Source: Mytilus edulis (taxonomy: Eukaryota). From it: a DNA stretch of 64,000 nucleotides. Below, one piece after another: positions 1-64,000 of this stretch. The stretch covers positions 17,050,001 through 17,114,000 of the forward strand of contig NC_092357.1 of NCBI RefSeq assembly GCF_963676685.1. The letters are read 5' to 3'. The stretch's first letter is position 1. Each line of letters starts with the position of its first letter. Position numbers and translations under genes: made by a program. The notes beneath the pieces are model-generated. The model had not been told where the DNA came from. It saw only the letters and a list, made by a program, of their open reading frames with translations, and searched no databases.

Positions 1-246
1 TGGAAGTACCCATACTACAAATAACAATTATAAAGTTAATTCAGTATGGACATATAATATATGTTAACAATAGCTTAGTGTTCATTGTTTAATTTCAAGT
101 CTTTAAAAATATGTTAAAGACTATATGCATATATACAGAACATGTATGCACATTTTTTAATTGGCTTTTAAGAGATAATACAGCATTCTAACGGCTTAAA
201 CCAGACAAGGGGCCGTCTTAAACTTGCAGTAATAAATCTCTTACGG

Positions 247-506
247 CTATCCAAAAGTATTGCTATTGAACATCTGTTTCTGTGTATTACCTGGTAGTGC
301 TGTCGACGAAGATGTTGTTGTTTCAGGATTGTTTGGCCTTGATGCTGTCGACGTAGATGTTGTTGTTTCAGGATTGTTTGGCCTTGATGATGGGGACGCT
401 GGAGTTATCCCGTTACACGTGTAACAACACAAGTTCCTGTCTGTCTCACTATAAGTCGGGCATACATTAATGTCACAGCTGTGTGCCCTATCACCAAACT
501 CGCAAT
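247..506 (-). CDS. ADAMTS-like exon 18, PLAC-like repeat 4 plus S/T/P-rich tail, stop TAG at 247-249
   Basis: [20 protein letters not shown] then a mucin-like tail; an internal donor at 289-290 is an alternative end. Confidence 0.75.
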
Positions 507-3500
507 CTGCGATATAAAAAATAACATAGTAAACAAAAATCAGAACTCCAATGCAAGGTCAAGTCAAAAAGGGGATGTCCATAAACCCTGAAAAAATCAG
601 ACGTTCGGCTACTTTATTATATTAATCAATGGAACAAATGGAAAACTTGTCATACTCCTGACTTGGCACTACAGCTAGCTAAAATATCAATGACAGTTGT
701 ACAAGATTCTACTATATTAAGATATTTGGTGAGCTATCAAAACAACCTTCATTGGTTCAAAAGCATTTTTTTTACTATTTACCTGTTCTTTATTTGTGAG
801 AAGATCGATTAACACATTCATATCGAATTGAGGATAGAAATGAGGAATGTGTCAAAAAGAAAACTATTTTTCCAAAAACAGGTTTTGTAGTTATTCGGAC
901 AGTTTGTTTAAGCATGCATTCCTCAGATATAACATTATGCTTTAAGAACTCTCATGTACTTAAGCGTTCAGATTATTCATACATATTCCTACGTGTCTCT
1001 TTATTTTGCTTGTATTCGAAGTTTTAGTTTTTAATCGTCCCTTGAAAAGCAATTCAAGAGAAGGGATTTGGACACACAATTTTTGTAAATTATTATTTCC
1101 ATTCAAAAATTAAAAAAAAAATGTGTTTTAAAATAAATTGTCGGTAAACAACACTCTGTTACAGTTTACTTTGAATACTTCTAAACTCTTCAGATGGTAT
1201 GACCGGTCATTAAAAAGAAGCAATCATATAGGTAATTTTTTTTATCATATTTTAATAAAAAGATAAGCTGAATAAAAAAAAAAGAAGTTTCACATAGTTA
1301 ATTTTATTTAATTGTCAAATTTATAGTAAACACATTTTATACCGACTAGCCTTAGCTTCTTGCAGCTGCGTACAGTGATACCGAGATTTTTGGTCTTTCT
1401 GATGTCTACGTTTTTTTAAGGAGCTTAAGATCTCAAATATCGTAAAATGACTGCAGTACACCATATTCACAAGACATTTAAAATGAACTATGTTGTTTTT
1501 TTAGTGACTCATATGGTCCGGAACATATACATGGATTAATCAACCTAAGAAATATGATATTCACCAAAGCCAACGGCCGAGGGCGAATGCCAGATCTCTT
1601 GGGTTAATTAATCATTGTATCAACTGAAATCAAAAGTAAAGAATTGCTCTATCATATGATATTCTATCTTTTTTATAATTTTCTAGTATTTGCTGATTAT
1701 ACATTTACATTTAATACTGCTCCCTGTGTTTATACTAGATATATGTGCTTTTGCAGTTGCTAATTTTAAATAAATAATACTAAAAACAAATGCAACAAAA
1801 ACAAGAAAAGGGTTTAATACAACAAAACAAAACACCAGAAAACATACGTGGATTAATTTGACGTCATAAACCTTATGTCATTGACGTAACCCTGAAAAGC
1901 AATATGCATGTACGCGAACGCTGTTCCAAACAGCGTTCGCGTATGAAAATCTCGTAATATTTGAGGCAGTAAATATAACTTTTTATTATAAAGGATTTCC
2001 TTTGCTTTTCGCCAAATGAATGAGAAAACAGAACATTTATGGTCATATAATATAATACAAATTATTACATGACTTCTCTGTTTGACAGAGCTTGATAATG
2101 TATAAATAATGTCTGTAGAATAAAGATATAATTTTCATTTTGTAACATTGTAAGTTATAAGGCACATATGTATAACATGGATTCGTTAGAAACGATTGTC
2201 GAGTTTCCCGCAAGAGGATTATTGATCAGAAAAATAAAAACAGTATTATTCCACTCCAGTTCTAGTGTGGTTTGTGTTGCTCAGTCTTAAGTTTGCTGTG
2301 TGAGTTAGAAATGCTGTTACTTTCTGTTTATCTTTTTACCTTTTTGCCATGATCGCGGTTTCAGTTCATTTTCTACTTTTTGAATGTCCTATTAGCATCT
2401 TTTCGAAATGAATGCTATTATGAACATACAAGATAAGATGAACTGTCTTTTTGTTTTAGGATGAACTCAAACGTCACACTTGCTGGCGAAAACTATACCT
2501 GTTATAGTGGATTTAAACTGTGTGCACGTTTGGCAGCATGTATTTCCATTATCTCCGTAACATTGGTAGCCACCTTTTATACCAGAACAATCTGAACGAT
2601 CACCATATTTACAATCTAAAAATAAACATGTCTTAATTCTTTGCCACAAAGCCTAAATGATCGCGTTTTTAAAATTCAAGTCCCACATATTAATAGATAT
2701 TCTAGAATATTGCATTTGTAAGCTTGAATAGTTTCTATATAATAGTAAATTTATTATGCAAACAGTCACGCAACAAACATGGTTTCAAATGAGAAAACTT
2801 TAACATATAGCTATATATTTGGTTTAAAAAGAATGACGTAAAATAAACTAAATTACAAATGACTATATTCATTTTCCAATTTGATAATACATCTTTGTGT
2901 TTTCGCCTAAAACGACGCCAGTGTCATCAATGCCTTGCATTTGCATTTAGTTAGATTTAAAATGATTATATAACAAAGGTACTAGTCTAATAAGTTGATG
3001 TATCAGACGCGCTTTTCGTCTCTATATGAATCATTAGTGGCTCTCAGATCAAACTGGATAGAAAGCCCAACAAGTATAAATTGTAAGAACATTGCATTTC
3101 CAAAAGTTGTGCCAAATACGGATCAAAAACATGATTTATTATTCATAAATGAAGTTCCATAGCAATCAAAATGATTTGTAAAGTCTAAACATATATTAAA
3201 TTGTACTGTTGTCCTTTCAAACATACCTGGTATATTTGTGATATACGGTGAACAGGTATTACAGCAGTTTTCACCATTAGCATAACAACCATAACTCGTA
3301 ATGGCAGAACAGTCGGATTTGTCTCCAAACTCACAACCTGTACATTAAATCATATCATTAGAAATATCGAGTGTGTTTATGTATGCGTTTGTTTGAATAT
3401 AGGATCAAATAAGAATTAGATGGAAAACTGGAAGCCAAACCCTGCCGTTTGGTTCTACATACTTCGTGTTCTAGTTTGATTAGAAGTCATTTGTAAGAAT

Positions 3501-6500
3501 AAACCAAACTGTATTCGTGAGAGTCAGAGATTTAACATACCCATAAAACTAAGTTTACATCCTTGTCATAAGAAAAAGAACATGGAGTTCTGGGTTGTTT
3601 TTTTGGTTTTTTGGTTTTTGGTTTTTTTTTTTACTTTATGCAGATTTATTCATTAGTAAGCCTGAATTAAACATGCCTTTTAGAAACGTATTGGCATGTA
3701 TTATATTTCGCCTAAACATGGAAAGATGTCCTTTAAAATTTTGCCCAAATTCAAATAAAATAGTCCAATAACTCGTACTTAGATCTTATTATCTGTAAAT
3801 AAACTGAAGCCAATGTCATCAATAAGATAAAGTTACATACAACTCTCTTCCTTTGTCAACAAGAGAAATGACCAGCATTATATTCAGTCTAGGTTACATT
3901 ACGGATTCGTTTCATCTGTTCTTACTTTAAGAAGATCAAATACAATTGAAATAGGTATCTGAGATGTACGTTTGAACCAAATATCAAACTTCAATCATGC
4001 ACTTTGAGTATGTGTGAACGTCTGTTCCTGTGTAACTTTGAAATTGAGACGTTGAAAGTGAGGCATTCCGTGTGATCCGGTCTTTGACTTAATATGGTTT
4101 ACTTTTACAAATAGGAACTTGGATTGAAATGTTTTTATTATCACTCAAACCACATACCTACATCTATTAACAAAGTGTCATAATTATTTTGTAAATCTAT
4201 CTGAACGTAAACATTGGAAATCGGATATTAACTTTTCCCTAAACAAAGACGTTCTATATTATATTTTGAATAATACAACTTGATAACCTCACTCGAATCA
4301 AACCCTTACCTAGTACCAAGCTATTCTAACTGCATGTACTAAGTAATAAATTAAGTTATAGAATACATACGTAAAATTCAAAGTTACCTGTTACGCCTGT
4401 AGCGATATTGTTACAAGATTTACAACATTGTGGATAAATAGTTGGGTTGTAGCACCTGTACGATTGCTGAAGGATAAGTGAGGCACAAGTTTTCCCTAGG
4501 AAAATCACACCTGTCTGATCACCAAACACACAGTTTTCTAAAAAAAAATAAAGGTCAGAAAAAACTACTGCAAAAATATATTTTTTTGGTTTATAGAATA
4601 AATGTATTGAAATTCCATTGAAAAAGTCTTTGTTTTGGCATACACAAGCGTAAAACAATTTTCATGTAGGTGTTTAGTTCTCTGTTAAGGATTTGTCCTC
4701 GTTCTGTTTATATTTTCATTAGATTATCAATCTTTCAGTCAACATGCACAAGACCTATATTAGACATGTTAAAAAAAGTTTACAATTGAGAGTGGGTAGT
4801 CTAGTTGAGTTGAGAAATTAAAATAAGAAATGATTTCAAAATTATGAATTTTATTGTTGAATTACTAGGTATATAAATATTTAAATAGTGCATACAATAC
4901 TGGTTTGATCCCAATTGGTGATTTTTTTTAACAATAAGTCATTTGGTCTCTTTTGGAGATTTGTCTCATTTGCATTTATGTTTATACCAGATCTTCTTAC
5001 TTTTATATGTCTCAACATGATTTTATTGGAGTAAACATTTGATCTTTCTTATTAATTTTCTATTGCTGTACCAGAAAAGTTAATGCGTCAAGAGTTACTT
5101 AGTTACATAGTTACACATAAAAAATGTATAATTGGTTTTATTTTATACAGTAATTACAGAAAACTTATAATAAAGAGTAACTGTCCATCAAACAAGGTGA
5201 TAAGTGATAAAAACTTGTTTTGTCTTATTTCTTTAGCTCATTGACAACATGTTCCAAACTTTCATTTCGATATGTTGCAATTTAATTTTCCCTCAATTAT
5301 TTGAAGTAACTTTTGTGTGTATGTTTGCTCTTAATTTAAAGAAATCTGTACCTGAGCCTTCGTTCTACAGTATGTATAGTGTATGAAAACTGCTAACTTA
5401 ATATTAAAATAAAGGCTAGATTAACCTCAAACTTATTGAGTGTAACTGTAGTAGGCTTTTTCATAGATATTTTTAACAAAAATGAATGAATTTACTTTAC
5501 AAATTCCTTGAATTTAATCAGTGAATCTGTGAAAAAGATCTTAATTATATCAGGGATTTTGTAAAATCACTAGTCAAAATTAGGGATTTTATAAAATCAC
5601 TAGTCACAATTACTAATCAGTTCAATGAATTTACAAATTCCCTTATACTTCAGTGATTTTACAAAATCCCTGATTTCACAAATTCCGTGTAACATATATA
5701 CACTGTTCAGTTTGTTCAGATTCATGCGATTTTAGTGCAAAGAGGTTTTTTTGTGTCCTGTTTTGTCTTGTTTTGCTATATTCTAAATGAATGTTTGAGA
5801 TTTTAACATTAATAAATTACTCTATCATTTATTTCAAATTTTTACAGTTCTTGGTTCAACTGACTTTAATGATTTTTCGAATAGCATTAAAGGAACCAAA
5901 AGTTGTATCAAATATCAGTAATGAATGGCTGATCAAACAAAAAAAGTCATATTTGAAATGAAATGACCTCATGATGGGTGTAACTTGTTTAGATTTAAGA
6001 ATAACATTGTGGATGCAGACAATTGGGAAGATGATAACTATGTCATTGTAATATAGATAGAAAGCAATATGTATAGACTATTTGACCTAGATTAAATGAG
6101 TCATCACACAATGAGGAAAAAGCATTACAAAACAAAACAAATCAAATCAAAACACCTATCGAAAGGCATTTAAATGATTACAACAAAATATAAAGGATAA
6201 ATACATTCACACTTTCTCTAAGTATCTGTAAAACAAACGAGAGTAATTTTTCCGATTGTATATCGAATCGTCTCTTTGTAGGATACCGTTTTGAATTGGC
6301 CTCAATAGATAGAAAATTCTCATTTCAGGAAATAACACAACAGTCCGTATATGTTCGATATATGTGTCAATACTTCTTACCTGTCAGTGCGGGGGCGTTT
6401 GACGATGAGACACACTCATAGCCTTCACACCACTGTTTGAAACAAAACATATAAACATATGAATAACTATGAAGAATTAAACAATTAAAAATTGCAATAA

Positions 6501-9500
6501 AAAACATAGGATTGAAATTTTGTAAAAAATCTTAACAATAAACACGCTTGTACTACATAAGTTTAAACATCTAAATATATAATAATTAGAAAAGCAACCG
6601 GCATAAACTTTATCAGTCATACATTAAATACATTGTAGTATGCGTTATCGTTCCATTATTATATTTTTGGGTCAAGACAATTCTTGTAAATAAAGGCAAC
6701 AGTAGTATATCGCTGTCCAGAATTCATAAATCGATAGAGAAAAAAACAAATCCGGGGAAACGTATCAAATATAAGAGACCTACGACACAACAGAGACACA
6801 ACACTGACATGTAACACACAGAGAAACGAACTAAAATGTAACAATGGCCATTTTCCTGACTTGGTACAGGGCATTTTTGATGTGCATCTAAATTCCAAAT
6901 ACCAAACAATTAGCATAAGAGATGTTAATAGCAATATATTGACTGACTATTATTTTTAAGCATAAACCCGAATTATCATCAAAAGATATTGAATTTGATA
7001 GACATGAACTGTTCTCCCCCCAAAAAAGCAATGTTCAGAAGTCTATAAACGTATGAATCAATCTTCATAAGATAATGCATTGGAAAATAAAATAATGATT
7101 TTTAATACCTTTCCATTTCCGCAAGACGTCCGCTCAGCTGGTAAAATCAATGAACACTGGTTTGCTAAATTTGGATTTACACACCACAAACCTGTACATG
7201 CTGTTTGAAAACTACCAACATTTACGTATGGTAACTAGAAAGGAAAATATCAAAGCATGCAGACGGGTTATGGTTTTGTCATATATTTTATGATGCTTGA
7301 TTTTCATATGAAAAAGGCATAATCTTTCAATCAGTTAAATTGAGGTCTGGAGCTTGCTTATCAGTAACTGCTACTAGTCCTTTGGTAATTTATGTATTAT
7401 TGTCATTTAGCTTAGTTTCTATAATTGCATGTTATTAGTACTTCTTTTAAACAAAGTTTTACTGTGATTATTGCTGTGTATTTCTTTATTCTGAATTGGC
7501 TAGAGGTATAGAGGGAGGATTGAAACCTCACTAAACATGTTTAACCTCATCGCATTTTTGCGCCTGTCACAAGTCATGAGCCTCTGGCCTTTGTAAGTGT
7601 TGTATGTTCTTATTTAATTATAGCTCGTGTATATGTTTGAAAGTTTAGTATGACGTTCACTTTCTCTGAACTAGTACAATTTATTATTTCGGGACCAGAC
7701 CAGGTGAGGCGGGTACGGGGTTTTCTCGCTGTGTTGAAACCCCATTGACGGTCATCAGCTGTTATTATCTATTTGATCGGGTTGTTCTCTACTTTACATA
7801 TTCCTCATTTCCATTCTTAATTTTAATAAATATTGAATGTTAAATCAACAATATCATGTTTACATATTTCACCTGTTATATGGTATTTCCAATGTGTATC
7901 ACTATCAACTCCTGCGTATTGAATAAACATTTCCTTCTCTGCTTTCAATAATGTTATACTTTTATACAACCTGGATGACTTGTATCAAGTAAATTTTTGT
8001 TATTGTTTCAGTAGCGTATGTTGGTCTTATTTGTAGAAAGAAATATTTAAACTCTTTGATTAAAGAAAATTAATTCACTAGCAGAAGAATAATAATAGAT
8101 CATTCTCATATCAAATGAAAAGGATATGATACTTGCAACATTCTATGAATTTACGCATGTGTGTAGTTCTTTCGAGGTAATTGATCAAACACAAAAGTGG
8201 TGATGAACAACGCTAACAAGATTTTTTTTTATATTTGATTCTAAGTAAGGAACAACAACGTATGAAATATTACATGATTTGTTACATCTTTTGCTATGAA
8301 TTGTATTCCAATAAAACATATAGTTAGACAAATATATATATATATATATATATGCAGTTATGCAAGACAACACGTCCTCAAAGATATAAAATTGAGTAGC
8401 AAATTTAATCATTGGTTTTGTCATTAGAAAGACGATATTGTTCAGTATTTACTTGACGAAGAGATGATGTTGCATAGGACAGATACAACTATTTTGTTTA
8501 TGATATTCTTATTTTAAAAAATCAGCAATAGATTTTCCGTACCTATGTTGGTCGGATGTTGTTTCGTTTTGATTTTTCCTTGGAGTTCAGTATTTTTGTT
8601 ATTTTTTTATTTTCTATAATCAGAAATGTTGTTTTTCTTTCACATGTTATTTTGTGGTGATATGTTATTATCATCCTCTACATTTTTCTATAAGTAGTGA
8701 TCATGCTGTCGGGTGAAAGAAATTTGTTGAGCATATAACTTTACATCAGCCACTATTGTGATTACTTTGTAAAAAATTACCCTGCAGACAAACGATGAAA
8801 CGCCAAATGCCATCTTACATTGCTGATCAGCAGTATATGATTGACCAATCGGCTGTGTTAAATATGAAACAAGGCTATTATGATTGCTGGAAACTGTTGT
8901 TGATAAACAGTTATTGCCAGAACTGAAATACAAAATAGTAAAGTTATAAATGTATACCTAAATATAACAGTAATGTATCTTCTCAGAGAGATCGGTAGTC
9001 AGTCGATACTTGTAACGCAATATGGACATGTTTTTATCTATTAAACACGTGTTATCAAATAAAAAAAGTATTTGTCCATAGTACAAGGATTTTCCTTATT
9101 GCAATATCTAGGAAGCAATGTTCAGTGGACCGTGAAATCGAGACCAAAACTCTAATTGGCAATAAAAAAAAGACATATCATACCATTGGAAAATGTGTAC
9201 TCAGTTTCAAGTTGATTTGACTTCAACTTCCTCAAAAACCAGCTTAAACCAAAACCTTTAACCTAAAATGGGATATACGAACGAGCGAACGAACGTACGA
9301 AAAGTCGCACAGACCAAAATACATAATGCCCCTAGTTGGGGCCTTACAACTTACAGTAGGGAATACATTTACTCGTAGCTCCGCTTCACTGAAGATGCAC
9401 TGAGTGTCGACAGTTGCATTCGATCAATTAGAATATATACAGATAATGTTATTAACATAATACATGAATATACACCGGCCTAAATTCCATCAGACACAAA

Positions 9501-12500
9501 AAGATATTATTTATTTAACAACATGAACAATGTGTACACAAATAATTCACAAGATACTTACCTTTCTATCGTATTTATTCGGGTATTTATTTCTTGTCCA
9601 CTACAGGATGAAAACTTCCATGGATTTGTTGATGTGGATCCGCTGATGGCTTGACTGACAGCAGCCATTATGTTACTACTTGCTGACAGACAATTATTTT
9701 CAAGCTCGTCATGGACTGCACTTAAACTGAAATGCATTATTGTATTTTGTAACATTTTCTGAGTTGATATGCATGTTTGTGAATGTTTTAAGCATTGACG
9801 TATATTCTCTTAAGTTTGGATAATGTATTTGAAAACAGAAGAATAAAATGTACAATACTGGGTGCAATTAATAACCATAATTGTAGTAATACAACGCTTT
9901 TTCAAAAAATTAAACAGAAAATCAGCAATAATTTGTTTTTTTTTGTATTATTTTTTGCTTTACACTGAAGACTACAGACGTTCCACTAGTCATGTTAGTG
10001 AAACTCTCACTTTAATCAAGAAGTACGGTTATTATTCCATCCTATACACATATTTCGGCAAGGTTTTAAATCTATTTTCAAATACTACATGCCTGCTATA
10101 TGCATCACTTGTATGATTAAGTTTCTCCTGCGATTGACTTTGTGTTGACAACGTTCAAAGTTTATTTTTGGTGGGTTCGTTTTGCAAAGTCTTTTGTTTT
10201 ATGTGTTGTGTTTTGTGTATATTTTGTTTGTTTCTCTTTCTTTTTAGCCATGGGATTGTCGTGTTATTTTCTCTTAATGAGTTTGCATGCCCTTTTGTTA
10301 TCTTTCTCCTCTCTTTCTTATATTCGGCGTTGGTCGTTCCCGATGAAGGGAAGTTCAGAAAGGTGTTTTTTACGCATGACATTTATTGTGTTGTTTTCAT
10401 TCTTGTTTATTTAACGCCATGTGTTTTTTGGTTCATATTTGGTAAAGTCCTATGATGCTGCACATCATGTTTATGTAATTGTGGCCTTTTTATCAAAAAT
10501 AGCAGAAGTAATGAGACACATTTGTAAAAAAAAAACAACACCAAAATAAAAACAACAAAACACTGATCAAAACGTACCCCGCCATAAGCAATGGCTGATA
10601 TCAGATGCTCACAAATGATATGCAATTCCGTCATGCTCTTCAATATACCTATCATTGATATTTCGACCAAAAATTAAAAACATGTTCACATAAGTTGTCG
10701 ACATAGGAATTTGAATATCCCTATTGTAATGTTAGCCAGTGATTGTTAAAAACACTGTTTTGAAAAACAATGACAGAGACGTCTTTGTATACAATAATGC
10801 AATATCTATATGATGTGTACTGAATTATAGAACTATGACTGATGCAGGGCGATAATTGCAGTATTTATCCAACATTATCTTAAACCTTTTGCATCATATT
10901 TACCTATGTGCTAGCTCATGAGCAGCAATTGTTTGTGATATAAAGTTGAAATCTTCCTCTACTATAGAAACACTTTGATCTGTGCACATTGCTCCAAGAT
11001 AAGCATAGCCTAAAACAATATGAACTCTCTTTATATAAAATGGTGACAAAATTCCTATTAAAATACAGGGCACTTGTTTAAGCATCATTTTCATTTGTCC
11101 ATTATCTAGCATATTCTTCATTAGAAAGTGCTTGTACCAAGTGAGGAGTATGACCATTGTTTTCCATTCGTTTGATGTGTTTGAGCATCTGACTTTGCTG
11201 TTTGAGTTGAGAAGGGACTTTCCGTTTTTCAATTTCCTTTGAGGTTGGTAATTTTATTCCTTCTTTTTATCATGTTGAACATGGAATGTACGTGCACTTT
11301 AATTTTTTCTTCTTTTTTTTTCACGTAAGGTTTGAATTATTTCCCGATGTGCTTGTAAAGTTTTGAGATCTTCAATTCTTAAATATTCTTACCTGTAGCA
11401 TTACTGCTGTCCAGCAAAGTAATGTCATGTCTGAATATAAATTATATACAAGGATAAAATATCTGAAGCAATGACAGTTATTTCAAATTCTGAAATATAT
11501 CCCCTACATGCCAAGCATCAATTCTGTAATTTTATTTAGCTAAAAAATCAAATTTTGGTTTATAGCTTATAATTTTTTTCAGTTTTTTTTAATATTAAAT
11601 AGTTTGGCATAGAGTATCACTGAAGAGACATATAATGTCGTAACGCATGTCTGGTGCAGTGATATTGGTAACGATAATAGTATTCTAATGTAATCATATC
11701 ATGGTTAAATAAAATATCAAAAGATGTGACAAGTCTATTTTCGTTTTTGCTTCAAACTTACCTTTAAAAAATAAATGTCAACACTTAGACAACATACATT
11801 GTTATATATTGAGCCGACTTTTGTGAATTTGTCAATTTTTCTAACAAAATGTGTTCGTTCTTATTATCTTATCTTCCACATTGGAATACAGTTTTTGGTA
11901 CATATCTTAAGTTAAGAAAAATCTCATTAACACAAGCAAGACCTACATTTACCCTCAATTTTATTGTGATCGTTCGTGTTGCATAATTTTTAGTTTAACA
12001 TGTAGTACATTGTACTCAGTAGACTCGTTTCTGTCTATTTATTCCTTTTAACGTTTGTGTAAAATGTGTTTTTGTCCATTGCATTACAAAACTACATTAA
12101 AAACTCTGTTAACATCGTTTCAGCGAAATTTGCTAGCAAATTAAACAAAATTTCGTTTTGAATTTTCCTCAGAATTCAGCAGAGGTAAACACCTATTCAA
12201 ACAAAAAATTCTCTGAAACTGACATTATCAAGATGCTTGATTTTTTTTATTGACAAAATATGTGTTACATTTGGATGACGTGGTTTTCAACAGACTGTCG
12301 GCATTCCAATGGGAACCAATTGTGCCCCTCTTATTGCCGACTTTTTTTTTGTGTATATTGATGCTGACTTCCTTTAGGAACTTTTAAGGAAGAAAAATAA
12401 GAAGTAAGCAATATCCTGTAACTTTACTTCCTGCTATATAGATGATGTTTTCTCATTAAATAATTCCAAATTTGGCGAATATGTTGCACGTATCTATTCT

Positions 12501-15500
12501 ATCGAACTAGAGATAAAGGATATAGTAGATACAGTTAAATCGGCCTCATATCTTGACTTACATCTAGAAATTGACAATGAGGGTCGGTTGAAAACAAAAC
12601 TTTACGACAAAAGAGATGATTACAGCTTCCCAATTGTGAACTTTTCCATTTCTAAGTAGCATCATTCTAGTAGCGCCTGTATACGGAGTATATATCTCTC
12701 AATTGATACGATATTCCTGCACTTGTATTTCCTTTTATAATTTCCGTGGTAGAGGGTTGTTGCATACAATGATGCTATTAAACCAAGAGTTCAAATGATG
12801 AAGTTGAAATCATCCCTTCGTAAATTACGGACGCCATCACGAGTTGGTTGACCGTTAAGGTATAACGTTTCACAGATGATATCGGATATGTTTTACGTTG
12901 TAACAACAATTCCCTTCCCTTTTCATGGATGTGACGTACCGAATTAAACTATTTACAGGATGTGTAATAACATGAACAACACGACGGGTGCCACATGTAG
13001 AGCATGATCAGCTTACCCTGCCGGAGCACCTGTGATCACCCAGATCGGGGTTCGTGTTGCTCAGTCTTTAGTTTTCTATGTTGTTTCTTCAGACATTACT
13101 TTTCTGATTGTCTTTTTTCATTTTTAGCCATGGCGTTGTCAGTTTATTTTTGATTTATGAGTTTTACTGTTCTTCTGGTATCTTTTGTCCCTTTTTTGTA
13201 ATTGTACAAATGTTGTTACAGCTCATGCGTGTTTTTTCGGAAGCAAGTCATCTTTTCAAATTCCATTCACAAAAAATGTCTTTAATTGACTATAACTTAT
13301 TTTTGTTGAACAAAATTATTCATAATCAAATTTAAAAAACAACAACACCTACCTAGTAAAAAGCATGGCATGGTCATGCGGCGGTATTGCTGATCCTTGT
13401 GTTTGAATCCAGTTCTGAAATGCTGCTAGCGTTGTACCGGAATCTAATGTACATCGAGATGACGACTGACAATCTGTGTTGTTTTCGATGAATTGAGTTG
13501 AGGCAGCATCCTAGAAAGTTTCATAATGCATTAAGATTTATTTATAGAAATGTTGGTATTTAATCACTACTTTCAGCACTGTTGGTTGTTGCGTAATAGT
13601 CAGTTGTAATTGGTTGAAGAAGTCGAAGTTCATTAAGTGACTCAAATATTACAATAAAGAGGTGATATGACTGACAATAGATTAACAATCCCCAAATAAC
13701 ATTATTGCATGCCCACTAATCATATAGTTATATTGTATATCAATTAAAGGCTACGTGTACATGTATGTAAAAAACATTTAAAAAAAGATGAATATTGATT
13801 TTAAACAAAATATAACATCAAAGCATTTTATTTTTACCTACCATAAGGTGGTGATGTTGGAAGATTTTTTTTTTAATGCTTACCATCAACGTCAATATTA
13901 TTTACGATAATTATTTATTTATACAAAAAATAATACCTGTAAAATATAGAGTCCCGCAGTTTTAATATCCATGGTGAAGGATACGCCTGGAATATTCTTA
14001 TATCGAAGATCAATCTACAAAAACAAAGCTTCCCATTAACGAACTATATAATATGGTAATTTTAAAAACTTTTAACATATATAGATTGATCCAAAATGAA
14101 AATTCAGCACGTTCTTTAAATTCTGCTAAGGGACTTTTCGTTTAGAATTCTCTGCGGAGTTTGGTATTTCTTATATTTGACTTTTTTCTGAAGTACAATG
14201 CAAGTCTAGTAAAACGCAACTAAGGTATTAAAAGCTATTACAATTGAAACAGCAGTCTCGCTAAAAAAATATAAAAAGGGTGTTATTCGTTTAAGACAAA
14301 GATCGCAATGTCAATATGTTGATAAGTAAATAGTTATTGTCAATATCTGTTTCATTCATTATAAATGATAAATTGTAAAAATTGAAAATTATTAATCTGT
14401 AAGTAAGAAGTTCAAAAAGTTCTGCTGTATACATAATTATTGGTTCTGTATGAAAAACCTTAACAATTATTTCACTTACGCCCTTGATCATGTATGCGTA
14501 AAATTGTCTTATTGCATCCATTGCTGCATTTACATCGTTATTTTCCTCAGTCAGCCAACTGTGAATAGAGATAACAAGACTATACTGCTAAGTGAAACTT
14601 TGTATTTGATCGACGTGTTGAAGTTAAAGAAAAGACATGTGAAGACTATTGTTTCAGATGTGTATATCGGATCACTCCCAGTATCTGGTGGGGTTCGTGT
14701 TTTTTTAGTCTTCAGTTTTCTATGTTTCGTCTTCTATTTTATTATTTGTTTGTTTGTCTTTTTATTTTTAGCCATGGCGTTGTCAGTTGATTTTCAATCT
14801 ATGAGTTTGGCTGTCCCTCTGGTATATTTTGTCCCTCTTTTAAGTAAAAAACTGAAAATACAACAATTTTGTCCTGCTAGACAGGTATTCATGGTTTCAT
14901 TCTTAGTAAGGTATATAACGATAAATTATCATTTGTAGTTCCGTTTATTGATATGGTTAAGCGTTAGGTAATGACACATTTTAGTGAATTTCTTCATCTT
15001 ATTTTAAATTTATCATTGGAGTCACTATATTTTAGTGAGACGTGTTTGGATAGTGGATTTTCTCAGAGACTATGAACATTCATTATAGCCGCCGATGCCA
15101 CTTGGAACAACACACATTAGTTTCGCTTCCGTGTTGTTTCAACTGTATTTATCAATCGTCAAGTCGACAGGGATAATAAGGTTGAATATAAGTAATAAAC
15201 TCATAATCCAATAAATCATATGTTACAGATTAAGTTATGGTACAGCATTGTCTCATAATTGTTAGTTAAGAGTGGTCATTATATTTTGTAATTATACTAC
15301 AGTACAACACGTAAATTTGTTTATCTAGTGGTGAGAAATTCTGAAAGTTTTTGTAAGATTCTGAGATTAAAATTTTTGAAATGTGTATAGACATTTTGTA
15401 TATATGTCTCGGTATATCTCATGTACTATATTGCTGAATAGGGTGATGCTTTTGTAATTACTTTTTACATGAAATACTCTCATGTTATGCATTTTGTTCT

Positions 15501-18500
15501 AATGAGGGATACGAATATACGTCCACAAAATGTAGAAGGACAGTTATGATATTAAGTCGTTTTTAAGCATTCAGTTCGTTGTTGTCGCTTTGACACATTC
15601 CCCATTTCCTTTCTCAATTTTACTTCATTCTTTAGACTCAATTTATTAAATTATTCACATTTCAAATCGCATTTAAACAATACACTGTACTTTGACAAAA
15701 CGTCAACAGACTTTCATTTTCATTTTCTACCGGTATTCTATGTAAAAAAGAACGATATTTCTCTCACTTCATGTATGTATATGGGCAGGCCGTGTGAATT
15801 TTTGAGCTTTTCTAATAACGTTTCCGTCATACTATTCTGTTCATTCGAATTTATGTAGGGCTACATATAACATAATATGAACAGGCCAACAGAGTAGAGA
15901 ATGATGATAAAAAAAGTAATGAATAGATCAAATGGAAAACAATACAGATCACTTTAGTGCAAAGAAACAGAGAATAACTGTCGAAAATTAGAAGCAGATA
16001 ACCAAACATTCATTACAGAAATGTACAGAATACAGAAATATCATAATTACAGAAAAAGGTTAAAGTAAAGTTTTGATAAATATAAGTTGGTATCGTTCAC
16101 GATAAAAAAAAATGAATTAGTTAATATTTAAAGAATACAGATACGAAGGACACCTTACCCCCAAACCCAACCCAACCAGACTTTAATACATTCCATACTC
16201 ACAATTGATACGCACTATAATCTACCACCATCAGTAGTTCTATCTGGTAGTTCCCTGTTGCTCTCTTTTTCCTACTCGCATTGTTATGTGGCTCTTTATT
16301 TACTGTAAAATAAACATAATGGTGAGGTCATTTGTAAGTTTTGAAATTTCGTAGATGTATATTATATCATTGTTCAGCTGACACTATAAAATATTTAGAA
16401 TGTTTTCTTCCATAACATCTAAATTGCTAGCTACATTATATATCTTTTTTTAGGTTAAGCATATTGACATACTTCGATTTAATTAAATTTCTCATAGTTA
16501 TAATTTTTATATGTTTTCTTACTTGATTTTATTGAAAGATAAAAGATAATTAATAGTAATACACAAATTTGTATGTTCCATATGCAATGAGTATAATTTA
16601 TTGAACATACCTGAGATTGGTATATTCCAATCAAAAACCTGAACTTCCGGTATGATGATTGAATGGTCTCCATTTGAAGAGGACTGAAGAATATGTAACT
16701 GTCCATCTATATGAAATGTGCCGAACTAAGAATGGAGAAACCGATAATCTTATTCACTAATACACAAATAATATGGATACAATTATTGATACGAGGCTTT
16801 TACATAAATTAGCCGTTAGTTTTCTCGTATGAATTGTTTTACATTGTTAATTCGGGGCTTTCTACAGCTGAATTTTCTCGTTGGCAATCATACCACATAT
16901 TGTTTTCTTTTAATTATATCTGTGTATGCCACACTCACATTTGGTAAAAAAAGAATCATCAGTGACTCTCGATTGTGCCAAGTGCCAAGGAGTCAGCACT
17001 AGTATTGTGACATGAAAAATCATTAATATAACAGTAAAACAAAAGATATAGGTTATCGATCCATGACACAAAAAAATATTCATGTACCTCAAAAACACAT
17101 ACAATAAGCAAAGAAACAGCACATATATTGGTGTTCTTCATATCAAAGTCACAGTGAGGATATACTCATTTCTAGATGAGTTTAATAAAGAAAAATGAGC
17201 ATCAGATCCTCGAGCCACTAACGAGTCAAATAAACAGAAAAGGATTGTCCAAGTTTGAGGAAGATAAAACGACTGTCAAAGTCTCGAAGTTTGGACATAG
17301 TTTATCGAAGTACAAAAACCTGTCTGGGTTATGGTCTTTATTTCTGTCATTTTAAGCCCTTTTTCCTTTAGATTTATTTTAGCAATCTGTAATTCCCAGG
17401 TTCTAGTTGGTTTATGTTTCATTTTTATAAATTTCCTGTTACAAAACTTTAATTTTTTCGAAAAACGAAGGATTTTCTTATCCCAGGAATAGATTACCTA
17501 AGCCGTACTTTTCAGAATTTGTGGTCCTCAATGCTCTTCCACGGTGTACTTGTTTGGTCTTAAATTTCTATTTTAATCTGAGCGTCACTGATGAGTCTTA
17601 TGTAGACGAAACGCGCGTCTTTGATAATTATTTGTCATTGTCTTTGTAAATTGTTTGTTATAAATTAGGTCTTTAATTTTTTCAATCGTATTGTATTAAT
17701 TTGTTATGTCGGGACTTTTGAAGTCGCGACTATACGGTATGGGTTCATCTCATTTTTGAAAGCATACGTTTGTGTCATTTTGGTCTTTTGTTGATAGTTG
17801 TCTCATTGACAATCATACCACATCCTCTTTTTTATGTTTGTTTATATTTCTATCGACTTTATTTGAACTATTGGAGAAAGTTGTGTTGTTGGATGGCATA
17901 CTACATCTGCCGATTTTCGTATTTAGTAATTTTTCTTATTTTCCAATGTTTTTGTCATATTATTTTTCTTTATCGTCACGTATTAGTCCTATACAATGTA
18001 TATCTTTTCATTCTTCGTTTTTCCTTGTTCTGTAAATTTTACAAACTCTGCCAAAAGTTTCATCCCAATATTTGAAATTGTTACATGATAGAAAACTGTT
18101 TGAAATTTATTAAATTACTGATGGTTTGTTCATAAATTTTTAACGCATTGCATAGTGTTCAAGTTTGTTCAACACAATAAGAATAAAATAAACATACAGA
18201 TTTATCTAATGTATATAAAGTCTGTACTAAGTTTTTATAAAATTGAGTTGATTTTCAGTCACGATTTATTAAAGTAAATACACTGCTACCATTCATACTA
18301 TCTATTCAGCAGATGGTGCGAGCATTCTACCTGATTTGTATAAACTATATTAATACATACCAGCAAATAGGTTTCAATCACAGCTGTGCTATTTAATCGT
18401 ATTAACTTCTCTGCTTGAAAAAGACATTCTTTAGTAACGCATTGATAAAACTGGGTCGGTACCTGTGAAGAAAATCAGATAAGACATAAAAAGAATGAGT

Positions 18501-21500
18501 ACAAGTTTGGGATAAATGAATTTAGAAATTAAAGCACTGTTCAATTTATTATATAGTATGAGGCAAATATTTGACCCCTTTCTATCTCTGGTGTGTGTGA
18601 CATAGTTAATGTGTGCCAACGTATAGAAATTGAAACGAAAACTAGAAACATTTAGTTAAAACATTTTTGTGTTTTTTTTTTACAAAGATTAAGCTATGTC
18701 TTAGAACTAAACAGATGTTTTATAAATAGATGTTGAAGTACGACTATTTGCTTTGCTGTTATAGTCAAGTCATGCAGGTCTTTCGTAGAAATTAGGTTTT
18801 CGTTAAATGCATGGTGCCGCAAGTATAACCACCAATCATCATTGTATGTGTTCCCTTAAGCAAAGTTCAGTAGTGAACATGGATGACCTTAAATTTAAGG
18901 TTTACCAGTCAACAGAAAATTGATAAACGTACTATGTAATCTTAATCAGATTTCATGAGTAATACACGTTAAACAACATATATTTGATGTTAAGAGTTAT
19001 CATTATTGTTACGGATTAGAAGAATCTTCTTATACATAATAAAACAATACATATTTTACGATTGTGAAACCATTTTGTTGATTGAGACATTTTACAGAAA
19101 GGTCGAGGGTTATAGTTTGTGTACCACACATATACTATATTAAGTAATGGGACATTTATGATACACCACGTTAGGGAAATAGTGTATTCGACTACAAACT
19201 TATAAATGCGGTTGGAAAATACCAATCTATAACTGTCGATGTTCTTATAAATAGGAACTCAGACCAACAGACAGTATTATCATTATTACATGCTGATATA
19301 GCTCTTATATGGCGCGGACACTATGTTTTTGTAATGGGTATAAAGGAAATGTACATGCAGATCTTATATGAGTAGAGTTGTTGCAGCAGACGGTACCACT
19401 TGGAGGACAGGTTGCACTAGTCCGAATTTTTTGATAGTGAACATTTGTTAGCCTTGTATTTGTATCAAAGTGTTTCTTCATGTCAGTATTGTTTTATATC
19501 TGCAAGGAACCAGTGTATATTATTTGTTCGAGGTTACATACATAGATAGTTATATTTTTTTTGGTATATGCGTTTTATTTATGGACAACTTTAACATGTT
19601 AAATGAATTGTTTTAGGTATAAATGCATCATTTTTTAAACAATTCAATATTTAATAAAAAAGAATATAAAAGTGATTTATAAAAATAATGATTTAATAAT
19701 TGATTTATACAAAATATTAACCTTATGAATTATTCTTTTTCTTTAAAACCAATTTATTTCTTCCTATGGTTAATTTTCTGAATATCAAAATTGCAAATAT
19801 ATGTTGCTGTCTTTTATTCTCAATATATATTAAATCTTTTGTAAATTATGAGGCACGACTGTTACATTTATCAATGTCAGACCCATACACCAATCAACAA
19901 AAGAAGCGTTACTAATTTTTTGTAACATTAATCTAACATTAAACTAATATAAAAGCTTTCACTAGGGGTAACAATTAGGACGCAAGTCACGGTCCATTAT
20001 CATATATAGCACGTAGTATGTAGGTGTTAGTTCACGTCTGACTTCCTCGTTCAATCGAGCGTTAATTCAAAATGTGACAATTTCTTTACACTGTCGGAAA
20101 GATATAAATATTAATACTTTATTATAAATTGCATGATAATAGAGTTGACGTGATTTTATTTGAGTTTTTGAATGATAATTATTTTCGTTTTACATTTGAT
20201 AATTTCAAACCATTCAACATTTACTTTTCGCACTTGATACATTTATAAGCTGTTCGAAGTAAGGGAAATAACCTATGGCCAGGTCACAAAATGATTTAAA
20301 CAAAATCAATCGCACCAACATTTAATCCCATTAAATCCAAGTGCATTACAGTATAAATAGGTTTCTTTAGGTTCTGGGATTAAAGCAGTTTGTGTGCTAA
20401 TAGTGTTTTAAAAGTATATGTTGTTTATGTTGTTTTGAATTGTATCGATCTAAGGCTTCATATACTGTAAGATACTTTTGGTTGATTTCATTGTGTTGTT
20501 GTTGTTTCCTTGTCGCATATCTCTACATCTACTTTTTCTAATTTTCAGATTTCTCACAATCGTTGAATTTATTGAGTATATATGAAGATATTTTCACTAA
20601 ATATAATATTAAAAACTAGGAAGAAAAAATGTATCGTCGATTACATTGTTTTATGTTGAAAGATTATCATACCGTGTCGTTAAAAATCAATGTTTTCTAA
20701 AAACAGTTGGTTTATTATTATGACCATGCAAATGATATTTCATGTCACCATAGCAGTGTTGACTACTGCGCTGGTAAAACCCGTACATCAAAGATTTCAT
20801 CATCGACTCTGGCTAAATTACAAGGTGACCAAGTACCAGAGAAAGACATAGATTCAGCAACGACTAGCAACAATGACAAGGATATGACAGTGCAGATTCG
20901 TTTGCGACACATGACCTTAATAGCTAAGCAAAAGGGGGTAACAATAGCAAGACGGTTTTGACAGCCGCCAAGACTATGCGTTCTTCGTGACAGTTCTTTG
21001 AAATTTGTTTACAGCTCTCAATTATAGGTGATTGGTGATGTACTCTCTTCAGCTAGATGTTTGGTGATATTGATATAATCCTTTTTGTATAATAGGTAGC
21101 AACTCATAACAAGAGTTGAAAAAAGTTGTTTTCGTCTTAACACGATTGCCATCAAAAACTATCGTTGCTTGAAGGATTTGATGTACCTATAGATACCAAA
21201 ACGGTCTTGAAATTTGATTGTTTAACTTACTTCTAGTTATCTTGTTAATTTTATTATTCCATTACTCATATGATATCGAAAATTCCCCTTTTTAGTGCAT
21301 TTAAATCAAATCTCGAGTCTTAGATTAAACGTATTATGTTTGAACACTCGATTAGAAATAAATAAGGTGTGAACCTTAACGAAAAAGCAATCAAAACACA
21401 AGAATCATAATTAAAATTGATTTTTCATTAGTAAATACATTGTTACATGTACTATTTGATTATTTGGTGCCGATTAAATTAATAAAATAAATGACATATG

Positions 21501-24500
21501 CATGTTATAATAACGTATGCAAATATGTCAGACGGTAAGGGTGTAAATGATTCTACTTTTTCCTTTATCCATTCACCCTTGAAATATTACCGTCAAACCT
21601 TTAAAAAGCAATAGATATTCTTTAAAGTAATTTCTAAATGAGTTTTTTGGTAATAAAAGCCTTGCATAGAAATAGATTGATACACTCAGATAGATTTAAA
21701 CAGCTCTTTCGAAACAAAATCATAAGTGACTGCTTTCAGATATTTGTTAATAAAATATTTATGTCAATACTCTTTATGCATTACATAACTGCAACTAATA
21801 AATGTATTGCGTTTTAAGTCGATTTGAAATTTATTTGACCTTTTTAGCTTTTTTTTCGAGCGTTACTGATGAGACTTTTGTAGACGAAACGCGCGTGTAG
21901 ATTACATTTTAAACCTGGTTTTCAAAAGTATTTTATGACTACGACACGTCTTATGATAGTCCTAGAACATGTAATAGTCGTAATATATGTGTTCGAAAAT
22001 GTCCCAATGTACGATATATCGTAACTTTTGTCGTAAACTTAAGACACCTTGAAACAATACCTATTTCACTGTTTTATGTTAGGTATGTGTTCTTTTTAAA
22101 AACCGGTGTCGAGTCCAGGGTCCCTATATATACATAGTATGAAATTGGTTAAAGAGCTTCAATATTGGGAATAACGCCAACTTTCAAACCAGTGTCAGAT
22201 CCAGGGTCTACCTACGTATTCTTATTTACGTCCCCACCTCTTTTTAAAAAGTCGCGGCCCCTCTAAATATTAAGTATAACATCGGCGGTATATCTTCAAT
22301 AACCGGTAATAACACTGGATCGTCCCTTAAAACTTTTCAACATACCTTTAGTTTACTGTAGTTGTTGTAAAGATACCCATTGGTGTACAGTGGAAAGTTC
22401 TGATCTGTATTTTCATGTTTTTCTACTTCAAATGATTGGTGAAAATGATCATTCCGTATGGTGATATGCAACTTGTCAGGCAAGTCAGTGTGTCTCTTAT
22501 GTCTTTCATGATTCGATGAAAACGATGATATCTCAATTTGGACTAGATCTGAAATCATGATTTTATATTACATGTTGTATTTACAAAATTCTAAAATTGA
22601 TCAATATAGCAATAGGAAGATGTGGTACATGTATGATTGCTAATGAGACTATTCGCCAAAGTTCAAATGAAATGGATGAACACAATAAGAAGCAACCGAA
22701 AGACCTTCAACAATGAAAAAATCAATATCGTATGGTTGGCTATAAAAGGCCCCGACATGAAATATTATTTTCAGAAAACTAACAGCTTAATTTATAACCA
22801 AACAGTTTACGAAAAACATAAACAAACGACAAACACTGAACTACAGGCTCCAGGCTTGGGACAGGTACATATATAAAGGAATGATTTATATACTTTGATC
22901 GTTTATTATTATACTTTGTATTTCAACATACGTAAATTAAATCTTCGAAAGTAATTACATAAACACTTGTACCTGTATATCTTGATTGATTGATTGATTG
23001 GTGTTTAACGCCACTACTGTACTACTTTGTGGCAGTCAGTTTTAATGAGTAGAAAAACGACAGAAGAGAACAACAGACCTTCGGTAGGAAAAATGACAAT
23101 CCTTGTCAATTAAGATTGCAGTCGTGAAGAATTCAAAGTAACGACATCAGTGTTGACAGGCTATTGATACATTAATTCGACTTCTTAGATTGTCTTGGAA
23201 ACAAAAGTTTATATTTATTGAAATTTAAAAAATGTTTGCCCGAGGAAAAATTATCTTCTCAGCAAACAAAATATTTCCAGTGCTTATATTACTTCAAATC
23301 TTATTTTGATTTTTACTGAGTGAGTATGATTTTGTTAATTTTGTATTTCAATATGTTAGATTCCAAATTCTCACAAAAAGTCAAATACTTGAAAACCAAT
23401 AATTATAAATTATCTAAATATGCAGAGAGCTTCAACTTTTAAATATTTATTTGAACGCAGTCATATAGCTAGTAAATAACACCAAACTACTTTAGATACA
23501 TTCTGTATGGCCACTAGAATAAAGAGTTTTGTTTTTATTAAGATTTGTTAAAAAAGATCATTTTGTCATTAAATCATGCAATACAATTAAAAAAATACCC
23601 AAAAGTAATTTCCTTAAATACTCGTAGTTGAATCAACACGTTGAACAGATGGAGGAGAAAAATGTCCATCACGATAACAAATACCATTTCTTTATAAAAG
23701 GTCATATAAAACTTTTATAAATTTATGAATTTTTGCACGGTTTTTGGGGTCATTCAGATGTTTGGTATTATTGAGCAAGAAGCATGTCTTTTTAATGTTC
23801 AGCCCTTGAACGAACATTCGATTGAAAAGCATTCGAGTATGCATGAAATATTACAATCAATATTCCCCATCACTTGTAAAAATAACTAATGAATGTCTGT
23901 AATCCAGATCAGTATATTAAAAGTAAACATAACTAGTTACATAAATTAGTTTTTAATCAGATGTTTGTAAATGTTTTATAAGACTTAGTGTAATTTATTT
24001 CCGATATGTTAATTTTACCTTAAACATGTACGTGAATAGAAAAAAGACAAGATCTTCGTAGAACGATTTTCACGCACGGATCCAGAAATTTTTAAAAGGG
24101 ATTTAAACCCCTTCCTCCAAAATTACTTTGAAACGTACAAATTTTTAAATGATAAAAAATGTTTATAAATCGATAAAAAGGGTTTCAACCCCCGAACCCC
24201 CCACCCTCCCTTTCCCCAAACCAAATGAAAGCACCATCGCTGTTTGACAATACAGTGTTTAACTAGCATAATCATTCTTTTTTGTATGAGTAATAATTAA
24301 ATGAATGATGAATAAATAGTGTATGGTAGTGCAACCACATATACACAATACAATGTACATTGAATTGAGAATTAACATAATGATTCAGTCAGTCAAATAG
24401 GTTTACGGTGCATTATCAGGTTTTAATTGTATATATAAAAGATAAGAGAATATAAATTCAAATATATCTTTATGTACAATGTTGCTTTTCTGTATCAAAA

Positions 24501-24610
24501 AATAGTTTTTATATTTACTTACCACTTTTTATGATAGGTACTGAAGTATGAAGTTGTAATGAACACACATATGAAATGGACAACAGAAATATACATTCTC
24601 CAACATTCAT
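247..24610 (-). CDS. ADAMTS-like (M12B reprolysin-family) secreted zinc metalloprotease, 18 coding exons, ~729 aa, TSP1-less with four C-terminal PLAC-like 6-Cys repeats
   Basis: Exons with GT-AG boundaries and matching phases: 24523-24610, 22346-22548, 18361-18462, 16611-16725, 16203-16302, 14480-14558, 13937-14014, 13353-13510, 11393-11430, 10904-11009, 9562-9726, 8781-8922, 7109-7234, 6381-6432, 4388-4537, 3227-3337, 2499-2615, 247-506. Sum is 2190 nt with an open frame. Motifs: RKKR|[46 protein letters not shown] Met-turn, [23 protein letters not shown]. Confidence 0.88.
298..387 (-). repeat. 45-bp x2 in-frame tandem duplication encoding [11 protein letters not shown](T/S)STA
   Basis: 298-342 and 343-387 differ at a single base. 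Confidence 0.9.
1911..1943. repeat. Perfect 15-bp inverted repeat (hairpin) with 3-nt loop
   Basis: tacgcgaacgctgtt-cca-aacagcgttcgcgta. Confidence 0.9.
2499..2615 (-). CDS. ADAMTS-like exon 17, PLAC-like repeat 3 ([30 protein letters not shown])
   Basis: Same 6-Cys pattern; phase 1-1. Confidence 0.88.
3227..3337 (-). CDS. ADAMTS-like exon 16, PLAC-like repeat 2 ([28 protein letters not shown])
   Basis: Same 6-Cys pattern; phase 1-1; absent from the ORF track. Confidence 0.88.
4388..4537 (-). CDS. ADAMTS-like exon 15, PLAC-like repeat 1
   Basis: CVFGD..C..CY..CCKSC; phase 1-1. Confidence 0.88.
5480..5694. repeat. Degenerate MITE end with direct and inverted sub-repeats
   Basis: atcagggattttgtaaaatcact (5549-5571) is inverted at 5652-5674; 31-bp direct repeat; ends in ccgtgtaaca. 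Confidence 0.5.
6381..6432 (-). CDS. ADAMTS-like exon 14 ([17 protein letters not shown])
   Basis: WCxxxxCV motif completing the Cys-rich domain; gtaaga donor. Confidence 0.88.
7109..7234 (-). CDS. ADAMTS-like exon 13 (..[31 protein letters not shown])
   Basis: CxxLWC and PxxxTxCGxGK motifs; phase 0-0. Confidence 0.9.
8781..8922 (-). CDS. ADAMTS-like exon 12 ([28 protein letters not shown])
   Basis: End of the catalytic domain and start of the ADAMTS disintegrin-like/Cys-rich domain. Confidence 0.9.
9110..9346 (+). mobile_element. Helentron/HINE (pearl-like) non-autonomous fragment
   Basis: Core repeat, (ACGR)n-like microsatellite at about 9277-9300, terminal GC palindrome gcccc-tagtt-ggggc. 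Confidence 0.5.
9562..9726 (-). CDS. ADAMTS-like exon 11, third zinc His and Met-turn (LSAVHD..NIMAA..WKFSSCS)
   Basis: Metzincin Met-turn and FSxCS motif; phase 2-2. Confidence 0.92.
10904..11009 (-). CDS. ADAMTS-like exon 10 ([36 protein letters not shown])
   Basis: HExxH zinc motif and GxAxxGxMC motif. Confidence 0.92.
11393..11430 (-). CDS. ADAMTS-like exon 9, 38-nt micro-exon ([13 protein letters not shown])
   Basis: ttcag acceptor and gtaaga donor; phase 2-1 is required to join exons 8 and 10. Confidence 0.8.
11614..11657 (+). ncRNA. Minimal hammerhead ribozyme, second family (one core mutation)
   Basis: GTATCA CTGAAGA GACA-TATAA-TGTC GTAAC GCAT GTC TGGTGC; stems I and II pair; GAAA changed to GTAA. 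Confidence 0.55.
12180..13195 (+). mobile_element. Penelope-like retroelement, 5'-truncated RT remnant plus common 3' tail (intron 8)
   Basis: Translates with breaks to [66 protein letters not shown]. Confidence 0.85.
13353..13510 (-). CDS. ADAMTS-like exon 8 (..[27 protein letters not shown])
   Basis: Conserved TLxxFxxW and HDHAMLFT motifs of ADAMTS catalytic domains. Confidence 0.9.
13937..14014 (-). CDS. ADAMTS-like exon 7 ([26 protein letters not shown])
   Basis: GT-AG boundaries, phase 0-0. Confidence 0.85.
14480..14558 (-). CDS. ADAMTS-like exon 6 ([26 protein letters not shown])
   Basis: GT-AG boundaries, phase 2-0, in frame. Confidence 0.85.
16203..16302 (-). CDS. ADAMTS-like exon 5, furin site RKKR and start of catalytic domain ([20 protein letters not shown])
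   Basis: Typical reprolysin IELxxVxD motif; ttttacag acceptor and gtgagt donor. Confidence 0.88.
16611..16725 (-). CDS. ADAMTS-like exon 4, prodomain ([14 protein letters not shown]..)
   Basis: Polypyrimidine tract plus tag acceptor, CAG|gtatgt donor, GxFxIxG prodomain motif, phase 0-1. Confidence 0.75.
17582..17620 (+). ncRNA. Minimal hammerhead ribozyme core within a PLE-associated repeat (3' strand of stem I lost)
   Basis: GCGTCA CTGATGA GTC-TTATGTA-GAC GAAAC GCGC GTC. Confidence 0.65.
18361..18462 (-). CDS. ADAMTS-like exon 3, prodomain ([34 protein letters not shown])
   Basis: ttcacag acceptor, gtatgt donor, phase 0-0 bridging exons 2 and 4. Confidence 0.65.
22346..22548 (-). CDS. ADAMTS-like exon 2, prodomain (..[16 protein letters not shown]..)
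   Basis: tttcag acceptor, AAG|gtatgt donor, basic RHKR motif and prodomain-like sequence. Confidence 0.8.
24523..24610 (-). CDS. ADAMTS-like exon 1, signal peptide [29 protein letters not shown]
   Basis: ATG, hydrophobic stretch, phase-1 donor GTAAGT matching the next exon. Confidence 0.7.
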
Positions 24611-27600
24611 CTTTGACGTAAGGGTATAAATGATAAATTTCCAACACCATTTGTTTGTAACCTTGAACCCCATGGTATCATGTGACTGATTGATTTTAAT
24701 ATATTTCAAAAAATTAAATGTGTTTTCACAAAAAATATAATAAAGTTAACTTATTTAAATTCCCACCAGCAGTGTGCGATGATTACACTTTGATCAGGGG
24801 AAAGGTATTGTGATGCATGGTTCGTAATGGTATTAAATGGATGCATACATTTAGATACATTCTAAACGGAATTTGTTTATAATAAATAGAACAGATGATA
24901 CTTAGTTTAAAACAGCGACCTAAAAAAAAAAACTACCCAACTAGTATTTGAACTTTATATAAACTTTATCATTAAAATATTGACATAAAACTACCAAAAA
25001 AAAAATAACAATTTGTTTTGTTGTCAATAATAAAGACCGTCTTTATAAATTTCTCACAAATTAGCTTGACCGTTAGTGACCATTAAACTTTAAGATCGCA
25101 GTTAACATCAAGATAATGAGAGTTTTACTTACATGTAACAAGGTCTACAAATGTGTCATTCACCTATGAGGCTTACAATCCGCGGTCCTTCTTTTTTGTA
25201 TTTCATAATTTTATTTGTGAAGTTTTCTTTCTTCTTTTTCATTTTTGTCCATTATTCTCCTTTCTTTATAGTATAGGTCCTATGTTTTGCTCTTTATATT
25301 GCATGTTTTTCGATTCGTCTGTTAACCCTTTAAGACCTTCATCTATCGATTCAATTAAAATATCATAGTAGTAGGGAATACGAATACGGATCGTTCAAAT
25401 AAATTGATTAATTGATTGGGGATTGCTTAACGACTTCCACATCAACAGCTTTCAAAATCAACGCAGAATGGCGATTTCTTGTTGGTATTCGGCATTATGT
25501 ATATGTCCGTTTCGATAAATTAGTGAAATTTAAATCATTAATTATTATTTCCTTTGTTTACTTCTGTAAGAAAGGCCTGGACGAGGAACCTTGAAATAAT
25601 TAGTCTTTGTGTATTTTATATAATAAAATAGGAAAAAGAACATATATATATATATACATATATAGACATATAGTTAACTATTGTGAATTTACTTTATTGA
25701 AAAAAAACACCGAAAAAACAACTTTCTATCTTTCTGTAGAATGTCTGATCTTTATTGTTTAATACTGTAGAGTGTGTATTAAGTATTGCGAGGGAAGAAT
25801 CTGTGATTTAAATTAAATTTCAAAAGGGAAAAAAAACCTCGGAAGAAAACATGTACTTCATTTTGTCCCGTAATCAAGCATATCATTTTAGATCAGATAG
25901 CGTTAAGATGTATTGTAACTTTTTATTTTAACAGGATGATTTATTTTTATGAGAACGCAAATTCAATAATTGACTTTAGTTTATTACTTTCTAATCGATT
26001 CCACGAATTTTGCAAATGGCATAAAACATGTGACTTTATCTAGTTTGTTGCCTTCTAAATGACTAAATGCATGGTTGGTTATATTTGAAGATTTCCGTTT
26101 AAATAACTTGACATGTTTGTATCTGAATTAATAAACAAAAAAACTTTTAAAGAGAGTACGCAATTTAACAGAAAAATGAATAAATAAGAGAAGTAAGCGT
26201 TTTGATTGTAAATGATTACAGGAAAAAACGTATGTAAACATATAAAGAATACATTTGTACCAGGATTAAAATTGGGAATGCTAGACGCATGCTTCGTCTA
26301 CTGAAGACTCTTCAGTGACGCTTGAATCATAAAAAGTGAAAAAGCCAAATAGGTAACGAAGTTGAACGACATAAAGTTATCTGTTCCTGTGGGAGAAAAT
26401 TATTTGTATTTAAACAAAAAATCATAGCCTTAATTTATATGTATGACCATATTCTTGATAATGCATGTCAAAACGAAAAAGCTGACTTCCCTGCTTGTAA
26501 TAGCCTCGGGTATATTTGAACAATCAGTACGTCATTGCAGTTCGATATGAGCGAAGCGCGTTCAACGAAGCTGAACAGTTATAAAGTTATATCGTATCTA
26601 CTCTGGTTTGGATTAAATCCTATTGATCCGTATGCTGTCATTCGAAAATAATTTTTCTTGTTGATATCATACCGTTGTAACCAAAATCTTCAAGATGTCC
26701 AATGTATTCATTAATCTAAGTTGTATCAATTAAACAAACAATCGGTTTGTCCTATACTTTTTGAAAAAGCCAGTTGCCAAATTCCTCTTAAAGTCAGCTA
26801 AATCTACCATTTGGATAACAAAAAATTGAATTTCCTTTAAAAAATTTAATTATCATCCTTATACTGACATTTGGAATATTTAATTTGGTTAGTAGCAGTT
26901 ATCGAAGAAGTTCAATCTTTAAAATGTCATCTCTATGTACTGACAAAAAAAATGAAATATTGGGGAGATTGTTGTATTGTCATAATGCTTAAGTAACAAA
27001 TATGCGTAAAAGAACATATATGCACGTGTCAATAAAGCCTTAAAAGGACATCATCCATTGAAGATCAAACGGTGACCTATTTTGGTAACTTCTAGGTCAT
27101 TTAGTATCTGATGGAGAGTTGTTATCCCTTGATATTATCCCAGATCTCCAACAATAGACAGGTGTAACTACAATATGCCAAGTCCTGTGAATGAATGTTT
27201 CACGGACAATAAAAGATCTGATGTCACAACAAAATCTTCAGATTGTAAACATTAAGATATCAAACAATGCAACCATTAACAATGCCCTTTACCCGTGACT
27301 AGCACTTATTTTTGGTTGTTGTTTTTTCCTGATCAAAACGTTCGTCCTTGTAAATCTCAAGATCTGTTGTACGCTACACTTGAAGATTATGATAAGGCTA
27401 TCGAAAGATTTGTCTGTATTATATATGGATACAATCGCCTTATGATCTTATGTTAATACTTTTATCTTTTATACTTCAGGGCATGCAGTAATAGTTATAC
27501 TCTTTATGAAACAAAGTGCTTAAGTTAAATACCTTTTAGGTGTGAAGGGTTTACAAAGCATTGATCAAAGCCCATTTTGTATGATGTGTAAAAATGTGAG

Positions 27601-28436
27601 CACAAACAACACTTTACATACCTTATAAATTACAACAAGAAGCATTAAATGCCTATACATACATGCTAAGAAATATGTTGAAACCATGATATTAATATTT
27701 ATTGTAAGCTTTTTGTTCGTTTTTCTTCTTCTATGCATTTTCCCAACGTTGAGACGAATAGCATTTACAGTCATAGCTGTTGTATTTTATGCCAAAAAAG
27801 AATATGATATTGGAGTACCTTGCAAATGTGGTCAGCCAATCAAAGGTACGGAATGAAATAAAATTATACATGTAGTATAAATATAAACAATGAACTATCA
27901 TCGTATTTTTTTAAACATACATGGTATGCAATGCTAGTATGTTACATTTGTCTACTATGCTCACAAAAGATAGTATTTGAAACAAACATACTTGACAGGG
28001 TACTAGTTTTAAGTGTAATGTTTCTCGTAAACTAAATAATCTTAACATTTTTATTTTTCTATTTTGGATTGTAATTTAGTGAATAGAACAAAACTGTTGA
28101 TTTTTACAAACATGTTTATTTAAACAGTTCCTGGTGTATGAAATATGAAAACCATGAAAGCATATATATATATACAACTCGTCTAAACATCAACCCAACA
28201 ATGTTAGATCAGTAAATTTGCTTTCGCAAATTTTCTGTTCTTCCCTCGCCGGGATTCGAACCCTTGCTACTGAGATATTGTGACACCAAATCGCCTGCAC
28301 TGTAGCCGTCCCGCTAGACCACACGACCACCTGGGCTTCATAAAAATGAAGCTTTCGTTGCCGGGTGTTACCTTTCCACGTCAGTTTTAATCTAGCGTCG
28401 TACTACAGTACATGATATATAAGGCATGAAGATGTT

Positions 28437-31400
28437 ATTCTTATTCATATTTCGCCTTCGGTCTCAAGTAATAAATTAGCTTAACTTCTCTATGAGGGGT
28501 GAAGCTTACATGTAATATCTCTGTTTAAAGAAACAAACTATAACCACATAGCTGGCCAGTGACCTTGACCCTAGTATATAAGCACCTGTTCCATAATAAC
28601 TTGTCATTATTTTTCTAGAGGGTGTGAAGTGAACACTTCACTTGAATTCTTTTTAGTTATTTTATTTTTATCTAAGATTTAGGGGAAAGTTACTAAAGAT
28701 ACATTTAACTTGTCTACGATGTACGACAAGTTCTAATGTTATTTTGTTAATTAGAAATAATAATTCCTCAATTGTCTACGATGTATGACAAGTGTTGATG
28801 GAAATGAATTTAAAAATTTCTTGTCTACGATGTATGACAAGTGTCGATGGAAATTAATTAAAATTTTTATTGTCTACGATGTATGACAATTTTATATATT
28901 CATTAAGTTTTTGCCTTAGTACGATGTACAGGCAGCACATTTGTTACTTATTTCATACTCCTGTTTGTTAAACAGGTAGATATTTAAAAGTATTTCTATT
29001 CACCTGAAGGTCGTGAGTACTCTTCAGAATTTACACGTGTTTTACCTGCACAGGTACACATTATTTTATTACAATGGCTGAATTTGATTATGCAAATGTA
29101 TTGCTTTTGCAAGATGTTTAGAATTATGTTTACACTTACAAGGGTGATGGCTATGATTTTCATCACCTCTGAGTTGTTTTAGAAATTAAAGATGATAAAT
29201 TTAATAGGAAAACAAGAGGTATTTTGAATAAATCCTCTTCTTAAACAGTTATAAAACCTAGTAGTTTTATAAAAGATCATAATGGCATTGCAGTTGGAAA
29301 TAATTGACAAAGCAACAGAACGAGTCAAAAGTAAGTTTTTAAATCTAGTGCTACTTGTATAGCTTCAAAATCTCCTTGATTTGTGAATTTTTCTCAAGAT
29401 AGTGCTGTTGAGATTTAAGATAGGCATGTATACATATTGATGCATTGACTCATTATTATTAATGTAGTAAAGAACATGTATGAATCATGAGGTTTGAGAC
29501 AGTTTCTCTGCCTTCAACTCAAGCAGAGTTTGTAGAGAAACCTGCTGCTTTATTCGAATTTTGCCATTAGAGGCTTACTTTAATGAAGATTTAGTTCTAA
29601 TTTTGATCTGAACTACTGTAATGATACTGTTCATGTACCTCCTTTTGGAGTTTGTGCCATGGCTGATGATAGTCCAGCCGGAACTGAATTTTGATATGTC
29701 TTTTGATCCTGCATTAAGGTTTTCAGAAGCCTTTAAGGCTTCTCTTAGTGAGATTAATGGTCCATTGTCTCATCCTGTTTGTTGAACAGTTTAATCATGA
29801 TTTTGCTTGGAAAATCCCTAAATTGTTTTAAAAAGGCAGAAAACTGTGTCTAAGTTTTCTTCTGGACTTTCTGTGACTGTTAATAATACTACCATGTCAG
29901 TAAATATCAAATCAGGAAAATATCAAGTTCATAGAGGAGTAATGCTATCACCCTGAGAACTGTGAGAATCCTAGTGTGTCTAGGATAAATAACAAGATTG
30001 AAATGGCACTGCCTAGACAGGCCCACTATGTGGTTTCAAAGATGCAGGAAACCCAGAGATACTTTATTAAGGGGTTGATCATCACCCCTATTGTTGAGGA
30101 TTTTATTGTAAAATTCTATTTGTTTGTTTGACCATGGGTTTCTATTTAAACGCATAGGAGATGCTCAGAAATATCTAGTTGATAAAACTTATTTGTAATT
30201 CTGATGTGATAGTTGATTTATCACGTTTTTAGCTATGATTGCATGAAGCAAACTTGGTGATTATACAAAGATTCTAAAGCAAATTCTAGATTCCTTGGAA
30301 GAGGTTCCAGGTCTAGCAATAATTTGTTTACTCCCAGCTGTTATGGGAAAGGCAATATCAGTCTTTTAACTGCGGAGGCTCTGTTGGTCAACAGGGCGTA
30401 TACTAGTAGGCAATTCCCTTCATTGAGAGGGAGAGGTTTCCCAAAAGGGAACAGAGAATCTCAGAGGGGTCACATTTCTCAACCAGTTGCTATATACAGT
30501 AGATAACTTTAAAAATATTATGATTTGGAAAATGTTACTAATGATATATTGATATTAGATTTAATAAGAAATGGTTATAAAATTATTTTTAATGATGTAC
30601 CACATATTTGAATAAAATACATTTCACCTTTCATAAGGATGAAATAATTTCAGAAGTCCAAAAATTGATAGCTAAGGGAGCTATTTAAGAGGTTGATCGA
30701 TCATTGGAAAATCAGTTTATTTCCTATATTTTCTTAGTTCCTGAGAAAGATGGGTCTTCAAGGCCTGTTACCTATTTGAAAAATTCAAACAAACTTAGCT
30801 TGTGGCTAATCAGCATTTGGAGCAGGACCATTTATCTTTTGTTTAGATGTAATTCTTAGGGATGATTATCTATATATATATATAGAGAGAGAGAGCTAAC
30901 ATCTATAGATCTCACAGATGCATATTTAAGTATCATTTTGATTATATCACAATTTCCTGATTCATGTGGAAAGGACATTGATATGATATTTATGTTCTTT
31001 GTTTTGGATTGGCTTCTGCATCAAGAGTTTTTACTAAGGTTTCAAAACCTGTCTATGTATTTTTATGAAATAATGTCACTTGAATTAAGTATATACATGC
31101 TATAGTTTATACATTGATGATTCTTTTATTATGGATCAGAATTTAGATGGTTGTATTGTGAATACAGAAGAAGTGGTGTAAATGCTTGATAAGCTGTGCT
31201 TCGGAATAAATTTTGAGAAGTTGGTACTCATTCCTTGGAAGCACATTGTTTTCCTTTGTCTCATTATTGATACTGAGCTATTTAAATTTTTTCTGACAGA
31301 TGAGAAATGGTAAAATTATCTCCCTTGGGAAATTCTTCTTAAATAGAATTGTGTAACTGTATTATAGATGATTTGCATCATATATTGGTTTTGTGTCACA

Positions 31401-33837
31401 TGCTTTTAATGCAGTATCTGTGGGAATGTTGCAGAAACATGGCGAGAAATAATGTTGAAACACTGTATAGTTGTTACAGTGTTTATTATCATCAATCTAT
31501 AGGTGAAATTTTTAACAATTTAAATCAGAAATTAAGAATTGATTTTTAGACCCATCCAAATAAGTTTTTGGATTGGACCAGATGCCTCATTAGAAGGATT
31601 TGGGATCCAAATTTGAAGAAAATTTTTCTGTTGGTAGATGGAGCTTAAGAACATGGGCTCATTTCATATAGATTTCTTAGAATTGTTGGCTATATTTTTC
31701 TTTTGGAGAGAAGTTTTTAGTCACAGAGAGTTATACAATCAGAAAATACAATTTCAGTAGCATTTATTATGCAATAGGAGGTATAACCTCTTTGTCATTT
31801 TTAAAACATGCTTACTACAAATATTCATTATTTGGGCTTGGTGTTCAAGAAAGAACATTTTTATCATAGCTCTTTATATTCCTGGTAAGAAAATTTTGAT
31901 GCTTATCATATGTCTAAAAAATTTACAGATTCAACAGGATGGCAATTGAAAGAAGATATATTTGTTTTGTTGTTATCACGTTTTCATTTTCAAATCTGTA
32001 GATAATTGATTAGTTGTCTTTTGACCAACAAGCTCCTTTCAGAGATGTTTGTACTTTTCATGGTCAGATTTAAGACCTTATATTTTCCCATCTTTTTCAT
32101 TGTTGGGGATAATTATAAAGGAAATTATTAGTGATAAAGTTCAGAAGGCTCTTTTGATTATTCCTTTTGGTCTGCTCAGAGTTGGTTTTCTTTGCTAATA
32201 CCAATTTTAATTTATTTGACAGTTAAAAGTTCTGCTAAACATAAAAGTTAGTAACAATGTTACATACCTGAAGAATGCCTTTCCGTCAGGAAGAGATTTG
32301 ATTTAACTGTGTATTCACTATTGTAAAAAATATAAGTGAACCAACACCTGAAGGGTTGATTGTGCGGTAGGGTAAAAACGTGTGTATTATATTCAGAAAT
32401 CACTTTAATATAAACAGGAGATTTCAGAATCATTTGTAAAATATATTTACACTTAATCTTGGAGATCATTCATCTATGATCAAGCATTATCAATATTTTT
32501 TGAGAAATTTATTATTTGGTGTGTTCAAAGAGAACCAATTCCTTATCACCATCTAAAAAAGGATGTTATTGATTATTGTAAATTTTTTGTAAAACACAAG
32601 CTTTTCATATTCAGCATGTTTAATGTGAATTTTACTTGTTTTATGTTGAAACAGACTTGATCCTTTAAGAAGTAGATGTTACTAAATTTGTTGGTTTACT
32701 ACATGCATATGTGAAAGGTTGCTTAAGCCTGAATCTGCAATTGAAGAGTTAGATACTCTTTCACTGTGGAGATGAATTTAGTGCTATCTTTTTAAGTTCT
32801 TTATATTCATTAGAGGATTTTACATTGAAGACTGTCTTTTATACTTGTGTCTTTATTTGCCTTGACTAAAACTGCCAAAGTACAATCTTTATCAGCTGTA
32901 GATTTATTCTATGTTTTTCATTCAGAGACATGGCACTTTATTTTTTCATATACATGAGTTTTTGAAAAATACTAGATCTGTTAGTTAGTCTACCTATTAA
33001 TGAGGTGATCAAGGGTTTTGATAAACCAAAACTTTGTGTTGTTAGACAATGATTTATCATGTTTTGTGTACAAAATATGTGAGAGAATTCATCTAAGTCT
33101 TTTCGTAAAGTTTAGATAGTTAGAGAGAGTTCTAATTTTAGCTGAGGTTTTAATGTTTACTCATTTAGAGGAACTTCTTCATAAGTGCATTTAGCTTCAG
33201 GATGTTCTATTAAAGACATTATGGCAACAGCTTAGTCTGGACATATGATAAAACTTTTTATAAGTTCTATAAAAGGGAAAGTGAATAATATCAGTACTAA
33301 AACACTTTTCTTCAGTTGTAGTTACTGGATGATCTTGTGATTTCTATGCTTTATTAAATGTTGGCATTTATAAAAATTGTTTTTAGTTTGTGTCTACACT
33401 TTAAACAAGCTAATTTATTACTTGAGACCGAAGGCGAAATATGAATAAGAATGTTCCTTCATCCAAGCATATCTTGGATGTGCAGGATGAAGGTCATTCT
33501 TAGAATATGAGCCTGAGGCTCGAAAGTAATTAATTCCCACCCTATGGATTATCAGTCTGAGACCCACCCTTTTTCCAATGGGTTTTATATTTGGTGGACA
33601 CAAACTTGCTTTAAATTATGACAAGTTATTATGGAACAGGTGCTTATATACTAGGGTCAAGGTCACTGGCCAGCTATGTGGTTATAGTTTGTTTCTTTAA
33701 ACAGAGATATTACATGTAAGCTTCACCCCTCATAGAGAAGTTAAGCTAATTTATTACTTTCGAGCCTCAGGCTCATATTCTAAGAATGACCTTCATCCTG
33801 CACATCCAAGATATGCTTGGATGAAGGAACATTCTTA
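28437..33837 (+). mobile_element. DIRS1-type tyrosine-recombinase retrotransposon, full length, coding-defective
   Basis: Left ITR 28437-28607; right ITR 33618-33759 is the exact reverse complement of 28476-28607; right extension to 33837; ICR about 33408-33531 is complementary to both ends. Decayed motifs: RT FLVPEKDGSSRPV, DLTDAY, FGLASASRVFTK, YIDD; RNase H DASLEGFG, LELLAI, IPGK; MT-like PYIFP..W.AQSWF; YR SFRGTSS and DIMATA..KTF.KFY. Confidence 0.93.
28710..28934 (+). repeat. Array of five TACGATGTA-loop hairpins in the DIRS leader
   Basis: TTGTCTACGATGTAYGACAA at 28710, 28772, 28821 and 28870; variant TGCCT-TA-GTACGATGTAC-AGGCA at 28912. Confidence 0.85.
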
Positions 33838-34076
33838 CAGATCAGCTAAATTATCTATAGTAAAGGATCATACAAATTAATGTAAGATACAGTCACAGAA
33901 AATAATTATATTTATAAGTACGTCTGATCCAGTGACAACTCTACAGCAGATTTATCCGTCGGATCACCAGCAGTGATGGTGATACATGGCTGTGTACATT
34001 ATGTATATACAACTATTCTAAACATCAACCCAACAATGTTAGATCAGTAAATTTGCTTTCGCAAATTTTTTGTTCT

Positions 34077-34171
34077 TCCCTCGCCGGGATTCGAACCCAT
34101 GCTACTGAGATATCGTGACACCAAATTGACTGCACTGTAGCCGTCCCGCTAGACCACACGACCACCTGGGC
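34077..34171 (-). other. tRNA-derived (Leu/Ser-like, long variable arm) Pol III head; not a functional tRNA; other copies at 28242-28336 and about 34518-34612
   Basis: A and B boxes are present but the acceptor stem does not pair. Confidence 0.6.
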
Positions 34172-34726
34172 TTCATAAAAATGAAGCTTTCGGTGGCCGG
34201 GTGTTACCTTTCCACGTCAGTTTTAATCTAGCGTCGTACTACAGTACATGATATTCAAGGCATGAAGATGTTATTCTTACAGATCAGCTAAATTATCTAT
34301 AGTAAAGGATCCTACAAATTAATGTAAGATACAGTCACAGAAAATAATTATATTTAAAAGTACGTCTGAGCCAGTGACAACTCTACAAAAGATTTATCCA
34401 TCGGATCACTAGCAGTGATGGTGATACATGGATGTGTACATTATGTATATACAACTCGTCTAAACATCAACCCGACAATGTTAGATCTGTAAATTTGCTT
34501 TCGCAAATTTTTGTTCTTCCTTCGCTGGGATTCGAACCCATGCTACTGAGATATCGTGACACCAAATCGCCTGCATTGTAGCCGTCCCGCTAGACCACAC
34601 GACCACCTGGGCTTCATAAAAATGAAGCTTTCGGTGGCCGGATGTTACCTTTCCACGTCAGTTTTAATCTATCGTCGTACTACAGTACATGATATATAAG
34701 GCATGAAGATGTTATTCTTATATATC

Positions 34727-34729
<3 letters not shown>

Positions 34730-34770
<41 letters not shown>
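34730..34770. repeat. (TA)n microsatellite
   Basis: Read directly from the sequence. Confidence 0.95.
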
Positions 34771-34772
<2 letters not shown>

Positions 34773-35129
34773 AACGAGATTAAACTCCAAACTGTTTAAA
34801 TAACTGAAATGATTTATTGCAACTATTATTAGCATCAAACATGTACTACATCATTCCCAAATATTCTATATTGGGTTCAATGCATTCAATGTATTGAAAT
34901 CAAAACTCAAATTTATCCTTAATACCATTCAATATGAATGGCTATAAATTAAATTTCTTTCAACAGCAAGGGCTGCGTGTGGTTATACTTACTAATGCAA
35001 TTAAAATGGTTCTTTCAGCAGGTGGGCTGATGATTGTTCATACCATTTGATTCCGTCAAATACTGCCGATTTCATCAAATGATATGAACCTGAAATGATG
35101 CTTTGTGTTTAACTACTGCACAAGTCGGG

Positions 35130-35672
35130 TTTTTACCGCACCATATATCGTGCCTGTTCCAAGTCAACCTTACCACACATTGTGACTGCTCTAAGTAGGA
35201 TTTCAACCGCACAATATGCTGTGCCTGTTCCAAAATCAACTTTAAACGACCACATGGCGCGTCTGTTCTGAATCAGTTTTCAACTGGACCACAGATTGTG
35301 CCTGTTCATTTATAGCACAACATGTTGGGCCTGTTCCAAGGCGGATTTTGACTGCACCACTTGTTTGGTATTTTCCAAGTCAGATTTCAACCACACGACA
35401 TGTTGTGCCTATTCCAAATCGGGCTATAATCGCATCACATGTTGTGCCTGTTCAAAACCGGATTTTAACCACTCTGCATGTTGTGTCTGTTCCAAGTGTT
35501 TTTTTAGCCGGACCACATGTTGTGCCTGTTCTTAATCGGTATTTAATCACACATGTTTTGCCTGCCTCAAGTCGGTTTTGAATCGCAAAACATGTTGTGC
35601 CTTTTCAAAATCGGGCTTTAATCGCACCACATATTGTGCAGGTTCCAATCTGGACTTTGACCATACCACATT
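35130..35672 (+). repeat. Degenerate ~39-bp minisatellite, about 14 units
   Basis: Consensus approximately accacatgttgtgcctgttccaagtcagattttaaccgc. Confidence 0.85.
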
Positions 35673-35761
35673 TTACTGGTGTCCAAACACAACACTTTTT
35701 TATTTTAAATTAAACTTAATTGGTTACACTTCAGATAAATAATATTGTTGAACATAAAAAT

Positions 35762-36072
35762 ATAAAAAAGAAGATGTGGTATGATTGCCAATGAGACAAC
35801 TATTCACAAAAGACCAAAATGACACAGACATTAACAACTATAGGTCACCGTACGGCCTTCAACAATGTGCAAAGCTCATACCGCATAGTCAGCTATAAAA
35901 GGCCCCGATAAGACAATGTAAAACAATTCAAACGAGAAAACTAACGGCATTATTTATGTAAAAAAATGAACAAAAAACAAATATGTAACACATAAACAAA
36001 CGACAACCACTGAATATACAGGCTCCTGACTTGGGACAGGCACATATATAAATAATGTGGCGGGGTTAAAAA
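35762..36072 (-). repeat. Abundant interspersed SINE-like repeat (core AACCCGCC..CCTGTCCCAAGTCAGG); related copies at about 17650-17830, 22610-22870, 37150-37400, 39070-39335 and 58560-58735
   Basis: Multiple mutually similar copies within this window; resembles Nin/Deu-domain mollusc SINEs (family name inferred). Confidence 0.7.
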
Positions 36073-39000
36073 GTCTATTCTATAAAATGTATAAACTGTA
36101 TCTTAGCAACGTGAAACTGTTGATACTATAGTTCTGTAACAACCAGACAAAAAAAACAACTAAAACAACTAATGGCAAAAACCACAAATACTACAAAGAC
36201 AATTTTTAAAGAATGGACATCATGAACGATTATTTTGTTTTCATACATGTTTAAAAGACTTCATTGGCACACATCTTAACCCGACAAAAAACTATCAAAT
36301 CAAAGATAACACCGGAATTTCTTATCATTATTTAGTACCAATATAAATCGTTTTTTTCCACTTTTATTAATCTGAATTTAAAAAAAATCAAATCTTGATA
36401 TTTGATTTGGCATCATTGTCCAATTTTCCCCAACTGAAAAAAAACTTGTTAGACTTGAATTGAACATCTACTCCAAAATCAGCATATAATAATAACTTTT
36501 TCCCACGATTGTGTTATTATGAAGTGGTCAAATATAAGATATGCTCATTCATTTTTGCTTATATTCTTTGTCCATATGCCATTTTGTGTTTTTGAATCAG
36601 CTACATGTATTTATTTTATAGTGGTTAAGATTATATTACCAAGTTTACTGATGTTCCCCAAATTTGACGTTTTTATATATTATGTTTGGGTTTTTTTTCA
36701 CACATCGTTGTCAATATAATGGAATTCTATTCGACTGTCTAAGCCAGCTATAATACCAGGATTAATCCAACACTTTCTACATAAGAAAGTGCCTGTACCA
36801 AGTGAAAAATATGACAGTTGTTTCCATTCGATAGATGCGTTTGAGCTTTTGATCTTGTCATTGTATGAAGGACTTTCCGTATGAATTTCCCTTGGAGATC
36901 GGTACTTTTGTTATTTATCGTTTTCTTGATATGGATTATGTTTTTCTGAAATTTGGAAATTGATGTTTTCTGAAATTGTTTTACATTTCAAAGCAGTATA
37001 ATACTAATACTTTAATAATTCATCTTTTTTTTATTTACTTTGTATTTACATTGTTTCATAGATCAAATTCATTCGTTCATTGTGTGCTCATTTGTGTTAC
37101 TAAGTTATTTGATTAAGTAAAGTAAATCCATTCCAATTGAAATTTTAAAGTGTGTCTTTCTATGTTGTTATGTTACACTATTATTTCAGATAAGGGAGAA
37201 GGTTTGGTTCCATTAAAACTTTCAATCCCGCTGCAATTGTTTACACCTTTTGTGTGGCCCTTTATATCTTGCTGTTCGGTCTGAGACAAGGCTCCGTGGT
37301 AATGACCGTACCTTGACTTTAAATGGTTTGCTTTTATAAATTCTGACTTATTTGGAGAGTTGTTTAATTACCACTCATACTACATCTTCATATATCTAAA
37401 AATATAAGTCTTGTCTACAGAATTTTAATAGTATTTTTTTAATTTGGTGGAGGAATTTTTTCTTGTGTTGTGGCTTCATCAACTGGAAGAGGAGTGATTT
37501 CTGGAGTCCTAGAATCTGTTACGCTTACCATCTGGGTATCTATTGATGTTACACCTAAATACACAAACTTTACATTAAAAAAAATTACTTCAATACTGTG
37601 AATACTTGAACAAGGATAATGGTCATGTACATATATAATTCCATTATACTGAAGTGAAATATTCCGGTAAGTCCTTCAATTTCAATGGTTACATAATCAG
37701 GAAATATTAGCCTTTATCCTTGTAAAGAAAAAAAAAATGATAATAAGGGTTTAAATCATGACACATTACGTATATTATAATTGTTATTTGGGCTTCACAG
37801 GGGATATTGGCTTATTATGACTTTAACAAATGATATTGGATATCATTTTTAAGTCCCCTTCTCTTTTAATGAATGTGACCTACCCTATTAGACTATTTAC
37901 CGGGTTTGTAATATTGGTTTATGTTCCGTGTTATTTTGTTGTTTTCTTGTTATTTGTTTGCCTGATTGGTTTCGTGTATAAGTGTTTCAACGTTAACACC
38001 CTTTCACCACGCATATTCCATGTATTCATCTCTGAGTTTTAACATTTACGTATTGTTTCAAAGAATGATATCCGATGTTGTGTGTTTTATGAGATATACA
38101 AGATTTATAAACAGAATGGTCAGTTTCTGATAAAGTTAATGTCCGGATTCTTACAATCTTATCTAAAACAAACTCGATTTTTTCAAGTGCGAACTGATAC
38201 AGTCATGAATTGCACAATGAGCCTGTTATGTCCCATAGGTCTAGTAAGTGCTTATGCGTTAATGTTATATACCACCGATACAAAAATAAAGGAAACAGTA
38301 GTATACCGCTGTTCGAAATTCATAAATCGATAGAGAAAAAAAAATCCGGATTACAAACTAAAACTGAGAGAAAAACACGTGTATTGCAAAAGAAAATCCA
38401 ATCAATGTATTTAAGATAAAGATAAATAATAGAAATGATGAGCTATTACATGATTATACTATAAAGATAAACGTTGTACAGACAATTGATTCAGGATCAA
38501 CAAACCACTATCCGCTAAAGATAATTGATGATTGATTGTTTTAATGCTACACATATATTTTCATATCTCGAGCTCTCGAAACATTTTCTTATTAAATATT
38601 TTTTAATTTTTTTTTTTATTTCAAATAGCTTTCACCACGTTTATATATTCGCTGAACATATTGCCCGCCTACGTTCTCTGGGTTCTCAGTGTGTTGAGGA
38701 CCGAACAGTTGTCTTTGGCTGTTTTAATCTCTTTCACACAGTCGTTTCTCAATTTTATGCAGTGAATACATGTAGGAAGACGCTTATAAATTTGAACCTT
38801 AAAATTCTTAATGTGTTGGTAAATGTATGTCTAAATGAAACCATATTTTATCATAACGCTAAAATATCCTCCAATGTTGTTCCTCACTGAAACAATCAAC
38901 AGAAGAGACGTCCGGACTTTTTTCATGAGTGATATTTCCCTTCTCTTTGGAAAAAAATGTACCATCATGTAAACCTAATGCCGAGGAACCATAATTAAAA

Positions 39001-39719
39001 TGGGATTATCTCTCTTTTAACAGCTAAATTTGAACTGAGAAATAGTTTTAATATAATATAATGATACACAAATTAGAAGATGTGGTATGATTGCCAAACA
39101 GACAATTCTCTGCAAGTGCCGAAGTAACACAGAAAACTATTAGTCGTGGAAAAACCTTAAACAATGCGCAAAACCCATAAAGCAACGTAAGTTATAAAAG
39201 GTTCAAAACTGACAATTGTAAAACAATTTAAACGAGAAAAAATAACGGCCTAACTTATTTTCAAAATAATGAACGAAAATAAATGCGATACACATCAGCA
39301 AACCTCAACAACTGAATTGCATGCTCCTGACTTAAATGTCTCCGAAGTATGTCTGACAGATGCAACACGTAAGTCAAATATAACTATTGTCGAAATCCTG
39401 TTCTTTTCTATTGTGTCTTGTTTTGTTTAATTATATTTATGTTTAAAGAAACATAATTACATTTTGTAGTATATCAAATAATTTCTTTTTCAGCATATAT
39501 GTCATTTTATAATTTACCTTCAGCCAAAGGTACCTGTAACGAAAATACATATGAAGTTATAATGCTACAAAAATGTTGTCTCTTCAGTCATTTAGTAATA
39601 GTAAGAAATTATATGCCTGGTATCTTTGATCCTTTAAATAATTTGCATCAAACGAATGATCATACACGAATCTACAGGAAAATCTTAGATTTGTATAGCA
39701 TTCATTATAAAGTTTACAT

Positions 39720-40497
39720 TTGATAAAATTTACTGTTTGCAATAGCATAAATTGTTCTATATAATAAGGATGTTCTTATCACAAGCAAAAAACCCTAGCC
39801 GTATTTGGCACAACCTTTTTCAACTTTTGGCCCTCAGAGCTGTGCTACTTTGTACCTTTTTCTTGACTTTCGAACTTTTATATCTGGGCGTCACTGGTGA
39901 GTCTTGTTTGGACGAGGCGCGTATTTTGACGTAATGAATTTTAAACCTGATGCCTTTTGTTATCTATTATTCATGTGTTTCTTTGCCAAATACGTTCTGC
40001 TTTTTATTTGTATTGTAGTCCTGTATTATTATGTTGTCATTTTAATGTTATATTTAACAATGCCATCAAAGTGCGAGGTTTGGCATGCCACATAACCAGG
40101 TTCAACCCACCATTTTTTCCTTTAAAAATGTCCTGTACCAAGTCAGGAATATGGCCATTGTTATATTATAGTTCGTTTCTGTGTGTGTTACAATTTAATG
40201 TTGCGTCGTTTGTTTTCTCTTATTTTTGAGTGTAAATTGACATTGCGATAAGACGTGTCACGGTACTTGTCTATCCCAAATTCATGTATTTGGTTTTAAT
40301 GTTATATTTGTTATTCTCGTGGGATTTTGTCTGATGCTTGGTCCGTTTCTGTGTGTGTTAGTTACATTGTAGTGTTGTATCGTTGTTCTCCTCTTATATT
40401 TATGCGTTTCCCTTAGTTTTAGTTTGTTACCCCGATTTTGTTTTTTGTCCAATGATTTATGAGTTTGAACAGTGTATACTACTGTTGCCTTTATTTA
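39720..40497 (+). repeat. Composite interspersed repeat: degenerate hammerhead segment followed by a CCTGTACCAAGTCAGGA-core SINE-like repeat
   Basis: Shares sequence with 6689-6880 (-), 38285-38380 (-), 17420-17620 and 51220-51525 (-). Confidence 0.7.
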
Positions 40498-40978
40498 CAT
40501 TAGCAAACAATTTTAATTTCTTTGGGCAGCATTACTTTACACAAAAAGTGTAATTTAAACCACTGTCAACAAACAATCACATACAAAAATGATATAGGAC
40601 CTCTGGCAATTGCAGCGATTGCTTGCTTACACATTTGATGAACCGGCGAGCACCTATTGGAATTTATTGCAATTTTAATTATACTAAATTGAATAATATT
40701 TACCATTAAGGGCATCATCGTTTGTGGTATCGTTCCCGGTGTCGTTCGTGGTGCATTAAGGGATTGCAGGAATAGATTCGTCATACCTCTCTGCGATACA
40801 ATTGGCATCAACCAAATAATCAACACTGCTAACAAAAATAACTTTCTTGAATTGTATTGAAAAAAATAATTATCGGTCGAAACACACACGAGTATAAGAC
40901 CATTAAATATATATATACACTATCATTGAATTCTACTAAATAAACTCATCAAAGATACCAGGACTAAATTTTATATAT

Positions 40979-41022
40979 ACGCCAGACGCGCGTTTCGTCT
41001 ACAAAAGACTCATCAGTGACGC
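40979..41022 (-). ncRNA. Intact minimal type I hammerhead ribozyme (Penelope/retrozyme-type)
   Basis: Reverse complement is GCGTCA CTGATGA GTC-TTTTGTA-GAC GAAAC GCGC GTC|TGGCGT: full CUGANGA and GAAA core, stems I-III, GUC cleavage triplet, palindromic stem III. Confidence 0.8.
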
Positions 41023-43799
41023 TCGAATCCAAAAAAGTTAAAAATGCCAAATAAAGTACGAAGTTGAAGAGCATTGAGTTCCAAAATTTCTAAAAGTGTT
41101 GCCAAATACAGCTAAGGTAATCTAAGCCTGAGGTAGAAAAGCCTTAGTATTTCAAAAAATTCAAAATTTTGTAAACAGTTAATTATATAAATAAAAATGA
41201 TCTATTAATTTTTCTGAACGTTCTTGTGTATCGTCTAACGTCTACCTCTGCGTTGTCGCTCGGTATGACTAAAACCCTCTACGCGAATACCTAACTAATA
41301 TATATATTTAAAAGAAATGCATTGTTTTTTTTCTCTCTTAATTTTCTTTTAATAAAACTTAAGACCAATGTTTTTAATTAAATCGAAATAGAGAGGCGGG
41401 TTATCCTATTCTGAACAAAGAGGTACATTCTTCAAAAAATATTTGAGTACAGACAAGGAAATATCTTTGCCTTTTTTTCATACCTGTTCATCAAACAGTT
41501 GCATGAACTGAAAAAAAAATCAATAGCCCCTCTACGGTCTGTTTTGTTTTCTTTTTGTTAATGAAATCATCGAATGCAACTTTGCATACACAAACTTGGT
41601 GTAATGAGTATGTGCTTGTTTTTGTTTGTATGAGTACAGGTTGGTGAGCTATATTTATGTGTTACGGCTATTGCTCTCTGTAAGAGACAACTTTTTGTAC
41701 TGCTCCTGACACACCCTCCGAATTACGGTATCAGTACTTTACTTTTGTTGAAAATTTTGGTCTTTAAATACTGTGGATTATTGTATGATACCAATAATCG
41801 TGTTTTTCCCTGACTACGAGTGATATACGACTTAAATTTTCCACGAAGTAAAAAGAAAATAAAGACTGTATGCAGATTTTGACGAAGCCACGAAATCAGA
41901 AATATACAAAAATACAATCTTACAGTATCTACGAAAATAGGTTCCAACAAATATAAATGGATATAAATTATACAATTCATTCTACTCGTGTTGTCTAATA
42001 TAAATATTGTTTTGTGAAGACGCTTTGTTTCAATAGTCGCATAATTTACATGACTCTTTATGTTTGACTTTTTTAAGTGCTTTACCTTTGATATAATAGT
42101 AACCTATGCATGATCTTTTATTGGCCATCATGTTGATATGTTTACCTATTATGTCTGTTTATTTTGTTCATACACCGTTGTCAATACAATGGACTTGTAT
42201 GCGACTGTCATACAAGTGAGAGGTTTACCTATTAAGCCAGGTTTAATCCACCGTTTTCTACATAAGAATATGCATGTACCAAGTCAGGAATATGAGAGTT
42301 GTTATTCATTTAATTGATGTTTTAGTGCTTTTAATTTTGCCATTTGTTTAAACTTGTTTAAACTTGTTTCTCGGAGTACGGCAATTTTGTTTTGTTTTAT
42401 TATATTTTGTCAGTATGAATATATGCATTACTTTTATATTTCAAATACAACTTTCTGATTTGTATGGTTTGTTGGTATTTATAAAAAGAACAGCACTAAT
42501 GATCAATAATAAACTTACACCAGATTATAGCTGGATAGACAGAGCGAAATGGTAAATCTGTTTTCTCATTTTCCAAAATTAATATATAGGTTGGTTGTTC
42601 ATTTTCTCCCGACATATTACATGTATTAGGAAATTAATATGCCTCGTCTGAAAATTAAAAAGAACTGACAGAGTTGACATTGTTTCATCTCTTTTAAGAT
42701 GCACAATATTTTTTTGAAGTTGCATAAGTTTCAGCTTTTATATTACAAATTGCTGAAAATAGTTAAGACGTAAATGGTTTGTTTGAATATAATTACCAGA
42801 GAAAGAAAAACGAAGAAGGGGTTTCCTCAAACAATACCTTTGTAATCAAAAGATGAAATCAGAAAAATATATTCAATATTTTACTTACCACTAGATGTAA
42901 TTAGTCATTATACATTAATCTGACAATATCTGGATATATTTGTAAATATTTCTACAAATAATAAAAGTAGTCATGATTGGTTTGTAAATATTCTTCCTCA
43001 GGGTGTATACCACAGAATATGATAACATGTATTTGTACTACTATAAATAATGTTGTCAAGGAAAACAACATTGATAAATATGTAAATAAAGTTTTCATAG
43101 ATTACTACGTTCGGTAAAAACTTATGATATACTACTATGATAACATAAGCAGAGTGGTCAGTGTTATGATTTTGAAATGATTTATGTCGTACCCTTCATG
43201 TTTTCACAATTAAATATAAAGCAAATTATATTACAAAAAAAACTTCTGTTCGAACTCACGCAGGTAACGTTCATTTCAATGGATTCAGCTATTTATTTAA
43301 ATATAAAATATATAAACAAAAATTAACAAAAAAAAAATATGTAATACTTAAACAAACGACAACCACTGAATTACAGGCTCTTGACTTGGAACAGGCACAT
43401 AACCCATTTTTGACTAATAGTTCCTCAAGTTGATTGTAAATATTTTTTACTCTCAACTTTTTATGTTTAAAGTGCACTGACCCAGTCAGTCAATTAACCG
43501 TTTGTTTCGTATCTAAATTTGATATAACCGGGTTTATTATCATTTTGACTGTTTTACTCAACTGTACATTCCTAAATTGAATACTACGGAAAGGTTATTT
43601 AGAGGAAACAACATTTCTACGAACAAACTCATCAAGGATACAAGGATTGAAATTGTGAACGCTTTGTGTTTACAAAAGACTCATTAGTGACAAAAACAAA
43701 TAATAAATCATCATTCATGTCAGCACAGAAGCATTAATTATAATAAATTATTGCAACTTCTGTCCAGCCAATTCATAGTTCTAAATCGTTACAAGATAC

Positions 43800-44005
43800 A
43801 GTATGTTCACCTTACCACTTGCGTTTGAACTCAAATATCCCAACTGTCAATGAATATATCCTTAACGTTCTAACTGTCAACTTCCCATTTGTTAGCAGTA
43901 AATTATTCTCTGTTTCGTCGTTATATGATTTCACATCTCAGTTACTGCATTACTCTTGTGCATCTTCACATTTGACAGTCTTCATAAACAGGAATGTGTA
44001 TTAAA
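43800..44005 (+). mobile_element. Old Penelope-like RT C-terminal fragment
   Basis: TVNFPFVSSK..TSQLLHYSCAS aligns with [17 protein letters not shown] of the 12.2-kb copy. Confidence 0.5.
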
Positions 44006-45849
44006 TTTCAATCATAGTACTTATGACGAGTTTCCTTACATAAGAATATGACTGTAAATTTTCCTATAGTAAGAATTATTCTTCGTCAAAATTATCTCCC
44101 AATTAAGCCAGCTTATTTTTACAAGCGTACAAATGGAAGCCACTGTCCCGCGTCAAAATTACATCTTGAAAATCTATAAAAGCATCTACATAACTCCATA
44201 ACGATTCTTTAATTTAAATTGTATTTTAAAAGAAATGTGTATCTAATAGCTATTAAACATCATTTAATGTACTGTTCTATTCTACATTTAATCAATTTAG
44301 AACTATTTCCTGGTCGGTTTAATGTTCATATAATTTAAAAAAAAAATCTAATTAAACATTTCGTGGAAGAGCAGACAAAAAAAATTCAGGAGTTGAAAAC
44401 CAATAACCCTAGATAACACACACACACAAAAAAAGTTATTTAAGTAATGCATTTTCCAAATCCATTTGTAAGATCTGTTGTCAAGTACTATAAGTACAAA
44501 ATTTGCTTTCGAACACACCTACTCTGGTTTTTTTTTAAATCATTAGAAAGGTATTTCACTTGATCAATTTATTCAAATTATTAGAACTGTGAATTTTTAA
44601 TGTTATTAAATCAACATGTAGCCTTAAAAGATGTAAAAGATACAACAAAAAAAAAATGGAAGCAAGACGAAGTATCAAATGTATCTGCTTTATAAATATT
44701 TGTTGCTATTTTTGTCGGCGGATTTAAGATTATGCACAAAAATGACCCACTTGTATTTGAACCTACCAACATGTCTACAATTTAGTTTAAAATCTTGCAA
44801 AAATAACACAGTTATAATTTGTATACCTATATATAGGCTAAATATTCATTGAACGATATACAAAACCGAAGGGGAAAGAATGAATAACACCAAGAAACAG
44901 AAACGTCACTGAAGGCTCTCAAATGATAATTATTTACCAACACCATCCACAAAACATTATACACAATCAAATCAAATTGAACTTGCAAGTAAGAGTTAGC
45001 AAGCAGGTTGAATCCACAATGTTCTATATAAGAAAATGCATTTGCAAAGTCAGGAAAATAACATTTGTTTTCCATTCGTTTTATTTCTTTGAGGTTTCGA
45101 TTATGACGTTTTTTATGAAACTTTCCGTTTTTAATTTTCCTTGGAGTTTTTTTGTTTGTTTGGGTTTTTTTTTGTTGTTATTTTACTTTTTATATTAAAA
45201 ATATATCAAAAATTTAAAATAATACAATTGAGTTACAGTTTGCAATTCAAATATTATTAAGTGTTGCATTTAGTTAGTAAAATATACGCAACCTTAACAG
45301 AAAAATTAAGAACTTTAAGACTTTTTATCATCATATCGTGTGAGAACTACTTTTTTTTACATTACGATAACTTTAAAATCTAGCTGCGGAACCGTAGCTC
45401 TTAGGTCCTTATGTTATTTTTTGACTATTTGCGGATGGTGCGCAAATAATAAAAAAAAATAACTTAAAAACCAAAGATCAACGGTTCTGCAGCTATTTGA
45501 AATCATGATCATTCCTTAAATTCGAAAATGTATATACACATTCTACTATATCTTTCATAAATGGTTTTTAAATGACAGGTTTTAATTTTATAAGAACTAG
45601 GTTAACTGTTATTATTGGTTTCATATTCCAAGATTGAGGTTACAATTATTAATAACATTAAAATGATTAAGTGCAAAGGGAAAACGTGACTAATTTTTCA
45701 ATTAAAACATTCAGTGCAAAATAATAAAAGTTTGAATTGTTTATTGTTTTTTACATCAACAATGAAAAAAGAGGAAATACTGCATTCAATAAATTTATAA
45801 AAGGAAATATTTCAATAAAATAGAAAAGGAAACATTTTTTATCACAGTC

Positions 45850-45972
45850 GGCCTGAAGTTAATATAATTCAGAATAGTTCAATCGCTCCTTCTAGTCTAG
45901 TTATACGACGTAAGATAAATAGATGATACATCGTATTACATTATCTAAAGTTGAGGATCTGGTCAATCGAAG
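45850..45972 (+). promoter_or_regulatory. Core promoter / non-coding first exon of TLR copy A
   Basis: Homologous to 56842-56944 (-) upstream of copy B; shared caatc(g/a)aag|gtaaa donor; acceptor tttcag at 47414-47419. Confidence 0.6.
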
Positions 45973-47445
45973 GTAAAAACTTATTTGATGGCATATTTTA
46001 TGATGTAATGATTGCTGTTTTAATTGTTTGATATTATCCTTCTTATATAAATTCATGTATTTTAAGAAATAAAGTACTAATCTATCCTTTACATTTAAGG
46101 AATTATAAAATAATTGTCTTTACATGCAACACCATGTATTGGATTGTATGATTTATTTCTTTAAATTAATCAATTTACTCAACCGTTTTATGAATGCCAA
46201 ATAAGGAAATTTGCAATTATTATTAAATCGTTTTAATCAAAACTTGTATATGTTTTGGAGTTTAGTATAACTTTCATTTTCACTGAACTGTTGCACATTT
46301 GTTAGGGGCCTGCTGAGGCCCACCTCCAGATGCTGGATTTTCGCGCTGCGTTTAAGACCCATTTTTGACCTTCGGCTGTCGTCTACTGTTTGGTCTTGTT
46401 GCTGTCTCCTTGACATATTTGCCATTTCCATTCTCAATTTAAGTGTAACATGCTATTGTTTCATTTTCATGAAATGCATGTATCAGATTGCTTAATGATG
46501 AATATAGAATTTTGAATTTGTTTTATAAATGAGAAGCTGATATTTTGGGCCTTTATAATATCAGTCACACTCTTTTCATGAACTTGTAAGAGTTTAGGAA
46601 TTGTATATTTAGATATTACTATACATCATGTCAAAATGACATATTTTGATTGGTTGATCCAAGGGGGACAATTTATTTGTCTCATGGAGAGAAAAGAAGT
46701 AAAATCACAAAACTGCTAAACTTCGGGGAGAACCCAGATTGGAAAGTCATCTATCGAACGGCAAAAACACACCAAATAACCGCTACACTCCCAACCTGGA
46801 ATAGACACCCTCCCATGTAGAAAATGTGATAATAGAACATTCAGTATAATGATTTAAATAACCAGTTCTAGGGGCGGTTATAGAGCACATCGTTTTCTCT
46901 CCGAAAGTCTTTGTCAAACTGTGCTGTACCTCAGTTGACAATGTGTTTTTTTTTTTTCTGAATTACTATCTGCTCTATCACCTTCTCATCTATGTGTTAT
47001 CTATTTATTACCTCTTTACAGGAACCCTTAAACCTTTAAAATTAAAGAACAAACTGTAAACATTCTAAATTGTCCTGTTTTGAGATCAGTTAGCGTTAAC
47101 CATAAGATAAACACAGCACTTATACTCGTACCAATTATCTTAACTTCTGCATATGGATACTGTTAAATACCAGACACCAATTATACTATGAAGGTTTTTG
47201 TGTGGTAGTTAATCTGCTTTCATTGCGCATAACAGCATACATGTTTGTCTTCCAACTCGAAGCATACATCTGGGTATAGTCATCGTACATGATACATTTG
47301 ATACAGCATGTACAACATCTTGTGTTCAAATTTGTTTTTCATTTAAAAAAATTATATCATTATCACTTTTGATTATAACTTTTATTATGTTAAATATAAT
47401 TTTTATGTTATATTTTCAGATCCATTGCTGTTTAAATATCGAATT

Positions 47446-49596
47446 ATGAAGATATTCAAATTACACAAGGTCGCAGTCTATTTCATTTACTGCATCTTGA
47501 TTGTATATACAACGAAACTTACAGAGAATACATGTATATTTGATCCGCGATGTAAATGTTTCAACTCAAATCTGAGTGTTTCTTGTATTAATAAAAACAT
47601 CACTGGTAACAACATCCCTCATTTATCAAAAAATGTACAAAATATTTCACTTTGTTTTAATTTGATTGAAATAATTCCGCGAACAACATTCAATCATATG
47701 AGAAATTTATCTGAGTTAGATTTATCTTCTAATAGACTTATATATATAGAAGAAAGAACTTTTGATGGTTTATCAAGACTGCAAACTTTATCTATAAAAG
47801 GGAATTATTTGAACTACAGTTTCGCAATACCAAATAAAATTTTCAATCCACTAGTTTCGTTAAAACGTTTGAATGTAGCGTACTCTTATTTGCTCGAACA
47901 AAGTGACCAATTTCCAACTTTTCCAAGCGAATTACTATCATCTCTAGTTCTATTAGAGAGAATAGAAGTAGATGCAATACATCCAGATGTAATTGAATTG
48001 TTTAAATTTCCTGACATATATAGATCTTTAACGCATCTTAACCGTTTGAACTTAGGTATTTGTTGTTTGCCTTTAGTTAACCACTTTACGTTTTTCAATC
48101 TCCCCAATCTCGAGTATTTAGACATGCATAACTGTCGGACGCAAAGATATGAAAGTTCGACCTTGCGAAATATGAAAAAGCTGAAATACCTAGACATTTC
48201 ACAAAATAATCTAACTTTTGAGTGCCTACGGAATTTAATGACTGATTTGTTTATGACCGAAAGACTGCAGATTCTGAAAATGACGAATTCCTTTCCCTCT
48301 CTTTATATATTTTTGCCACAATATTTTGCTTATTTTTTAAAAATAACAAAAATAATGGAAATTTATGTAAATAATAACAGTTTTGTAGAAGCTATTGGTA
48401 ACGATAACTATTTCATGTTGCCTCCTACATTGAAATTGTGCGATTTTTCGAATAACAAACTTTCGAAGTTCTATTTCGGAATGCCTAACTTGTTGATATT
48501 AATCTTACGGAATAACAGACTAGGTGAATATCTTTCATCGGAAAGATATACTAACTCTACTAAGATTGAACTGACAAAAGTTGATTTATCCTTAAATTTT
48601 ATTCAGGATTTATCATTTGACACATTTCACGGACATGTTCATGCAGTAAAAATAAATCTGAGTCACAACCAGTTAACTGATATTACTTTCGATCTTTCTC
48701 ATCTCGTCAGTTTAAAAAGATTGGATTTATCATATAACAACATCAGTGGAATATCGTCACAAACATCTATGAATACTTTACACAAACTCTTCAAAACATC
48801 CAAGTTGGAAATTGATCTTTCAAATAACTTATTAAAATGTAACTGTCAAAACCTGAAGTTCTTACAATGGATGGACGCAAATTTAAATTTTCTCATAAAC
48901 ACAGATAAATACACTTGCCGGTTTGATAATAATAATATAGTTCAATTGATAAATGTAAATACAATTGTAAAACAACTTGAAAAGGAATGCAGCTCGAATA
49001 TGACGTTAACTATTTGCATAGCAGTGGGGATAATTACAGCTTTAATTATCCTTTTTGCTGGATTGCTGTTCAGATTTCGATGGAGGCTAAGGTATTTGTA
49101 TTATATGACGAGACATAAATACAATGTTTTCAAAAGTATTCAATCTAGCACTACTTACAAATACGATGCGTTCATATCATATGCAACTGACGAAACCGAT
49201 TTCATTGTGAACGAAGTTATACCAAACTTGGAACGTGATGGAAGTATGAAACTCTGTGTAAATCAGCGGAACTTTGTTCCTGGAGAAGACATTACACAAA
49301 ATATTACCAACGGAATTCACCAAAGTAGGAGAACAATATGCATATTAACGCAATCGTTTCTTGATTCGTATTATTGTATGTTTGAATTTAACATGGCAAG
49401 AATGGAGAGTATATATTCCAGAGATGGTCAAAACATTCTCTTTCTGGTCTTTTATGAACAACTGCGTCCAAAAGATCTGCCATTAGTCATTCTTGAGTTG
49501 GTTCAGAATCAATCGTACATCGAGTATCCAAATGATGAACAAGGGAATGATGTTTTCTGGGCGAAAATGAAAGAAACTTTAGTTCAATGTAGATAG
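47446..49596 (+). CDS. Toll-like receptor (single cysteine cluster type), 716 aa, intronless CDS
   Basis: Signal peptide, LRRNT CIFDPRCKC, LRRs, LRRCT NLLKCNC..W..YTC, TM helix, TIR domain (YDAFISY, LCVNQRNFVPG, YCMFE, FW). First ATG at 47446 aligns with the ATG of the paralog. Confidence 0.95.
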   Translation: MKIFKLHKVAVYFIYCILIVYTTKLTENTCIFDPRCKCFNSNLSVSCINKNITGNNIPHLSKNVQNISLCFNLIEIIPRTTFNHMRNLSELDLSSNRLIYIEERTFDGLSRLQTLSIKGNYLNYSFAIPNKIFNPLVSLKRLNVAYSYLLEQSDQFPTFPSELLSSLVLLERIEVDAIHPDVIELFKFPDIYRSLTHLNRLNLGICCLPLVNHFTFFNLPNLEYLDMHNCRTQRYESSTLRNMKKLKYLDISQNNLTFECLRNLMTDLFMTERLQILKMTNSFPSLYIFLPQYFAYFLKITKIMEIYVNNNSFVEAIGNDNYFMLPPTLKLCDFSNNKLSKFYFGMPNLLILILRNNRLGEYLSSERYTNSTKIELTKVDLSLNFIQDLSFDTFHGHVHAVKINLSHNQLTDITFDLSHLVSLKRLDLSYNNISGISSQTSMNTLHKLFKTSKLEIDLSNNLLKCNCQNLKFLQWMDANLNFLINTDKYTCRFDNNNIVQLINVNTIVKQLEKECSSNMTLTICIAVGIITALIILFAGLLFRFRWRLRYLYYMTRHKYNVFKSIQSSTTYKYDAFISYATDETDFIVNEVIPNLERDGSMKLCVNQRNFVPGEDITQNITNGIHQSRRTICILTQSFLDSYYCMFEFNMARMESIYSRDGQNILFLVFYEQLRPKDLPLVILELVQNQSYIEYPNDEQGNDVFWAKMKETLVQCR

Positions 49597-50254
49597 TCTT
49601 TTCTCAAATATTGACAGGAGCGGTGAATTACCCAGACAACTTGAAGCTTCCATCGAACAACCCTATTATTCCTCGGTGAGAAACTTTTGTCTTGCCTCAA
49701 TAAACTCGAGTTAACGAGTATGAAATAACTAAATGTCAGATAAACAAAATAAATATGGCAACGGCCAGGTTAGAATCCCATCAGGAGTCGAAGAAGCAAG
49801 ATTAAACAAGTCAATCTAGTGGAAAGGATATATATTGTAAACGGACTTGTCAGGGTTCTCTATATTTTACAAAAAGATCCAGCTTTTTTGTACAAAAATG
49901 TTAAACAAAAAAAAATGAAAATGGTTTTCTAACGTAAGTGTTTCATGTGTTTTGACAATCTTTTACAATTTCTTACATTTTATTGTTTAATTTATTATAA
50001 TAAAACACTTATGGTCCATTTAGTCAAAATTGTCAACACATGTAAGATAAGGGTTATTCCACGTGGAATAAGCTGTATTTTGGTTGACAATTTTGGATAT
50101 TCACCTCCCAAGCTGGCCATATTTGTATATTATTATATTTTATATGATATATGTACTCTCTGAATCCATCTGAACAAAAACTATATATTACATGTAATCT
50201 CTAATTCTATTTGTATAGACATTGCTTAGCAATATACAAGTTTACTTTCCGCTA

Positions 50255-51005
50255 TATATATGATGTTCTCTCACTCAATAGTTCAAAATGTGATGACTAT
50301 TTGAACGCATCTATAACATCGGACTAGAGATAAAGGATACAACAGATAGAGTTAAGTTTGTCCATATCTTGAATTGACTTACATTTAGAAATTGAAAATA
50401 TGGGTCGGTTGAAAGCAAAAACATTACGACAAAACATATGATTTCAGCTTCCCAATTATGAACTTTCTATTTCTATGAAGTAACATTTCAGCAGCGCCTG
50501 CATATGGAGTAAATATCTCCCAATTGATACGATATTCTCGGACTTGAAATTCCTTGAAAGAGGGTTGCTTCTTAAAGGAAAGCTTTTAAAGTAAGAGTTC
50601 GAAATGGTGAGGTTGGAATCATCCCTTCGTAACTTTTACAGACGCTATCACTAGTTGGTTGGCCGTTATGAATTACTGTTTCATAGATGATAACGGATAT
50701 TGTTCTTTTTTTCGTAACTACAATAACCTTCCCTGTTCACGAATGGGATCAATCTAATTAAACTAGTTACCGGGTGTGTAATAACATGAGCACCACGACA
50801 GGTGCCACATGTGGGACAGAATCTGCTTCACTTTCCGGATCACCAGAGAGCACCCCAATTGCCGGTAGGGTTCGTGTTGCTTAGTCTTTAGTTTGCTATG
50901 CTGTGTCTTTTGTACTATCATTTGTTTGTTTGTCTTTTCATTTTTTATCCATGGCGTTGTCAGTTTATTTTTTATCTGTGCGTTTGACTGTCCTTCTGGT
51001 ATCAC
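50255..51005 (+). mobile_element. Penelope-like RT remnant plus 3' tail, same family as 12180-13195
   Basis: Clear nucleotide similarity (gatgttctctcactcaataa.., agagggttg.., ggtgccacatgtgg.., catggcgttgtcagtt). Confidence 0.85.
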
Positions 51006-51529
51006 CAAACACTTTTTCCATATTATTTATATCTTCACGTGGAATTGCTTTCACTAATTTTTCTAAATTTGTACATCTAAATTTCATATTATCTACACAT
51101 TTCAAATGTTGGTACAGTGGTTTCTCCTAACCATTCTCTTTTCATGTGTAAACACTCACTTGAATTCTTCTGACGGATGCAATGTTTTTGTATCTTTATT
51201 TATAATACATGTAAATAGTTATCAAAGGTACCAGGATTATAAATTAGTACGACACACGCGCGTTTTGTTTACATTAGACTTATTAGTAACGCTCATATCA
51301 AAATATTTATAAAGCCAAACAGGCACGAAGTTAATGAGCATTGCGGATCCACAATACCAAAAAGTTGTGCCAAATACGGCTAAGATAATATATTACTGGG
51401 ATAAGAAAATCCTTAGCATGCTTATTTTTTCGAAAAAAATCAAAATTTTGTAAACAGGAAATTTATAAAAATGACCACATAATTGATATTCATGTCAACG
51501 CCGGAGCGCTGACTACTGGGCTGGTATTG

Positions 51530-52620
51530 GTCCTTCTGTTAATCTCAAATTGTCAATGAACAGATGACTGTCATATCCAGTTAGATTATGTAAATAAAAG
51601 GGAAACACTGAATTATACATTTTGTATTTACCAGTGTAGTGACAGTGATATCTAACAATGTCATCCTCTAATGCCTCATTCCCAATCCAACACATTGTTG
51701 CAGTTTTGTAATCACTATTATCCTCCGTCGTCATCACAATCAGGTGATTGAAGTCGTTGTAGTAGTAAATGGCTTTGATTTCTTTCAACGAAAATCTGCG
51801 CAAATCTGCTTCTTTTTTTCATGGTGTAAAGTACTGGCAAAGACACTGTCATTCAAACCTTTGATGTAATAACCAAATCCCGATAGTATATACTTTTGTT
51901 TACACTTTATTGTGTGGTTTGTCTGCCATAGTTTCCTCTGATTTGGATTCTACTTTTCAGTATAGCACTTAAATGCCTAAACCACAAAAGAAACTTAAAT
52001 ATGGTGGTTCTCAAAGCTTCGATAGGCTCCTTTATCAGGCATCTCATCTTAACTGCTTTGTGGTTTACACAATACTCTTTATGTTTCTTCAATGCCTCTT
52101 TTGCTATGACGATGGTTTAAGCACCTCGTGTTACCTTCAGAAAGATCTTGATTTCAATTTCAGCATCCGATGTCATTTCCTAGTTAATACACCTAAAGGG
52201 TTTATGTAACCGAATAATGGACTGTTGATCTTTCTTTATTTTCGTACCTATATATGTTAACAGTTGAATTTTACTAATACCTTTCGACCCATATTGTTTC
52301 GCCTCGATCATGATTTTATTTTCGTCGCTGGTTTAGGAATATGATTAAATGTATGTTCAGTCTTCTTTTCAACCAACTCGTCTTCATTCTACAGTACATT
52401 TTTCAGGCCAGCATTTCTAGCCTTACTTCTCAACTGTTGTACCGTCATTTTACTCAACACCTCTTACTTCTATTTTTTTTAAAAACATATAAAGTTCTGT
52501 GTGACAAAACTGTCACTAGGATTAAGGTGTTGGGCTTAAACTGGTTGGAACCGGATTCTTACTCATTCTATAAATATATTATGGCCTACTGGTAAAATAT
52601 TTTTGGAGGAAATGATTGAA
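51530..52620 (-). mobile_element. Polinton/Maverick-type protein-primed DNA polymerase B remnant
   Basis: Broken frames give KHKEYC..H, VSFVV*AFKCYTEK, QKYILSGFGYYIK, CWI..EALEDDIVRYHCHYTGKY and HNLTGYDSHLFI. Confidence 0.75.
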
Positions 52621-53813
52621 TGTGAAAGTGTGGTAGAACCGTCTCTTCTACTTACCAACGAAACAAATTGAAAACCACTGTCATATTTCAAAATTGGTAA
52701 TATCATTTTCCGATGAACATTTTGGGTTAAACATGCTAGATAAACCTACAATTTATTGTGACAGGTGTTTACAGTTGAACGCGTTGGTAGGGAAATTATT
52801 GTTTTTGTTTATAGAATTATACGGAAATTATCGCAAATAATTGAATTCAATGAGGAAGTTATTGTTTTAAATAAGGTCGTTCAGGTTATACAAAAATGAT
52901 TCATAAATGCTACATATATTTGTATGTGAAAAGCATAAAATGATACAGACTGAAGCATTGTATTTTCCCCCCTCATTTGACAATTTGATTTCAATTGCTC
53001 TCATGTATTTTTTAGGACAGAGAAATTCAACAAGGAAATAACAAATGGCTACATCATTGAAAAGAGTAGAACAAGATGCATCGCATTACTTATGCCATGG
53101 CTGTTTACAATGGTCACGTTGTCCATAAATATTGATCAAAGGTCAACTATTAAATCTAAGACTTAATAGAAAACCGCCCTATTATACATGCGTTACGTAT
53201 ACCAACTTTTTCTTCGAATGCATAGAACACAAGTATAATCTATCGAAGTTCCTTTATTAATACCAACTATGGTTGTTGCTATAATTCATGACTGGTAAAT
53301 TCATTCGAAAGGTACATGCAATTCAGAAAAAATAAGCATATTTTCACGTGTTTGATACATTCAGCAACCCCATCACAATAGCTATGATGTCGTGGATTGT
53401 GCTAAAAAAAAATTAAGATAAATCGTTTATCCAGGGCAAAGATGTTTTGAGAAAACAAATATTTTTAAGATGTACTATTGTTGTAGTTGTCCTTGCTTTT
53501 TATCCTTAAAATCGATCTTAATTTTCGAAATGTATTAATGTAGGTTATAATTGTAGTTAAAATGAATAGCATAAATAATCCAAGAATAACAATTACAATT
53601 ATGGAAATATCATACAAGTAATATAATAATTCATTGGTTTTGTATATCAAAGCAATGTCTATAGATATTAGATGAGATATCACATGTTATACAAGTACTT
53701 AGTATTTATTTCAGATTGATACAGGTAGTATACATATCATGTGCACATTAGTTTCGCTCGATGTTTACTGTTAGCAAAAACAGTTTTAGAGTTAAATATT
53801 CTTTTTAGAACAT

Positions 53814-55950
53814 CTACATTGAAACTAAAGTTTCCTTCATTTTGCCCAAAACACAACATTGCCTTGTTCATCATTTGGATACTCGATATACAATTGCCTT
53901 TGAACTAACTCTAGAATGACTAACGGTAGATCTTTCGGACGCAGTTGTTCATAGAAGACAAGAAAGATAATGTTTTTATCGTCTCTAGAGTATATACTTT
54001 CCATTATTGCCATATTCAATTCAAATATGCAATAATAAGAATCAAGAAACGATTGCGTTACTATGCAGATAGTCCTCCTGCTTTGGTGGATTCCATTAGT
54101 AATATTCTGTGTAATTTCTTCTCCTGGAGCAAAGTCTCGCTGATGTACACAGAGTTTCAAGTTTTCGACTCGTTCCAAGTGTGGTATAACTTCATTCACA
54201 ACAAAGTCGGTTTCCTCATTTGCATATGATATGAACGCATCGTATTTGTACGTTTTGCTGGATTGGATACTTCTGAAAACAGTGTATTTGTGTCTAGTCA
54301 TATAATACAGGTAACTTAGTCTCCATCGAAATCTGAACATCAACCCAGCAAAAAGAATAATACAAGCTGTAATTATCCCCATAGCAATACAAATAATTAA
54401 CGTGGTGTAAGAGGCGCACTCCTTCACAAGTTGTATTACAATTGTATTTACATTTGTCAATTGAACTAAATTATTATTATCAAGCTGGCATGTGCATTTA
54501 TCCTTGTGTATGAGCACATTTAAATTTGCGTCAATCCATTGTAAGAATTTCAGGTTTTGACAGTTACATTTCATTATATTATTTGATAGATCTATTTTCA
54601 ACTTGGATGTTTTGGAGAGTTTATGCAATGTAGCCATAGATGTGTGTGAAGATATTCCACTGATGTTGTTATATGATAAATCCAATCTTTTTAAACTAAC
54701 GAGATGAGAAAGATCGAAAGTAATATCAGTTAACTTGTTATGACTCAGATTTATTTTTACTGCATGATCATGTCCTTGAAATATGTCAAATGATAAATCC
54801 TGAATAAAGTTGAGAGATAAACCAATTTCTATAAGTTCGATCATTGTGGAGTTAGTATATCTTTCTGACGAAAGGTATGCACCCAACGAGTTATTCCGTA
54901 AGTTTAAAATCGACAAGTATGGCATTCCGAAATAGAATTTAGATAATTTGTTATTTGCAAAATCGCATACTCTTAAAGTAGGAGGCATCATGAAATACAT
55001 ATCGTCAACAACAGCTTCTACATGACTGTTATTATTTACATAAATTTCCTCTATTTTTGTTGAATATAAATCGAAAGCAAAATACCGTGCAATAAATATA
55101 TAGGCAGATGGAAAGGATTTTGTCATTTTCAAGATTCGTAATTCTTTATTGAAATACAGATCAGACATTAAGTTTCTCAAACAATCGTCAGTTAAATCAT
55201 TATTAGTTATGTCGAGGTATTTCAGTTTTTTTCCATTTCGTAATGTCCAACTATCATATGTTTGCGTCTCACAGCTATGCATGTCGAGATACTGAAGATA
55301 GGGGAGATTAAAAAACGTTTCGTTGGTTACGGAAGGCAAGATACAAAGCCCGAATGTTAAACTTTGAAGACGCGTGAATGATCTCATTAGGTTTGGAAAT
55401 TTAAACAGTGGAGATTTCTTTGTTGCATCTACTGTTATACTTTCTAATCGAACTAGAGGTGATAGTAAAGCGCTTGGAAAAGTGGGAAATTGTTTATGTT
55501 GCACTAACAAATTGTATGCTACATCCAAATTCCTCAACGAAACCAATGGTTTGAAAATGTTGTTTGGTATAGCGAAACTGTAGTTCAAATAATTCCCTTT
55601 TACCGATAGATTCTGAAGTCTTGATAAACCATCAAAAGTTCCTACTTCTAGATAATCAAGTATATTCCAAGATAAAATTAGCACAGATAGATTATTATAT
55701 CATTAAATGTTGTTCGTGGAATTCTTTTTATCAAATTAAACATAAGATAAATTTGTTGTACACTTCTTTGGAAGTGAGGGATGTTGTTACCAGTAATGTT
55801 TTTACGAATACAAAACACACTTAAATCTGAATTGAGACATTCACATCGCAGATCAAATTCACATGTATACCATGTAGATACCGCTGTATATACCATCAAT
55901 ATGCAGAATAGGAAATAGACTGAGCCAGTGTGCAACTTTGGTATCTTCAT
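53814..55950 (-). pseudogene. Toll-like receptor paralog B, frameshifted in this assembly
   Basis: ORFs 55678-55950 and 53837-55684 together align end to end with copy A. There are 1-bp deletions at about 55694 (ATA ATA [A]AT CTA) and about 53841 (GCA AAA [A]TG AAG). Confidence 0.85.
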
Positions 55951-56841
55951 ACTTAGATATTAAAAATGCAATGGTTCTGAAAAATAAAGCACACTCTTGT
56001 AATTAGAAGCTATAATTAAAAACTGCGATGATGTTTCTTTTCAACAGGAATCAGATCAATGTTATCGCGGTTCGATTCTACATCAGCAATAAATACAAAA
56101 TAAACAACAGTGCTTCCAGGTATATGTTAGTTTTATTAATAAATTACTGAAACTATATATTTTAGGCATCTTAGTGCGAACATATTACAAGCTTAGTCAT
56201 AGTCGACTGCTTTACCGAAGACAGTTAACAATAAACACATTGAATTATGGACAGGTCGACAATTGATGGTTATTTTTTGTGGCTGTCAATAACAATTATA
56301 ATCGTTCACAACTTATTGTTCGTATTCCTATCATATTGTCGACTATTCAAATTATCGACCCGTCAATGTTTTGATTTGTCGATCAGTTGACATATACAAA
56401 ACTATTTTAATAACTTACTATTACTCATTTGTCATATTGTCGAATTGTTAGCTGGTCAACAAGTTGCGGAGGTTAGTATGACATACCACTAATCTAGTAT
56501 AAAAAAAATTATGGGGCCAGATGATGGACTCCGTTGGGTGCTGGAGTTTCTCGTTGCATTGAAGACCCATTGTTGTCTGCTCTTTGGTCGAGTTGTTGTC
56601 TCTTTGACACATTCCCCCATTTCCGTTGCATTTTTATTCACCTGCACACCTAACGTTTCGATTAGTTTAAGATATTCTAAAAACGTGTTTGTTTCTCATT
56701 CATTCCTGTCGCGGTGCCGATCTCTTGACATTTACATATAAAAAAAAATAGTCAATGTACTCCTCGATTCTTATTCTTTAAATTCAAACAGTTAATACAA
56801 ATAATAAAACATTGCAAAATATCTAATAAATATATGTTTAC

Positions 56842-56944
56842 CTTTGATTGAACAGCTTTTCAATTTTATTTTTTATTCATATCGTTTGGATGAGTCTGTA
56901 TGCAGCGATAGAACTATTCCGATTTATATCAACTTTAAAAAGCC
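56842..56944 (-). promoter_or_regulatory. Core promoter / non-coding first exon of TLR copy B
   Basis: aagttgatataaatcggaatagttctatcgct resembles aagttaatataattcagaatagttcaatcgct of copy A; donor gtaaac; acceptor at 55977-55978. Confidence 0.6.
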
Positions 56945-58804
56945 TATGATATTTCCTCTGTACAACGCATTGGATGATCAATTTCCCGTTATTTAGTGTA
57001 TACAACAATAACCTTTACATTGCTAATCTTGTCACGTTTCATTTTTGCACTACATGTTATCACCATTTTAACCTTGAAATATGAAACCCATTTTAAAGTT
57101 TTTTTTGTTTTAATAACATAATAACCTGTTCATTTCAGGTACTCAATGTATGTAAACTTATGACCTACAGAAACTTATCTTAAAACTTATTGTTCAAATA
57201 ATGACATATAAGACCTTATAGAAAAAGAGATTGCAAAGCACTCCGCATTAAAGAAATTTGTATTAGCAGGAGATTGTTTTGCGAGATATGTAGCTGGTGA
57301 ACTTTGATTTATAAATAATGATGCTCAAGATAATCGTCTGCTTGTATCATGTTTATATGATAATAACAACCTTTATTATGATATATTAGTTCAAAATTCT
57401 TATATGATTTGCATATTAGGGAATACGCTGATATGATTGGCCGGGAGGATTTCCGGTAGTTGCTCTTGACGTTGTTTATTTTTCGAAAGATGACGTTGAC
57501 CGAACTTCTTTTCGTAACCAATGTAAACAATATGGCGGCGATAATAACACAATCCAGCTCCAGCTCAACGTTTAGAAAATTATTTTCACTTCGCGTTAAT
57601 CATTAAATTAAATAATAAACACAAAACATTCTTTTCAATGATAGCAAAAGTTTTGCAGTTTATTTATTAACAGATAGGAAATTTCATGAAGTACATATTC
57701 TTGCGTTTACCAACAGATATATTCATGCGCCAGGCCAATTCATAGACACAAATACACAATCAGTCTCCATTTTAAAAGAATTATAAGTACTAAACGACTT
57801 TTATTTGTTTGTGAGTAAATTGGTCGAGTTTATACACCAATAAATTCCTATAAAAAGGCGTTTAATCCTATAGTAACATATCTACCAGCAGATAATTATT
57901 AAACGATATGTGTGTGTTCACGGGTTTCTGAATCTGTAATGACAGAGAAGACTTCATTCGACCATTTATTGTCATAATCCTCAATGGAGCAGTGAAGTAG
58001 ATTAATTTATAGTATCAGAGGAACTAAGAACAATTTATTTTGAAAGATTATCATTCCTTATATAAATTTTATTTTTGAAAAACCAAGTGTTGCTTTTTCA
58101 TTGGACCTCAGTATATATATATATATAGTCGTCTTTAATCCATGTTCAATATCAAAAAATAATAAATTACTGGACTTAATTTTCACTTATACATGTCCAT
58201 ATTTTATTGGGTTCTTATGAAAACTAAATTTCCAAACATTTATTATATATACTTTCCATCTAGATTTTTTCAACCAGAAAAAGGTAACATGCATATTAAT
58301 GTTTATCTTGATAAAAAGATAATACAATTGATTTACATAAAAGTGTGTCATTCCTATTCATAATAATAAATAATATTCATGTACATGTATGTGTATGTCA
58401 ATGAGAAAGCAACCCAACGACAAAGTTAACCAAACGACATCCAGGAGTATCATTTAGTCTTCAACAATATAAAGAAGTACAGCAAATTGTATTGATAGCA
58501 CACCACTGTTCTAGGTTTTCGATGGTTTATGTCTGGCTTTTTTTTTCTAATTTGTTTTTTTTTTAAATAAGACCGTTGAATTTTATAATTTGAATTGTTT
58601 ACGTTATTCATGTCGTGGCCTTTTATAGACTTTGCAGTATGGATTTTTATTATTGTTGAAAGTCGTACGGTTGCCTAAAATTGTTCACATCTATAGCTGT
58701 CCCATTGGAAATCATACCACATCTTCCTTTTTTTATGTAATCTCTAAAATTAAAAAAAAAAACGATATCACAACCTGTTTACATACTTAGTCTAGTATCT
58801 AATA

Positions 58805-59385
58805 AAGGAGTAGGTTCAGTAAAACCCCTTTTTGGCCCCAAAGTAAAGCAGTTTTACAAAATTGTGAAAATGTAATCTTTAAGCTGTTTATTGGAAAGTA
58901 GAATGCTTCTGCTACATAACTATGGGCTGTTTTTGACAATGCCATGCACATATATCGGACACTAGCATCATCAAGTCATGCTAAACTACTGAAATCGTCA
59001 CAATTTTAGCATTTTAGTTAAATTTTAGACGGTTTCCGTCTTGAGTGAAAGTGGCCTCATTCGTGTTTATTCATAATATTGAAATGTAAGTTGTATTTGA
59101 TGATCATACATAATATATATAAAGCTTTAGGATGAACACGTATGCGGCCACTTTCATTTTTGACAAAATAAATCTGAAAAGTGACGTTTTTTTAGCATAT
59201 TTGATAGATTTTCATATTAAAGCTCGAATCGAAGCATTTTTAATGACTAAATCAGTTAAAATCTTTCAAATAAACTAATCGAATCAATTGAATTAGACAC
59301 TTAAGTGTTAAAAAAATGTGTCTAAAATCTTTCATTAGATGAACTTGAAATTTGAGGCCAAAATCAGCCCTTACCGGACCTTCAA
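58805..59385. mobile_element. Non-autonomous DNA transposon (Kolobok-like MITE)
   Basis: Imperfect ~31-bp TIRs at 58812-58842 and 59351-59381; taa|aggag left terminus. Confidence 0.5.
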
Positions 59386-59569
59386 CTTAAAAAAAAACCT
59401 AAAAAAGGTCTTATTTGTCACACATAATATGTTTAAAGGTCTTAAGGTTTCAGCTGGTATCGGTTTAGTTCGATTTTCTATTCTGTGTCCAAAACGAACG
59501 TTGATTAGAGAAGCTAAAACTTGGACGTCGATTAGAGAAGCCAAAAAATGGACGTCGATTAGATAGGCA

Positions 59570-61550
59570 TAAAATTGGCCATCTATTTGGAATGTTATTT
59601 TATCATGCTAAAGGAAGGTTGAGATTGGTTTTGGGGGTTTGGGTCTCAAAAGTTAAGGAATTAGGGACCAAAAAGGGGCTTAAATAAACATTTTTCTTGG
59701 TTTTCACACAATAACTTTAATATAAGTAAATGAAATTTTTGAAATTTAAACAAAAGGTTCATGACCACTAAAGGAATGGTTTTGTTGGTTTTGGTCTCAA
59801 CAGTTTGGGAATTAGGGGCCAAATGGGGCACAAATAAGCATTTTTAGAAAAATCTTCTCCTCTGAAACTACTGGGCCAAATTAAACCACTTGCCCACAAT
59901 CCTCATTGGGGTATCTAGTTTAAAAATGTGTCCAGTGACTCGGCAAACCAACCAATATGGCCGCCATGGATAACCGGTTGTTAGGTTACTGCCTTTAAAT
60001 TGGTAATTTTAAGGAAATTTTGCCGTATATTTTGAATATTATTATAGATAAAGATAAACTGTAAACAGCAATAATGTACAGCAAAGTAAGAACTACAAAT
60101 AAGTCAACTTGACCAAAGTGGTCAAGTGACCCCTTAAGGAGTTATTGTCCTTTAAAGTCAATATTTAACAATTTTCATAAATTTTGTAAATTTTTGTAAT
60201 TTTTTACTTAATAATTTCCCGTGTCACTTCTGGGCCAATTTCATTATAGATAGAGATAATTGTAAGCAGCAAGATTGTTCAATAAAGTACATGTAAATCT
60301 ACAAACACATTACCAACACCAAAACACAATTTTGTCATGAATCCATCTGTGTCCTTTGTTTTATATGCACATAGATCAAGGTGAGCGACTCAGGCTCTTT
60401 AGAGCCTCTAGTTTGGTCCTGTTTATAAATTGGTCTACATTAAGGTCCATAAGCTCCAAAATAAACTTTGTTTGCTTTCAACAAAAATTGAATGTATGGG
60501 GTTCATTGATATGCTGAATGCAACCATGTATTAAGGTTTTGATGTTTGGGCCCCTTTATCAAATTGGTCCACATTGAGTTCTAAAGGGTCCAAAATTTAA
60601 CTTTATTTGATTTCATCAAAATTTGAATTCGTGGGGTTATTTGATATGCTGAATCTACCATGTATTTAGATTTTGAATAGGTAAATGTCCAATTTAATTT
60701 TAGACCACATTCATTCTGTGTCAGAAACCTATTTTGTGTCAACTATTTATTCACATTCCAAATTCAGAGCTGTATCAAGCTTGAATGTTGTGTCAATGCT
60801 TGCCCAATTGTTCAGGCTTCGCCCTCTGCGGTATAATTTGAATATTATTATAGATAGAGATAAACTGTAAAACAACAATAATGTTCAGCAAAGTGAGATT
60901 TTACCAATAAGTCAGCATAACCAAAGTGGTCCGTTGAACCCTAAGGAAGTTATTGCCCTTTATAGGTGTCAGACCACCAATTACTCCCTCCAATTTAGAA
61001 CGTATGTAAAAGTAGTCCTACTTTGACACAAAATAGTGCTTTTGATGTCATTGTTTACTTAAACTAACCAACAAATTTGCAGAAATGAAACTTTTGGTGA
61101 AAGGGAAATATATTTAGACCATTTTGAGCCAAAATTCACTTGTCTATGAGTTTGCATTAAAAATTCAGGATTAATGCGCTACATAGTACACTAATTTAAG
61201 ATTTCCAGAAAACCGGGAGTTATTTTGGTAGTACCTGTCTTTTCAAAATCAGAAATTTGTTACAAGACTTTAAACATTGGTTGAAAATTGGCATGTAGGA
61301 AGGTGATACATGCACAATTCAGGATATACCTGGTTTCCTTGAAGTTAAACTTAAGGTAAAATATTTAGAAAGCTGTGAAAATTGCAAAATTTGGTTGAAC
61401 AGATAGGGATTTTTAATTGGTGGTCTGACACCTATAGTCATATTTTGAAAATTTTTCGTAAATTTTTGTAATCTTTAACAAAAATCTCCTTCTCTGAAAC
61501 TACTAAGACAAATTTAACCAAACTTATCAATAATCATCATGATTATGGTA
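59570..61550 (+). mobile_element. Mosaic of Helentron/HINE-type elements with internal ~150-200-bp tandem cores
   Basis: Recurrent aaaatcttctcctctgaaactactgggccaaa and gataaactgtaaacagcaataatg units; 3' end aggtgagc plus palindrome aggctctttagagcct plus ctagtt at 60379-60413. Confidence 0.7.
60965..61432. mobile_element. MITE with perfect 19-bp TIRs and TATA target duplication
   Basis: tata|ggtgtcagaccaccaatta ... taattggtggtctgacacc|tata; interrupts the host motif ttattgccctttatagtca. Confidence 0.85.
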
Positions 61551-64000
61551 TTTATTTTTTTCTTTGGAATATTTTAGTATACACATCTGATTCACGCCAC
61601 CTCTAGAATAATTTTCACGCCCGGAGTTGATTCCTGATAAAATAGCTGTTAACTTTTTAGAAAATAGGTTTCATGGAGCATTTAAAACACACAGCAACAT
61701 ACTGTTGTTTGTAAGGACACTTCCAAAATTCTAAGGTATTCAAAATGTAAATCACGAAAATACTATACTCTGAGGAAAATTCACAACTGAAAGACCCTAA
61801 TCAAATGACAAATTTAAAGTGCAAACACATCAAACGAATGGATAACAACTGTCTTATTCCTGACTTGGTATAGACATTTTCTTATGTAGAAAATGGTGTA
61901 TCAAACCCGGTTTTAAAGCTATATCAATACAGTGATGGGAGATCTAGTTCTTTATCTCTGGTTGCAATTCCAAAGGAACATAGAACAGACCTCTGAATAT
62001 CCAGGATTTCCTCTTTGGTAAGTTTCATTGACGTAGCATGGGTATTTATAGACCCATTCATTTTCTTAGTTCTGATTGCGACAAAAAACAATTATGTAAC
62101 ACATAAACAAACGACAACCACTGAATAACTCATCAGATGGATAAAAGTACAAATACCAAAAAATACAAGTGGACGTGGCTATTTTCAGTAATTGGTACAG
62201 GTTGACTGTCATTTGGGCAGTTCAATACAGAACACTATGGGGAAAACCTTAGAACTCTTTTTGTCAGAAAACACTGTTAAACACCAAAACATACTATCCA
62301 AGCTGATATGTGTTCACACTTGTTAAGTCGATAAGAATATTTATTTAGTTTCAGAGCCAACGATTCCATTACTTCTAAGGCTAGCCGCTATTTCAAATAA
62401 TAATGATGTATTGAATTTTTCCTGTGAAGCCTTCATGCGCAGGAAAAAATAAATTTGTCTTTCAAGACTTCATAATAATTATTTTTGGACTTGATCTTTT
62501 CCCAAAGTGCTTGACTTTCAAGAGTATGAATTGGTCGTCCGTAGTCCGGTCAACAAAATTATGAAAAGGCGATTTTTTTTGCATTTAATAGCCTTTCCTC
62601 TTCTAGGGGCAACTGTCTCTCTCTTGCCAACCCAAACTTATACCTTTACCACCCCTATCCATACTCTACTACCCCAACGCATGTCTCCCCTATTCTCACT
62701 CCCACACCCCCTTGGTCAGAGATAAAAATCAGTACTAAGCAAAAATTGAGGAATTTGTTTGTTGTGATTTGAAATAACTGCTGCACGGTTATTTATACTG
62801 AAGACCTCTTACAGGGGCGGTTCCAGCGATTTAAAAAAGGGGGGTCCAACTTAAAAAAAAGGGGTCAACTTATGTCCCTATTCTTATGCATTAATCCCGG
62901 GAAGCCTTCCATCACAGAATCCGCCACGGTCTTATAATGTGTAAAATAACAACTGGTATAATATTTTGTATTTTAAATGGTGCTATAAATAAAAGATCCT
63001 GGTCTTGTGCCCCTTGTAACCTTATGTGAGGGAAAGATTCATATTGGATGCTTCGTCAAAAGACATTTTACTGAACTGGTGCTCTTTAAATCTTAAAGTA
63101 CGCGTTTCCTAAATCTCAAAGTAAGCGTTTCCTAAATCTTAAAGTAATCGTTACACATTTATTTTCAGAAAAAAAGTGAATACATCTGATTTAATCATTT
63201 GTTGTCTTAAATTTTGAATGAAAATGATATATATACCTTTTTTTTAAATACTATGTTGAGAAAGTTTGGAAAATGTTGATAAGATATTTTCTATTTTGAC
63301 AAGTTTGACAGTGCTCTCTGACTAACAAGAGAACGCAGTTTCGTTGTAAACGAAATCACTTTCATCTACAAGTTTATGTGATAATAAATCATGAATCTCG
63401 ATACCTGGTTATTTATTTTGTTCCGTCAACCACACTTTCATTCATGAAAAACGGTATTGTATTGTTTATTTTAAGATTGAGGCAACCTACCTTTCAACTG
63501 TCTTTGGAATTTTCTTTTCGAATATCGGAAAGTACGCGTTTCCAGAATCTGAAAGCAAGCGTTCCGAATATACACCAAAAAGACATTTAAATCGAAAATT
63601 CATTGTTTTTTAAAAATGGTATAATGTTACGCATTTCGAATATTACGTAGAATATATACTAGTAGTAGTTTTTGAAACAGCGAAATGAAAGGTCAACTAA
63701 GTTAATCAGATGCCATTCTTTATACGCGTATATAGGACGTTATTTACAACAGCGAACATTTACGTTTGAAATATAAAACCGTTAACACGATTAATTTACA
63801 CAATTTCTCAAAAAAAAAAAAAAACTATGTTAATCAAAAGTTTTTTATTTTATATTGTCAGCGCATAATCAAACAGGATGGCATTAGTTTTCTAATGTAA
63901 AATTATCGTAAATCTATTTGTAAGAGAAAAACCAAGGCAACACAAAAAAAAACCCAACAAAACAAAGGAATCCGATGGAAGAATGAACACTAAACGTAGC

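Follow-up and report, generated by a model that had tools for sequence, protein, structure and literature searches.

The means by which DIRS elements select their RNA, and the role of their "Gag", are raised here by a DIRS1-type retrotransposon copy on the plus strand of a 64,000-nt stretch of Mytilus edulis DNA (NC_092357.1, positions 17,050,001 to 17,114,000; hereafter the window, numbered from its first base). The copy, at 28437..33833, is 5.4 kb long, non-autonomous and fully decayed, with every ORF broken and a longest stop-free piece of 81 amino acids, yet its family is still spreading. A Pfam search of 11 stop-free window pieces gave no matches, and an RT search with one stop-free piece returned 117, about 90 of them close and with open frames of at most 145 amino acids, and a few more distant ones that carry long frames. 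Copies of the family are dispersed, with distinct flanks, ATT ends and several young sub-lineages; because copies with differing flanks and young sub-lineages coexist with uniformly broken ORFs, the family probably moves in trans. The window copy is inserted in a dispersed repeat (28165-28458 and 33831-34734), with further tandem copies just to the right, and a 39-bp tandem array of about nine diverged copies occupies 35122-35671.

The overall layout is that given for DIRS1-like elements in the available text of PMC3266345, PMC9210276, and PMC7192593, with ITRs, an ICR, a right extension, and ATT termini, and, in intact relatives, three ORFs including a LAP2alpha-like ORF1. The left terminus and left ITR span 28437..28612, the right ITR and right extension 33613..33833, and the ITR pair proper (28466-28612 and 33613-33759) is 99% complementary. 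The ICR (33407..33535) complements both element ends, the left through 33407-33452 and the right through 33446-33535. A TATA-like box lies at 28575, and an Inr-like motif at ~28604-28608 would place the transcription start nearby. Counted from this putative start, the hairpin array described below would lie ~100-330 nt into the transcript, upstream of the start codon of the broken ORF1 (29074..29076), at which the leader ends. Outside the array, the leader holds a first hairpin (28624..28641) whose loop differs among relatives, a 7-bp hairpin with a GTT triloop (28960..28976) that is common to the intact relatives and whose 3' arm overlaps a splice-donor-like motif, and a conserved hairpin (29004..29027) that is also kept in L247, a DIRS element from a metagenome. 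Strong triloop hairpins with unrelated loops are further present in the ICR and right extension (33456-33493 and ~33510-33522, as well as the right ends of L081 and L090), where they possibly represent structure at the circle junction that is read by the recombinase.

The array consists of five plus-strand units, each built around a 9-nt top (28715, 28777, 28826, 28875, and 28920); the rest of the window has a single further occurrence of this top, on the minus strand. Unit 1 (28710..28729) comprises 5 bp, a bulged C, 3 bp, and a GAT triloop; units 2 (28772..28791), 3 (28821..28840), and 4 (28870..28889) have a bulged T instead and form a 49-bp tandem repeat; and unit 5 (28912..28934) is relaxed in the window family, its current form deriving from recent insertions. 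The general unit is thus a 20-nt bulged hairpin of 5 bp, a one-base pyrimidine bulge on the 3' side, 3 bp, and a G-N-N triloop. A preliminary description of this DNA had reported five tops with an invariant loop at spacings of 62, 49, 49, and 45 nt, carried on paired arms; the tops, spacings, and arms are as described, while the loop is invariant in this family alone and the 3' bulge present in every unit had been missed. Searches of the array region with Rfam covariance models yielded an unrelated best match (E 0.18), and none in a second search.

The array recurs in other mobile copies. Among 60 family copies picked by their RT, and not by the array, the array was seen in 59; 56 show three or four units within the fetched stretch, in two others four units lie past an insertion, one further copy also shows its array, and the unit number per copy varies from three to five. 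On a tree of 56 copies (the window plus 55 of the 60 fetched; L144, L160, L193, L197, and L198 have large insertions or partial cover and were omitted), parsimony places internal-branch changes at 2 of 80 sites in hairpins 1-4 but at 21 of 121 spacer sites (Fisher p = 0.0011). On the same tree, 681 of 4177 body sites and 3 of 129 ICR sites change, and hairpins 1-4 are as constrained as the ICR. Terminal branches, which include unsampled mobile history, give the same order more weakly, with 0.175 changes per site in the hairpins against 0.298 in the spacers.

The CpG dinucleotides in the loops behave in the same manner. Units 1-4 have suffered one deamination loss at their loop CpGs, compared with ~14 expected at the body rate, and the array as a whole retains 7 CpGs (4.2 expected) as opposed to 17 of 106 expected across 28935-33406. 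Where the intact relatives L081 and L083 share a CpG, the window still has it at 3 of 30 body positions, at 4 of 4 aligned loop positions, and at 0 of 2 aligned bulge positions, the lost bulge-position CpGs sitting 7 nt from retained loop CpGs; the "bulge CpG" class of the branch analysis, into which misaligned hairpin-5 columns were mixed, was not used. Other leader CpGs show six losses, near the body rate. Loop CpGs had been singled out as surviving, and they do survive, though CpGs of the ITR and the ICR and two other leader CpGs are kept too. All this bears on the reading that the array is a neutral, recent tandem duplication whose CpGs were spared by a local lack of methylation. The tandem repetition of units 2-4 and the variable unit number are what such a duplication would produce, but within this very repeat the spacers change at about seven times the rate of the units, CpGs elsewhere in the leader disappear near the body rate, and the unit is kept between elements that are 71% identical, as well as in L247. 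As neighboring bulge and leader CpGs are lost where loop CpGs are kept, a local lack of methylation is unlikely, the counts being small, and neutrality is the least credible of all the readings considered here.

Covariation, which had been offered as the ground for selection on structure, proves thin. Among 28 distinct units of the clade, one of eight pairs has changed on both sides (in 4 rows, probably through a single event). The sequence of the stem is thus under constraint in its own right, in the manner of a DNA site. The covariation read from the lower stem of hairpin 5 (TGCCT/AGGCA), formerly taken for compensatory change, is mostly an artifact of recent indels: its 3' arm has the window form in 4 of 60 leaders, unit 5 is deleted in 11 (L160, L168, L178, L183, L193, and L198, 6 of 66 leaders, were left out of this survey), and the hairpin is derived through a 5' insertion common to the family together with the rare 3' arm form. 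The older form lacks the 5' insertion and shows one change only, from U-A to C-G. Two copies, L201 (C8) and L202 (C14), carry unrelated insertions at hairpin 5 whose positions are just a few bases apart, one of ~0.9 kb and one of 8.1 kb with 26-bp terminal inverted repeats. As for the hairpins proposed in the spacers, the second is intact in 48 of 55 copies and the first in only 25 of 55, and the spacers evolve at the neutral rate.

Intact or nearly intact relatives of the window element (L081-L084; 71-78% DNA identity) bear the array as well, with four units each in L081, L082, and L084 and five in L083. Their loops read GAG, GTT, GTA, GAA, or GAT, a variety that indicates a G-W-N consensus in which the ATG of the window loops is incidental. 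In the last unit of these relatives a U-A pair is replaced by C-G, and this is the two-sided change counted above. The unit sequence is nearly invariant throughout this clade, including L247, whose ORF1 is 51% identical to that of L081 and whose leader is otherwise poorly alignable. L247 was picked from metagenomes by the exact unit pattern, so its sequence match is by construction (the other 65 of 66 loci in that scan are dissimilar to L081); in its leader two units are exact and a third has its bulge shifted, and two additional hairpins have GTT loops.

Analogous arrays occur in distant families. Dozens of DIRS1-type families in this genome have long open frames, and of 150 scored DIRS-like matches to an RT query, 40 were fetched; among 44 intact-type elements, leaders were undefinable for several (L106, L117, L120, L122, and L132). 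Local folding (span 40, p ≥ 0.5) was applied to 28 leaders, one or two per family, with the G-first loop rule fixed on the window clade before other families were scored. G-first triloops number five in the window (including the 28960 hairpin), five in L081, and four in L083, and, in the distant families, two in L103, four in L119, and three each in L131 and L135. Shuffled leaders average 0.02-0.10 (0.02-0.07 for the four distant families) and never reach the real count. The triloops of L103, L119, L131, and L135 conform to Y-G-W-N-R and sit at the same place in the leader on unrelated stems. L086 (four) and L087 (two) have G-A(A/C)T-C triloops, in which a G-C pair closes an A(A/C)T loop. In the remaining 19 leaders taken together there is one G-first triloop, seven of these array-free leaders being 175-225 nt long with none and the rest shorter; hence the array is not general to DIRS. 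Y-G-W-N-R triloops are concentrated at ~12/kb in six leaders (21 in 1.76 kb) against ~0.45/kb in the ORF regions of seven elements (18 in 29 kb, five of which come from a window-family copy nested in L135). That nested copy, at L135:5771-5982 (the same place as L163), lies inside an element of another DIRS family. A quick RT tree has one 22-row clade (support 96) made up of three subclades, and the arrays belong to two of these. In the ORFs of eight intact elements, CpG observed/expected is 0.32-0.50, compared with 0.83 in the window flanks, which suggests that these elements are methylated.

Stems are unrelated between families, save for a position-matched first hairpin with differing pairs, and within the L119 family one pair is seen as C-G, U.G, and U-A. 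These between-family analogues are stronger evidence than covariation within the family. Together with the constraint in the mobile lineage and the presence of the array in intact partners, they support the earlier proposal of selection on a cis-acting structure in a trans-mobilized DIRS element, even though its original ground mostly fell away. We conclude that the array is a real, selected cis element. Since the constraint persists without any encoded protein, it must work in cis, at the level of transcription, of RNA fate, or of copying.

Whether the element is read as DNA or as RNA is a separate matter. A signal at the DNA level could consist of palindromic factor sites past the start, or of cDNA hairpins for the recombinase, a methylase domain, or the RT. 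Such a signal would account for the near invariance of the unit in its clade (L247, found by exact pattern, included), and DIRS cDNA is single-stranded according to the accessible portion of PMC7192593. Single units, with 5-7 bp, the 3' bulged pyrimidine, 3 bp, and the triloop, reach -4 to -9 kcal/mol as RNA, but their energies are nearly equal on both strands, and they fold about as well as DNA. Duplex factor sites, however, are hard to reconcile with distant families that share loop and pairing but not stem sequence, which makes a folded single strand the likelier substrate. The asymmetric bulge and the U.G state fit RNA, as does a strand test on 24 hairpins, in which 19 interior G.T pairs stand against 4 A.C (p = 0.053 given composition), an excess that weakly favors the plus strand. 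There is also no constant loop adenine on either strand for a methylase to modify. We therefore regard a DNA-level signal as unlikely. G-A-N-T-C resembles the CcrM/HinfI site; a reading of the loops as methylase sites does not extend to the G-loop families. A Pfam scan of L081 ORF2, the place expected for a methyltransferase domain, returned RVT_1 alone.

What might read the hairpins can be approached through the proteins of the intact relatives. The ORFs of L081 are intact, with matches to RVT_1 (E 8e-20) and, below cut-off, to a SAM-like integrase domain (E 4e-4). ORF1 appears from its sequences to have an acidic, disordered N-terminal part, a conserved core, and a basic tail. The core belongs to a family of 9190 representatives (E ≤ 0.001) and has a confidently predicted fold (pLDDT 94), whose best match is the LAP2alpha dimerization domain (Z 8.7, rmsd 3.6 over 148 aligned residues; Foldseek E 0.007), as was to be expected from the consulted part of PMC4495291. 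No CCHC knuckle was found in 20 ORF1s or 150 homologues, no retroviral capsid stands among the fold-search matches listed for the core, Pfam gave nothing above cut-off for 16 ORF1s, the best PDB sequence match of the core has E 0.24, and ORF1 scans of prokaryote and viral contigs produced no loci. DIRS ORF1 is called Gag by position only in the sections available of PMC4495291 and PMC6681497. In the last 110 amino acids, all seven array-bearing ORF1s examined contain 5-12 RG dipeptides, as opposed to 0-3 in 11 others. Triloop-free L101 (5) and L102 (7) nevertheless have RG tails, as do 84 of 150 homologues. As both features follow the quick tree, the association amounts to about two independent contrasts, and the link between array and RG tail is suggestive.

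We give about an even chance to the array being a cis-acting RNA selection signal, putatively multivalent and mediated by ORF1 that intact relatives supply in trans. Transcription would start at the inner edge of the left ITR, and the units would fold co-transcriptionally as local hairpins; ORF1 dimers, through their LAP2alpha-like core and RG-rich tail, might then bind several loops at once, and the bound ORF1 would bring the RNA into a particle in which the RT copies it. In the text available of PMC7192593, the DIRS-1 RT acts in trans and protein occupancy of the transcript 5' end is presumed, both in keeping with such selection. The 246-nt array region is more stable than 200 of 200 shuffles (z -2.96), and under local folding four of the five tops form at p ≥ 0.5. 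However, the global minimum-energy structure pairs arms from different units, and the centroid fold retains hairpins 4 and 5 and one spacer hairpin only. This inter-unit pairing, the lack of a knuckle in ORF1, and the RG tails without triloops count against ORF1-mediated selection. Loop-loop dimerization, another role once suggested for the array, finds no support.

Retroviral Psi signals are clusters of small hairpins with an exposed loop G, as in SL1-4 of HIV-1 and the GACG hairpins of MLV. The array resembles them in being kept in trans-mobilized defective copies and, in common also with the 5' cis region of Ty1 (mini-Ty1, in the part of PMC7192593 consulted), in forming a hairpin cluster that follows the 5' repeat and precedes the first ORF. 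Unlike Psi, it is built of triloops on a repeated 20-nt unit, and it accompanies an ORF1 with neither a zinc knuckle nor a listed capsid match, whose particle is putative. The array would most likely work like a packaging-type RNA signal outside the knuckle-read Psi class. A bolder version of ORF1-mediated selection, which we hold tentatively and think somewhat doubtful, is that one DIRS clade uses a family-specific triloop code (G-W-N or A-(A/C)-T) read by a knuckle-less ORF1 of LAP2alpha fold, which dead families exploit in trans. If true, tyrosine-recombinase retrotransposons would have their first defined RNA-selection signal, and the ancestor of the mammalian LAP2alpha domain an RNA-related job.

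The reader could instead be a host RNA-binding protein that acts on export, stability, protection from RNAi, or germ-line localization. A host protein explains constraint in a protein-dead lineage equally well, and a single constant reader would account for similar G-W-N loops in families whose ORF1 cores are only 23-28% identical. The localization signal of the I factor, one of the Egl-BicD stem-loops treated in the accessible text of PMC13186709, is a precedent, being likewise a retrotransposon RNA stem-loop with a bulge in the 3' strand. Those signals consist of a pair of A-form helices, each at least 6 bp long, on either side of the 3' bulge and tolerate loop variation, whereas the present units are arrayed, have an upper stem of 3 bp and overall shorter stems, and conserve precisely the loop. 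Sister families with a G-A(A/C)T-C loop, or with none, moreover fit element-specific readers. On balance a host reader is rather improbable.

The pol protein, rather than ORF1, might also dock on the hairpins for template selection or priming. In hepadnavirus epsilon and the MS2 operator, the loop and bulge of a bulged hairpin are read by an element-encoded protein. The array unit shares this bulged anatomy, epsilon in particular being a parallel for RT docking, but has no sequence or Rfam match to either. According to PMC7192593, again in its available text, the RT acts in trans on a construct that lacks ORF1, and the primer and trans-acting requirements of DIRS are left unknown, which would leave room for an RT-binding signal. 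A priming template, by contrast, would be single and fixed in position, whereas copies carry three to five units of which the fifth is dispensable, and such docking is to our minds quite improbable.

The array offers a reason why a fully decayed element still spreads. With a 20-nt unit under measurable selection, seven families that vary naturally in loop and stem, and intact partner proteins encoded in the same genome, the choice of RNA by DIRS comes within reach of direct binding and swap assays. The array is apparently an undescribed feature of one DIRS clade. The preliminary description knew of no such array in DIRS, and full-text literature searches likewise returned no DIRS leader hairpin arrays or packaging signals. 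In published accounts of DIRS1-like elements, as far as their available text goes, the non-coding parts described are the ITR, the ICR, and the extensions only; the word "hairpin" is absent from the available text of PMC3266345 and PMC9210276 and appears once in that of PMC7192593, for a 3'-end hairpin.

Translation control, through uORFs or a structured leader, had been among the functions first envisaged. Each window loop does contain an ATG, several with a stop soon after. The four units of intact L081, on the other hand, hold no ATG, and the constraint persists in a family with all its ORFs broken, so that this role, as a sole function, is already largely refuted and we judge it very improbable; the uORF reading was rejected for want of any ATG in those four units. 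Four raw RNA runs supplied 216 reads (103, 36, 46, and 31) without any splice joint, and contigs of the runs X1 and X5, whose RNA nature is a guess, cover the array unspliced into ORF1. A candidate mini-intron lies at 28976-29053; its donor-like motif is set in the arm of a hairpin, and its acceptor-like motif follows 78 nt later, immediately ahead of ORF1. The donor-like motif is kept in 56 of 59 copies and the acceptor-like motif in 55 of 59, and none of the 59 is a spliced copy lacking the candidate; the upstream donor-like motif of L081 and L083 is absent from the window family and L247. The contigs also show dense T>C differences, for the most part limited to the left ITR, at L081:1822-1916 (31 places in X5, 28 in X1). 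Should these runs indeed be RNA, such a pattern would be consistent with A-to-I editing, within double-stranded RNA, of the strand complementary to the ITR.
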